In this document: positions 1-64,000 of the stretch, piece after piece
Layout: the number at the start of each line of letters is the position of its first letter
Numbering within the stretch: position 1 is the first letter of the stretch
Source: Patellaria atrata CBS 101060
Taxonomy: Eukaryota
Assembly: GCA_010093705.1 (NCBI GenBank)
Contig: MU006116.1
Location: 37,424-101,423 of the forward strand
Length of the DNA: 64,000 nt
Reading direction: 5' to 3'
Notes under the pieces: generated by a model
What the model saw: the letters and a program-made list of their open reading frames with translations, nothing else
Databases searched by the model: none
What the model was told of the DNA's origin: nothing
Position numbers and translations under genes: made by a program

Positions 1-1470
1 ATTATTTAATTATTTAATTATTTAATTATTTTTTATAATTAAAATATTTATATATTTAAATATAAAATTTATTATTATTTATTATTATTTATTTTATTTA
101 TATAATTTTTTTAAATAATAATTTTTTTTCTTTATTTATTATTTATTTATTTTTTATAATAATATATTATAATATTAATTCTATATTTTTTATATTAAAT
201 ATTTAATTTATTTATAAAAGATTTTTATTAGATTAAACGCGGAAAAGATCTTTAAACGTTAATTAATTAAATAAAAAATAGTCGAATTAAAGCTTAATAA
301 AATAGAATTATTATATATAAATATTTAGTCTATAATATTATTATTTCTTAACTTAATCTCTATATTTAGTAATTAGTAATAAAGATAATTAAAATATAAT
401 TATTATAGTTATATTATATTATTATATTTTTATAATTTATAATTATAATAATAATATAATAAATAAAATTAAATTTAAAATTATAATATTTAAATTTATA
501 AATAAAATTAATAATAAAAATAATTATAAAAAATTTAAATATATAAAAAAAAATATTTTTAAATATTTTTATTTTTTATAATTTATTTTAATAATTTTTT
601 AATTATATAATTATTTTTTATAATTAAATATTTATATTTTTATATTTTTATATTTTTATATTTTTATATTTTTATATTTTTATATTTTTAATTATATAAT
701 TATTTTTTATAATTAAATATTTAAATATTTAATTATTTAATTTAATTTATTTAATTATTTTATTTAATTATTTTTTTTAATTATTTTATTTAATTATTTT
801 ATTTAATTATTTTATTTAATTATTTTATTTAATTATTTTATTTAATTATTTTATTTAATTATTTTATTTANNNNNNNNNNNNNNNNNNNNNNNNNNNNNN
901 NNNNNNNNNNNNNNNNNNNNNNNNNNNNNNNNNNNNNNNNNNNNNNNNNNNNNNNNNNNNNNNNNNNNNNTTTAATTATTTTATTTAATTATTTTATTTA
1001 ATTATTTTATTTAATTATTTTATTTAATTATTTTATTTAATTATTTTATTTAATTATTTTATTTAAATTTTCTATTAATTTAAATATAATTAATATAATA
1101 ATTATAATTTTTTTTATATATTTTTTATATATTTTTAATATTATTTTTTTAAAAAAAAAATTTATTTAAATAATAATAAATTTAAAATTTAAAATTTTAA
1201 TTAAATATATAAAATATATAAATATTATTTATATTATTAAAATTTAATTTATTAATTATATTTATTATTATTATATTTATTATTTTATAAATTTTTAATT
1301 AAAATTTTTAATTATTATTTTTTATTATTTTCTTATATATATATTTATAAAAATAATATAAAATTAAAATTTAAATTAAATTAATTATTAATTTTTTTTA
1401 ATTTAAATAAGATATATAATATTAAATAATATATTAATTTAAGATAATATATTAATTTTATCTAATTTTC
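1..1470. repeat. Extremely AT-rich block, probably RIP-degraded repeat/heterochromatic relic; contains an N gap at 871-970
   Basis: Almost no C/G, TpA-rich, no ORFs; abrupt return to normal GC near 1470. Confidence 0.75.
750..1065. repeat. 13-bp minisatellite (TTAATTATTTTAT)n spanning the assembly gap
   Basis: The unit is repeated directly on both sides of the N run; an 8-bp TTTTTATA array also lies at about 637-690. Confidence 0.85.
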
Positions 1471-1686
1471 CGCTATAGATTATCTATATTCTATTCCACT
1501 AATTTGGTTCTATAAGAGGAAAAGTAATACTTACCCCTGTTAGACTTATATTAGAAACTCCTAACTTAACCGTCTACCGTCTTTCCGGAATTTTTCTATT
1601 CGTTAACAATTTAACAAATGCATTAGACTCTCAACGTGCTTACTTATCACAGCGAATACAGGATATATATTTCTGAAATATCGGCT

Positions 1687-3766
1687 ATGGAACCTATAGC
1701 GAGCGAGACGGCGGATCAATCAGCCGAGGTGGAAAGGGGATACCAGGCCGTCGAATCGCAACCACAAGTTGAGAATGAGCAGCGAGGGAACGGTGCAGAT
1801 GTTACACCAGACGAGCAACCGCCAATCACGACCCATGGCAGCGAGGCAGACGAGACGAAGCAATCCGAATCCGAACAACATCTCCCTCCTCAACATCCAG
1901 AAACGGAGGAAGGAGGGAGACGGACACCGACTTTGGCTTATCCGCTCCAGGAACTCGGTGAGCTGTCGATGGCGGAACGAGGGGAGCATTCCTCAGGCGA
2001 GGAAACGTTGATTGATGATTCTAGTTCCGTAAGAACGAGGGTGGGTTTTCCTTGGAGAGGGTGTGGTAGGGGAGGTTGGGTTGATGAGTGCTGATGTGAG
2101 GGTAGGCTTATGATTCGAGTTCGAGTGCGCAGACTTTGGTATGGTTGCTCTTTTTTTCATTTAGGGGGTAGGGGAGGCCAAAGGGGGCTTGGAGATGATA
2201 CGTGCTAATGCGTATGGGTTGTTGATTTAGGTCGACGACGATTCGACGACTGATGATGCGTCAAGTTTTGTTGATGACGGGTTTTCGTGAGTTTCAGTTT
2301 TTGTTCGTCCATTCAGCAATTCCTGTCTTGGGCATCAGGGGAGCGTTGGGGAAAACAGTCAGATGAAGGGACTTGCCTGATGGGTCAATTGTAGATTCAC
2401 AGAGACGATCAACTCGATGAACTATCGGTTTAGGTTTGACGCCGGGAGGAGATATCATGCTTTTGAAGACGCAGGTATGTCTTTTGAGAGGCATGAAACC
2501 CCAATGTTTTGCAACCAAGACTGATAGTAGGTAGCATATTTACTTCCTAACGATGAGGTTAGTTCTATGTTAACTGAGTAGTGGAACTGAAGTTAATAGA
2601 AGACAGAGAGAGCAGGAGAGGCTAGGTACGCTTCCTGAAATATGAGTAGGGAATGTAGTTTATTAATCTGTAGTAGAGGGCCAACACCAGATGTGGCTCA
2701 TGGCACTCAGGGGTAATTTGCACATCGCCCCCATAAAAGAGAATGTCGGAAATGTTCTCGATATTGCCACGGGAACGGGGAACTGGGCTATGGATTTTGT
2801 AAAGCACCGAAAATATCTTTCTTTGATTCCTCTACTAATAACTTACAGGCGGAATTATACCCCGAAGCCAATGTCTTTGGGACAGACCTAAGGTATAGTA
2901 CTAATCTCCACCCCTGTGCCCTCGAATCTAATTAACCACCTTCCTCAGTCCAATACAACCTCGTTTGTAAGTAAACCCCCTCAAGCAACTCCATCTCGCT
3001 GATACCAATACCGCAGACGTAGCGTCCCGCCCAACTGCCAATTCGTCGTCGAAGACAGCGAGGGCGAATGGATGTGGGATGAGAAATTCGATTTCATACA
3101 TTCCAGAACCCTAGGCTCGACGTGGAGGGATTGGAAGGGGTATTTCAGGAAATGTATGGAGTGAGTCTTTCTCCCTAAACCTCAAGCCCCATCTTCCAGT
3201 ATCCGGGAATATAGGTTCAGAGCGCTTATGGCTGGTGAAACACATCTAGATACCTCAACCCCAGCGGCTACCTCGAAATCCACGAATTCACCTTCCCCTT
3301 CCACTGCGACGACGGCACCGCCGGCCCCGACTCCCCCATGATGCAATGGTCGATCCACTTCAACCAGGCCGCGGCCAAACGCGGTGTGGACATGGAAATC
3401 TGCGCCCAACTCGACCCTCTGCTGCGCGAAGCTGGCTTCGTCAATATCACCAAGACGCGCCTGAGGCTGCCGTTTACCGGGTGGAGCGATGACCCGGACG
3501 AGAAGCGGTACGGCGCCTTTTACGGCAGGACGTTCGATTGGGGTGTCAGTATGGGACTTTTCATGAATAGTTTGGGCTGGAGTAGGGAGAGAGCGGAGGG
3601 GTTTGTGACGGCTGCAAAGGAGGATGCGAGGGATGTGGATATGCATGCTTATATTCCGTTGTAAGTGTAATCATCCCGTGAAGGGGTTGGTTTGGGACTA
3701 ATGGGGAGATATAGGTATATCTATACGGCGCAGAAGCCGGAAGGAACTACGAGGACTTTGACGTAG
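1687..3766 (+). CDS. Class I SAM-dependent methyltransferase (LaeA/TAM/UMTA-like), about 11-12 exons
   Basis: Spliced pieces read RYHAF..AYLLPNDE..EQERL..QHQMW..LHIAP..VLDIATGTGNWAMDF..GTDLSPIQP..VPPNCQFVVED..W..FDFIHSR..LNPSGYLEIHE..YTAQKP; last exon 3715-3766 ends in TAG. Some 5' exon boundaries are approximate. Confidence 0.85.
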
Positions 3767-4589
3767 CTATAGGGGGTAATGCAAGTGAGCAGTCGAGATA
3801 TATAGGTCTTATTGGAAGCATATCTGCGGCGATAGAACATTGTTGGAGACTGTAATACGGGTCTTGTATAGTGTACATTTTCGATGTCAAAATCCTAGAA
3901 TGGGCGAATACAGGGAGAGGGGTCGTAAATATTTGGATGCTGTTTGTACGACAAATCCGGTCAAATCTCGAACCATATTTGTATGGCTTGGGGGTTATAG
4001 TTGTACGGCTTAGCATGCGGGTACTCAACATATCTGGCGCATGTATAATCTTCTCGCTATTTAAGCTAAATGAATATGAGACATTGGATACGTATGGACC
4101 AAATCGCCTTACGACTGCTTCAGCTTAGAGACCTTGTTTGGAACCTTGTCTGCTATTTGGTTTCCAGCACTCTCAGTTAGTTTAGGTAACTCCCGATGGG
4201 TATTCGATACTCATTGGCTTCGCAAAGACTGAAGTCTGGTCTCTACAAATATAGGGGGGGTAGAATTGACTTACGGTGATCTTAGATGGGGGCATCGATA
4301 ATTCACACCTGCTAGTGTAACATGCTGTTCATATCTATGTTTTCCTTTGGAAACACGAACAAAAATAGTAACGTACTACATATGATCTTTGTAGATGTCT
4401 AAGCAGTTGCGGGGACAGTCGCGGGGCACTCGGAAGCACGATCCGAAATCGGGAATCCCGAATCCGCCTCCGCAAAGAAATATTTGTCTAAAAGCTCCAA
4501 CAATAATATCTCGACATGACTCACCTTCGACCATAGAAAATCCACACCACCTTCCAGCCTTCCAATTGATACCCCGATACCTACCCAAA

Positions 4590-6735
4590 ATGGCACCACG
4601 AGCAAGTATACCTCTATCCCCTCAATCACACCCAAACTAAACGAAAATAATAACTAGATATACGCCCAACCCTCCCTTTCCACCATCCGCGCCCTCCTCG
4701 CTAAATCCCTCACCTCCCCCAACCCAGCCAACTTAGTGCCCCTCTGCACGACCGTGCCCGCCGAACTCCTAACCCCGACATCGATTTACCTCAAGATCTC
4801 CTCGAAGTCAGTCGTTCTGTCTCATCCCTCCAAATCCCCCAACAGCCCATACCAAACCTCCAACCCCCCCTAACACCCGTCGCACAGATCCCCCTCCCGC
4901 CTCTCCTTCCTCTTCGAATCCGCCCTCACAACCGAAACAATCGGACGCTTCTCCTTCGTCGGTAGCGCACCCCGTCTCGTCCTGAAAACCGGGCCCGGAC
5001 ACGGTGCTTCCGTCGACCCCCTCCCGCTGCTCGAAGCCGAACTGCGCAAATCCCGCGTGCTGGACGTACCTGGCTTGAACCTCCCCCCGTTGACCGGCGG
5101 CGCGATAGGGTATGTGGGGTACGACTGCGTGCGGTACTTTGAGCCGAAGACGGCGCGGGAGGGGATGCGGGACGTGTTGGGCGTGCCGGAGAGTTTGTTC
5201 ATGGTTTTTGATACTATTGTTGCGATGGATCATTTTTATCAGACTGTGCGGGTCGTTACTTATATGCGTGTTTCGCCTGGGATACTGGAGGGGGAGGGGA
5301 AGTTGGAAGAGGCGTATGAGAGGGCTTGTGGGGAGTTGAGACGGGTGGCGGAGGTGTTGAGGGAGGGGGAGATACCGGTGCCTGTGCAGCCGTCGATTGA
5401 GCGCGGAGGGGAGTATGTGTCTAATATTGGGCGCGAGGGGTATGAGGGCCATGTCAGGAGGTTGAAGGAGCATATCAAGGTCGGGGATATCATTCAGGCG
5501 GTTCCCTCGCAGAGGGTCGCGAGACCGACGTCCCTCCATCCGTTCAATATCTACCGTAACCTCCGCACCGTCAATCCCTCGCCTTACCTCTTCTTCGTCG
5601 ACTGCGAGGAGTTTCAGATCGTGGGCGCCAGCCCCGAGTTGCTGGTTAAGAGCGAGCTGGGCAGGGTCATCACGCATCCGATCGCGGGGACCGTGAAGAG
5701 GGGCAAGACGGTCGAGCAGGATGACGCGCTCGCGAGGGAGCTGTTGGAGTCGATTAAGGATCGCGCGGAACATGTCATGTTGGTTGACCTTGCCCGCAAC
5801 GATGTCAATCGTGTCTGTGACCCCTTGTCCACGCGCGTCGACCGGCTCATGGTCGTGCAGAAGTTCTCTCACGTTCAGCACCTCGTGTCGGAGGTTAGTG
5901 GGGTGTTGAGACCGGGCAAGACGCGCTTCGATGCGTTCAGGAGTATTTTTCCTGCCGGAACGGTGAGTGGAGCGCCGAAGGTGAGGGCTATGGAACTCAT
6001 TGCCGAGCTGGAGAAGGAGAAGAGAGGAGTGTATGCGGGTGCGGTGGGGTATTTTGGGTATGGGAGTGTTGATAGGGATGGGAAGGAGGAAGAGGGAGCG
6101 ATGGATGTGAGTACAGCATTTTTTGCCCTGAGGATGTTGGTGCCTTTGATGTTAAATGTTTTGGCAGACTTGCATCGCGCTACGAACGATGCTGGTTAAG
6201 GATGGAGTCGCATATCTTCAAGCAGGGGTAAGTTCGATATATATATTTTTTTTTTACATGTCGGTGTTTTCTGTGATGTTGTTTCATACTGTTGTACAAG
6301 TTTTTCTTTAGAGGGGCTGGGCAGATATCTGCAATTGTTGTACCATGTTTCTTGTTTCTTGTTTCTTGTTTCTTGTTTCTCGTTTCTCGTTTCTCGTTTC
6401 TCGTTGAGCGGGTGCTACTGCAGTTGTGGAGAAAGGTCCGGAAGCGAAAAGACTGACTTGAGATCAGGGCGGCATCGTACACGATTCAGACCCTTATGAC
6501 GAGTATGTGGAGACGTTGAATAAACTGGGTGCCAACGTGTAAGTTTTCCCATGGCCGTACCTTATTCTATACATAATACTAAATGGCTAGGCAATGTATC
6601 ACTTCAGCTGAAGAGAAGCATCTGCAGGAGCAGGAACAGGAACAGGGAAGCGCCATCAACGACGTTGCGGGAAAGCAGGAACTGGCGATAGACAAGCAGC
6701 AGGAGAAAACGCATATCGAGCTCGCTGCTGGTTAA
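4590..6735 (+). CDS. TRP2: Anthranilate synthase component I, multi-exon
   Basis: SFLFESA, GGAIGYVGYD, GDIIQAVPSQR, NPSPYLF, HPIAGT, KDRAEHVMLVDLARND, FPAGTVSGAPKVRAM, YLQAG|GGIVHDSDP motifs; stop TAA at 6733-6735. Confidence 0.95.
6347..6405. repeat. Intronic 7-bp tandem repeat (GTTTCTT)n switching to (GTTTCTC)n
   Basis: Seen directly within a TRP2 intron. Confidence 0.85.
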
Positions 6736-8025
6736 ACCGTCTTTGAACGAATCTTGATGGGGAAATTATAGGCGTAATGCGAATCCGTCACAGCCGTCTT
6801 TTTTTCTCATCTTCCCGTCTCTTTTTTGCTGTTTAGCAAACTTTTACCTTAGATAGCAATCATGTTTGCGTGTGATGGGATACTGAGCCACAGTTAGCGA
6901 GAGAGTTCAGGGGTCCAGGATCATCTGTGGCACAGAATGATTCGATGATGGCTTCGTGAGGTAAGGGGGTTGGCAGGAAAAGTTGGACACGACAACCCGA
7001 CCACCCGACCTCAAGACGGCAAGACGGCAGCTTTTTGAGTGCAACTTTTTCTTTTAACTTTCCTTGTTCCTTGGAAACGGTTAGGAATTACGACTGGTTG
7101 AAGTCATGGCATTGTGAGAAATAGAGGAATCATGTTCGCGAACCTTTCCAATCTCAGAATTCAATCAATTCCTTCGCGATAATTTCAATTGAAACTCGTT
7201 CAATTTCCACACCCGAGAAAGGTGAGAAGGTCAGTCGAAAGATGTGCAGCAGCGATGGCTGAGATTCGTTGACGGGGCAAATTGGCGAGATCCAAAGTCG
7301 CAGGCGGGATTGGAGACAGGGATTATTGGATGGCTGGGAAGGCGGAACTTTACCTCATCCAGCTTGAAGCGAAGGTTACGCGCATAAACAACCTAACCAT
7401 TTACCATCATCTCGGCAGATGTTCATTGGATGAAGAGAAGATGGCTACATCATAATCCGTTGCTCTGATGAGTTCAGGTTCCTGGATTCGTTGGATGGCG
7501 AAGAGACCACCTGAAATGGGTTTAGCGGGAGGCTGATATTCAAAGCCATACGGCGAATAACGCGATCCGCGCATTGATTGTACAGCGTGTCCTGCGCGCG
7601 TCTCATCCAAGCTTCCTGTATCTTTTTTCCCCTCTCCACAACTTCGATTTTGCAGGGGCACAGGGCGTACAGGGGAGCTCTTGATTGTTCGATGAACTCT
7701 AGGCTTGTGACGACGCCTTCCAAGTTTTCCTTGTGGCAGGAACGATGCACCAAGATGCGAGATGCAAGATGCAAGCTCCCCCTTCACCCACACCCGTCCA
7801 CCTGGGAAGTCACCCGTCACCCAACCAGACACACCCGAAATTGCCCTTTGTTTATATTCCTCATCTGCCTCCTTGACTCCTTTTCTCTCCTCCTCTTCCT
7901 CTTCCTCACCGTCCATCTAAGCATCCACCTTTGCGCATACCTTCAACCGCCTTCATTCTAGAAAGCATCCTAAACCGTTTCTTCTACCTTGCATTGTTCA
8001 TCAACTTTGATACCCCTTCGCCACA

Positions 8026-8970
8026 ATGAAGACCTCAATCCTTCTCCTCGCCGGTGCCGCTGTTGTCCTTGCTCAAGGTGATATCGGTGGTCTGCCCGCC
8101 TGCGGTGTAAGTTGAAGAAAACCATCAATTCATCCATTTTTCCATGGTCGGTCAATTGATATGTGAACAGCAAACATGCATTGGAAACATGCTCGGCATC
8201 GCGCAGTCTTCATTCGGATGCAATCCCGGTGACGCTGTTTGCTACTGCACAAACGCCAACTTCGGATACGGTATTAGGGATTGCGCCGATCAGGCATGCC
8301 CTAACGCTGAGGATGCCAACACTGTCAAGAGCTTCGGTGTTCAATACTGCCAGAGTGAGTCACCGACTGCTGCATGTCTGACGCTATTCGAATTATTACT
8401 AACCATGCGATAGACTACTTCGCTAGTCTTTCAGCCGCTGGCAACTCCGTCCCACCTGCTACCGCCATCTCTGCAATCACCGAGACTCCAACTGGCACTG
8501 CTGCTAGCGCTTCTGGTGCTGCTCAGACCAGTGAAGACAGCGAGCCTTCATCATCTCCAATCTCCACTCAGGCTCTAGTTGCGACCATCACCGCTGACGG
8601 CAGTACCATCACCACGACAACCGGTGCTTCAACTCTCTTCACCGTCATTGGAGGTGCTGCTGCTTCCGCTTCCGACGCTCTCGCATCTGCCTCCGCCAGT
8701 GCTAGTGACGTACTCGGCTCTGCTAGCAGTGCTCTTGCTTCAGCTTCAGATGCTCTTGCTTCCGCTTCTGGCGCTGCCTCAAGTAATCTCGCCGATGCAT
8801 CTGGTGCTCTTTCCAGCGCTCTTGAAACTGTGACCGGATCCGCCTCGCAGACTGTCACCACCTTCACTTCAACCATGACCGGTACCAGCACCTCAACCGG
8901 TGGTGCTCCCATGAAGACTGCCGCTCCTATTCTTGGTGCTGCCGGTATGGCTGCTCTCCTCTTCCTGTAA
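8026..8970 (+). CDS. CFEM-domain, Ser/Thr/Ala-rich GPI-anchored cell-surface protein (3 exons)
   Basis: Signal peptide MKTSILLLAGAAVVLAQ; 8-Cys CFEM pattern (LPACG|QTC..GC...D..CYC...F..GIRDC...AC...YC); S/T/A-rich stalk; hydrophobic C-terminal GPI signal. Confidence 0.9.
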
Positions 8971-9149
8971 ATACCTTTTCGACCGATAACTCGGTACTTG
9001 GGGTACGACGGATAGTTGGTCAGCTAGCATTAGCGGAGCATTTCATGGGCGGTCATCTTAATTTCACCGGGGGTTACGAGGAGTTCAAGAGGTGTATTAG
9101 CATCCAGGATCTTCTTGCATGCATATCGGGTTGGTTTTGATTATGAATC

Positions 9150-9157
9150 TTCTCTTC

Positions 9158-9194
<37 letters not shown>

Positions 9195-9208
9195 GTCTGT
9201 GTGTGTGT
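9150..9208. repeat. (CT)n/(GT)n microsatellite
   Basis: Dinucleotide runs seen directly. Confidence 0.85.
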
Positions 9209-10041
9209 ATGAATATGTCGATATGAGGCGACTTTTTACTCTTACCCTTTACTTTCTTGAATCCGACTAATAATCGATTCTGCGATATGCAGTTCGATAC
9301 TCTTGGATCCGACACAATGTAATTAGATCGTATGGATGGATGCTCATGATACCCTTGCGACATGAGCGATTACTACGGGGTTAGGAAGCTTAGGATAATT
9401 GAATGTTAAACATTATATTTAAGTATATCATGTGCTATGTGATTTTGACTTGGTATATTGAGGGTGATTTGTGAACTGTGTCGTTGGAAAAGAGTGTGAT
9501 TAGTCATCTCGCGTGGTTTACGAAAGGGATGGTAGCCTCAAAGGAATGAAGCTTACCTTGACGTCCATGATCGACCTTGACATGGAATGCTCATTCAACT
9601 TCAACAATCAAAAACTTACCTGATTACCGGCATAAAGCAATAAAATGTAGTCAGGAACTTCCTAGAATAAAACATCCTTGTATTGTAGCTCAAAACTTCG
9701 CGCGGTCTGTCGAAGCACATCTCAAACAATAGAGAACAAGACGCAGTTACCGCAGTCCCTTCTACAGACCGTTCATCACAACTAAAAATAGAAATAAACG
9801 AATAAAACCTCCCATATATCCATTCGCTACCGTTCCCCCTTTCTCGATCCGTTTCTTTACAAAACTAATTTTTATCTTACTCTCATCTTCCCTCACTCAC
9901 ATACCCCTCTTCCGCTTTTTCCTTCCCTTGCCTTAGTCATTCCCCTCATCCTTCCGTTTCCCACTCCCCTCCCCTCCATTCTTCCGTTTCCCCTTTTCCG
10001 TCTCTCTTTACCTCATCCTCCACCTCTCCTTGTCCCTCTCC

Positions 10042-12189
10042 CTAACCCACCTCCCCCAAACCCACCTCCTCCCTCTCCCGTCCCCGTCTCCACGCCTCCG
10101 CAACACCAACCCGTCTCCCATCCTCACCCACCCAATCCCCCCTGCCCGCGCCGTAAGTATTCTCAAGCCATTTCTGCACAGCTTTTCTGTCAGTTTTTTT
10201 AGAGGGACAAAGACCCCAAGATGAGGCGTTGGAGAGGATGGTACTGAGGGGAAGGCGGCGGATGAAGAAGTCGTAGCGGAGTTGGGAGAGGAGGCGGGGG
10301 GTTAGTTCTGGTGTGTTTTGCTGAAACTCGTCGTCGTCGTTTGAGGTGGAGGGCGACGGGGAGGGGGAAGGGAAGAGGGAGGCGGAGTTGGAAGGGGAGG
10401 TGTTTTCGCGTCTGCTGGTGGATGTATCTTCTTCTTCTCTCGGTCCCGGGGGTGCGCAGGTGAGATTGTATGTGCTGCTCTCGTCGTCATCTTCTTGGTC
10501 AGGATGACGATACCTCTCTATACCCCGCTTGTCTTTACCCCTCCGTTCCTCACTTCTGCTTCCACTTCCGCTAGACGCATTGCCATCGCAGGCCCCATCC
10601 CCATCCCCATCCCCCTTCAATTCCGATCTTCCATCCTTCGTACCCCTAGTCTTGCCCCTAGTCTTGGGTTTGGACTCTCTCCCACGTCCCAGCTTTCCAA
10701 AACCCGACCACCCCGCCGGCAAATGCTCCCTCCACCACGGAAAATGCAAGACCGGACGGAGCGGGTTCAGGACCCCGCGGGCCGGGAACCCCGGGCCCGG
10801 AGATGTTCTCACCGAGGAAGGGTGGAGAGATGAGTTGGGGAGGGGAAGAAGTGTATGCGCCCCGGCGTGCGGGCAGGGGATGCAGAAGCGGAGGGGTGGG
10901 GTGGGTATGTTCGGCACGGCCAGGGGGCCTGATGATGGGAATGAGGTCAAGAGTGAAGATGAAGACGCGGGATGCATGTGGAAGGGGTTCGTGCACGGTT
11001 CCCGTGTGGTTTGGTTTGAGGAACCGGGATCATCTGCGAGAGTGGGGGCGGGATCGCCACCATGTTCGAGACTGGAGAAAGTCGTGGCGCTGTCTGGGGG
11101 TTTTGGTGGGCGGTTCCTCTCTCTGTCGCCGTGATGAGAGGGTGTGGGATGAGAGATCCCTCCATCGTGGTCCAGAGACCCGGAGGAACGTCTTGTGGCT
11201 GGGGGAAAGGGAGTCGTAGACGCGGTGCCGATCCCCTCGTCGTTCGCGTACCCGGAAATTTCGAAGCGGGAAAGGGGGGCGAGAGGTGTGTCTTCTACAT
11301 AGGTTTGAAAACTCCGTTTCCGGGATTGGGAGGTCGTTGTAGGGTGGAGGTGTCGGGGATCTGGATCCGAGTTGGGGAGGGTGGCTGCGCCGGGTATTGG
11401 GGCGTGGGTGTGGTCTCTGTTCGGTGGAATGTGTTGGGGATGTGAGAAGGTGGGGTTGGTTGCGGTGGTTTGATGGGATTGATGTCGGTGTTGATAGTGC
11501 CGATACGGTACTACTCTCGTATCCTCGCCGATAGGAGGAGTGTAAATAGGATAATATGTCCCGTCAACGGGGGTTTGAAACATATCATCCTCCACGCTCG
11601 CCCGCGGCTCTTCTCCCCTCTCCACCTCGACGTGAACAGGGTTAGGGTCCAAGTCGAGGTCTAGACCAGGTATGCAGGTCCACCAGGGCTCCTGCGGCTC
11701 TGAGACAGGAGACGCCGGAGCCTCTGTGTGTCCGAGCGCGCGATAGGATTCTTTGAGACTTGGATTGATACAGTCGTCTGGGTAGTACGGGATAGGCGTG
11801 GCGTATGCGTTTGTGGGAGAGGGATAGGAGGTTAGATACTGGGGGGTGGTACAATCATCATCGTACGCTGGGAACGTGAAGTCGTCTATGTAAAGGCCCG
11901 GTGTGGTGTGAGTGTCTTGGGGTGGAGCGTCAAGGCTGGGAGTTTCGTAGTGTATGCTGCTGGCTTGAGCTTCGATGGGGATGGTGTGGGTTGGATCATG
12001 CGGTGCTTGGGCATGGTCGTGTGGTGGAGGTTGTGGATTTGTGATGCTAGCATATTGTAGGCTATTTTCCTCACAAGACGGCGAATTCAAATAGGACAAA
12101 GGGATGCCCTCGTGCATTTCCATTATAAAACTGTTTTGCGAGTTACCAGGTATCCATATGTTTCCGTATTCGCTTTCTTGATCTTCCAT
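10042..12189 (-). CDS. Hypothetical Pro/Ser-rich, largely disordered protein (about 715 aa from MEDQESEYG)
   Basis: Uninterrupted ORF over 2.1 kb; no recognisable domain; start choice uncertain. Confidence 0.5.
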   Translation of the reverse strand: MEDQESEYGNIWIPGNSQNSFIMEMHEGIPLSYLNSPSCEENSLQYASITNPQPPPHDHAQAPHDPTHTIPIEAQASSIHYETPSLDAPPQDTHTTPGLYIDDFTFPAYDDDCTTPQYLTSYPSPTNAYATPIPYYPDDCINPSLKESYRALGHTEAPASPVSEPQEPWWTCIPGLDLDLDPNPVHVEVERGEEPRASVEDDMFQTPVDGTYYPIYTPPIGEDTRVVPYRHYQHRHQSHQTTATNPTFSHPQHIPPNRDHTHAPIPGAATLPNSDPDPRHLHPTTTSQSRKRSFQTYVEDTPLAPLSRFEISGYANDEGIGTASTTPFPPATRRSSGSLDHDGGISHPTPSHHGDRERNRPPKPPDSATTFSSLEHGGDPAPTLADDPGSSNQTTREPCTNPFHMHPASSSSLLTSFPSSGPLAVPNIPTPPLRFCIPCPHAGAHTLLPLPNSSLHPSSVRTSPGPGFPARGVLNPLRPVLHFPWWREHLPAGWSGFGKLGRGRESKPKTRGKTRGTKDGRSELKGDGDGDGACDGNASSGSGSRSEERRGKDKRGIERYRHPDQEDDDESSTYNLTCAPPGPREEEDTSTSRRENTSPSNSASLFPSPSPSPSTSNDDDEFQQNTPELTPRLLSQLRYDFFIRRLPLSTILSNASSWGLCPSKKTDRKAVQKWLENTYGAGRGDWVGEDGRRVGVAEAWRRGREREEVGLGEVG

Positions 12190-12792
12190 GTTTGAGCATA
12201 TAAATACATCGGGGATCGAGTGGGGGGTAAGAAATAGATTCGCAGACCATGAGATTGTGACTTTTACGGACAAAGGGTCGAGGTACTATAATGGTTTCTG
12301 GGTATGGATGAGTTTTCCCGCCAGCACTGCCCACGTGGGCCGCATGTGTGAACAACGCACTTGCCATGTGAGAATGAACGCATAGCTTAACAAACACGGG
12401 ATAGCTCACTTATCACATGGATCGGGTTTGAGGTGTATGATATTGTTCAGGAGATTTTTTTGATGCTGAAAGGGTCCGGGAGGAAGTGGAATGAGATATA
12501 AAAAGGGACTAAAATTCGAAAATTGGTTCTGACTTTACAGGAAGAAAATAAAAGATAGTAGGGATGATAATGGTGCAATATTAATTAGTATATTGATGAC
12601 TGTGTATGCCATACTACCCACGTAATAAAGATCAGACCCTATAAGTTTATCAGAATTGGTTCTTCTATCTCTTATTAATGCTGATGACGTGGGGTTGAGT
12701 AAAGATTAACTTCATGGTGACTTCGATTACAGTGTGTCTTTCGACGGGAAACCATCACTCAAAAGTGTTGGGAGACTCAATTTCTAAGTTAA

Positions 12793-13070
12793 TGTCAAGG
12801 CTCAACCTCAGATGGAAGCTGAAAGGTATATTGCTACATGTACATGAAGCTAAAACTTGAGGAAAGAAAGTAAAAGAGAGTGTCAGAACAGCGTGAGCTG
12901 TTCTATCCAAGTACAACATGACTAAGCTACTGGATCATCCATGAAGCTTAAACTTAAGGAAAGAAAGTAAAAGAAAGTGCCAGAACAGCGTGAGCTGTTC
13001 TATTAAGAATAGCATGGCTAAGCCGCTGGAACATCAAGGCACTTATACTTATTGGGTCTAGCCCGTGACA
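12793..13070. mobile_element. Solo LTR (278 bp), copy 1
   Basis: TGTCA...TGACA termini, perfect 5-bp TSD GTTAA (12788-12792 and 13071-13075); near-identical to 19572-19851. Confidence 0.92.
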
Positions 13071-14653
13071 GTTAACGTCTGTATAGGAGTAGAGTGACTG
13101 CAGTTGTGACTGGGGCACATTTTATACATCATCTCAAGTCAGTAATAAGGATTCAATTATTATGAGATTACTTGAATCGGTGAATTCCTACCGCTTGTGA
13201 GATGATGTAAGCTGGAGGAGAGACTTGGGAATTCTGACTGTGGAGTAAAAATGCGGGGATCCCTTCTCACAACTGATGATAGCTATATCTAGATAACCCC
13301 AAATCATGTGAAAGAAATTGAAATGTGTCTAATATTTCGAAATGATTAGAATAATAATTGACATTAATAAAGGTTTAGGATTTTCGGACGTCCATATCAG
13401 TGTCACCATTGCTCCAGCTCCGGGAGTTTCGACTGTGATCGTCATACACAAATCATGAAATGACTTTAGGGTACTTGAGTGATAATTCCTTGAAATGAAC
13501 GTGGCCAGTCCTGATACTGATACATATATGGTAGAGTGAACTGATTGAAACCTTTACCAACAATGTAGTTCCCTTGGTCATTTAACCAGCAGATGAAGTG
13601 CGATTACTACCAGGTATGTAACGAGGGAATATCGAGTTCAGGAACAACTTAGTTGAGTGATGGAAGTGACCCAGTGTAGTCTTTACCCGCTTGCGTAATT
13701 TTATCGCATCTCCGATCACTTCATGATCCATATCTCTTTCCTATGCCCTGGGTTATTATAAGAGACTAATGAGTCACCTACACCACAGAAAGTAAAATGA
13801 TGGACTCTGGTTTTTACAAATTGCACAGCATTAGAATGTTCATACATCCTAGATCTCCTTTATTGTGACGGAAAGGAGATGAACTCAGGCATTTACAATT
13901 AGTCTAGAAACCTAGAAGATGCTGAGTAAGATATACTTTTTCTTGACTTAGTCATCCATCGAACGAACGTCAAGTCATCCAGTCACTTTAGCATACCCTG
14001 AACAGCAACAACACTGAGAAAAATGAAAATAATTTCAACATATTATTTGACTAAGTTCAAGCCTCAGATGCAGGTAGAATTTGTCTTAAATGAACTGTGA
14101 TGCACTTCCGTAAAGATATCACTGCTGAACGGAGTGATGTGGAGAGGAATAGAACCAGGAAAACAACTCAAAAAGATTAAGGATAGTCCTTGAATAGCAA
14201 TAAAATAAGAAGACTAGATTCGGAAGTAAGGGAATTTGGTTCTTGAATTGTAGTATAGGATAGTCGTTTCCACCAGTAATGGGTTCCCCCATAGGAAGTC
14301 TCTCTCCTAACAATGAAGAAACAACTGAATTTAGGATTATATACCAACTATATGAAGTATTAGTTAACATTCTGATAACTTACAATCCCTGAATCTGATG
14401 GGGTGGGGTAATGGGTTTGCTTGCATAACCCCTAGGGCTTGAGGGAATCGCCAAGACCAGCCCTCGCTACTTGCCTTATAATCTGCGGCCTCCCACTCTC
14501 CCCCCCTCGGTTTTCCTTCTCTTCTATCTTTCCCTCAATCACTCAATCTACCTCAACATTAGCCACTTCGAAAACAAGCAACACCCCTTTGTACTGTTAC
14601 ATCACAGAAGGGTCTCACTTACATAAGCATCTTGCCAACCAGTGGTACCCGAA

Positions 14654-15244
14654 ATGGGTCGTTCAAGGTCTTCATCATCGTCGACCATATCTTCCGGCGC
14701 ATTTTCGTCCTCATCGTCGTCAAGTATGATGATAGAATCTACCGGTATTGTTGGTGTCAATAGTGAATACCGCCGGTACGAGAGGTCAGATGGGAGAACC
14801 ATTCGAATCTACGAACAGTATCGGCGCCCAAGGATATCAACACCCCGAAAATCCAAGATTTCTCTACCCGATGGTATTTTCCCCGAGGTGCATAGTGTTC
14901 AACGACTGTCGTCCACGCAGAGAGACCAGGTTGTCAGAGAGGAAGACCGGATCGCCAAGGAAATGCACGTGACAAAGGTCCCTCAGTTATCACGATTGAG
15001 GAGAAAAGTTGTTGTCCACCAAAAGTCAGTTAAGGAAGAATTGGATGGTGCTATGTTACGCAAGGATAGGTTCCAGAGCCGAGCTGAGGAGTCGACATCG
15101 TTACCACCTCCCACTCCAAACATAGGTCGATTGGCAACTCCAGATTTACCAGAAATAGTAGAATTCCCATTCTGTGAGTGTTGTGACCAAATGGCTACGA
15201 TGGTATGTCAAAGGTGTGCGTTTGAGATGTGTTTGGCTGAGTGA
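14654..15244 (+). CDS. Hypothetical protein with C-terminal Cys cluster (CECCD..VCQRC...C)
   Basis: About 196-aa ORF downstream of a pyrimidine-rich 5' region; no family recognised. Confidence 0.5.
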   Translation: MGRSRSSSSSTISSGAFSSSSSSSMMIESTGIVGVNSEYRRYERSDGRTIRIYEQYRRPRISTPRKSKISLPDGIFPEVHSVQRLSSTQRDQVVREEDRIAKEMHVTKVPQLSRLRRKVVVHQKSVKEELDGAMLRKDRFQSRAEESTSLPPPTPNIGRLATPDLPEIVEFPFCECCDQMATMVCQRCAFEMCLAE

Positions 15245-15468
15245 ACTTGGCCGGGATAGATAACACCTTCAATCGTTGTATACAAAGATTAGAAGATGTT
15301 CTCTTTTTGTTCGATTTGTTGAAGGGAAGGTGTTTCCAATTCAGGATGTTGCTATTCGGTGATTTTTAATTGAGGGTGGATACGTAGAGAATGCTCATTT
15401 GATCAGCTCTAAGGTTGAACGGATCGAAAACCGTCGGCGTGTCGATATTAGATAATGGTGTTGCATAA

Positions 15469-16059
15469 CTAGTCTTTTGCGCTATCAACAATGAAGTATT
15501 TACCTGATTTTCGATCTGCACTGCCAATAACATTCCAATATTCCGCCTCTTGTGTAGCATTCGTAACAACTCGCTTCTTTCGTTCCCGTCCAGGAAGGGC
15601 TGAAACCTTGTCCTCTTCGGTGATTGTATTTTGAAGAGACGAAAGGACAATTTCAATCTCTTTTTCAGCTTTGACGGTCTCATCTCGAATGCTGCGTAAT
15701 GGTTGAATGTCCTTGGTGTTTACTTGTCGAATCTCCTTGACAAAATGGAGTTGAGACTCCAATGTATTAGCCATCTTAGCTTCTTCATCAGCACTTTGTG
15801 GAAAGGGAAGGGCTGATAACCGTAGCAAATGATGTAGGTGATCGGACGTAATAGCAGGAACATCATTATTCTGTGAGTCTGCAGTAGGTAGTAATAATCG
15901 CACGGACCAAGACGGTTTCGAAAGCAGAGCGTCGATATCCAGGGATGACGAAAAGTTGCTACACCCACGACATGACAACATATGTCTGAGTGATCCATGA
16001 GCTCGCAGAACTCTCGGAAGGTTATTACAGACTCTGGTTTTAGTGACTAAAGCGGCCAT
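15469..16059 (-). CDS. Mitochondrial Glu-tRNA(Gln) amidotransferase small subunit (Gta3/GatF-like)
   Basis: Basic presequence-like N-terminus; DIDALLSKPSWSV, LHHLLRLSALP, LESQLHFV..I..V.T....PLRSIRDE and C-terminal YFIV motifs. Confidence 0.75.
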   Translation of the reverse strand: MAALVTKTRVCNNLPRVLRAHGSLRHMLSCRGCSNFSSSLDIDALLSKPSWSVRLLLPTADSQNNDVPAITSDHLHHLLRLSALPFPQSADEEAKMANTLESQLHFVKEIRQVNTKDIQPLRSIRDETVKAEKEIEIVLSSLQNTITEEDKVSALPGRERKKRVVTNATQEAEYWNVIGSADRKSGKYFIVDSAKD

Positions 16060-16449
16060 ATTGGGGTATTGAGCGGTCAAAGTTGCCCAGCTGTTGTTAC
16101 TTTGGAAGATGGGGAAGATATGAGAAAAATGAGCCAGATGCCGACATTTGACCTTCTTGAATTCCAACGGCAGAGATATTTCAGTAATTCAAGTTTTACT
16201 TACTGTGTTGAGGAGGTTTTGCGGCTCATAGAGCGCGTTTGAGCATAAGATGAGGTTCAAAAGTACGGCAAAACTGCGGATCTTACCGGCAGGTGCGGGT
16301 CATTTAAGTTCCAGCTCATCGCTCATCTGACACTTACCACTTCCATCTGAACTCTTAGCGGACGAGCTCCGTCATAGTTTCTTACTCACATTCTCGAGAC
16401 CTACCCACAAACTCTTCGACTATCTCTAGTTGCGGTATATAGAACTAGA

Positions 16450-18011
16450 ATGTCAAATCGTAAAGGAGAGAAACCAGTGTCACTCCAAGATGCTCAAGCA
16501 AAGCTACGAGAGGTTAGTGTAATTGCTCTAGCTCCCAAGTAATAACCATATCAGCGGGGCTGACGAACCTATGTAGGCGAAAGAGTTACAAAACAGCTCA
16601 AGCGCAAAGAGAGGCTTCAACGTAGGTTTCTCACAGTGAAGATCGAACTTCGTTCACTTATGGCACTTTAGTGGTTGGCCTGGCTTGGTGACCTCGATGC
16701 CAATGAGACAAAGTATGAAAATGTTGTCAAGGCATATAGGGCTGCATCAGATATGTTCAAAGCCATTGAGCATAGTATAACCCCATAATTGAGAATGCTA
16801 CCGAAGAAAATTGTCTGAATCTCTCTATTAGGAAAAGAAGCTGCTCAGGCCTTACAGGACGCCGCAGATGTTCAAATCAAGCATGACGGAGGGTTCGGTG
16901 CCGCTGCGACACTCGAAGATGCATTCAACTTATGTCGAAATACGGATCCGGAAGTGGCTGCGGAGTGTATGGAGAAAAAGGTCCAGTTCTACGAGTCCAT
17001 AATTAAAGAGAATAAGATCGAAGGCAAAAAAGAATACTATAACGCGGCGCATACATGGGAGAAATTAGGGAAAGTAAGAACAGCAAGCCGAAATTCCGCT
17101 CATAACTTTGGCATTATTGATGATTCATTAGGCATACAATTCTCTATATGAAAAATTGGATACAGAAAATCACCAGCTCGCCGTCGAATACCTTGGATTG
17201 GCCGTAAATGCATATGCAGTAAGTTTATTACGTTTAAAGTTCTTCGTAATTACTGATAACTGTAGAATTCCGGTGGCCGGTATGACGATGATGGTAAACC
17301 GGCGTAAGTCGGACATATAGAAGACACAACGTGAACTCGGACAGGACTAATATGGCCAACAGATTAGCGAGGAAGTCTTTTGTGGAGGTAAATACTACCT
17401 CAGAACATTATTCCCGGCCGTTAACATCATTTTAGGCTGGTGAACTTGCCGTCCTACAAAGGGATTATACCATGGCTACGAAGTCCTTCGAAAAGGCGGC
17501 TTGCGCAGCAAAGGAAACTCGGAGTCATAACCTACCGAGCCATGTCTACTCGGCAGTAGTCTGTAAACTTAAGGTATTAGGTGATACAAAGCTTCAAGAG
17601 CAGGAGGTGCAAAAAGAGAAGGTGCCAAAGGAGCCAACTGTTCAAGAGGTGTTCAAAGATATATTAGGTTCGTTATGCTCAATCATCAAACTAGTATGAT
17701 GGTATTAATTCTTTGGACATAGTTGAATATCATGCTCTCTTTCGTGAATTTAAGAATTCAGACAAAGGTCGACTACTGGTACGTTTCTACCGTACTTGAA
17801 AACGAAACGAGATTCTAACAGTTCAGTCCGTCCTCAGTAATAACTTTTCTACCAAAGTATTTCAAGCAGAGCTTGACGCGGTACTATTCTCAAATCAATC
17901 CCAGTAGATATGAACTAGTGTATGCTGACAGATGTATAGGCAAAAGTCACTGAATGGGAGCGCGATGTGTTCATGCTTATCCTTAGTCTCAATGAAGAGG
18001 ACTATACGTGA
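16450..18011 (+). CDS. Divergent alpha-SNAP/Sec17-like TPR protein, about 11 exons
   Basis: Spliced reading KYENVVKAYRAASDMFKA..KEAAQALQDAA..AAATLEDAFNLCRNTDPEVAAECMEK..YTMATKSFEKAA..EYHALFREFKNS..KVTEWERDVFMLILSLNEEDYT* parallels the SNAP helical layout and acidic C-terminal tail. Confidence 0.6.
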
Positions 18012-18764
18012 TTATACTTAGCAAGGGTTTTACGAGGCGCGTTTATATTTATTCTTGCCATTGGTCTGCGCAATATTACACGGAGCTTTAGTGTACCGTC
18101 AATACGAAATTTTCATTGAACTTGATGACATGTCCAAGGGCTCGGTATCACAAGTCATGACTTAGGTTATTTCCAGGCAAAACTGTGTAAATATATCGAC
18201 ATTTAAGACTTGAAAACTATAATTATCCTAATTTCAAGTTGGAATAAGCCTATACCCTTTTCTTAATTTTCTAAATGTCCAATTTTAGTACTTCGAGAAC
18301 AAGAGGACTTATTTTGCGTGCCCAAGAATTTTCAGTGTGGCCAACAATACGTATCGATAAGGTATTAATATTCTCGGGATTTCATCGGTATTGTATCGAA
18401 TATTGTAATACCTTAAAAATACTCTTGGCATTCAAGGCTTTTCAATATTTTTAGAATCTATCTAAAATATTTATACTTTTTGGAAGAATTTCATTGAGAT
18501 AAAGATGCCTTCGTACGAAGCCATTACATAGCTATGAGTAATATGTACAGATGTTCTAATATGGAAGGCACGAGGACGTTCCTGCCTTCCCACCTGCCTA
18601 CCTACCCACCTGCTAGTTTACATAAATATCTCTTCTTTCTGGGCTTTCTCTTCTTCTCTTCTTCTCTTCTTCTCTTTTTTTCTCCTCCTCGACCTCTGAT
18701 TTAGCAACTCGAAGTGTAAGTGCTCAGCTCAAATCTATCGTACGAAGGCTAATCAGACTACAGC

Positions 18765-19301
18765 ATGGCAGATATGCAAGTAGTTCTCTACAACCCAGCG
18801 ATCGCGCTTGCCGCTCAGGCAAACCGCAACCCAGTGCTACTCATAGCACAGCAGCAACTGGCTCCGTGGTACCATAGCCCGCAGAGTAGAGCACTTCTGG
18901 CTGTCGGCGGGGGTGTTGATGTTGAGTTCGTACGGGGCTCCATCACGCCTCAGCAGATTGAATCTCATAGGCAGTCATATGTCAATAGGATCCTCATCCA
19001 GTCTCGTGGAGGTGATATTGATCCTTGTACGGCTTGTCGTACGAGAGGTTTTCGTCCCTTCCTTAGTTGTCGCCGCGCTGGGGTGCACTTTGGTGGAGCA
19101 TGCGCCAACTGTAAATGGTGTGACCATGCAGCGCGCCGTTCCGTACGAGCTGGTGGGCTATATAAGCCTTCTTATGGAGACAGGCTGCTTGGATCTGATC
19201 CAAGGGATGACAGGGCTGACGGTAGCGCCCCTGGGAATGCTATCACGCTGGGAGATGATGACGAAGGGGCTACTCCCCAAAATGTTATAATCATTGTCTG
19301 A
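18765..19301 (+). CDS. Transposon-borne Cys-rich protein, DUF3716-like putative Zn-binding domain
   Basis: Open 178-aa ORF with IQSRG....CTAC.....PF..C......GGACANCKW; upstream CATAAATA (about 18621), CT-rich box and a 5'-UTR intron at 18716-18763 (GTAAGT..GCTAAT..CAG). Confidence 0.75.
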   Translation: MADMQVVLYNPAIALAAQANRNPVLLIAQQQLAPWYHSPQSRALLAVGGGVDVEFVRGSITPQQIESHRQSYVNRILIQSRGGDIDPCTACRTRGFRPFLSCRRAGVHFGGACANCKWCDHAARRSVRAGGLYKPSYGDRLLGSDPRDDRADGSAPGNAITLGDDDEGATPQNVIIIV

Positions 19302-19479
19302 GCAAAGCTTCGTACGAAGTTTTCTTTGGCGTTCTGATGTTCTGGCGTTCTGGAGTTCTGGTGTTCTGCTTTGCATAGCTATACAGGGCTGTTGGTAGCA
19401 CTCAGACGTGATCTATACCTTTACGTGGTGTCTAAGATCAGTAGCCATTAGGCGAAACTAAATAGATCGTACGAACCTT

Positions 19480-21900
19480 TTAGTAAATATCTTGTCTTAC
19501 CCAATGTTTAAGACATTCAGTATGTTCTAGCTCTCTTGAACTTAAGCGTGATCTTTCCCATGATACCGTACTGTCAAGGCTCAACCTCAGATGGAAGCTG
19601 AAAGGTATATTGCTACATATACATGAAGCTTAAACTTAAGGAAAGAAAGTAAAAGAGAGTATCAGAACAGCGTGAGCTATTCTATTAAAGTACAACGTGA
19701 CTAAGCTACTGGATCATGCATGGAGCTTAAACTTAAGGAAAGAATGTAAGAGAAAGTGCCAGAATAGCGTAAGTTGTTCTATTAAAGTATAGCATAGCTA
19801 AGCCGCTGGATCATCCAAGGCACTTATACCTATCGGGTCTAACCCGTGACACGTACGACGAGCTGCTGAAAATACTCGTTCTGGTTCATCACTCATAGCT
19901 GGAATTGAGAGGATCTCAACTGCAAGTATAGATAGCCGTGGAAACCGAGCTCTTTGAGTATCAGTTAACCACCATTTAATAGGTGAAACGTCCTCAATAT
20001 CGTACGGTTCTTGGTTAATATAGTCTTCAAACTCATCACCACTTAAGGGAGTCTTATTAAACCACTCAATTTGATTAAGAACACGTTCAAAATCAGTCAT
20101 ATTCTCAGATAGAGTCCTCTTTTCTTCGTACGACGCTGGTAATAATACTAAACAGGTTTTATTCCAATTTTCCCAGTATAATTTAGCAAGCTTAATCATC
20201 TGCTCAGCTTTCCCTCTTTCTTTCTTCCAACCCTCCTTAATAATCTTCGTACGTGTAACAGGCTAGAGCCTAGTGGTATGAGCGCGCCCTGCATCCGAAG
20301 ATCAGCCAGTAATATTTTCCTCAAACCTGCCTTCAGACTCTTCTCTTCTTCTTTATCTTGATCGTAGATAGCATCTGGACTAGATAGTTGGAACACAATT
20401 ACTAGAGGCCGCTCACAGTACGATAGTAAGGAGTAAAGATTGTCGCAAGAATATAGCAAGGTGAGGAAAGAAGTATAGAATAGTACTTCTCAAAAAGCTG
20501 CAAAGCTTTATAAAGTTGAGGTCTAAAATCTTTCTTATAGGTACGTTCATACTTTCTCAAAAGAATATCAAAGCCAAGCATCGTACGAAGTATCATATCA
20601 AATAATAGAGAATGGCCTTGATTAAGAAGCGTTGTCTCATAAAAGGGGCGAAGAATTAAATGGATCGTACGAAGCTTTTCCCAATCTCTATATGAAAGAC
20701 AATCTTCTTTAAGATCACTATACCATCTCTTAACATATGAATCGATTTCTTCTTCTTTACTTCATGCAACAACTATCATAATATACCAGCTATTCCATCT
20801 CGTACGATTATCAAGTGGAATCATTCTCTCTGCTCTTGTAGTCAAGTCTTTTAAGTGACGTGTAGAGCTTCGAATATGAACCACAATATTATGAAGCTTT
20901 CCAAGTGACCCTACCGTACGAAAGGTTGACTGTCTCTGTTTTCTTAAGTCGGCTTGTCTTATCTCATAGTCCTCTGGTGATAGTTCATGTGTAAGACTAC
21001 TTAGCCCTTGAGATTCGGTTTGTTCTTCAGCGTCGTACAACTCAATCAAGTCTAAATCTATCGTCCCAGCAAAGAGAAAGATTTGTACAATCAAGTTGAT
21101 AATATGGCCTATACATCGGATTCTTTGAGATGAATAGTTCCATACTAGATCTTGACTCTCTTGAAGATATTGACTAAGCAGCTGGCAAAGCTTATCATTC
21201 GTGGAAGCATTATCACCAATAATAGTACCAAGCCTTCGTACGATACTATAGTCTTGAAGAACTGGAAGAAGTACTTCAAGTTATTCACTAGATGAATGGT
21301 TTCCTACTTCTTTAAGACCAAGTAATACTCTTTGAGGTACCTCTTCCGTACGATCAATATAATGCGCGACAATACCAAGGAGAAGTATCCGATTTGGGGA
21401 AGTCCAGATATCAAGTGAGATATGGATATTTATAGGCGTAGATTGAAGTTGCTTTCGTACGAGATCTTTTTGGGGAGAGAAAGAAGCTGTTCTTCTTTTT
21501 GAATTTGTTGAGTGTGAAGTTGGAATAAAGCTCGTTGACTGCGGGTTAAGAGCTAGGCAAAATGCACGAAACTCAGGCCATTCAAATATACGGAAGGGGA
21601 GTCTTCGTATGGTAATTAGTTGAGATATCGCTTTATCAATAATATCTTGATTAAGAATCTTTTGTAACACGAGCTGATCTAGCTCATTCAATTTAGTATG
21701 CTCGCTTAACCGGTAAAGATCTTATAGTCTTTGGAAACTGTCTTCCCTATTTTCGTACGAGGCTCGTCTAGAGATATACTATGTATGTTAAGAAAATTCT
21801 TCTTGAAGTTTGTACTAATTATTGTACTATACGAACACTCGTTTATTATTGAATCTCAGAAGACATTATTTAGGAGTAGAGACCACTTTATCGTATATAC
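19480..21900 (-). pseudogene. hAT transposase, disrupted by stops/frameshifts and an LTR insertion
   Basis: Fragments RRLPF..EWPEF, HISLDIWTSPN, RCIGHIINL (CxxH), DNRTRWNSWY, WW....RFPRLS..A..ILSIPAMSDEPERVFS; removing the LTR restores RRTVSWERSRL..ECLKHW..* ending at 19480. The 5' limit is approximate. Confidence 0.9.
19572..19851. mobile_element. Solo LTR (280 bp), copy 2, nested in the hAT transposase 3' end
   Basis: TGTCA...TGACA termini; 5-bp TSD CGTAC (19567-19571 and 19852-19856). Confidence 0.92.
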
Positions 21901-22175
21901 GAAGAGTAAAATTTTGAATTGTGGGTTTAATAATATTAAGCGAAGTATTATTAGGGTATTATGAAGGTATTTATCGATACAATACTAATCGGTATTCGAC
22001 ACTATTCAATACCGGAATATTATTGGCCACACTGGAATTTTGGTGCAGTACCAAGCCTTGACCCAGTCCACGCCTTATTGCGTCACCACATCGGGTTGAT
22101 TTCACACCCAAGACATGGGAGAATTGTATGACTTCAACATCGCAGCGCAGGGCAGTGTTTTTATAAACACGCATT

Positions 22176-24209
22176 ATGTTCTCACATATTCCATGGTCAT
22201 CCAGTGAGGATGAAAATCTCGATGAAGAATCGCAAAGTCTCACCTCAATCCTAGAGACGCCTCAACAAAGAAGTGATCTCACCCTACTAATCGCAAATTG
22301 TACAGCGTCCATGCGGAAGAAGATCTTAGACAGTTTTGATCCAAAACAGACAGGTGAAAAAGACGACATAATTGTCGAGCTCACCGGAGATGATACGTTG
22401 GAAAATCCAAAAGTCTATCCCAGCAGGACAGATGACGAAGAAATCGGCGAGCAAGAGCAAAAGCTAAAGGAGAGAGAAGAAGAGCTCTCGGGACCAAAGA
22501 TGCAGGGCTTGAAGGATGCTGCCTTAGTGTATTTTGATGAGTGGAGAGACAAGCTGTTACAACGTGTAGGCGAGGTGGTTAATTCTAGAGAAATAGCAAT
22601 CGCGCAAAAGAAGGAAGCGAAGCCCACCTCTACGAGTATGCGCTTCCGCATGGTGGCTACCACTCATGGGAAGGATGTGGATATTGCGAAAGTTTACCAC
22701 GAGCTGTATCCACCAACCTCGACGTCTCTAGCACAGTTCAATGAGGCTCACCGCGCCCTGATCCTCCATTCGATGCTTTTGTTGTTACTCAGCCTAGAGA
22801 ATTATTCAGCACATTCCAGAATACTTCTTCTCCACTTAACATCTAGTCTAAATCTCCCTCACAGCTTTCTCACAGAAGATGAAGACAAAGTCGCCCGAGG
22901 GTTGCTCAAAGCCGCTGAGCAGATGACAGCAGACGAAGAGACGAAAAAGAAAGCCGAGGAAAACAGTACGGCCCGGAAGTGGAAAGTCGGCATTGCAGGA
23001 GTCGCGGGTGCAGCTATCATTGGTGTTACCGGTGGTCTGGCAGCCCCTTTACTGGCTGCAGGGATCGGTTCGGTAATGGGTGGACTGGGACTAGGTGCGA
23101 CCGCTGCAGCTGGATATCTAGGGACATTAGCCAGTAGTTCCGTCATTGTAGGTGGCATTTTTGGAGCATATGGTGCAAGAATGACCGGCCAGATGATGGA
23201 CCAATACGCGAAGGAAGTTAGCGACTTCGGCTTCGAGCCCATCAACCGTCACAATAATGCTCATAAGATCGAGAAGGAATACCGGCGCTTGCGCATAGCC
23301 ATCGGAATCAGTGGTTGGCTGACCGAGAAGGAGGAAGTTGTAATTCCCTGGCGTGTTATCGGTCAGAGTATCGAAGGTTTCGCGTTACGTTTTGAACTCG
23401 AATCGCTTATGAGTTTGGGAAATGCGATAACTCTTTGGGTCAAGAGTGCGGCATGGAGTTACGCAAAGGGCGAAATCATCAAACGCACCGTCTTTGGAGC
23501 CCTAACCGCGGGACTATGGCCGCTGGGTCTTCTGAAGGTATCTCGTGTCGTCGATAATCCATTCAGCGTAGCAAAACATCGTAGTGATAAAGCTGGACAA
23601 GTTCTGGCAGACGCACTCATCAATAAAGCACAAGGAGAACGCCCTGTAACTCTAGTTGGATATTCTCTAGGTGCGCGTGTCATCTACAGTTGTCTCTCTT
23701 CACTAGCGGAGCGTAAGGCGTTTGGCCTTGTGGAATCAGTTGTACTACTCGGTGCACCCGCGCCTTCTGCCGCTGGTGACTGGCGGAAGATGCGTAGTGT
23801 TGTTTCCGGTCGACTTGTAAACGTATTCTCAACCAACGACTACGTTCTCGCCTTCCTCTACCGCACTAGCAGTATCCAGTACGGTATCGCGGGGTTGCAG
23901 AAAGTTGAGGGAGTCCCAGGTGTCGAAAACATCGACGTTAGTGAGCTAGTCAGCGGACATCTAAGATATAGATATCTCACCGGAAGTATTCTCAAGAAGA
24001 TCGGGTTCGAGGATATCGACATGAAGGAGGTGGAAAAGGAAGAGGCGGCATTGGCGGCAGCAGAGGAGCAGGAGATGGAGGTGAGAAAAGAGGAAAGGGT
24101 AGAGGAGAAAGACCCGGATAAGGAACGTGAGGAGCTAGAGGAAGAAGTTAAGAAGAAAAATGAGGAGAGTATGTTGTCATGGGCCACCGGGAAATTAACT
24201 ACAAGGTGA
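22176..24209 (+). CDS. DUF726 / TMCO4-like alpha/beta-hydrolase-fold membrane-associated protein
   Basis: G-rich hydrophobic segment (GVTGGLAAPLLAAG), RPVTLVGYSLGARVI, GRLVNVFSTNDYVL.FLYR, GHLRY. Confidence 0.88.
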   Translation: MFSHIPWSSSEDENLDEESQSLTSILETPQQRSDLTLLIANCTASMRKKILDSFDPKQTGEKDDIIVELTGDDTLENPKVYPSRTDDEEIGEQEQKLKEREEELSGPKMQGLKDAALVYFDEWRDKLLQRVGEVVNSREIAIAQKKEAKPTSTSMRFRMVATTHGKDVDIAKVYHELYPPTSTSLAQFNEAHRALILHSMLLLLLSLENYSAHSRILLLHLTSSLNLPHSFLTEDEDKVARGLLKAAEQMTADEETKKKAEENSTARKWKVGIAGVAGAAIIGVTGGLAAPLLAAGIGSVMGGLGLGATAAAGYLGTLASSSVIVGGIFGAYGARMTGQMMDQYAKEVSDFGFEPINRHNNAHKIEKEYRRLRIAIGISGWLTEKEEVVIPWRVIGQSIEGFALRFELESLMSLGNAITLWVKSAAWSYAKGEIIKRTVFGALTAGLWPLGLLKVSRVVDNPFSVAKHRSDKAGQVLADALINKAQGERPVTLVGYSLGARVIYSCLSSLAERKAFGLVESVVLLGAPAPSAAGDWRKMRSVVSGRLVNVFSTNDYVLAFLYRTSSIQYGIAGLQKVEGVPGVENIDVSELVSGHLRYRYLTGSILKKIGFEDIDMKEVEKEEAALAAAEEQEMEVRKEERVEEKDPDKEREELEEEVKKKNEESMLSWATGKLTTR

Positions 24210-26461
24210 GAAACCATGGAGTCTTTCGGAGATCCAGCAATAACTGGACTCTATGAGGCTTAGATGTAGAGTAGAACTTTTCGACGATATATTTCGAGTA
24301 GGTGACGATTTATCTATGAAGAGTCTAGGCCTGAGAGAATTCTTAGTTGTTTCAAAATAGGTATTTCCTAAGATGGTGTCCATATTTTATTTGTACAAGT
24401 ATACCTCCATATCTACTGCATAGAATGGAGCCATGATTATGATCCGCTATCAAAATATGAACTGGTAAATGCATGAGGTTAATTGATCTCCTTATATAGA
24501 CCAGTTTTCTTTCCCTCTAAACCTGTCCACACCATCACCTTGACTAGAGTGTTTCAAGTATGTGTACTCTGGAACAGGGTGATGGAGTCGGAGGTCATTC
24601 ATAAATGACGTCTATTTGATTCATGCTGGTCTTCTGGATCTCGCGTTAGCTCTGCTCTTAAATTGTATGTCTCGCTACTTATAGCTATACTTCTCTCTAT
24701 CGATCATGTTGGATTTTCGATTCCACTTGAAAGATTCAAGCAGAACTGGGCTTCGCAATATGTCCAAACCAACTGTGTATTGTAAGCTATAGGCTACATG
24801 AACCACATTTGGAGTACCATTGTGTCATCTATGATATGGCGAATGGAGAAACTGCATATAAATCTACATGGAGTCAATCCACCCATAATCTCTACTTACC
24901 CCTGCTGCATACGATTATTATGTATTTTTGGTAATGAAAAGAAAGACCTCTGGATATAACCGAATCAGAGGATTGATCAAATGTATCTCAGTGGATTAGA
25001 AGTATCTCTGATGACCTTGATAAAGTCACAACTCCACAAACAACTCCTCTGACTACCAATTTGGGATTGGTATAAGATAGAATCAAGATGAATGAAAATT
25101 CAGGTTACTCGGCTTTCCCAGCCATGACCTATTACATTTGGATCCTAGTTGGGCCTTTCCTAAGGTTCGAACGGTTCTACAAGGGGCCCTCCGAGCACAC
25201 AGTTCGTCACGATCCAGAAATAGTCCAGCCCATACTAGTACCATGTATGCATCAAACCGCCGCTTCAAGCCTCACATCCGTATCTAGAACCATAAGTATA
25301 CAATCTCCTTCATGCTTTTCCATCGAACCTCACCTTATCAGTTCTGTTTTCGCTCCGACCGCCACTCCACGAACCATTTCGAAACCTGGTTCTGCTTGGA
25401 CTATGACTTGAAGAGCGACCTTGACCACCATCTCGACTGCGGCTGAAACTCCTGCTTCGGCTTCGGCTTTGGGATCTACTCACGCTTCTGCTTCTACTTC
25501 TGTTTCTGCCCCTCCCATGACTAAGACTGCTCAGGCTTCGATTTAAACTCCTACTGAAGCTGCTGCCACTTGATCTACTGCTGCTTGCGCTTCTGAGACT
25601 TCTCGTATATCGCCGGTTTTTATGTTTGCGGTGATGTCGGAGCCACTTGACTGCGCCGCCAACGGTGAGGAGGATGTAAATGAGTTGACGTATGTGACCC
25701 ATTTTAGTCCAGCTCTTGCAGTGAGTGAGGAGAACGGCTAAATGTTTTTATGAATAAGTCCAGTGCTGGGGATTGCGGTTATGGGTTGCCGTGTGTGTGG
25801 ATAAATAGTATGAGACAGTGTGAAGCGCGAGCTGTAGTCGTGAGGGGGGAAGAGACAATGGGTTTTGTCGTCAATTCCTGTGGTGTTGTTGTTCTGTAAT
25901 GCCAGGATTTGACTCGACGGTATTGATAATATGTTTGTTCGTTCAGTTGTATGAGTCCGATATCTTATGTAACTGAGGAGAATTTGCGACTAGAAGAATA
26001 TGAGTGTCGGATAACCCAAATCAAATGAATGTTTTCGGGCATCGATTTATGAGAGATTTGGGGAAGTCAGGTCTAGGAATTGGAGGGCTAAGGATATAGG
26101 AGCTTGTGAAAGAAAGTAGGGGAAGTGCAATTCTTACGGCAGTTTTGGCTATGGGGAGTCTAGTGAACGAAGATCGAGAAGGAACGCTCTTACTCCTTCT
26201 CCCCATGACATGCTCCAATATTAGCTGTGACTGAACCGCAAGATCTGAGTCTTCCACATTGTGACTCCTTTTAGGCCTTGGAACCACGTGCGGAGAGACA
26301 CTAAGAATCACATGCAGTAAGACTAAGAAATTGGGGACTGAGAAGCGCCACCTTTAGTAGAGAAGGTAAATCAGATCATTGATCACATTAATACTATTCA
26401 AGCGCCAGCAATGCCGCTAAGAATGAACTGGGACCACATACTAATCCTGAGGAACTAACGC

Positions 26462-29400
26462 CTATATGAAAATACTCCTTAAAGATGGCAGCACCTCCTT
26501 GTCAGGGCCATTTTTACCTTCCAAACCTTCCATGCGGCCTAATACACTATGAAAAGCCTCAATGGAAGAAATAACCCTCTCTTTTTCCTCTTCCAATTCG
26601 CCTAGGACTATTTCGACCTGTTTCCTCATTCCACCTCTAGTGACAAAGTACGTGTTACCGTCCAGTGTCCAATAACTTTGGATTGATTGATTCAACCCTT
26701 TACTCACGAATTCCCTTATTTCAGAAAAAGAAGGGACTAAAGACTGATCGTGCATATTCATCGGTGGAATGGCATCTACACCTAGAAGAGAACTTCCGAC
26801 GAAAATACTGAGATCTTTGAAGAAGTGAACACAATCGGCGGCAATGGTACATCGGCCAATCCGGCGATAGATATAATCGACCACCGGCATCGCCGCTGTG
26901 ACTATATCGAATACATGAGACAGAATGTGAAAAACATGTTTTTGCTCAGGAATGCGCCGGTGATCGACCCAGGAACCAACTGTTTGCTGAAATATTTGTA
27001 AAGTATCATCGAGGATTGACTCTACAATTTCCTCACTCTGAGAATCCGTACTACTGAATTGGCTGAGCATATCATCGAAACCAAGTCTAATAGTTTGAAA
27101 GACGGGTATAGCAATGATCCACCCGGTGGATGTAAGGAAAGCTGCTTGTATGTATGCTGGGAAAATATCCTGAAGGAAAACTTGCCGCAACAAGATACGC
27201 TTTCCATCCTCAAACTGTCCCAGGAACGCACTATGGAGTTGTCCAGCAAGGTAAGATTGTTGGTTGTCGGTCGCAGCCCGTTCAGATACCGCCTGGAAAA
27301 ATGCAACAAGTTTTTTAGTAGTTTTAGCATCTGTTAATTTGGTGGAGTAGCCTTTCAGCTGGCCAACCACGTAGGTAGGGTCAGTAGCAGGCAAAGGAAA
27401 AGCGGACGAATCGGTAAAGAATCTGTCCACGGGGCAAATATCGGTCGTATATTGTTGTAAGTATTCAACAACACACTGTATAAAATTAACATAAGCATCC
27501 TTAACCATTAGCTCTTCGTGGAGCTCATTATAAAGGTAGTGTGATTTCATCGTTGCCATTAATTGCTTGAGAATTTCGGCATAATCCCGCTGCAATTCCG
27601 CTCCTTCTTCCATGTTTCTCCGGACGGTTTCCTCGTAAGACTCTTGCATGTTCGCAAGCACGCATGAGATGACACTTGTGCGCTTAATGCGGAATTCCTC
27701 CAAAGTGATCTGAAACACACCTTTTCGGGATGGCGAGAAAGGTAGTTTCGCGAGCAACTGATTACGGGAATCTATGTTCAACAACGCGGAGGTAAATCGA
27801 TGTTGGAACTTGAGCATACAATCTCGTTCTACAAGCGATAGCAGCCAAGATGAGATGAAGCAGAAGCTATGCTTGTGGAAAATCTCGCCGTCAAACTCAA
27901 TCAAAGAGGTCATAAAATATGGAGCGTATTTCGGTGTTTGTTCCCTATAACGCAATTGGTACCAAGATATAGGACTATAGTGGTCGAAGTAATCACTCCA
28001 CTCGCGCTCTCTGCTTTTTAGATGATACTGAGCTGCCCTGGCCCACAAATTGACCAGGAGACTTAGGAAACCGTTGTTTGAGAATCCTTCAGCGCCGAAG
28101 GCACTGAACATCAGAATTGCAACCGCATCATGGACGAAGGCGATTGATTGAGACCTGGGGGATAGTTCACACGATAAACCCATAATATCGTCGAATTCTG
28201 GCCACTCTCCATAGTCTTGACTTTCCTCACTCTCTTGTTGAAAATTTGTTATTTGTTGCCAATGATTGCATACTAGATTGAAATACTCCTTAGCAACCTC
28301 CATGCACTGCATGACGATGGTATTGACGTGAGGACTTTTTGCATCAAAGAGTTTAAGGACTTCAAAATGATTGGATTCCTTCAGAAGCATGGAGGCATGC
28401 TCAAACTTGTTGGTAGCTTGTATAGCTGACTTCATACCAGTGACGGCTTCTGACAGAGTGGCCAAAACTTGTCTCTGATTGCTGTCGATAGTTGACTCAA
28501 TTATTTCCGGGGCGGGGAGCTGAGTTCCCCGTACATGTGAAGACGGATAAAATGCTTCAGCCTCGGTTCTAGCAAGCCGGAACTGAGCGATGGTTCGCTC
28601 AATGATATCCTTATGCCATGCGGCAAATGGTCCTAGTCTGTCTAATGGTTCATCGGTCGATATCTGGTAGCGGACAAGGTTACTCCATGCTCGAACATTG
28701 AGATGACACGCTTCTCGATGAGACTGATCATGGCTAACAAGATCTCTGATGACGTCCAATCGAGGTCTCAAACTAGAAGGAGAGGACCAGTATATAGTCG
28801 TAAGGAGATCATGATGATTCCGCAACGCATCTAGGTCTTCTTGCGCCAGGTTCTCTTCTTTGTGATATATGCGCCCATTGAGGGGCATAAATCTCCAAGC
28901 TATTCTGTGAATCTTCTCGTCTGGATAAATATCCTGCATGTTAATAAGGCCAGTCGCAAGGAGTTTCAGAAAAATCTGGAAAGATTTATCTTCGGGTTGA
29001 ATATCCAGGGACAACCGATATTCTAGCCGCTCAAGGAATGCTGCAGATCCGCGTACTTCTTCATTGCTCAGATTGTTGAGGCCTTTGCGGGCGTAAAAGT
29101 CAAATATCACATTGAGAATAGGCTCGCATCGCCGCCAACCCCAGTGTTGTATTAAATGATGGCATCGCCCCATCACCGCACGCACATAGGAATTAACTGT
29201 GGTATTAGAGCTTCTTAACGTCTCAGCATATGAAAAGAAAACGTGAGTTAGCATTGTCTTAATCACGATCCAGTTTTCGGAAGATATCTGGTATCTTTGA
29301 CCGAGTTTGAGTAGCCCCTGAGAATCGAACTCTAATAGTGGTAAGAGGCTGAATATGTCAAACCAAACCCGATCCAGAATTTGGACATTAAATTCTGTCT

Positions 29401-32400
29401 TGACACATGGCAGTAGCTCCTCGGCAACCAAGTCCCAGAATGTGTATCCAGACGGTGTGGGGAGCTGAGGGAAGATGTGGAATAAAATCACTATACATTC
29501 TACTGCAGGGTTTTTATCCTGGATACCGGCTTCTCGGACCGAGAGGTTGTTGTTTTCTTCCAGGAAAGTTCTAATTGGGTCCATCCCTTTTCGTAGGAGA
29601 TGTTTTACCAAGATCAAGGCCGCCTCTTTCTTTATCGCTCTAATCGCTTGTGCAGATTCTGGTGCTACACTTCCATGAGTTGATACTTTCTCCACTTGAC
29701 TTATAACAACTAATTGCAATGCTAGAAGTCGGAGTAATCTCAATAGGCCGGTAACATCAAACGCAGTGGAAGTTTCTACTTGTGTCACTAATTCCATTTT
29801 TACATCCTGCATAATTTCTAACATCTTAGTGACGAAGGGGTCCCAGTCTACGGCCTCTGAAAAGCTGAGATTCTTGGAGATATACCGAATGATGGACCGC
29901 ATAGCTGAGGAAGCCCGACTGATATTGTCCTCACCCCTGAGAACCGAATCATTCTCACGGAGCGCCGACTTCAAAGTAGATGCAAGTATACTTAATTGCG
30001 TTGCAATAGCGTTGTTCCAACAATCTAGTTGAGTTACATGACCGTCGATATTGATATGTTCATGTCTGCAGGTAACGTCAAAATCTCGCTCGGTAAATGT
30101 TAAGGAGAGGCGAAATTCGCCACTACCTATGAAGGTACCTTGATGAAAGTATGTTCCACGTTGTAGTGGCCGGACATTAAAGTCCATGGAATAGCGGCTG
30201 CCAAATGGAGCGAACCCGCACAAAATAGAGGTTGCAGACGGTTGAGCTGAGACGGAAACAGAACTATTAGTTACTGGTAGAGGTTCGTCCATTTGCAGAA
30301 AATCCCATGAGTCAGCAGGAATGTGTCGTGCTTGTGATTTACGAGCTTTTCGAACAATATTTCGAGATATATCTTGACCATGGATGTCCACTTCAGTGCG
30401 TTCCTTATCGGGTATGTGGGAGACTTCCAACGATGTATCTATCGTCTCCTCATGTGCTAAAAATCTAGCTAGTTGGTGATTGGATAAATTTGCACGGTCT
30501 CTAGGAAAGTCTACAAGGCTCTTCTCGGCGAGAGCTAAGGACTTTCGAAATGCGGTTTTGCGATTTCGTGCGTCGTATAGAGCCTCAGGTGCTTCTAATT
30601 GGGCTGTCCGAGAGGAGGAAAGCTCATTAGGTCTCAGAGATGTCCCGTGTTTCTTTGTGGATAATTGAGGACCGAAAGTAACCTCTTCGAGGTCTGGAAC
30701 CGCTTTCCCATAAGGTTTGAGTTTTCCATGCTTTGGACGCGAAACAGATAAGAGTGTGAGTCCATCGTCTTTCCTCTGTTGCAAGCCATGAGAGCGCGAT
30801 CTTGAGCTAGGTTGCTGATGTGGACGAGGTAACAACTGCTGGCACTGAATCGTGACATCAGCTAGAGGTTTTCGGCTAGGTTGAGCGTGTTCCCGTCTGG
30901 CCGGAGCAGTCCGTGGAGCGATCTTGCCCGCTCGCCAGCTATGTAGTGCAATATTAGCATCCTCTGTGTCTTCGTAGGTTAGAAGCCGTATGTGCTTCTG
31001 AGTTGGACTATGCCGTGCTTCATCTGGTCGCCTACGAGCAGACCGTACAGCTACTCTAATAAAATCCGGTATCGTTCCATTTACGCTCAAATCAGATGGT
31101 TTGACATCTAAAATACTCAACCGCGGAGGACGGACACGAACTTTACGTTTATTAGATACCGCATGCTCTCTGTCACGTTTTGAAGGGTTTTCAACGATGT
31201 GTGTAGAGATATGTGCCTTAGTTTGCGTTGTTGATACACCTTTCCCAGAAGCCCGGAAGCTACTAGTCAATTTTAATTGTCTTTTTCGCGGTTCCGAAGC
31301 AATTGTCCTGGTTCGACTGGTCGAAGGGAACATGGGCTCAACCCAATTATCTTCCTCAACCTCTAGACCGTCAGATCGATAGCTCTCATCATTGAAGACG
31401 TTTACGAGTTGTTTATTACCGACCGGACCAGTGACCATAGCCTTAGTGGTATGCTCTGGCTCGTTTGATGAACCCGAGTCTTCTAGTAATAGTCCTTTAG
31501 TGTCAACGATTTGAGCAGCTTCGAATTCGTTCCTAGACGATACAACCCTCGTGAGAACTCTTCGGGCAACACCTCTCTGGTCTGTAGATGTAACATGCGA
31601 TGGTGATGTGTGACGCCGCGACGCCCGACTGATAGCTTCCCGAGACGTTTGAGCTTGTCGGTCAAGCGTCAACCATGAAGCTGGTAGGACACCCTTGATC
31701 TTCTTTTCAGCATAGCGAAGCGTTCCGCTTGACTGACTCCCCTCAGAATCAGAGGATGAAGATACATCGATAATATTCGTATGAGATATTTGTGGGTTAA
31801 GATTTGCTCTAGATGATACAGACTCCTCATTCTCTTCGCTGATTACAATGTGTCGTACTCTTTCAGTACGGGATGATTGCAAAGGAGTACGTAAATGGTC
31901 TGGTGAGATACCCTCGGGGATGTATAACCTTTTTGCAGGTCTTTGTGGACTTTGTGGAGCCGAGGTTTGAGAAGATATGGGAGGGAAGGATGGAACGTCA
32001 AAAACGTTGTGAGGACAGGCGTTATCAGTCAAAGATGAAGATGACCCAGGAAATACCAGGGTATTCGAAGCGTCCTGCCGGTCAGACAACGAGACATGAG
32101 CCGTTTTTCGTCTCTTGGGTCCATTTTGTACATGCCCAATTGCATTTCTCTCAATTAAGGTTGCAAGGTCTGGAAATTCATCATCCTCCCCGCTTCCCCT
32201 AACAGGCTCTAAATGGGCCGAAGAAGAGCGCAGACCATGGCAGTCATGTAGTTGAAGAATGGATGATGTATTTGATGATGTTATGGGTTGGGTGTCTGTA
32301 TGGATATCATCTTCAGCCATTTCTTGATACTGAATATCATCTTGAACAGCTCCGGGTTGACTTTCCCCAGGAGGGAAGCCGAGATTGACTGGACGGATGC

Positions 32401-33091
32401 CTCTTGTTTTCAAAGTCCGTTTATAGAGTTCGTTCTCCAACATATATGGGTGCAACTGTATCGCTTTACGCTGACGAAAAGTTCGTCCAGCCGTACGTTG
32501 CGCGATGTTCGCCGGTACCCCATCTATGTCAACTGTTCGAGCAATGCATCGAGGAGATATATCAACCCGGACTAATGTATTTCCGGTTCTGTGCGTATGC
32601 GAAATCGGGTTTTCTTGACTCTGAGTAATTGTATTAGTTCTATCGGATACAGGCGATGACGAGAATTCGGTAAGAGGGGAGGAAGGGGCAGGGCTAATGT
32701 GATGAGATTGATTTTCAGCACTTGAGTCCGACAGTTCTAAGACGGTTGATATGGACAATCGCCTATCCGAAGCTTGGGCTGGAAGATCCTGCTGGCCATC
32801 ATCGGTATTGGTATCATCTTCGATATCGATACCCGTGCGGTTAACTACGTTAACTTGGGAGCAAACCGCCGGAACGAGAGTTATTTCTTCCAGATCTTCA
32901 TGATTTACTTGAGGCTCGATCGCTTGATCATTGATTCCAGAGAGGGAGATTCCAGAGAGGGAGATTCCAGAGATTTGTAGTGGGTACTGCTGATTGTTGT
33001 TGACGCGTTCGCGACTTTGGGAGTCGTCGCTGTTCAGTTCTTCGTCTTCATCGGAGTCCTGGACGAAACCGGTCTGCCTCCACGATTTCAT
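26462..33091 (-). CDS. MMS22: Mus7/MMS22-family DNA repair protein (2209 aa)
   Basis: Very large ORF: disordered N-half with RTFRQRKAIQLHPY.LE...Y motif and GVLPASWL.LD, followed by a helical C-half (FHQGTFIGSG, LRNHHDLL...YW), matching my recollection of fungal Mus7/MMS22. Confidence 0.8.
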   Translation of the reverse strand: MKSWRQTGFVQDSDEDEELNSDDSQSRERVNNNQQYPLQISGISLSGISLSGINDQAIEPQVNHEDLEEITLVPAVCSQVNVVNRTGIDIEDDTNTDDGQQDLPAQASDRRLSISTVLELSDSSAENQSHHISPAPSSPLTEFSSSPVSDRTNTITQSQENPISHTHRTGNTLVRVDISPRCIARTVDIDGVPANIAQRTAGRTFRQRKAIQLHPYMLENELYKRTLKTRGIRPVNLGFPPGESQPGAVQDDIQYQEMAEDDIHTDTQPITSSNTSSILQLHDCHGLRSSSAHLEPVRGSGEDDEFPDLATLIERNAIGHVQNGPKRRKTAHVSLSDRQDASNTLVFPGSSSSLTDNACPHNVFDVPSFPPISSQTSAPQSPQRPAKRLYIPEGISPDHLRTPLQSSRTERVRHIVISEENEESVSSRANLNPQISHTNIIDVSSSSDSEGSQSSGTLRYAEKKIKGVLPASWLTLDRQAQTSREAISRASRRHTSPSHVTSTDQRGVARRVLTRVVSSRNEFEAAQIVDTKGLLLEDSGSSNEPEHTTKAMVTGPVGNKQLVNVFNDESYRSDGLEVEEDNWVEPMFPSTSRTRTIASEPRKRQLKLTSSFRASGKGVSTTQTKAHISTHIVENPSKRDREHAVSNKRKVRVRPPRLSILDVKPSDLSVNGTIPDFIRVAVRSARRRPDEARHSPTQKHIRLLTYEDTEDANIALHSWRAGKIAPRTAPARREHAQPSRKPLADVTIQCQQLLPRPHQQPSSRSRSHGLQQRKDDGLTLLSVSRPKHGKLKPYGKAVPDLEEVTFGPQLSTKKHGTSLRPNELSSSRTAQLEAPEALYDARNRKTAFRKSLALAEKSLVDFPRDRANLSNHQLARFLAHEETIDTSLEVSHIPDKERTEVDIHGQDISRNIVRKARKSQARHIPADSWDFLQMDEPLPVTNSSVSVSAQPSATSILCGFAPFGSRYSMDFNVRPLQRGTYFHQGTFIGSGEFRLSLTFTERDFDVTCRHEHINIDGHVTQLDCWNNAIATQLSILASTLKSALRENDSVLRGEDNISRASSAMRSIIRYISKNLSFSEAVDWDPFVTKMLEIMQDVKMELVTQVETSTAFDVTGLLRLLRLLALQLVVISQVEKVSTHGSVAPESAQAIRAIKKEAALILVKHLLRKGMDPIRTFLEENNNLSVREAGIQDKNPAVECIVILFHIFPQLPTPSGYTFWDLVAEELLPCVKTEFNVQILDRVWFDIFSLLPLLEFDSQGLLKLGQRYQISSENWIVIKTMLTHVFFSYAETLRSSNTTVNSYVRAVMGRCHHLIQHWGWRRCEPILNVIFDFYARKGLNNLSNEEVRGSAAFLERLEYRLSLDIQPEDKSFQIFLKLLATGLINMQDIYPDEKIHRIAWRFMPLNGRIYHKEENLAQEDLDALRNHHDLLTTIYWSSPSSLRPRLDVIRDLVSHDQSHREACHLNVRAWSNLVRYQISTDEPLDRLGPFAAWHKDIIERTIAQFRLARTEAEAFYPSSHVRGTQLPAPEIIESTIDSNQRQVLATLSEAVTGMKSAIQATNKFEHASMLLKESNHFEVLKLFDAKSPHVNTIVMQCMEVAKEYFNLVCNHWQQITNFQQESEESQDYGEWPEFDDIMGLSCELSPRSQSIAFVHDAVAILMFSAFGAEGFSNNGFLSLLVNLWARAAQYHLKSREREWSDYFDHYSPISWYQLRYREQTPKYAPYFMTSLIEFDGEIFHKHSFCFISSWLLSLVERDCMLKFQHRFTSALLNIDSRNQLLAKLPFSPSRKGVFQITLEEFRIKRTSVISCVLANMQESYEETVRRNMEEGAELQRDYAEILKQLMATMKSHYLYNELHEELMVKDAYVNFIQCVVEYLQQYTTDICPVDRFFTDSSAFPLPATDPTYVVGQLKGYSTKLTDAKTTKKLVAFFQAVSERAATDNQQSYLAGQLHSAFLGQFEDGKRILLRQVFLQDIFPAYIQAAFLTSTGWIIAIPVFQTIRLGFDDMLSQFSSTDSQSEEIVESILDDTLQIFQQTVGSWVDHRRIPEQKHVFHILSHVFDIVTAAMPVVDYIYRRIGRCTIAADCVHFFKDLSIFVGSSLLGVDAIPPMNMHDQSLVPSFSEIREFVSKGLNQSIQSYWTLDGNTYFVTRGGMRKQVEIVLGELEEEKERVISSIEAFHSVLGRMEGLEGKNGPDKEVLPSLRSIFI

Positions 33092-36000
33092 TGAGACAGA
33101 GACTCATTCCATACATTAGACTTTAACAAGCATATAGAGACGATCGTAATAGTTGGAGATATGGATGCCGATATTCGCGACACGGAACGAGCTTATCGAT
33201 AAAGGCTTAGATTCAAATACTAGCGCGTCGGGTAAGGGTCCACTTTCCCGTGCTGTCAAGCTTCATCAGGATATCCATTATAGAGGCAATTCACACTCTA
33301 ACCATATTATTACTTCAAAATCATGGGCAAATTCAAAAATCCTTTGCCAATTCTCTTGGTAACGATCTTCGGCATAGGAAATGGTACTTTCCCAGCTCTT
33401 TAGATGCTTGATAAAGACAATTCACTAAGCACGTATAGGGATTTACACTTTCGGCCCTATTCTCCAACAACATGAAGGAGAAAGGGGCAAACCATTACAG
33501 TAAGGAACCTGCGCATAGAATATTAGCTTGAGAGGCTCATTCCGCTACAGACAAGATCTTGATGCCAGCAACACAGTGGTCTCCGAAAAATCCCAAATTG
33601 CAACACCCAGACCAGGTCCTACCGATGAGGAGCTTCTGCAAAAATCGCCTTGGATCTCGCTAAAGAATTGGTTGTCCGGCTCGAAGAACAATGACAAAGA
33701 TCCTTAAATATCCACATATCAAAGACTTGCGACGCGAAAAATAAAGAAATGTGAATAACGTTTTTTACGTTGTCGAACTGGCCAGTTCGGCGGTAGTGGT
33801 GACCACTTATCAAGTATTTGTCACTTAAGGCACGAAGCAATAAGTGTTTCATCGACAACAAAACGGTCAATTACTGTGGTATTGCATACTGGAAAATTTC
33901 CCAACAACTGGATTGATGATGTTCCCGCCGCTCAAAGTACCCTCACGAGAGATGAAAGCAAAATAAGTTGATCCCGCAACTCTATGCATATACTTATCGA
34001 AGCTTAAACGGACAATAACTTTACTATGTTGTGGCCATTTTGCTCGGGGTTTACGAATGTAGGTTTTATTCACTTTCAAAAAAAAAAACCCCCACCGGAT
34101 GGTAACCATTGAAAGGTATTCATTGGTGATCTCCTTCGATCTCAGATACAGAATGGCATTCGATGGGATGATGCCACTCTATCTCCTCTGCTATTGCCTA
34201 GAGAGGGGCGTAGAAGTGGTATTTTCATATCTACAATAAGGAGTAAGCTTGGGTTACCGTAAATAGAAATTTGACTAGTCGACTCGATCAATAGGGCTCG
34301 ATGTTGAATGGGCGTTCCGGGTTGGATGATAAAACGGTGTGAGGCTAATTCATTTAATGATTCCCTTCCTACCTAGTCACAGCTACCGAACACTGGGCTA
34401 AGGTATCGGTCACTTTCCTTTGGTAGAAATTCATAAGGTAGTGTTTTATTGAAGCCAGATTTTTAGCCACTTCCTTCAGTCCAGTCCCAATGCCTGATAT
34501 TGAAATGCACATTCATGAGGAAGTCATGATATCTACTCAATATCTAAAACCAGGCCTTTCACCGCCCCAAAACATATTTTATCTCTTGTTTGCTTTTCAA
34601 CTTTTCTCAACAGTCAAACTACACGATTAACTCGCATCAGTCCCTTGCAACTATTCGTCATGAATGACAGTGAAACTAGAACCCTTGCGTATTACAGTAG
34701 CATTATCCCGCGTTCCTAACCTTAAACTAGAAGGTCGATCGGATTATTTTTTTCACTAGAGTCTACCCTACCTACCTTAAAGTTCCAATCTCTCGGTTAT
34801 AAGAAATGACCGGAAGGCGGGAACGCCACCTTTGTAGTTCTACCAAGGAAACGAATGGATGAGTACCTCTCTAACATGTAAAAACCCTCACCATCCAGGA
34901 ACCGTCAACCCGTCAAAATTTCTACTGTTCCTCCCGCAAACAATGCAGCTCTGTACACTGCTACATATCACAACTACGGCCAGTTTCGTAAGATAAGATG
35001 CCATATACCTGAGTGGAAGGTAACCAATTCATCTTGAGTTTGACAGAGCTTTCCATGATGCAAGACAACTCCCCAGACCAAGACTATGCACGTCTATATC
35101 CCATCGCGGCATCAACTCCGCAGGTATTCAGGTATTGGTCGCACAACATCTCCAGCGCTTCTTATCGAGTTTCGCGAGGATGGCATGAGTTTCCATATCC
35201 GAAGAGTACTCGGTTCAGGGATGATGCTATCGTTAGCATCGGAGAATAGGAATGCTACAGCTAGACTATGACTGATCTATCTCGCTCTTTAACCCTTTTC
35301 GAAGACGGCATTCCTAAGGTATAATGTGAACTATTTTCACTCGAACACCTCGGACGTGGGATGATATTGGCGACTAAGCTTCTGCTTTGTCTTCCATACC
35401 ACAGTCTCGATACCATCAATTATTTCTTTTAGATCCTACCTAGGATAGCTGAACATTGTCTGTCGCTCTCTCTACCTTCCTAAGTAGTGGCTTTTTGCTA
35501 ATTTTTAGGATATTCGCTGCGCAACATTGGTGACTGAACCTCCTTGAAGCTTGAGTGGCTACCAGAAGCATTTAATCCGAAGCTTAAGACTCCAACAGAC
35601 CCTTTTGATTCCATGTTTATCCAAAACAATCAGCTGTAATACACTTCTTAGAGTGCCCAGTCTCTGAGCCAGCTTGAAAGTTTTTGACAATAGCAATGGA
35701 ATATGACGATCCGGAACCAATGGGTAGTGACGATGCTGCAATTGATCAGGGGTATGATCCGGAGTATTCTGTACTGTATTTGCACCAAAATATGGAGCTC
35801 GCGACCATATGTGTTGTAAACTCACTCATACGTAAACTTCTTCGATGGCCGACATCATTTGAGGTTAATTAATGAATTTTAGTGTTCGTCATTATTAGTA
35901 GACTGTAGCTCAGATGCTCGAAAGGTAAGCACATCAAAGCAGATGATATATGGATCGTACTTTCTGGTGTAGGTGATGCAAACTATTAGCATCCAACTTA

Positions 36001-36289
36001 TTAAAAACCTTTTTTAAAACACAGACAGACCATTTTGATATTTCCACATTGAGTCTGTCAGTTGGGTACAAGCCGATATGGGAGTGGGTTTCACGCTCGA
36101 AATATCCCAGACCAATGGGTGGTTCCCTGCCGGATAGTACGTACAATGAGTATTATTTAATATTCCTTGCCTATGCTAATTACGACTTTGCGTCAACAGT
36201 TTGTTTGGTGATGGTGTGGGTATTACATTATCTTTTCCATGATAAAGGTTTCTGTGTGTTGTTGTCTAATGAATATCCGTAAGTACAAG

Positions 36290-37196
36290 TAAGTTACTGC
36301 GCATGCAGCCTTAAAGCTATGGCGCAACTCTCTATATACATAAATCCCTTTTCAGGGCCTTTATATGCTTAGTGAAGTCTTCAGTAGTTTAACCCACTGG
36401 TAATTTATATGTAAAGGAAAGCCATTACGTTTAAACTCCATATAAAGGAAATTGTTGGAAAACCGTCTTTCTTCCTCTTCACCATCTCTTTTCTAATTTC
36501 CATTTCTATGCTATACATCTTGTTATCTTCTGTAGACTTTATGCTTCTACTCTATCTATATCTCCTGCGTGTATTAACCATCTGGCGGTAGAGATTTGAG
36601 TTTTTGCTAAAAACTTGAATAACACCTGTTTGCCTAACTTTGTGCAAAAAATCTTTGCCATTGTTAGCTTTGATCTTAGTTCCTTCCTCATTTCCTTGCA
36701 TTCCTTAGAGTAGTGTGCACAATGTAAAATTAGGTGTGTTGGTGTTTGGAGTGATTGACAGTCTCTGAAGCACTTCCCTTCTTCATCTTTCCCAATCACC
36801 TTAGAGTAAGATTTGAAGAATCCAATACCAGTCTTAAGTTGAAAGTATGCTGCTTGGATCTTCTTCTGGACATTGGATCCGGGTATACCGAGTGAGAAAC
36901 GCACAAGATCTCTGCAAATGCGTGTATAATGTTTGCCTTGTTTCTTGCTATTGGCTTCCCAGCTTTGTTTCCAATCAGATAAGATCTTTTCCTTGCCTTT
37001 CCGTTTAATATAACTGAGTGATGTGAATGAAGTGCCTATGGGCTTGCGGCCCAGTCCCTTTTTAGCCAGCTTGTCTGCTATGTCATTCCCAAAGATGTTC
37101 TTATGACCGGGAAACCAGCTGAAGGTAATTCTCATTTCCCATTCATTACAGTATTGTAGGTAATGCAATACAATGGAATTAAAAAAAAAAAACAGG
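36290..37196 (-). mobile_element. 5'-truncated non-LTR retrotransposon (Tad1-like LINE) 3' fragment: RNase H C-terminus plus CCHC knuckle
   Basis: WFPGHKNIFGNDIADKLAK (RNase H), QLKTG.G, C...C...QTPTHLILHC; candidate 8-bp TSD AGTACAAG at 36282-36289 and 37197-37204. Confidence 0.85.
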
Positions 37197-37353
37197 AGTA
37201 CAAGCCAAGATTTACTTATCGCGATAAGAGATACTATCCCACAAAAATTCACCTCATTCACTCAGTAATAACGTCACTTGCAGGCACTTTTTACAGAAAC
37301 CAATATTAACCCTGGCGGCGATTCCGTTCAGATTCAAAGCTGGTGGTGCCAGT

Positions 37354-39950
37354 ATGGCGCCAATAGTAGACCATCACCACAGGAGTACTACCAAGTCCTC
37401 GCACAAACCTTTCAAAGCCCGCCACGCAACTAAAAGTGCCTTGAAGGAAAAGTCAAAAGGTGTGAAAACTCTCGCTGGTTATATGCATGGAGATACACTG
37501 ACATGGCGAAATTAGGCAAGGTCGAACATTTTGAAAAAGGCTCGCGCAAAACCCCACACCAGCAGGTTATGTCTAAGCTCGACCGGCGAAATCAAGCAAA
37601 ACAGAAGCGCTTGCTGAATCACCATGACCATATCAAAGCCACAAGCCTCTTTTCAGGTAGGGATGGGGCACCCAGGATTGTAGCTGTTATCCCTGTTTGT
37701 CGAGATGTGTCAGGACCGGAAGTCGTACGAAGCCTGAATAAAAGCGTCGATCTAGATGAGCAGGCTCCAGAGCTAGGCTATATGAAAGCAAACATAGAGA
37801 GATTCAAGCAGAAAATCGAATACGTGATAGTCTCCAGGGATATTATGACTATTCTAAATGCTTGTAGAGCCGCGGAATTCGTTTTATTCGTACTAAGTGC
37901 TAATGAGGAGGTTGATGATGTGGGGGAATTAATTCTACGGACAGTTGAGAGTCAAGGCGTATCTAACGTCATCACTGTAGTGCAGGTAGATAGTTTACCT
38001 TCATATGAGTCTTTCGAATACTGACGGCTTCTTTAGAATCTCGAGAAAATCGAGCCGGCGAAACGGAGGCCGCAACTATTATCCTCTCTCAAATCATACA
38101 TTACTCATTTCTATCCCACACAAGAGAAAGTTTACTCCCTTGACTCTCGGCAAGACTGCGCGAATGTTCTTCGATCCCTCTGCACGCTCACACCAAAAGG
38201 AATCAAATGGCGAGAAGATAGAAGCTGGATGTTAGTAGAAGATGTGCGGTGGTCGGGTGGCAAGAAAGCATTGATCGATGGAAATGAGACTGGGGAAGTC
38301 ATTCTTTCGGGGATTGTAAGAGGGAAGGGGCTGAAGGCGGACCGTTTGGTACAAGTTGGGGACTGGGGAGATTTTCAAATTGAGAAAATTGTCGCCGCAC
38401 CTTTAGGGGGAAAAAAGGCTAAAGGAGAAGATATGGCTCTTGACGAAGCGAGTACCCCTAAGATTCTAGATCACCCAACAGAAGATCAGGATGATATGAA
38501 TGAGCTTGCGCCCGAGGAAGCGGTAATGGAAGACGTTGATGATACGGGTGATTCGGCCATCCCTACGGGGCGTAAAGGGGTATTGCTAGATGATCACCAC
38601 TACTTCTCCGACGAAGAGGCATACGATAAAGTCCTTTCCAAGCGGTTACCACGAGGTACGTCTAAATACCAAGCTGCGTGGTATCTTGGGGACGTATCGG
38701 ACTCGGGATCAGACCTTGAAGACGTGGACGAGAGCATGTTTGATGGACCAACGGATGGGTTAGCGGATCCGGCGGATGGAATGGAAGGCGTAGACTTCAA
38801 TCAGATGGACCCTACGGAGGCTGGCCCATCTGAATATCCGCCGTCTGAGATGTTCCTAGATCCATCGCCCGATGAAGAAGCGGAACAGCTCACAGCATAT
38901 CGCGCCCAACGGAAGGATGCTAAAGAAGATCTCGAATTTCCAGATGAGGTCGAATTACATCCTCATGTATCTGCTCGAGAGCGTTTGGCTCGTTATCGCG
39001 GTCTTAAGAGTCTTCGAACAAGCACCTGGGAAACAGAAGAGGATAGACCGTACGAGCCAGAAGAGTGGCGACGGCTACTCGAGATATCGAACTACAAGGT
39101 TGCTAAAAGTCGTGTACTACGTGAAGCTCTAGTTGGGGGCGTGAAACCTGGTACACACGTTTTGATCTACTTGCGCAATGTTCCCCTCTCTCTTCAGCAT
39201 TCATATGACCCGTCCCAACCACTCGCACTCTTCTCACTACATCGACATGAGCACAAACGCACCGCCGTCAACTATAGTATCACTCTCAGCTCTGACTACG
39301 AAGCACCACTGAAATCGAAAGAGGAACTTATTCTTCAGTGTGGTCCTCGACGGTTTATCATAAACCCTCTTTTCTCCCAAGCGGGTAACACTTCCAACGA
39401 TGTCCATAAATTTGACCGCTATCTTCATCCTGGGCGAAGTGCCATTGCGACATTTACTGCTCCGCTGACCTGGGGATCCGTTCCAGCTCTTTTCTTCAAA
39501 CGGGTCTCTAAGGAAGTAGATATTTCCGAGGATGACAATGAGATGGACACTACGATCACCCAAATCACGCTAATCCCTTTACGCCTCGTCGCTACGGGAA
39601 CTTCTCTCCCGCCTTCAACGAACCGTGTGATCGCGAAGCGCGCCATTCTCACCGGTCATCCTTACAAGATACATAAGAAGCTTGTTACTGTCCGATATAT
39701 GTTCTTCAACGCAGAAGACGTGGCGTGGTTCAAAGCTTTGCAGCTCTGGACTAAAAGGGGTAGGAGTGGATATATCAAGGAGTCTTTGGGTACACATGGG
39801 TATTTTAAGGCTACGTTTGATGGTAAGATTAACCCGATGGATGCGGTGGGTATGAGTCTCTATAAAAGGGTTTGGCCTCGTCCGGCAAGAGTGTGGAAGG
39901 GGTTCGAAATGGAAGATGAAAAAGTGGAGCAGGACGTCATGAAAGTTTGA
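37354..39950 (+). CDS. TSR1: 40S ribosome biogenesis protein Tsr1 (3 exons)
   Basis: HHHRSTTK..HKPFK.RHATK N-terminus, DRRNQAKQ, EFPDEVE, RYRGLKSLRTS.W, RYMFFN.EDV.WFK, G.IKESLGTHGYFKATFD, LYKRVWP. Confidence 0.95.
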
Positions 39951-40563
39951 CCGCAGAAGTTGACTTCAATAACGAAAATGTGAAGAAGAATACAGAAATT
40001 CAGTGGTTCACGAAACTCATAAGTTGATCTCTGTTCCTCCGTAATATAGACACACAGCTCAGCTAAATCGGATTATCCTTTGCCAATAATCTGCTGATTG
40101 GTACTATGCGCTATTAGATGGAATATAAGGTAAAGAATCAACTAGAGCCAAGAATGAGACCCTCTATGATCCAGGGAGATCGATGGTTTTGCTATCCTAT
40201 TGGAATCATAAATACAAAGGTAAACATTCCGATACGGCCAGTTCCCTTCGGTCAATACGTCGTGCGGTGAGGACTCTCCCAAGCCCGAGATAATTTGGGA
40301 AGGTTGATTAATCTGTACTGTTATCCTTACTAGTTCTTCGATGATGGAATTCTTAATGCTTCTTTTCCTGATACCCGAAATGCGGGTTAGTTCTAGTACT
40401 AGAAGCCCTTCCTCTTCGTCCGAACTCGGTCCTGGTGTTGCAAATTTGGAATGTCATCTGGTAGTTGCACAAGTGAAAAGTGTATGAAAAGATGGTTACA
40501 TGCACTCCTCTGCCTTTCTCATCGACTCTTGTGTATATTATTGCCTTTTCTTCCTCATAAAAG

Positions 40564-41940
40564 ATGGGTTTGCGATCGATTCTTGTGTCTTTCGTACCTG
40601 CTGGTGACAGCTCCAAAAAACGCATAATCTCCATCGGTTGTCAAGATCGACGACCAGGATCCTCATCCAGCCATGACGTTCGCTCTCATTTTCTGACTAA
40701 CACTAAAACGACCACACGACCTGCTTCTCAGTGTTCTATTTTGCAAAATCTATCGCCGGCATATAATGTTCATCCCTCGAGTATAGACTCACAAAGCTCC
40801 AAATCCGGTTCTAAGAAAAGCAGAAACTTCCTACTACAGATGGCTACAGATCAATCTGCATCCCGCGCTGCCCGCCGACAGCTTGCCGAACACCTCCGCG
40901 ATAACTGGACGTGGCCTCCCACTTTCACCCCACTAGAAACGGATGAAGACCCGATCGTGAAGGCAACTCTGACTCGTGAACGGTATTATAGTTCATATTC
41001 CTCAGAAGATGAAGACGAAACCCCGATCTCCAATCCTAGCACTGCAGCTGCAACAGTGGGCCTTGAGAAGCGTGAACATGCGCGTACAATGAGCGACCCT
41101 TACCGGTTCGAAGGCCCTGATGCAGTCGGCCCAGAGTTGAAAAAGGAGACAGAAAGCAAGAGACGGCGACGTTGGAGGGAAGAGGCAGAAGAAATGACGT
41201 GGAACGAGGGCCTCCGATGCTGGATTGAGAGACGGGACTATTGGACCGGTGCTACCGGGGTAAGGAGACGTGCCGTCGGGGTCTCAACAATGCATGGAAC
41301 CAACGGACACGCCATAGCTGCTCAAGTTTTGGAAAGCTATGTCTCTCAACCCAGCGACCCAGGATCGCATCCAGAGAGGAAAGGGAACCCGCACCGCGAG
41401 ACCTCCACAACGGCCGAATCCCGTAATTCCACCGCCTCTACAAACTCCAACCTAAGCGTCCTCACCATCTCCACACCTCCCTCCTCTATCTCCCTCCCAC
41501 ATCCCTCCACTTCAACTGACCTTGCGCCCCTCATCCCCCTTGTCCCGCCTCTACTTCCCCCAACCAACTCTCTCCGAGCCCAGATAAACCCCGCCCTCTA
41601 CCCCGAGATCTACACGAAGGTTGTGCTCTCATCGCGCACGCCCTCGGTCCCCATAAATCTTGCCGATATGACACGGGCTCTGGTGCAAGGCTGGAAAGAT
41701 GACGGCGAGTGGCCGCCGAAACCAAGCATACCGGAGCCAGTGATTGCGGGCAAACGGGGAAAACTGGCGAGACGGGTCGTACCTGGGATGAGAGGGGAAG
41801 TAGGAGAGGGAGGTCAGGGTGCCGTAGCGTCTAGAGAAAAGCATCCACATGTGAAACGTGGGGTTGAGAGTGTAAAAAGAGCGTTTAGATTGAGTGGGAG
41901 TGGAAGCGGAGAGAGAAGTGAGGAGAAGTTGGGTGATTGA
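40564..41940 (+). CDS. DUF4050 (Gag1-like) family protein; true start may be the ATG at 40840
   Basis: WNEGL..W..RR..WTG and Y..IY.K.V....TP..PINL.D...ALVQGWK.DGEWP motifs. Confidence 0.7.
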   Translation: MGLRSILVSFVPAGDSSKKRIISIGCQDRRPGSSSSHDVRSHFLTNTKTTTRPASQCSILQNLSPAYNVHPSSIDSQSSKSGSKKSRNFLLQMATDQSASRAARRQLAEHLRDNWTWPPTFTPLETDEDPIVKATLTRERYYSSYSSEDEDETPISNPSTAAATVGLEKREHARTMSDPYRFEGPDAVGPELKKETESKRRRRWREEAEEMTWNEGLRCWIERRDYWTGATGVRRRAVGVSTMHGTNGHAIAAQVLESYVSQPSDPGSHPERKGNPHRETSTTAESRNSTASTNSNLSVLTISTPPSSISLPHPSTSTDLAPLIPLVPPLLPPTNSLRAQINPALYPEIYTKVVLSSRTPSVPINLADMTRALVQGWKDDGEWPPKPSIPEPVIAGKRGKLARRVVPGMRGEVGEGGQGAVASREKHPHVKRGVESVKRAFRLSGSGSGERSEEKLGD

Positions 41941-42453
41941 AGTGGTAAAGAGATACCCCACTTTGTCGCGTATACTGAATTTTCAAGAGTAGTGATGGAG
42001 CAAATTTGTAGGCGAAATACCCCTTGCATGACAATCAAGCGGCATCACGCACAGAAATACTGAAAAGTTTCAGAACTCAAGACATTGAGGCTTAAGGGAT
42101 CAGTTACAGAAAAGGTAAAACTTTGCTACAGTAACTACATTTTGATATGCGCCGCGGGTATGGGTAATTATTGCAGATACCCGGAGCTAGGTATCTGTCG
42201 GGAAGACCCGAAATGCGGGTATCCCGATTCACATGGCCGAATACCTTATCCCTCGCCCATGGGTGGCGTAATTCTTGGTATAAGGAAACAGAAAACTAGA
42301 CATCTAGACTAGTATACCCTTCACCCACGACGCCCATCATCCTGCATCGTATATCCTGGTATTACTCCATAGTGCATCGAGCCAGTTCGTGAGAATTTAT
42401 GGCACGCTAAAAGCTGCAACCTGATTGAAAATCAACCACATGCCCTACCAATC

Positions 42454-44710
42454 CTACACAACCAACCTCCTCGCATCCTCGACTGCAATTCTACCGACCT
42501 TTTTCAAAAAAGTCTTCTGCTCACCCTCTCTATACCTCTCCCACGCATCCAAACCCTCCTTAGTGCCAATATCTAAGGTCTCATAGCCCTGCTTGATCAC
42601 ACCTGCGACCTCCTTTGGCGACAAATTCCTCCTTCCCTTCTCTTGTAACAGTTGCTTATAATGGCCCTCTACTGAAATCAGTATCTCAATAGCAGCCGCC
42701 GTGCTTGGCTGTTTTGAGAGTTCGAAAGCGTCACGCAATGCTGTGAGGGAGTCGCCAGTCTCGACGAGCTTATAGAATAGATCATCGTAAGAGGCGGGGT
42801 CGGGGAGGAAAGATTCTCCGGCGGAGAGGGAGAAAGCAAGCAGAGAGAGGAGGTGCGTCATTAGAGTCGGGGTCGAGGGGTGCGGAAGAATGTCGGATGT
42901 GTAGGTGATCAGGAATTTGATGAACGAGAGAAGAGAGCGCCAGAATTCGGACCAGTGGTATGCTGCCAGAAATTAGAGTTAGTGCTGGTGAGAAACTGGA
43001 TATGCTTACCCAGGCGGACTCTGGATCTGCTGAGGAAGGATATGACACGGAGCATTAGACCGAGACATAGGCTTCACTTGTAAGTTGGTGAATTAAACCA
43101 GGGGTCTGTCATAAACTTACATGTATAGATCTAAGTCCAGGCGACGCCGGAGATTGTGGTTTATTCCGTCAATTAGGATGTCTAGTAGGACGGTAGCTAA
43201 GACACGATCACCTTTAACAATCGGTAGATATGGTTGCCTTTGCCGGCATAGTCTGACGGAAGTCTTGCTCTCATCACTGCAAATTCTTTTCGCCAGGACC
43301 TGATCTTCGATAAGGATTTGAATAATATGTAGATTGAGGGTCGTATAAAGTGCCGTCCGAGACGAGCGATAAGCATGTTGAATTAGGTAAGAAGTGAGTG
43401 AGAGAAAGCTACTAAACGGCGTTGAAGAGTTTCTTAACTCGGACGGTAGGGTGACAAGATTAAAACAGAACAGTTTGTTGGCAACAGAGAAGTCGTAGGT
43501 AGACAATAACAGGGCGCTTTCAGGTCCAGGTCTACCACCGTTAGTGCATATTATAGATAGGAAATAGAACGTACAATGCAGCAAATAATGCCTTAGTTTC
43601 TTCAGCTGTATGAATCGGGGTAGTTGGTTGAGATCCAGCAGCGAGAGCCCCTAAGCCTAAGTACGAGATAGTGTTACTCAGAGTCCAACCCTCAGGAATA
43701 TCTTCTTGCACGGCTACATATTTATCCCTTGCTATACAACAAATGGTTCCAACACAATAAGTGATTTTCCGTATAGCTGCGTCATTCACAAAATCATCGA
43801 GCCGTAAGCGATACGGATTTTGAAACTCGAACTTGTTATAGTTCGCGAGTAAGCCAAGGAGAACGAAAGGGTCCAGTAATTGTACGTTATCATCATACTC
43901 TTGAACTAACTTGACAACATTAGATTGGTCTACAGTAGAGCAAATTCGCATACCTTCATTAATGCAGGGAATAAGTCTCGATGTGTAAAGTATGAAATCA
44001 ATCCCGTCTGGTACGCGCCGGAAGTGATGGAAATAGCGGTTCGTACAGCTTTAAGCCGGATGTGAACTATTGAAAAGTCAATAGAACCCTTTGTATTCTC
44101 GGGAGTGTCCCTTACTATTCCTACCACTTCGAATCACAGTATCGAGAGCACCCACAAAATTAGAGAAAACAGCGTCCGCATCGTGGAGTCCCGCTAATAC
44201 AGAAATGATATCAGAACTGGGATTTGTATATTTCTTGCTCAATACTGCTCCTAAGAAGACTGTCAAGGTCTGGTCTGTAAGTAGGTAGGGTAGTTGTTTT
44301 TAATGGAGGTATTCTTACATCGAGGGCTACTTCATCTTGGGGCGCAATCGCAGTTTTCACATGCTCAATGGCTCTGGAAAAAAGTTCTTGTGGGTGCTCC
44401 TAGTATACAGAATGAGCTAATAGAATCGTAACGAAGGAATCGACGTAGAATTACGTGGTGGTGAAGTAGCTCCTCAGGCTTCAGGTCGCTGAGAATGCGC
44501 CGTAAGCTAGGAGCGTCGGGTCGGTGAAGGAAGAACTCCCGCCAGAAGCCCTCTGATAATTCAGTATCTTCTTCTTGTCCCTATATAACTATCAGCATAT
44601 GTTATATCTCCAGAGTGAATACGCACATTGAACAAGATCTCGTAAAGCTGTATAATCTTAGGTTGAAAGGACTCCGGTCTTGATTGTTGAGTCAGTGGAG
44701 AGGCTTCCAT
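42454..44710 (-). CDS. ARMH3/UPF0668 (DUF1741)-like armadillo helical protein, multi-exon
   Basis: MEASPLTQQSRPESFQPKIIQLYE; FWREFFL; LLANYNKFEFQNPY; GESFLPDPASYDDLFYKLVE; VIKQGYETL. Confidence 0.82.
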
Positions 44711-45162
44711 TCCTAGGTATTGCGGAGAGCAGAGATTATCGCGGATGAAAGAGATCTTTTGTCCACTGATAAAAGTAACGGACCAACAAGGTATGAACGG
44801 ATTAAACCGTGCGATGCATGCCTGGCTTGCTGACAATAAAAGTCAACACACCTAGTTCTAGATTGAGCTATGTAACCCTTTAGTTCTAAAGTATGCCAAG
44901 GATCACTAGCTAGAACTACATCACTTTTGCTGTAAATTTTCAACGTTATTTCTTCAAACAGACTCCATTTCTTAAAGTTTCTTGCGAATAATCGTGTGAT
45001 CTATAAGGTACGGTATTACCTTAGTTCTTCAAGGAGCCTGAGTTTTTGATGCAAAAGGTTACGGTTTAGTCTTACATAAGACGTTCCTAACGGTTAAAGC
45101 TCTGCTGAAAGTCAAGCAATTTTCAAGATCGACCTTAACGTCATAACCATTTTTATGAACTC

Positions 45163-45927
45163 ATGGGTGAATCAGCCAATTCAGCAGCACTGCTACTCGG
45201 CCTCTCAGGTCCATCTTCCTCTGGAAAGACCACTCTGGCGCGTCTACTCCGCGACATTCTGCCTAACACTTCGATCCTGCACATTGACGACTTCTACAAG
45301 ACTGATAAGGACATACCAGTGAATGAAGACGGTCTACAAGACTGGGATTGCCTAGATTCTCTCGACCTACCATTACTAACCTCCACACTAGAGTATATCA
45401 AGGAGCATGGGAGACCGCCGACAAACTTCATCTCAAAGGAGGATCAAAATGAAGTCGGGGAGTCAGGGGTGAGCGAAAAGACTGTGGTACAGTTCAGAGA
45501 AGAGATTCAGCATGTTTGTGGAGATCGTGCTTTCGACAGCCCTATCGTGATCATCGATGGCTTCCTGCTGTACTCAGACATTCCGCCACTATCTAAGGTC
45601 ACAGAGCTACTGGATGTCAAACTTTTCCTCCACAACGTTACGTACCAGACAGTCAAAAGGCGTCGAGAGGCGAGAAAAGGATATGTTACATTGGAAGGGT
45701 TTTGGGAAGATCCTCCCGGTTATGTGGATAAGATTGTATGGCCTAACTATGTAAAAGACCACAAATTCTTGTTCTACGATGGCGATGTTGAGGGTAGGTT
45801 GAATGAAGAGGTGTGTAAGGAGCTAGGTATTCGAGGAATGCCGGAAAGGGGGGACAACCAGATTTCTATACAAGATATGTTAGAATGGGCATTAGCTGCA
45901 GTGAAGGAAGACTTTCGGCAGAAATAG
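45163..45927 (+). CDS. NRK1: Nicotinamide riboside kinase
   Basis: GLSGPSSSGKTT P-loop, H.DDFY, DWDC, R..RKGYVTLEGFWEDPPGYVD.IVWPNY. Confidence 0.9.
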   Translation: MGESANSAALLLGLSGPSSSGKTTLARLLRDILPNTSILHIDDFYKTDKDIPVNEDGLQDWDCLDSLDLPLLTSTLEYIKEHGRPPTNFISKEDQNEVGESGVSEKTVVQFREEIQHVCGDRAFDSPIVIIDGFLLYSDIPPLSKVTELLDVKLFLHNVTYQTVKRRREARKGYVTLEGFWEDPPGYVDKIVWPNYVKDHKFLFYDGDVEGRLNEEVCKELGIRGMPERGDNQISIQDMLEWALAAVKEDFRQK

Positions 45928-46198
45928 TGAGATGCGAGAATCGGGATGACGCATGAATATGTCAAACCTAGGTGTACGATACAGCTCCAAGCCGGTACAG
46001 ACCAGCAGTGGTATTGGTTCTAATGTGATAGCCTTTGAGTTACGATTTGGCTTCTTATAAACAAGGTGGGGTTGAGCAGGATTCAGGTAAAAAGTAATCC
46101 CTCTGACTGTCCTAGACGGCACCCCTTCATGACTGGAAATAGAATGATAATAGCGTAACGCCACAACTCCGCAATAATAAATCATCCCCGAGTACAGC

Positions 46199-47017
46199 CT
46201 AGCGAAACTTGCTCACAATAACTGCAATGATCAAAAGAACTAGCACCGTGATAATCGCAATGGTAATTATCCGATTCGTAGCCATCCTAATGATATTAGC
46301 GATGGTTTGTGTAGTTGTCAAAAGTAGGGAGTCAGTACCTACGCGCCATCCCTCTTAACGTTTTAATGCTTCGATCTGTATACTCCTCACTGTCTAGGAT
46401 CGTCTCTCTAGTATGTCCCATCGTCTCCCTCTGTATAGCCAAATCATCCAGTATGTTCCTTCCAATGTCTTCCGTTTCGTCTGCTATCCTCTGGCTTTCT
46501 CTCAACCGGTAGCTGCTTTGCCCCTGACGATCAGTGTTATTCAGTAGGCGCTGACGCTGGATAGCCTCCTCTTCCATAAAGCCGAAATGATGAGCATGTT
46601 GATCGTCAGAAACGGGTTTTAGTTTCCGGCGTAGGTTCTCGACCTCTTCTTTATACTTCTTGTACCTTTTCTCCATAATATTCTTGACGTTTTTAGGAAC
46701 ATCTTGATTGTTCATTTCCAGATTCAAATTGGCGAGCTACTCCATGTTAGTCTAGTAAGAGGCGACATTGCAAACTCATCTATCCTGACCAGCTCCAGGT
46801 ATTTTCGTTCGAATACCTTGGCCACAGAGTCCGTAAAAGATAGGATAAGACTCACTAAAGTATTTGCCTCCTCTAGATCTGGACCTGCGGAGCCTACAAC
46901 TTGATGCCTGTCTTTCCCCTCAAGCTTCTTCTTCAGTCTCCGTAATATTTCTTGCAGCTCGTTTTCATAGCCACTGAAGGTCTCAAGACCAATCTCGGTA
47001 TCTATAAGGTTCGACAT
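46199..47017 (-). CDS. VTI1: Qb-SNARE Vti1, multi-exon
   Basis: F.GYE.EL N-terminus; QRQRLL..T......RL.ESQRIA.ETE.IG..IL.DL..QRE; DRSIKTLRGMARR|MATNRIITIAIITVLVLLIIAVIVSKFR* transmembrane tail. Confidence 0.88.
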
Positions 47018-47327
47018 CTCTACTGCAAGATCTCTTCACCAGCGTTGAACGTCCGTTCTTAGGTTCAGTACTTCTGAGGTCGGGGTCACGACATTCGATA
47101 CGGCGGAGTGAGTGATGAGAGTGGAGAAGTCAGAAACAAGGAGGTTTCCTTGACTTGGTTACGTCAAAAATTCTGGGTAAGGTATCGTTGGTTCGCCTAG
47201 GTACTAGGACACTGTCGAAGATTTTTGATGATGGTAGTTGAAAAGGTCCCGTAATGGCCTTCCAGAGATGACGACCCAAGGGAGCCGGTCTGGAGTTGTC
47301 TTGGCGCTCGGCGGGTTTCTTTGACCA

Positions 47328-47503
47328 TACCATAAAAACTCAGGTGTTGTCTCCCGGTAGCATAGCGCAAACTAACCAAAGGGGGTGCTAATCGTCCTAG
47401 ATTATAAAATAGTAGCGCGCTAGAACGAATACCTACAGACTAATACCCTCTCTGGTTAGTTTACGCTATGCTACCGAGAGACAACACCTGAGTCTCTACG
47501 GTA
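47328..47503. mobile_element. MITE / non-autonomous Tc1-mariner-like element with about 65-bp TIRs and TA target duplication
   Basis: The left arm TACCATAAAAACTCAGGTGTTGTCTCCCGGTAGCATAGCGCAAACTAACC... is the reverse complement of the right arm (56/66 identical); TA at both ends. Confidence 0.85.
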
Positions 47504-49638
47504 ACCTAAAGTTCTTTCCAACATTATATCAGTAGTAAAAGGCGAAAGGCCAACTGAGAAAAGTCACAGGATCAAGATTTTAGCATTTGATCTACTATTT
47601 CGCGACCTTCTAAATAATAAATCGTCACAGAATAAGTAATATGCTGATCTCGACGCCTCGAGTACGAGAGATCTAGCGACTCGTGTTAGAATACCAGGTA
47701 CAGTAGCTTTTCAGTATGCGCAAACTGAGTCTTCCGCTCTTGTAAGTCAAGCATATATATCTATAAGACCTTACTAGGACAGGTTATATTCCCTTGCCTG
47801 ATCCTCTCCGCGGTAAACCATCAGAGAACCTATGCCGTAACAAGGCTCGACAGTCAAGCTACTATAGTATTGAATAACGTAAACGCTCGTGTTTCCTGAA
47901 TAAGGTTTGTAACCAGAGGTCTTGATCCTTTCTCAGTCATAAGAAAGTACGCGTTCCCGACATCTTATTTCCCGCCATCTCTTTGTTGATTGTCTACCAG
48001 TCATCCTTTCTGGGTTGCTCGTCGCCCATAACTTGTAGAACCGCTCCTTTTTTTTTCTTGGGGAGGGGGGGGGAGGGGGTGAGAAAGGGGGACCGGTTTA
48101 TCAACAAAGACTAGAAGATAATATCCCCAAAATGGGTTATATCACAAGTCTCCTTACAACGCTCTCATTCTTTACTTTCACGCTCGCCGCAAGTGTGAGG
48201 CACTACACTACCATCGGTTATGACACCTGCAACCTCGCAGAGCAGTCCATCCCACACGACAAAAGCCAACCATTCTGACATTCAAACTACGACGAATCAG
48301 TTCCACTTACTATCCTTTCTGATAATCCAAGCAAGTCTATACTTCATAATGGTGGTCGAATTCAAATTCTGGGCGCAAGTCCAAGAAGTCTTCGGTGGAC
48401 ATAATTTCTGGTTGGGAACATGTTATCTTAATTCTCAGGTGTTGTTCTTTCAAGATAGATCACTTGTACTCTCACTGAATTGCTGGCAGAGAGGGCGATC
48501 TCTCATGTGAGATGGTGAGGAATTTCCGTGCTGTTCAGTTATACCGTGAAATGCGTCTCATATTCAATATTCAGTCACATGTCTCGTAAATACACATCTA
48601 CTGTCAAAAACCCTAGATCGCCTGGAAACAAGGGAAGACAAAAGAGAGACAGTTCTCGTTACGGCGTAGGACCAATTCTTGACGCACGTTCTAAAAACGT
48701 GTTCAAACAAACCCCCCCAAGCTGACCCCGGTAGAAGAAGGGATTTCCTTCCCCTCTCCTTTCATGCCCTCGGCGTCTACGTCTTTCCCACCGCATGCTC
48801 TATCAACACGCTCCTCCACGTCGCTGTAAAAGATATGCAGCTGTTATGTCTTTCCGTCGATGACCCAGAAAGCGTTCAGGTCTGCTATGCTCAGGTTGTG
48901 CGGTTGACCGGGTGCAGACTAAACTATCTCGCCGATAATACCACCGTAGTTACAGCGTCAGCTCTGATTACTGATGTGACGAAGTGGGCCTGATATCCGA
49001 GACGAATGTTATGAGTCTCATGGGATTCTACCAGACCGTTGCGCTGGTGTTAATCAAGGCGGGGGGATATGTGACCATGGTAGGAAGTGTGGCGGTCTAT
49101 GTGTATGTGCCCCTATTCCTTCTTGTAACGTTCTTCTGTCTCTTTGGCTAAGATTAAGGTAAGCTAGTCCTCCTACATAGACCTTATGTGTTTTAATGTA
49201 GCTCTCCAGACCTAAAAACCCCTAAGGCCAACTTAATCCCTTCACCAGATCTCCCTGCTGGGAAACCCACTAACCACACAACAGCCATCTACAGTGCCTT
49301 CAAGCAGTCTTGATGACCTCCCAAACGCCCTTCGCGTCGAACCTGACCCCCCAAAGCATGGGTCGTAACAATCGAGAGGTAGTGTGCACTCCCATATAAC
49401 TCTGACTATTTGCGTTAACTCCCTTCGTTGTTCCTTTAGTGGCCCGTTGATCACAAGTATCAGCCTCGGCTAAAGCACTTCGAGGAGGTTTCAATGCTGA
49501 ATGAAGAATGTGCTGAGAGGATCGTGCGACAGGTACTCGGAATACGCCGGTGTGGCTGAGAGGTTGGGGCGTACGAAATAATTGGAGCCTACGGGTCTAT
49601 GGATTGTTGGTCGTTGTATCCTAGTAGTAGAGCCTTCT

Positions 49639-52600
49639 TCAGCAATCTCTCTCTGACAGAATCTTCATCGCCGCCACTCTGCGTGCTCCCTTTCCCAGGT
49701 CGTTATATGCCTTCCTCCGTGCCGCTCTTTTCTTATTATTTCGCGTCCACCTCAGAAGAAAGACTACGTTGTATCGAGGTCGCCGTTCGGCTAGAGGATC
49801 AGCACCATGTTCAAGTAGTAGGTCGATTATAGCTTCGCGTTCGTCGGCTCCCGAGTAAGAATATGCTTCCGATATAGGCAAAAGGAACCCACGGATTTGT
49901 GCGTTAACGTCAGCGCCATAGTGTACTAATAGCTGAATAACCTTCAGCTTGCCTTTCCGTTCCACTTTAACATCCCAACTAGAATTACCTCCACAAGCGG
50001 CGATTAGCGCGGTACCGCACTTAGGGCATTGCGCATTCACGTCAGCACCCTTTTTAATCAGTAACTCAACAGTCTCATCAAACAGGCCCATTGCGGCTGC
50101 TTGTAGAGCGGTAGAAAAGCGACCAAATCGCGAGGGTGGAACTCGTGCATCAACGAAAGCCCCCTTATCGAGTAACAGATCGATAATCCTGCCGTAGGGT
50201 CGTTTATCACCGTATTTTAAGCGAGCAGCCGATGCTGCCAGTAGGGCAGTCCCGAAGCTCTTTCCCGACCCGTTGACATCGGCACCGTTCTCGAGTAGTA
50301 GCTCGACTGTGGTATCGAAGCCTTCCGATGCTGCAGCGATTAGAGCACTGCCGAAGCGCCCACCCTTCATATTGACCTCAGCCCCGTTGTCAAGTAACAC
50401 CTTAACAATTTCATGGGAGCCTCCAAAAGATGCCGCCTGTAGCGGGTAGCCGAGGCGCCCGCCTCGTAGGTTAACGTCAGCCTTATATACGAGCAGTAGT
50501 TCCACGCGCTCTAATGCTCTTTTGATCTCCGATTCACAGTACTGCTTCTGCTCCTCCTCCTCCTCGAGGCGCCTATACCACGCGCTTTTCTCGGCTTCTG
50601 AGAGCGGTTCCCGAAGTAGTTCTGTCTCTTCCAGGTCACGCATCCTATTCTTAATAAGCATAAGCTCGTGGCTGTCCATATGAGGATATTCTGCCGCATT
50701 ATGAAGTGATGTAGGGCCAGGTGGGAACCACAAGTTTTTCCATTGCGCGTTGACATCCACACCCTTCTCTAAGAGTAATTTGAACGCCGGTGTTCCAGTT
50801 TGGGCTGCGTGAACCAAACAGGTACCACCGTTCGCAGTTATGTCCGCGCCGTTGGCGAGTAGTAGCTCTGTAATCTCCTCATCCGCTGCTGCCCCCAAGG
50901 CGCCGTGGTATCTCCCACTGCCCGCGTTTACATCGGCACCTTCCCTGAGGAGGAGCTCGATAATTCCCTTGTGGCCTCGATGTGATGCCGCTTGTAACGC
51001 GTTGCCGTAAAAACCGCCTTTCGCGTGAATATTGGCGCCTTTCTTAACGAGTAGCTCGACTGCTTCAGCCTTGCCCGTAAATGATGCTGCTTGTAACGCG
51101 TTACCGTATTTACCACCTTCAGCGCTGATATTCGCACCTTTTTCGAGCAGTAGCTCGATCACCTTGACGTGACCTTCATATGATGCCGCCTGTAGCGCGT
51201 TACCGTATTCACCAACCTCAGCATTTACATCCGCACCCTTTTCGAGCAGTAGCTCGACTATGTCGACATGACCTGCATATGATGCCTCCTGTAGCGCGTT
51301 AGTGCCTCCATATTTCCTTCTGTTTGAGATTGCTTTGACGTCAACTCCCTTCTCTAGCAGTTTCTTGACGATTCCATATCGGCCCCTTTGCGCTGCCGCA
51401 TGAAGCGCGTCAACATTGCCCGTATTGTCCTCTGCTACAGCGGCCGTCTCGATCAAAATATTAACTATCTCCTCGTCGCTCTCATCAACTGCCAAGCGGA
51501 ACGCGCTTTTGTACTCCTCGTTCGAGGGTCTGTAGGGTGTAGGATCGTCTGGATGGGATGGAGGAATATTTGAATAAGATGAAAGTTCATCTGAATTGTT
51601 AGGCGGAGAGTGGTTTGACTTTCTGTGTACTGTTGAGCGGCGCTTCGTAACCTTACGGCTTTGTTTACTTCCTTCCGCATTCAGATCCGAGTCATTTGTC
51701 AAGGCTTTAACGAGGTGTATTCGACCTTCACCTGTCATAGAGTATAACAACCATTTATCGTTTTCTGAGCGATACTTCCTAAATCTGGGATATTCTCTAC
51801 CTGTTTCCTTGGACTCTTCGTCGAGCTTTGAACGATAATCGACACACTTTTCCAGTTTTCCCTTATTTTCAACCCCAAATTCCCGGAGAAAATCATTCTG
51901 TGAGATTCCATCGCGTTGCGCGTCATCGGCATGGTGAAACATACGGTGAACCGCATAGGATAAGAGGGGAAACTCTTCATTAAGCTTACGTAGCTGACTT
52001 GGTTTCTTTCCATTGTAAGAGGAACGTCTGTTTTCCAATTTTAAAAAGTACCGGAAACAACCATTCTTAAGTTGATCGTGACTTAGACCAGATAAAGAGG
52101 AGCTAAGGTTAGGGTTCAGGATCACCAGCCCATCCTTTAGCAGAAAGTCTCTCGCAGTCTCATGGATGAATTGTACTGCATTAGACGACCAGGTTTTCGA
52201 AATTTCGATAAGACCTTTCGAGCATCTGAGAATATACCGTTCGATAACTTTCTCGTTAGGAATCGTGAAGTCAAATTCGTCTTGGGATTGTGATCCAGTC
52301 TTGATTGCTGAATAGAGTTGAGCTGGACTGAGCGGCTCTTTCGCAAATAATACCCATTGCAGTAATAAAATGGTTCTCTCTAAATCAACCGTATCCCTGA
52401 GTAGCAGCTCCTTGAAGACGTCATTCAGTTCCCCTGGAAGCTCACTTAGCCGTTGACTCATCGCATCCACTTCGCCTTGGTCGTGTAGTTCGTTTAAGAT
52501 CTGAACGGCTAAAATAACCCAAAGAAAAACACCAGAGGCTCTGTGGCATATATCATGTCGTAAGTTTTCCATTTCCGGACGTTCACCTCCGTTAAGTCGA

Positions 52601-54618
52601 TCATGTACGAAAGTGGCAATATCATCACTATGACCCTGATGATGATCCAATGTCAATGAAACTCCCTTTTTGATGGTAATGTTTGGGTAATGACGGCTCG
52701 AAAGACAGACATGAAATAATGAGTTGCTGCTAATAGCAACGTGTCCTAGCTCTTCAAGGAACCAAACCATCGGACGAACATCAGCCTCCTCACCCTCGTC
52801 TAGAGCGTCGATGAAGATAGAAAGGGGTTGGGCCCCCAGGGATCTTATTACGTCAGTAAGGAACACCTGAAGTTCGGGAATCGTCCATTCGTCGACCTCC
52901 CATTTGGCATTTGCAGGATCCCCCTTGCTAGAAGAGAGTAGTTTTGCCTTAGTGGAGAATTCTTCAACGAAAGAGTCTTGAAATTGTGGGAGCGCTCTAA
53001 GGAGTTGATGGACCAGTGAGCGATACATGCCATGGGTGGATCTTTCGAGTGGATTAGCTGCTCTCGCGTTGAAACAGTATGTGATGACTCCGGATCGGTG
53101 CTGCTGCCGTACACGATTATAGACTGTTTTCCACATAGTTGACTTGCCGGATCCTGGTTTACCCTTGATCCAGAGAAAGCCATGATGGTCTTTTATTTTG
53201 CTTGTATCCCGCCAGTCCTTGAACTCGGCTTGCTCAAAAACCCATTGGCATGTCTCCTTGTGAGGTGCACGAATCGTTCTAAGGCGAGCATCTTCACGTG
53301 GAAAAGAAAGTGATTTCAATAATACAGAATATATAGATCGTCCATCGCTCATGTTTGTTGGGGCTGCTTGATCGATTGTATCACCGGTAGAGGTTGGTAG
53401 TGGCATATACACTATCTTCAAGTCTGTTGATGGTCTGCGTCGGATGGTATTATCGCCTGGTTATGATGACGAGAAGTATCAGCATTTTCTGGCCAATCAA
53501 TCTATATAATTTCTACATACATTGCATCTCCAACGACTGCATAAGCTGTCTCGCTATCGTACTAATGACTAGTTCACAATCTCGATCCTGATACGAACTG
53601 AATTTGCAAATTGTACTATGATCTGCCGCTATAGGTACCTGCGTCTCAATGTTTCCAGGCAGATTAAGCGTCGCGGAGCTTTTGTCGACAATCTAAAATC
53701 TATTAGCTTCTCGCCATTTACTGCAACGTATATTCGAGTATACTGCCTTACCCGCTTTACCTGCCTGCCGAACAGTTTGGTTGTATTTTCCTCATAGAAA
53801 CTTATCATCAAGAGCTTGTTTCCAGCCATATGTCGAGACATCTCATGCAAGTTCGTGGCCCCTTGCGATTCACGTTTTAGTAACGTAATGAGGTCGTTCT
53901 TTGGACCGTTTGAAGCTGTCCGAAAGAGAGCAACTACAAATTCCCCTACGGTGGCATAATTTCCCCCTCGATGAGGTGTGGAGAAGAAGACTAGGAGACG
54001 GGTAGATTCGGCAATGTACTTATAATCAACGTTCAATTTTGCCTCAATTAAAGCCTAGAGAGTAATGGTGTGAGCAGAGAGATGATCTCCGGTAGACATG
54101 CTTTCTACGTACCTGCTTCACTACCAGGCCACCCATGCTGTGACATATAAATACGATCGGTCGTGTTGGCTTTTCCTGATGCAGAGCAAGTGTTAGAATA
54201 AGAGACACAGCCAGTATTATCCTCTTCCGCGACCCCTATCTCTTCTATGAACTGAAAACATACGGCTCGTTTTATTGTTAGCGAGATTAAAAGTTTCTCG
54301 GCATAGTCTTTCAGATTTACAGCCCCTGCCCCTACCGCAGGGCTGGCATTGTATCCGAACAACATGACGCGAGCAGGATTCGGTAGGCGAGAAGGTAATA
54401 GATCTTTAAGCCAGAGACATCCGTTTTCTTTAGATGTCCAGGTAGCGGAAGCGTGGTTTGGTTTGTCACCGATATTCAGTCCATGAACCGCTACGATACT
54501 AATGATAAGATTAGTCTCTACATCTATAGTGCAAGATTAGGTAGTTATACTCAATCTCTGGTGGGCCTGAAGGCTCGCTGGTCTGCTCGCTACTGTCGAA
54601 GATGATATCCAGTCCCAT
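49639..54618 (-). CDS. Fungal NLR-like STAND protein: N-terminal alpha/beta-hydrolase (SesB/DUF676-like), NACHT, ankyrin repeats
   Basis: Exons splice in frame: DIVAVHGL, WLKDLLP, RVMLFGY, RPIVFICHSMGGLVVKQAL, FFSTPHRG, DHSTICKF; then LWIKGKPGSGKST, IFIDALDE, SSRHYP, ASGVFLWV; C-terminal GNALQAAS..GH..IVELLLEKGADVNA repeats. Confidence 0.9.
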
Positions 54619-56360
54619 CTTGACGGTGCTTCTTGCGCTAACAGTAAACCTAGTAAGAAATCCAACTCAATAAAATAATATAAATACAATTCACTCTGAA
54701 CTGCACCAAACAAGAAAGAGGGTGGAGCGGAAGTCGCCATGATATAGATATAAGGACGGTGAGGGCGAAATACTGAGCGCTTAACCGCCCTTCTTCTGGC
54801 TGAGCCACAGCCTTGTAACCTAGAATCTGCTACGATAGCTCGAAGGTCTTCGATCCGTATATTGTGGTACTCCATCAGGTAGACTTGAGAGAAGAGAGTG
54901 CCCCAGACTCTCCGAAGCCATGCGAATCGTGTAGTGTATATGAAAAGCTTGAATGTTGATATGCTTTGATAGTATCAGCAGCATAAAGAGAGTCGAGTTA
55001 TATTTCGGAAAGGGTGATTCTCGATGTTCTCGTAAAGATCTGCATTAGGGCGCTATAACTCCCCACTGCATCGCGTATGAGAGGATTGACCCGAGGGAGC
55101 CATCCAGACCAGGAACGAATCGAAAAGAAATCGGCCATCTCCATCCAGAGAACGAGGAACGGCTCGATCACGGGGGATATTTTAACCATAACCGTGCCCG
55201 AGCGGCTGTGGTAGGCGTTAGAGTTATTGTGGGTGGCACATGTGGACGCCCCTATCAATCCTTGTAAATAAAAAGCACAAAACTATGGCCCAATAAGGTA
55301 ATCGAACGGTAAAACCGTAATCTACTATACAGGTTTAAGTAAATACTAAGACAGACATAGGCGATGTTATTGACAGTGGGTCTCTTGCTCTTAAGCATAT
55401 TTGGCAAGGTATGTAGGTATAATACAACAACAGAAACATCGATCTTAATTGATGAAATCGTATCGTAAAACCTAGCCCCTATACAAAGACGAACGAATAT
55501 CTTCCTTAGGGTTTCATGGTATTACTTGTAACACGGGGCAATATCTAACAGACAAATGAGATCAAGAACAGAAAACCACAAGAATAGCGGGTGGCATCGC
55601 CCGCATATGAGCAACCAGAATGAAGCATTAGATATGAGCAAACAGTTCTACTCTTTTGGCCCCATGTTAATGCACTCATGGTGCGCAAAAGCTTGGATTC
55701 CGCGCCGCAGATCACAGATCATTGGTATTAATCGCGATAGAAAACATAGGTACGCGCTCAAGTGACAATTTTAGAACTACTGCAGTCAGCCAATGTACAC
55801 TCCATACTTCAGACGCGCTCGCCTTCATAAGAGATTTTCACAGAGAAATGTCAAAGGTACGTCGAAATAAAGACATGTTAAGTTGTCAACGGGCGATGTT
55901 CTTTTCGACCGGGCCTTGCCCCAAACCGCCTAGCCAGATTCTAAGCGCTTCTCTACCATAAGGTAAGTTCTACTCACAGGTACGATAAGCGCATGTGTCC
56001 GCTGCAACCCTTTCGTCCCGATTCTTGTCTACCGGAAACGGGAGATGATGATGTAACCGATTCCTCGAGTTCTCCCGACTTACAGAAAATATGTCGTGGT
56101 CTAATCGATAAACTTTATGGGACCCTTCAGCAAGAGACGAGGCATCGGGGGAACTTTTGGAATAGTACCGCCGAGATGAGACCGAGTAACAAGGTCCAAG
56201 GGTCAGAATAGGGTATATGTTTACTAAATCACCATGTATTCAGGCGACCAACAGTTTCCCTTGAGACAAATTCTTCTTTTAGATATCAATAAGCTCCCTC
56301 GCAGCTCTTTGGACAACATATATCTCTCTCTCTCAAAAAAAAAAAAAAAGTTCAACCACA

Positions 56361-57216
56361 ATGGTCCTCAGCAAGCAGAATATATTTGTCCTCGGAGCAA
56401 CAGGTACTGGACATACCCCTTTCCTCATTTTATATCTCTACCCGATCCCGTGTTCCCCCGTTACTATTCTCTCCCTTCATCGATCTCCATTTCCATTTCC
56501 ATTTCCATTTCCACTTCCATTTCCAACTCCAGCCCTACTGACCCCTCTTCAGGCGAATGCGGCCTTACCTTCCTCCACCACATCCTCTCTCTGCCCCCTA
56601 CCACCGCGCCCCGTCTTACTCTCTACGCGCGCTCCCCCTCCAAGCTCCCCGCTCCTCTCCTCACCACTCCACCCCCCAACATCAAAATCATCCGGGGCTC
56701 TCTGACCGACATCCCGCACCTAACCACCTCCATGGCGTCATGCACGACCGTCGTCTCGTTCCTCGGCGCGCCACCCAACTTCCCCAACATCTTTATGCGG
56801 GACAAGCGGACGCCGATCGCAGACGCACTCGCGGGGGTGTTCGAGGCGATGCGCAAGAACGGCGTCAAACGCATCCTAGCGCTCTCGACGCCTGCTTTTG
56901 CTGTCCCTGGCGAGAGAGAGGCGATGGGTTGGGGGTGGTGGTTGTGGTCGTGCATCCCGCCGCTGATCGTGCCGCAGGGGAGCGCGGAGATGAAGGCGAT
57001 CGGGGAAACGGTTAGCAAGCAGGCTGATTTGGAGTGGACTGTTTTTCGCGTGCCGCAGCTGCTGAATGGAGGGGAGGAGAAGGGAATCAAGGCGGGGTTT
57101 CTTGGGCCGAAGTATGAGGGGTGGATTTGGTTGGGTAGGGTCAGTTTGGTGAGATGGGTTTTAGGGGAGATTGAGAAGGGGAATGGGTCGGGAGGGCACC
57201 GGTGGTGTCGAATTGA
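56361..57216 (+). CDS. NAD(P)-binding Rossmann-fold protein (flavin/biliverdin reductase B-like), with an apparent 1-nt frameshift near the 3' end
   Basis: IFVLGATG|ECG, YARSPSKL, GSLTD, VVSFLG, GVKRILALST, LEWTVFRVP; the expected terminus EWVGRAPVVSN* lies in a shifted frame. Confidence 0.8.
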
Positions 57217-58271
57217 GCGAGGAAAAAGGGCTGGTGGAAATAAGTTGGGCGAAGGGGGTGGAAACGTTAGTCGGGGAAAAGGGGTCCGCAAAGGGATTGA
57301 AAAAAGGGGCTGATGTGGGGTGCGGTGGGAAGTTACATGTGGTGGGTTGGTGGAAGTTTTGGCAAGGTGAAGTTTGTCATAGTTCTCGTTGGACCATTTG
57401 TGAGGTAATGGTCTGTAGTATGCAGTTAGCGTATCATCGACTCAATTGACTCAACCATTTCCGAGATGATTCCTCCCTACAGTCGCACGAAGCAGGCAAG
57501 TATACAAGAGCCATAAGCGAGCTGAGTCTTAAGGGAGGGAAGAGTCAAAGATAAGATTTAGAGTAATCATGGTCAAATTAAGGTTCTGATAAAAATGTGC
57601 AGTAGTACAAAAGTGAAAATTCAGAGCAGATCAGTTGAGACCGATAGAGCAATAGAGCCTATGTGGTCGGGTTATTGTTGGGTGATGTTACATTGTGTGC
57701 ATGCAAGAAACAGAAAATCAAAGGTCAATTCAAAAGTGCATATCGAATCTCCGGAATCTACAATAATCATAATGAAGTCGTAGGCCGCATGCATGAATGG
57801 GTAAGTAGCAATCAATGATGGTAGTGGTAGTAATATGGCAGGTCGTAGGTGATACATACAGTGTGAAGTTGGATGTAGAGAAAATAATGGGTCAGAGGAT
57901 GGAAGAGCCATGGAATTCAAAAGAGAAAGAACAGCAAAGTGGCGTCAGAAGGGTAAGCTAGAACGCAAGATTGAATGAGGGATTGGCTGATTTGCCCCTG
58001 ATTATCGTAGCCTGAAGAGTCTAGACACCTAGACTTTGAGATCCCCTCAAACTCTTCGCTTGAGTGAAAAACGACATCTATACTATCGTACCCAAATGCC
58101 AAGCAATGCAATGCAGAATTCACTCCAGGTGTATTCAATTCCAAATCAAACGCTCTCGTAATGCAATTTGTGATCACCTTCGATGGTCTCTTAGGACGAT
58201 GTAATAGTGAAGCTCTGTTATTATTCGCAAGGGCGTGTCCATGAGGATGGTTTTATGCAGTAGATGCCATT

Positions 58272-58955
58272 CTACATGTGGAATGTGGGCCGATGACGCC
58301 TAGGTGTACCTGAGATATGCTCGTTGTCTTCATCTATAGCCTCCAGCAAGTCTACATGCAACAACCGCGGGATCTGATCGTCCGGTATCTCATCAACGGG
58401 GAGATAAATATCTTCCATAGTAGGAACCTTTCGAACTTCATCCAACTCATAGGGCGGAAGTGTGTTGACCTGATGCCACGCTATGGTAGGGTTCCTAAAT
58501 TCCCTTGGAATCGGTAGGTATCGTGAGAACTTGCTTGTAGCTCGATCGTCCCCCTCCCACTTCATCTCTTGATACCCTGGCCACGGTGCAATTGGTCTCC
58601 ATTGAATGTTATGCTGGGGACACCATATGGTTGACTGTCCACCTAGCACAGCTCCTCTATTTCCTATGAAGTCTCGCCCCCCGAACGCTTTTTGTATAGG
58701 TGGAGGTAGTGAATGTCCGGATCCCCTGGCCAATTCCATCCGAGCCGCTTCTCCACTTCTCACTGAAAGCAACTTTTTAGTGCGTCTATGCTTCGCTCGT
58801 ATAGTCTCTTGTCTCAGGGCAAGCCACTCTGAAAAATCCGATGGTATCAATGGACTGTGTGGAAAATGTCGTTCCATTTTAGCAACGCAAGCTTGATGGC
58901 GTTCTTGTTCTTTCGTTGGCGCCGAGACCCATGTTCTGCTATGCGTATGTGCCAT
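58272..58955 (-). CDS. Hypothetical protein resembling a conserved ascomycete family
   Basis: 227-aa ORF with APWP...EMKWEGDDR....F.RYLP.PR motif; function unknown. Confidence 0.6.
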   Translation of the reverse strand: MAHTHSRTWVSAPTKEQERHQACVAKMERHFPHSPLIPSDFSEWLALRQETIRAKHRRTKKLLSVRSGEAARMELARGSGHSLPPPIQKAFGGRDFIGNRGAVLGGQSTIWCPQHNIQWRPIAPWPGYQEMKWEGDDRATSKFSRYLPIPREFRNPTIAWHQVNTLPPYELDEVRKVPTMEDIYLPVDEIPDDQIPRLLHVDLLEAIDEDNEHISGTPRRHRPTFHM

Positions 58956-59989
58956 TCCAGATGATATCGATGATATTGCGATGAATGGTGGTATGAGGAT
59001 CCGAATTCCTCTATTCCAAAGTCGGGGTTTGTCTGATGGAGATACTCAAGAATAGAAAGCTGGAGGAAGAAAAGGTAGATATAGGTCTGTCGAAGAAGAG
59101 GATTAGGTTCCCGTAACGGGTTGTGAACTGTATTCGGGACAAGGTTAATGACTTGACTTTCTTATGTGACAGACTTTGTGAGAAAACAAGCCAATGAAAA
59201 CGGACGACATATGAATTCCGACTGTGCAAGCTGCAAACCATTCCATCCCGTAAGTTCGTTTTCACCTGCGCCGGTGATAACGACCAACGAGCGAAGGTAG
59301 GCGGTACGCTCCAAGCTGCATGTGAGACCCGGCAAGTTCCCATACTTGACCCTTTGATATCTCTGTATAAACTTGACAAACCTTCGGGGAACGGCGAAAA
59401 AGGAACTAAACTTAAACCTTATCTTACAGCGTCGTTGATAAACTTACTATATTGATCAGGTATTGTAACCTTACAAAACCTGAATAGCCCTTTGATCTGG
59501 GAATCTACCTTGCTAGAGCCTGTGAAGGGAAGTGGAAACTGGAGGGTGGGGGGATGCTAATATATATTCGTTGCTAGAAAGTCTGACCATTGGAGTGACA
59601 CGTCTCCTAAATATGATCAGGTCAACAGGCTGCATGAATAGCACAATGTCCGTAAATCGCTATTGTCCTTCTATGACAATAGAAGAGTCACGCGTCTGAT
59701 TCATAGAGCAAGCGGTATCGGTTGGTGCCTACTCAGACTGAGCGGTGTGACGATTCTGAAAATGAAGTCTCAATGTTAGACCTTGCTTCCACCTAGAACC
59801 TCGAGTTCTGCTGATGTGAAGGCAATACGATAGACCGGCTTTGCAATAGCTCATCGGCGGCCTTGATCCATGAGGTCAGCAAGCGAAATCTAACAGCTCA
59901 TATGCGGATATCTAAGACGAACGGTCAATGCCCAGAATGCCCGTTTATAGATAAACAACTCATACACTACAGCCGTGTGACTCTTCAGA

Positions 59990-60817
59990 GTAGAAAACCA
60001 CAGGTGAACAAAGTATATTCAACAAAAGATACACAACGTGATGAGTCGACAGTGGTGTTGCGCTTATATGAAGGGCTTTTCAGCGAAGTTGTGGAGATGA
60101 AGGAAAGTTCCTGACATTCTGTTGCTGCTGAATATTTGCCAAGAATTCGATTGAAAGTACGGATTTTGGAGATCACGTATACTTCTGGGGGTATATACAC
60201 TTTCCTTAATTCGTTTGCAATTGACCTAGGGTTGAAGCTAGATACAGTAGCAAGGGCTGCACGATACGCATGCATCTTAGAAGATTCGCGATTCGCAAAA
60301 GGACGAAGTAAAGACACTGAGAGATGCTTGGTATCCTTCCGTAAGGAATGGGCCCGGATGGACAATGGACTAGTTAAAGTGCCTACTGTTGAAAATATTG
60401 TTGTTTTCCATACAAGGATTCTGAGGTAAGATACTAATATCCACATCACTGATGCATATTCGCATGCTAACTATAGAGGTCGTACTTGTACAGTACCTCT
60501 ACCCAGGATTGGAGACGGTACTTCTCAAGGCAAAAATTACTTAAGTTTCCCTATTATCTCTCTTATCACGACTGGCTGAGGGGTCGTTGACGTTGTCTAT
60601 ATATACAGTTACTGGATGCTTCCTTTTGTTCGAGTCGAAAGCTCTTGGTATTAAGCAGGTGCCCAAGGAGGAGTTGGAGACTAAAGAAGCAGCCATCCAC
60701 TCAGGTCTCTCGAAAGTCACAGCAGCTTACGTCTCCTCTCGGCTTGACAAGACGTCAATACTTCGTCCGGAGAAAAGTCATGCGCGTAGCGTTCGTGGTG
60801 TTCTACAGAGCGCGTAG
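59990..60817 (+). CDS. Possible small multi-exon hypothetical gene
   Basis: Short ORFs joined by plausible introns (e.g. GTAAGA at 60426..GCTAAC..TAG); no family recognised; boundaries uncertain. Confidence 0.3.
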
Positions 60818-62489
60818 AAGTCGCTGGGTAACGCTACAAAGGCGCATAATGTCGAAATGAGTATTCGAATGTGAAGTAGGGTATGGGGCTAGAAATAGAT
60901 ACAATATTCGTGATCGAGACGCCGTGGAAGCAAAATTAATTTCGAGAACGTTTCGGTATGGGACGAGATGAGGTTCATGGTCTGAGGCTCCGTTAATGTT
61001 TTGATGTTTTAGCGTACGAGGTAACTGATTGGCTGAGCTTAACTCTAACCGCTGTGCCGCAGCCACCGGCATCATGTCGCGCGTCTTCCAGGCCGATCAT
61101 TTGAATTCACCACTTAGAGCTCAATTCGAGAAATAAACTAAATGCAACGACGCACAAAGGAGATGTATACACTTTAACATGATAATCAATATGTGCACTT
61201 TTGAATGTAGGATATATAGTTCTAGAGTATAATGATACCGTGCGTACGATGATAGAATGAGGGGGGAGGGAATAATGGGAACTGGGAAGTTGCCAAAAAG
61301 ATGACGGGCAGTCACGGGCTGGCATAAATGGCACCTTCCATCCCAAAACCTGGTTGAACCCCTGTCAAAACGCCACGCACCAGCCCCTCCTCGTGGCTAC
61401 ATATGGACCCTCTCATCTCATCGCGCCCGTCTTTCTTTTTTCTTTTTGACAGACTGTACTGGCGTCTCTCTCTGCTTTTATCGTCGCTTCAAGGCACGTA
61501 GGGCGTCCGTCCCCTTGCGACCGACTAATATATACGACAGGACGGTGAAGGACCTAACCTTGCGCTCTACTCCCGATAGTTGTACTGTACTATCGTGTGT
61601 TGTGTCGCCTGACCGCGCCTTCATCGTCCTGTCGTCGGTGGTCGTAAGCGGTAGGAAAAAGAGCTGGACAAAGCAGGTATCGAATCTAATAAAGGCATGT
61701 ACGCGTTAACCAACGATGTATATTGATGCAAATTCGACCTGAGTCTGGCATTACTCATACCATCCCCAGCTTGAACATCTGGCAAGCAAATGACTGGTCG
61801 CTAAGAGTTCTCCAGCTTCTGAGGGCGGCTACTTAGGCCGCACGACCACAAGAGCCTCACATGTTCCAAAATAAGAAGAAATGCTTTGACTGGATGACGA
61901 TAGAAACGCTACAGTGGGGCGACCTCTCGTTTCAGGCAATTCAGAGAGGTCGCATGATAGGTCCTGAGCGTTTTACTCCGTACGTGCATCTCTTTTCCCT
62001 CCTCACATATCTGGATATATTCCCTTTGCTGTACCCTTTGGAACACTTCATTAAGCTACGACACTACCTTTTTTTTTGTTTGCTGTTTTNNNNNNNNNNN
62101 NNNNNNNNNNNNNNNNNNNNNNNNNNNNNNNNNNNNNNNNNNNNNNNNNNNNNNNNNNNNNNNNNNNNNNNNNNNNNNNNNNNNNNNNNAAGTCACGAGT
62201 TTCCTTTGTTCATGCAGGAACTCTTTCCCATTGTTCTTATTCTAACAATTATAATGCTTCTTTGAGCGACTCCTTTGTTCCTCTCACCTTTCTCTTCTCT
62301 CGGCCTGGTTTGCCGTTCTAATACACCCTCAACCCCCCGCCATCTTTCTCCCATACTCTCTATTTTTCTTTTCACCATTCCTCCATATAAATCCTGCCTA
62401 TATTTGCATAGCACTAAACGCTCCTTCTGCATTTCTACAAAGACTAAGGCTTGCTTTAGCTGCGAGCGTAGATACCATCATCCGTCAAC

Positions 62490-64000
62490 ATGGCTTCCTT
62501 AGGGAACCAACAGCAATCTTTTCCGACCGTACCTCCGTCTCTCTCCGCTGGCGATCATGAGATGCGAGACTACTACACCACGCAGGACGCACCACGACCG
62601 ACAGTAAACCAAGCACCATACCTCACACCATACCTCGGCCTTCGAGCTAGACTCTCGCAGATCTGGATCAACCGATGGACTATTCTTCTCTTACTTGTAC
62701 TCGTTAGAACTCTTATTGCCGTGGCCAGCATCGATGAAGGACTGGGATCGGCGAGAAAACAGGCACTACGCGCCTGCACCTCAGTTGAGTCAATGGGTAG
62801 TACGATGGCTTCCATGCCCCATTATATGTCCAGGGGAGTCAACGAAATGACTGCCTCTGGTGTCGAAAGGGCGGTTAACGGCCTTATGTCAATGCTGTCC
62901 TTGACCGTCACTGGGGTTGAAGAAATAGTCATTTTCGTCATCAACCTACTTACTTCGACATACCTCTGTCTCATCCATTTCGCCGTCACAGGTAGCTTGC
63001 AAGCAGCCCTGAAGGTGATTGAAAAGGTCTCAGACTTTATGAACAAGACGCTAGACGGCGTCGGCGATGGCATCGCTACTGTCGTTGACACATTTGACGA
63101 CACCCTTGAGGACATCGTTGGTGCCATTACCAATCCATTTGGAAACGAGAAAAAGCCCACCATTGATCTAAGCAAACAAATCAACCAACTACGAAACCTT
63201 CAATTACCATCGAGCATTGACGAGGACATTAGGGAACTCAACGACTCAATCCCCTCCTTTGATGAAGTCAAGACAGCATTGAACGATATTATCCGCATTC
63301 CATTCAAGAAGGTCAAGGAACTTATCAATGAGACTCTGGATACCTACGAGTTCGACCGCTCAACCTTTCCAGTGCCGCAAAAAGAACAACTCACGTTTTG
63401 TTCGGACAACAACGGTATCAACGACTTCTTTGATGATCTCACTGACATTACTCACGTTGCTCGCAAAATATTCCTCGGCGTGTTACTTACCCTAGCAATC
63501 CTCGCCTGCGCACCAATGGCCTGGCGGGAAATTCAACGCTGGAAGAGGGAGAGAGAGCGATCTAAACTTGTCCAATCTAACGCAAGCGATCCAATGGACG
63601 TCGTCTACATGGTATCCAGGCCGTACACATCTACAATTGGTCTTAAAATTTCGTCGAAGTTCCGATCGATTCATAATCAAGTCCTTGTCCGCTGGTCTGT
63701 TGCCTATGCTACCTCACCACAAGCCTTGTTCGTTTTGTCTCTTGGTATTGCGGGGTTATTCGCTTGTATATGCCAATACATCCTTCTCAAATCCCTTGAG
63801 AAGGAAGTTCCAGGTCTTTCTGACCAAGTTGGCGCCTTCGCTGAAAAGGTCGTCTTCTCCGTTAATAATGCATCCGAGTTCTGGGCAAATGGAACCAACG
63901 CGGCCATTATTCAAACCAATCGAGATATCAACAATGATGTGTTCGGTTGGGTCAACGAAAGTACAACGGCTGTCAATAGAACACTGAACGAATTCGTCAA
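62490..64000 (+). CDS. PRM1: Plasma membrane fusion protein Prm1 (runs off the window)
   Basis: TPYLGLRARLSQIWINRWTILLLLVL, ACTSVESMGSTMASMPHYMS.GVN, TYLCLI motifs; open to the window end. Confidence 0.93.
   Translation, partial: MASLGNQQQSFPTVPPSLSAGDHEMRDYYTTQDAPRPTVNQAPYLTPYLGLRARLSQIWINRWTILLLLVLVRTLIAVASIDEGLGSARKQALRACTSVESMGSTMASMPHYMSRGVNEMTASGVERAVNGLMSMLSLTVTGVEEIVIFVINLLTSTYLCLIHFAVTGSLQAALKVIEKVSDFMNKTLDGVGDGIATVVDTFDDTLEDIVGAITNPFGNEKKPTIDLSKQINQLRNLQLPSSIDEDIRELNDSIPSFDEVKTALNDIIRIPFKKVKELINETLDTYEFDRSTFPVPQKEQLTFCSDNNGINDFFDDLTDITHVARKIFLGVLLTLAILACAPMAWREIQRWKRERERSKLVQSNASDPMDVVYMVSRPYTSTIGLKISSKFRSIHNQVLVRWSVAYATSPQALFVLSLGIAGLFACICQYILLKSLEKEVPGLSDQVGAFAEKVVFSVNNASEFWANGTNAAIIQTNRDINNDVFGWVNESTTAVNRTLNEFV

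Follow-up and report, generated by a model that had tools for sequence, protein, structure and literature searches.

A CGTACG palindrome array accompanies DUF3716 genes on at least five kinds of mobile element

Among the closest described systems is that of the VANC proteins and their motifs in the VANDAL (Mutator-like) transposons of Arabidopsis (PMC10398659). As in VANDAL elements, an element-encoded accessory protein is found here together with a short motif accumulated in its own element, and the proposed outcome, relief from silencing (putative here), is the same. Unlike VANC, the accessory protein is a six-Cys DUF3716 protein of a fungal host, non-homologous as judged from Pfam only. Moreover, the motif also coats coding sequence, about 140-150 bp apart, and a single motif is common to five unrelated element classes, with no family-by-family diversification. 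Transposon-borne DUF3716 genes were previously reported in a Dothideomycete: REP9 of Zymoseptoria tritici is an IS3EU-type DNA transposon with two of them (PMC8232023). REP9 belongs to another transposase superfamily, and the accessible part of that source reports no motif array for it. Fungal DNA transposons with TET/JBP dioxygenase genes (PMC12730594) are similar in that heterogeneous fungal lineages share one accessory gene, thought to be anti-silencing. In contrast to our case, the shared gene specifies an enzyme that acts on 5mC; it has no known cognate array and is carried by DNA transposons only. Finally, recombinant NCU05718 of Neurospora crassa directly binds double-stranded TTAGGG repeats (PMC4650311), and another source describes this protein as a DUF3716-bearing protein orthologous to Fusarium PSC58 (PMC10776026). 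It is thus a DUF3716 protein with shown sequence-specific binding to double-stranded DNA, alike by domain description, but it is the product of a host gene and has a different target sequence. A literature search yielded no published description of a palindrome coat with DUF3716. To our knowledge, no case has been described, in any organism, of a factor-motif pair that is common to DNA transposons and retrotransposons and runs through coding sequence.

The window (the whole stretch of 64,000 nucleotides that was analyzed) contains at 18333..22034 a decayed copy of a hAT-type DNA transposon from a multi-copy family, recognized by its terminal inverted repeats (TIRs), the Pfam domain PF05699, tblastn, and k-mer depth, which in runs X1 and X2 was at least about 10-fold the depth of the flanks. 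The TIRs are short and start with CAG/TAG, as is typical of hAT elements. The left repeat CAGTGTGGCCAACAATA (18333..18349, + strand) pairs with the right one (22018..22034, - strand), matching its reverse complement at 16/17 positions, and CAGTGTGGCCAAYAATA is present at both ends. A direct repeat, GAATTTT (18326..18332 and 22035-22041), abuts both ends and is likely the target-site duplication; it is 7 bp long in register, with the eighth base mismatched. Target-site duplications of hAT elements are usually 8 bp. The transposase gene (19798..21721, - strand) is a pseudogene that is broken by in-frame stops at 21281-21283 and 20762-20764 and divided by an insertion at 20254-20417; other genomic copies have a G at 21283 and hence lack the former stop. 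The hAT C-terminal dimerization domain PF05699 was detected in 19801-20262 on the - strand (E = 1.2e-12), and tblastn showed 43% identity to the intact 706-amino-acid (aa) hAT ORF of locus L015. The broken pieces in the window gave no Pfam match to a BED zinc finger, for which the relative L002 scored just above the cut-off (20.7 versus 20.6 bits).

The accessory gene (18765..19301, + strand) is an open ORF of 178 aa, whose residues 76-124 match DUF3716 (PF12511, E = 1.2e-9, 38.4 bits versus a gathering cut-off of 22). Together with the TIRs and PF05699, this match supports the original prediction of a hAT element with an accessory DUF3716 gene. A putative 5'-UTR intron (GTAAGT...CTAAT...CAG; 18717..18763, + strand), read from the sequence only, precedes it. 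The transposon-borne DUF3716 subfamily, whose profile matches 976 clusters at 50% identity, has six conserved Cys spaced C-x2-C-x10-C-x10-C-x2-C-x8-C. The window protein retains five of the six: the sixth (Cys125 in the window, Cys122 in the paralogue P0002, which has all six) is changed to Arg (RCSVR to RRSVR), and Arg119 is changed to Cys. In the 14-sequence alignment and in the 102-sequence alignment, of which P0002 is the first row, ≥90% of the aligned sequences have the sixth Cys. Loss of this nearly invariant residue disfavors a role for the window's own DUF3716 copy. With its transposase broken, a zinc-ligand Cys lost, and two nested insertions, the window copy is a dead member of its family.

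A structure model of DUF3716 was confident (pLDDT >94 over residues 20-125). Compared with solved structures by Foldseek, its top matches were HAP1 Zn2Cys6/DNA complexes, which were not significant (E 2.9-8, the best about 3; probability ≤0.15), and VIA-align gave no match with Z ≥2. A Zn2Cys6 binuclear cluster was rejected, since no Zn_clus match appeared at E up to 10 and the fold matches were not significant; the likeness is limited to the six-Cys spacing. Pfam searches with six proteins at E up to 10 returned DUF3716 only, except for one sub-threshold match to Agouti (PF05039; E = 0.0087, 16.6 bits versus a cut-off of 27), and neither the PDB nor Pfam provided a link from DUF3716 to a known DNA-binding domain.

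The CGTACG array extends over 18512..21759 of the element, with 19 exact copies, mostly as TCGTACGA (12 of the 19), and decayed sites at 20540, 21034, and 21606. Our count confirmed each of the 19 positions listed in the original prediction, from 18512 to 21754; its estimate, by eye, of about seven copies in the other 60 kb became eight. Thus, 19 copies lie in the 3.7 kb of the element versus 8 in the 60.3 kb outside it. The 27 copies in the whole window compare with 7.2 ± 2.6 (maximum 14) in 100 dinucleotide shuffles, and the 19 in the element with a mean of 0.34 (maximum 3) in 2000 dinucleotide shuffles of the element. One-off variants had also been reported at four positions. All of them are real (AGTACG at 20417, GGTACG at 20540, CGTACA at 21034, and CGTATG at 21606); the first, like CGTACT at 19567, is a target-site copy generated by a nested insertion. 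The palindromic consensus over the window sites is c-t-T-CGTACG-A-a-g. Use of all three codon phases was confirmed. Sites 18929, 19038, and 19142 are internal to the DUF3716 ORF, site 18739 lies in the putative intron, and sites 18512, 19311, and 19468 are nongenic, upstream of or between the genes. The nested LTR at 19572-19851 is free of CGTACG, as had been claimed.

A metagenome scan with the window DUF3716 protein as query yielded 252 stretches matched by peptide patterns, 136 of which encode a DUF3716 relative. Among the best 80 of these 136, 31 loci contained an intact array, defined as at least five CGTACG in some 2-kb window, 34 contained a fully CpG-decayed array, and 15 contained neither. 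The predicted co-occurrence of arrays with DUF3716 genes was therefore seen, in one direction only because the loci were found through DUF3716. Intact arrays comprised as many as 46 sites within 6.4 kb and were concentrated in the elements (17 sites inside versus 2 outside in L002, 25 versus 1 in L027, and 10 versus 1 in L012). According to Pfam, the long ORFs of the carriers encode hAT transposases (L015 and L002), RVT_2 and rve (L021), RVT_1, RNase H, and integrase (L026), NDC10_II (L027), or DEAD/Helicase_C and OrsD (L023); further carriers were classed by tblastn. The array is thus linked to DUF3716 on at least five kinds of mobile element (hAT, Ty1/copia, Ty3/gypsy, NDC10-type [Crypton-like], and helicase/OrsD), and its original description as a hAT feature was too narrow. 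On short contigs, the location of the gene inside the coated element's own ends is putative. In the DUF3716 tree, the element classes are intermixed, with at least six changes for hAT on well-supported branches. A gene-less hAT on the L002 contig, a more distant relative of the coated hATs, has CGTACG at 0/8 orthologous positions; such controls are few and comprise this element, one hAT in L014, and the window LTRs. Since the gene-less hAT is bare and the hAT ends bear GGTATT instead, the motif follows DUF3716 and not the transposase. These data show that the array is linked to DUF3716 across element classes, independently of the transposase.

Because the ORF pieces in the window are short, only relatives with long, intact ORFs allowed a decisive synonymous-codon test. 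In four such ORFs, 37 CGTACG were observed versus 5.9 after shuffling (maximum 13), 28 versus 3.9 (maximum 10), 28 versus 5.0 (maximum 11), and 12 versus 1.1 (maximum 5); with 500 shuffles per ORF, the observed count was reached in 0/500 cases in each. Hence, the enrichment persisted under codon-preserving shuffling, and the sites in these ORFs again used all three phases. The three checks run among those proposed with the original prediction (codon-preserving shuffling, co-occurrence with DUF3716 relatives, and a related gene-less hAT) all favored it, and its interpretation is supported in part. In 8/8 undecayed hATs, whose transposases share only 38-55% identity, CGTACG was present at orthologous positions of the coding sequence (codons for aa 216, 460, and 545 of L015). 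The median spacing was 139 bp (CV 0.60, 359 spacings), corresponding to about one site per 140-150 bp; spacings below 40 bp were rare (22 versus 83 expected), and pairwise distances below 90 bp were depleted (z -7.6 to -2.6). The site logo has T at -1 in 66% and A at +1 in 61%. The motif is under selection as DNA.

The presence of the array and a DUF3716 gene on five kinds of element points to an undescribed transposon-borne DNA-recognition system. We assign a probability of about 0.5 to the reading that the CGTACG sites are selected sites read by the element-encoded DUF3716 protein, gene and array forming a portable module. The candidate binding site, with the consensus cTTCGTACGAAg, has two-fold symmetry and contains two CpGs; the small, zinc-type DUF3716 protein would read it, presumably as a dimer. 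The DNA binding shown for NCU05718 and the DUF3716 genes on REP9 are in line with this reading. The gene would have passed among hAT, copia, gypsy, NDC10-type, and helicase elements, with every carrier evolving and keeping a coat over its whole length, coding sequence included. The bound protein may act on chromatin or transcription of the whole element and keep it open or active, putatively in cis and also in trans on every coated element, analogous to VANC. Should DUF3716 be the reader of the array, fungi would provide their first case of a sequence-specific factor that is encoded by a transposon and has cognate sites. The factor-motif pair would also be the first known to be common to DNA transposons and retrotransposons, and a function would be assigned to a domain that is widespread but so far of unknown function. 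The array also opens a direct experimental approach to the way in which fungal elements contend with silencing.

The array palindrome is already tied to azole-fungicide resistance through the cyp51 promoters of two crop pathogens. In Pseudocercospora fijiensis, a promoter swap showed that concatenation of a 19-bp promoter element with TCGTACGA increases cyp51 expression by a factor of three or more (PMC6637983), and the TCGTACGA palindrome was singled out, its copy number tracking DMI resistance (PMC8252799). In Cercospora beticola, a SNP that is associated with resistance and located 124 bp upstream of CYP51 changes CCGTACGA to TCGTACGA, and a stronger UPC2-type site is predicted for this allele (bioRxiv 10.1101/2020.11.12.379818). 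The 8-bp sequence is identical, the hosts are Dothideomycetes, and the effect on transcription is positive and depends on copy number; in contrast to the array, one to six copies are present in one host promoter. The accessible parts of these papers draw no link to transposons or DUF3716. Because TCGTACGA is a positive promoter element at cyp51 in these two Dothideomycetes, independently of any transposon, a serious rival as the reader of the sites is a conserved host transcription factor, e.g., a sterol- or azole-responsive cyp51 regulator, although on balance we consider it somewhat unlikely. Elements would gather sites for their own transcription or to recruit chromatin remodelers, and DUF3716 would be a cofactor, a competitor, a mimic, or a protein with an unrelated role. 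A conserved host reader would also fit the invariance of the motif across DUF3716 proteins that are 35-60% identical. In addition, homodimers of Fusarium FgSR bind a 16-bp element that has two CGAA repeats, and FgSR recruits SWI/SNF (PMC6420630); the array consensus TTCGTACGAA contains inverted CGAA. However, a promoter needs few sites and not 20-46 spread regularly through coding sequence; the motif is absent from the window LTR copies and the second hAT of L002; the same small gene on five unrelated coated classes is left unexplained; and the cyp51-promoter evidence comes from two species, neither of which is a source of the coated elements examined.

Both nested insertions in the element lie precisely in motif sites. 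A solo LTR with TG...CA ends (19572..19851) is inserted in a CCGTACGA site with a 5-bp duplication, CGTAC (19567-19571 and 19852-19856); contigs of three runs lack it, joining 19566 to 19852, and a second copy is located at 12793-13070. A 164-bp TG...CA insertion (20254..20417) interrupts a TCGTACGA site with the 5-bp duplication GTACG (20249-20253 and 20418-20422); contigs join 20248 to 20418, and X3 has loose ends at 20254 and 20417. The sites could thus be landing pads at which CGTACG or a bound protein directs integration of LTR retroelements, DUF3716 being a targeting factor that sends new insertions to other coated elements as safe havens. With about 46 registers in about 3.4 kb, we estimate a chance of about 1.4% per insertion; the two inserts have no sequence kinship, and copia and gypsy carriers of DUF3716 exist. 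Nevertheless, there are two events only, a third LTR copy lies in GTTAAC (duplication GTTAA), so the integrase may prefer TA-centered palindromes, and the hAT element itself inserted outside the motif. Insertions into own ORFs are costly, and therefore a landing-pad role, which we consider improbable, would be a by-product rather than a selected function. Both the regular spacing (about 140-150 bp) and the precise positions of the nested insertions suggest a measurable interplay with nucleosomes and integration.

It is very improbable that the motif works in the transcripts of the elements, where binding or pairing at the sites would promote export, packaging, or evasion of RNA silencing. The motif does span transcribed regions of both genes, and a palindrome reads alike in sense and antisense transcripts, but the nongenic sites lie outside the genes, the same motif functions as a DNA promoter element, its decay by CpG transitions follows DNA processes, and it is common to DNA transposons and retroelements.

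Transposases of hAT elements such as Ac, Tag1, and Hermes bind short motifs repeated within the element, in subterminal positions, a few hundred bp or less from the ends. An inward spread of such sites can hardly explain the array. CGTACG fills the interior, its first and last copies being 180 bp and 280 bp from the element ends; the terminal 180-280 bp contain no CGTACG and instead hold 7 of the element's 8 copies of GGTATT/AATACC, which are candidate transposase-binding sites (left, 18361..18412, copies at 18361, 18387, and 18407; right, 21955..22013, copies at 21955, 21966, 21991, and 22008). Furthermore, the identical array coats copia, gypsy, NDC10-type, and helicase elements, while the related hAT without DUF3716 is bare. 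An origin of the array by chance, from base composition, or as an amino-acid or tandem repeat has a negligible probability: some sites do encode the recurrent dipeptides Arg-Thr and Val-Arg, but dinucleotide and synonymous-codon shuffles are far exceeded, all three phases and noncoding positions are used, as the original prediction had argued, and the motif is conserved in 31 independent loci.

The element-borne module and the host palindrome can be joined in one reading, which is quite doubtful as a whole. DUF3716 would be a new zinc DNA-binding fold, shared as a common-good chromatin module by ascomycete mobile elements of every major class, that reads the positive, possibly sterol-responsive palindrome of host cyp51. 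One site per nucleosome length would keep elements open or couple their activity to a host stress pathway, and occupied sites would become hot spots of LTR integration. The two CpGs would make the system erasable by methylation or RIP-like mutation. Protection of the element from methylation or RIP, as proposed originally, is disfavored: gene-bearing copies are fully decayed by RIP-like and CpG mutation, and the motif CpGs are not spared. In L014, CpG loss was at least as frequent in the motif (23/40) as elsewhere (58/140). Dead copies bear ghosts of the array, TTGTACAA and TCATACAA, which in the joint reading would be present because its two CpGs make the array erasable.

The 19 CGTACG sites of the original prediction were each recovered by an exact sequence count, between 18512 and 21759 of the hAT element (18333-22034), and the motif is as rare outside it as had been claimed, with 8 copies in the other 60 kb against an earlier estimate of about 7. 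The window total of 27 compares with 7.2 ± 2.6 (largest, 14) in 100 dinucleotide shuffles. For the element alone, 2000 shuffles averaged 0.34 sites and never exceeded 3. CpG overall is not enriched in the element (CpG o/e 0.89 vs 0.93 elsewhere in the window). Twelve of the 19 sites read TCGTACGA, an 8-bp palindrome, and the outer bases carry the symmetry on to cTTCGTACGAAg. Distant from the element, at 61013-61984, three CGTACG sites lie inside 1 kb (61013, 61243, and 61979); tblastn found no likeness to the element proteins there.

The accessory gene of the element encodes a small cysteine-rich DUF3716 protein. A word-indexed search returned 16 relatives, P. atrata paralogues and a Usnea florida protein among them, and in a profile search against sequences clustered at 50% identity, 976 clusters had an E of 1e-3 or better, 361 of them 1e-10 or better. 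Scanning metagenome contigs with the DUF3716 alignment matched 252 stretches, 136 of which encode a relative; the best 80 of the 136 were fetched with flanks (the L loci). An array was called intact if some 2-kb window held at least five CGTACG, and decayed if CGTACG was absent or almost absent and the four sequences made from TCGTACGA by a transition in each CpG occurred at least six times. The predicted co-occurrence of arrays with DUF3716 relatives was borne out: among the best 80 of 136 loci, 31 carry an intact and 34 a decayed array. The densest, L021, has 46 CGTACG in 6.4 kb. Neither kind was seen in 15 of the 80, namely, five hAT copies full of stops (L014, L031, L043, L045, and L049), another five assigned to the decayed group as short or weaker examples, and L016, L041, L044, L054, and L068. 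GGCCAATA, a sequence resembling the terminal repeat of the window hAT, is enriched in L031, L054, and L068, at 5-9 copies. Short GC-rich repeats (e.g., CCTGGCCG and CAGGACGG; 8-28 copies) lie next to the DUF3716 gene in L005, L006, L007, and L013. At L046:2881-4279, the gene and its array sit within a large inverted duplication, whose arms span about 530 nt and are 93-94% complementary, adjoining a host NOPCHAP1 gene, with no transposase seen there.

To analyze selection on the motif, synonymous codons were shuffled inside single ORFs in 500 rounds per ORF, a conservative control given that the motif codons are already part of the codon usage of these ORFs. Enrichment persisted in all four ORFs: 37 sites in the copia ORF of L021 (shuffle mean 5.9, maximum 13), 28 in the gypsy ORF of L026 (3.9 and 10), 28 in the helicase ORF of L023 (5.0 and 11), and 12 in the hAT ORF of L015 (1.1 and 5). 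Sites occupy all three codon phases in these ORFs, as had been noted for the window element. At amino acids 216, 460, and 545 of the L015 transposase, all eight undecayed hATs, which are 38-55% identical, have the motif at the same codons, and at six further positions five to six of the eight do. Decayed hAT copies have TGTATA or TATATA at these codons. A hAT lacking the accessory gene is not motif-rich: the second and more distant hAT of L002 (15397-16920; 32-49% identical), on a contig with a single DUF3716 match, has unrelated codons at 8/8 alignable positions. In long loci the motif ends at the element boundary, with 17 sites inside and 2 outside in L002, 25 and 1 in L027, 10 and 1 in L012, and 19 and 8 in the window. 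We put at about 0.9 the probability that the array consists of double-stranded DNA sites selected for protein binding.

Spacing was analyzed with 359 intervals pooled from 18 loci, a nonredundant subset of the 31 array loci plus the window that includes both close relatives L002 and L010. The median is 139 bp, the mode 120-160 bp, and the CV 0.60; 22 spacings are under 40 bp vs 83 for a random process of equal mean. Pairs of sites less than 90 bp apart are underrepresented (z of -7.6, -4.4, and -2.6; 500 random placements within arrays, 17 loci, L010 dropped), and weak maxima appear at 120-180, 270-300, and 420-450 bp (z of 1.0-1.8). Sites avoid each other and lie about one nucleosome-length apart, a pattern of short-range exclusion with a median near 140 bp that falls short of proven phasing. 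The logo of 376 sites is symmetric (position -1, T 66% and C 22%; position +1, A 61% and G 22%), with C/G flanks preferred in L026 and L017. At L016:100-1800, six tCGGACGAa/tTCGTCCGa sites stand beside three CGTACG, and the DUF3716 of this locus is on a long branch. L016 is possibly a specificity variant and a candidate for protein-site covariation.

Carriers were typed by Pfam on 17 long ORFs and by tblastn with those ORFs. They comprise hATs (PF05699; the window, L002-4, L008, L010, L015, L018, L042, and L064), Ty1/copia (L021 and L022, with a 1684-aa open ORF containing RVT_2, gag_pre-integrase, and rve), Ty3/gypsy (L026 and the decayed group, with a 1176-aa ORF containing RVT_1, RNase H, and integrase), Crypton-like elements with NDC10_II (L027 and L036), and elements with DEAD/Helicase_C and OrsD (L017, L020, L023, with a 1463-aa ORF, and L037). 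All 25 array sites of L027 lie between the two arms of a perfect 19-nt inverted repeat (9533 and 13379). Short contigs show no element ends, yet the array crosses polymerase, helicase, or transposase ORFs. Most carriers have the DUF3716 gene on the strand opposite the main ORF, past its 3' end. A maximum-likelihood tree was built from 36 DUF3716 sequences; near-duplicates and sequences with multiple stops, 45 of 81, were excluded. It pairs L015 (hAT) with L037 (helicase) at support 96/80, L021 (copia) joins them at 94/93, and hAT carriage shows at least six changes on well-supported branches. Since the tree mixes element classes, the gene has moved between them. Because the array strictly accompanies DUF3716 on five unrelated carriers and is independent of the transposase, this protein is the best candidate for its reader, a proposal to which we give slightly better than even odds.

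Conserved across the subfamily are about 110 residues with a six-cysteine pattern, C-x2-C-x10-C-x10-C-x2-C-x8-C, after which comes an acidic, low-complexity tail. An AlphaFold model of the six-Cys paralogue P0002 from a 102-sequence alignment has a pLDDT above 94 for residues 20-125; a 14-sequence alignment gave a poor model, with a pLDDT of 44. A Foldseek PDB search yielded no usable fold relative (HAP1 Zn2Cys6/DNA complexes ranked on top, not significantly), nor did VIA-align over 48,161 chains. No known relative was found among PDB sequences or in Pfam at E up to 10, and the ESM Atlas search scored 0.81, the chance level. Recombinant NCU05718, described as having no recognised DNA-binding domain, was reported to bind double-stranded TTAGGG repeats directly (PMC4650311), and it has been called the orthologue of a DUF3716 protein (PMC10776026). 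REP9 of Z. tritici is reported as an IS3EU-type transposon with two DUF3716 genes (PMC8232023).

The main rival is that a host factor reads the array. The palindrome is known from host promoters: in P. fijiensis, concatenation of a 19-bp cyp51-promoter element containing TCGTACGA was reported, by promoter swap, to raise expression (PMC6637983), and a later survey singled the palindrome out (PMC8252799). In C. beticola, a resistance-associated SNP located 124 bp upstream of CYP51 reportedly turns CCGTACGA into TCGTACGA (bioRxiv 10.1101/2020.11.12.379818). From these cyp51 reports, some Dothideomycete factor, either a host protein or DUF3716, reads the palindrome as an activating element. The Fusarium sterol regulator FgSR is described as a homodimer on two CGAA repeats that recruits SWI/SNF (PMC6420630). 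If DUF3716 is the reader, the protein and the array together may keep element chromatin active, by analogy with VANC, an Arabidopsis VANDAL transposon protein with a cognate motif in its own element, and given the activating effect of the motif at cyp51. Among the papers listed for DUF3716, for CGTACG or TCGTACGA with transposons, for TCGTACGA by itself, and for transposon-encoded anti-silencing in fungi, none was found to describe such arrays.

Of protection from RIP, also proposed for the element, there was no sign. L014 and L010 are 88% identical with 407 differences; C-to-T and G-to-A changes, in CpA/TpG and CpG contexts, make up 289 of them. In L014, 17 of 20 CGTACG sites are destroyed, and motif CpGs show no sign of shielding (23/40 lost vs 58/140 of other CpGs; Fisher p 0.10). 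In the decayed loci, whose contigs have a common accession prefix, TTGTATGA, TCATACAA, TTGTACAA, and TCATATGA occur at similar counts, often 4-10 each. Independent CG-to-TG or CG-to-CA change at both CpGs of TCGTACGA yields these four products; what these loci show is the ghost of a TCGTACGA array. The idea that the low-identity loci have another motif was rejected, since their enriched 8-mers are these very double-transition products. CpG o/e is 0.00-0.27 inside decayed elements and 0.7-1.0 in the flanks of four of the five long decayed loci profiled; the fifth, L058, has 0.07-0.25 in every 2-kb window and lacks the flank contrast. In this group, about 2.4 kb separate the DUF3716 gene from a gypsy-like polymerase with 26-31% identity to the one in L026. 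Seven of its loci (L032, L034, L039, L060, L066, L070, and L076) have two or three DUF3716 matches each, which may be tandem or nested copies.

The window element is a hAT, as first identified, by its PF05699 transposase and by 17-bp terminal inverted repeats (CAGTGTGGCCAAYAATA) at both ends of 18333-22034; the 7-bp direct repeat GAATTTT flanks it on either side. The neighboring genes are ordinary host genes (DUF726, Mus7, Tsr1, and others), and the Tsr1 product matches the annotated protein of the Dothideomycete Patellaria atrata CBS 101060 at 100% identity. Transposase ORF pieces (19798-21721, minus strand) share 43% identity with an intact relative of 706 aa and contain in-frame stops at 21281-21283 and 20762-20764; the transposase is dead. 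The DUF3716 gene (18765-19298, plus strand), with a putative 5'-UTR intron, is an open 178-aa ORF (Pfam E 1.2e-9) that lacks the sixth, nearly invariant cysteine (Cys125 to Arg). Alongside, in 19116-19141, Arg119 is changed to Cys (CGT-type to TGT); the two changes either represent a swap or struck this dead copy independently. In the public read runs X1 and X2, which behave as DNA, k-mer depth is 322 and 478, respectively, in the flanks vs thousands across the element, and base 21283 is G in other copies, which removes that stop. Given this depth and the G elsewhere, the family is multicopy and the window copy a decayed member. Seven of the element's eight GGTATT/AATACC copies are in the terminal regions, where they are likely candidates for transposase sites; CGTACG is absent from the terminal 180-280 bp.

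Integration targeting, in which the sites serve insertion, is possible as a side effect or an alternative. A 280-bp solo LTR (19572-19851; TG...CA, duplication CGTAC) and an unrelated 164-bp TG...CA piece (20254-20417; duplication GTACG) are both placed exactly within CGTACG sites of the window element (with their duplications, 19567-19856 and 20249-20422). These hits account for the one-off variants at 19567 and 20417 and for two large gaps, whose insert-free spacings are 99 and 165 bp. Contigs from three public runs connect 19566 to 19852 and 20248 to 20418, so other copies lack both stretches. K-mer depth of both insertion families is very high in X1 and X2. A second copy of the LTR at 12788-13075 is 91.5% identical, with the 5-bp duplication GTTAA within the palindrome GTTAAC; the LTR integrase may prefer TA-centred palindromes. 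Inside the solo LTR is a 97-bp tandem duplication (19619-19812, 81% identical), present also in that second copy (12793-13070). Elsewhere in the window, a 14% G+C block at 1-2000, with the AT-rich look of RIP, adjoins DNA of 48-54% G+C, and 49642-53460 (minus strand) encodes a 1273-aa NLR-like protein with an NPHP3_N/AAA NTPase and ankyrin repeats, an architecture typical of fungal non-self-recognition.
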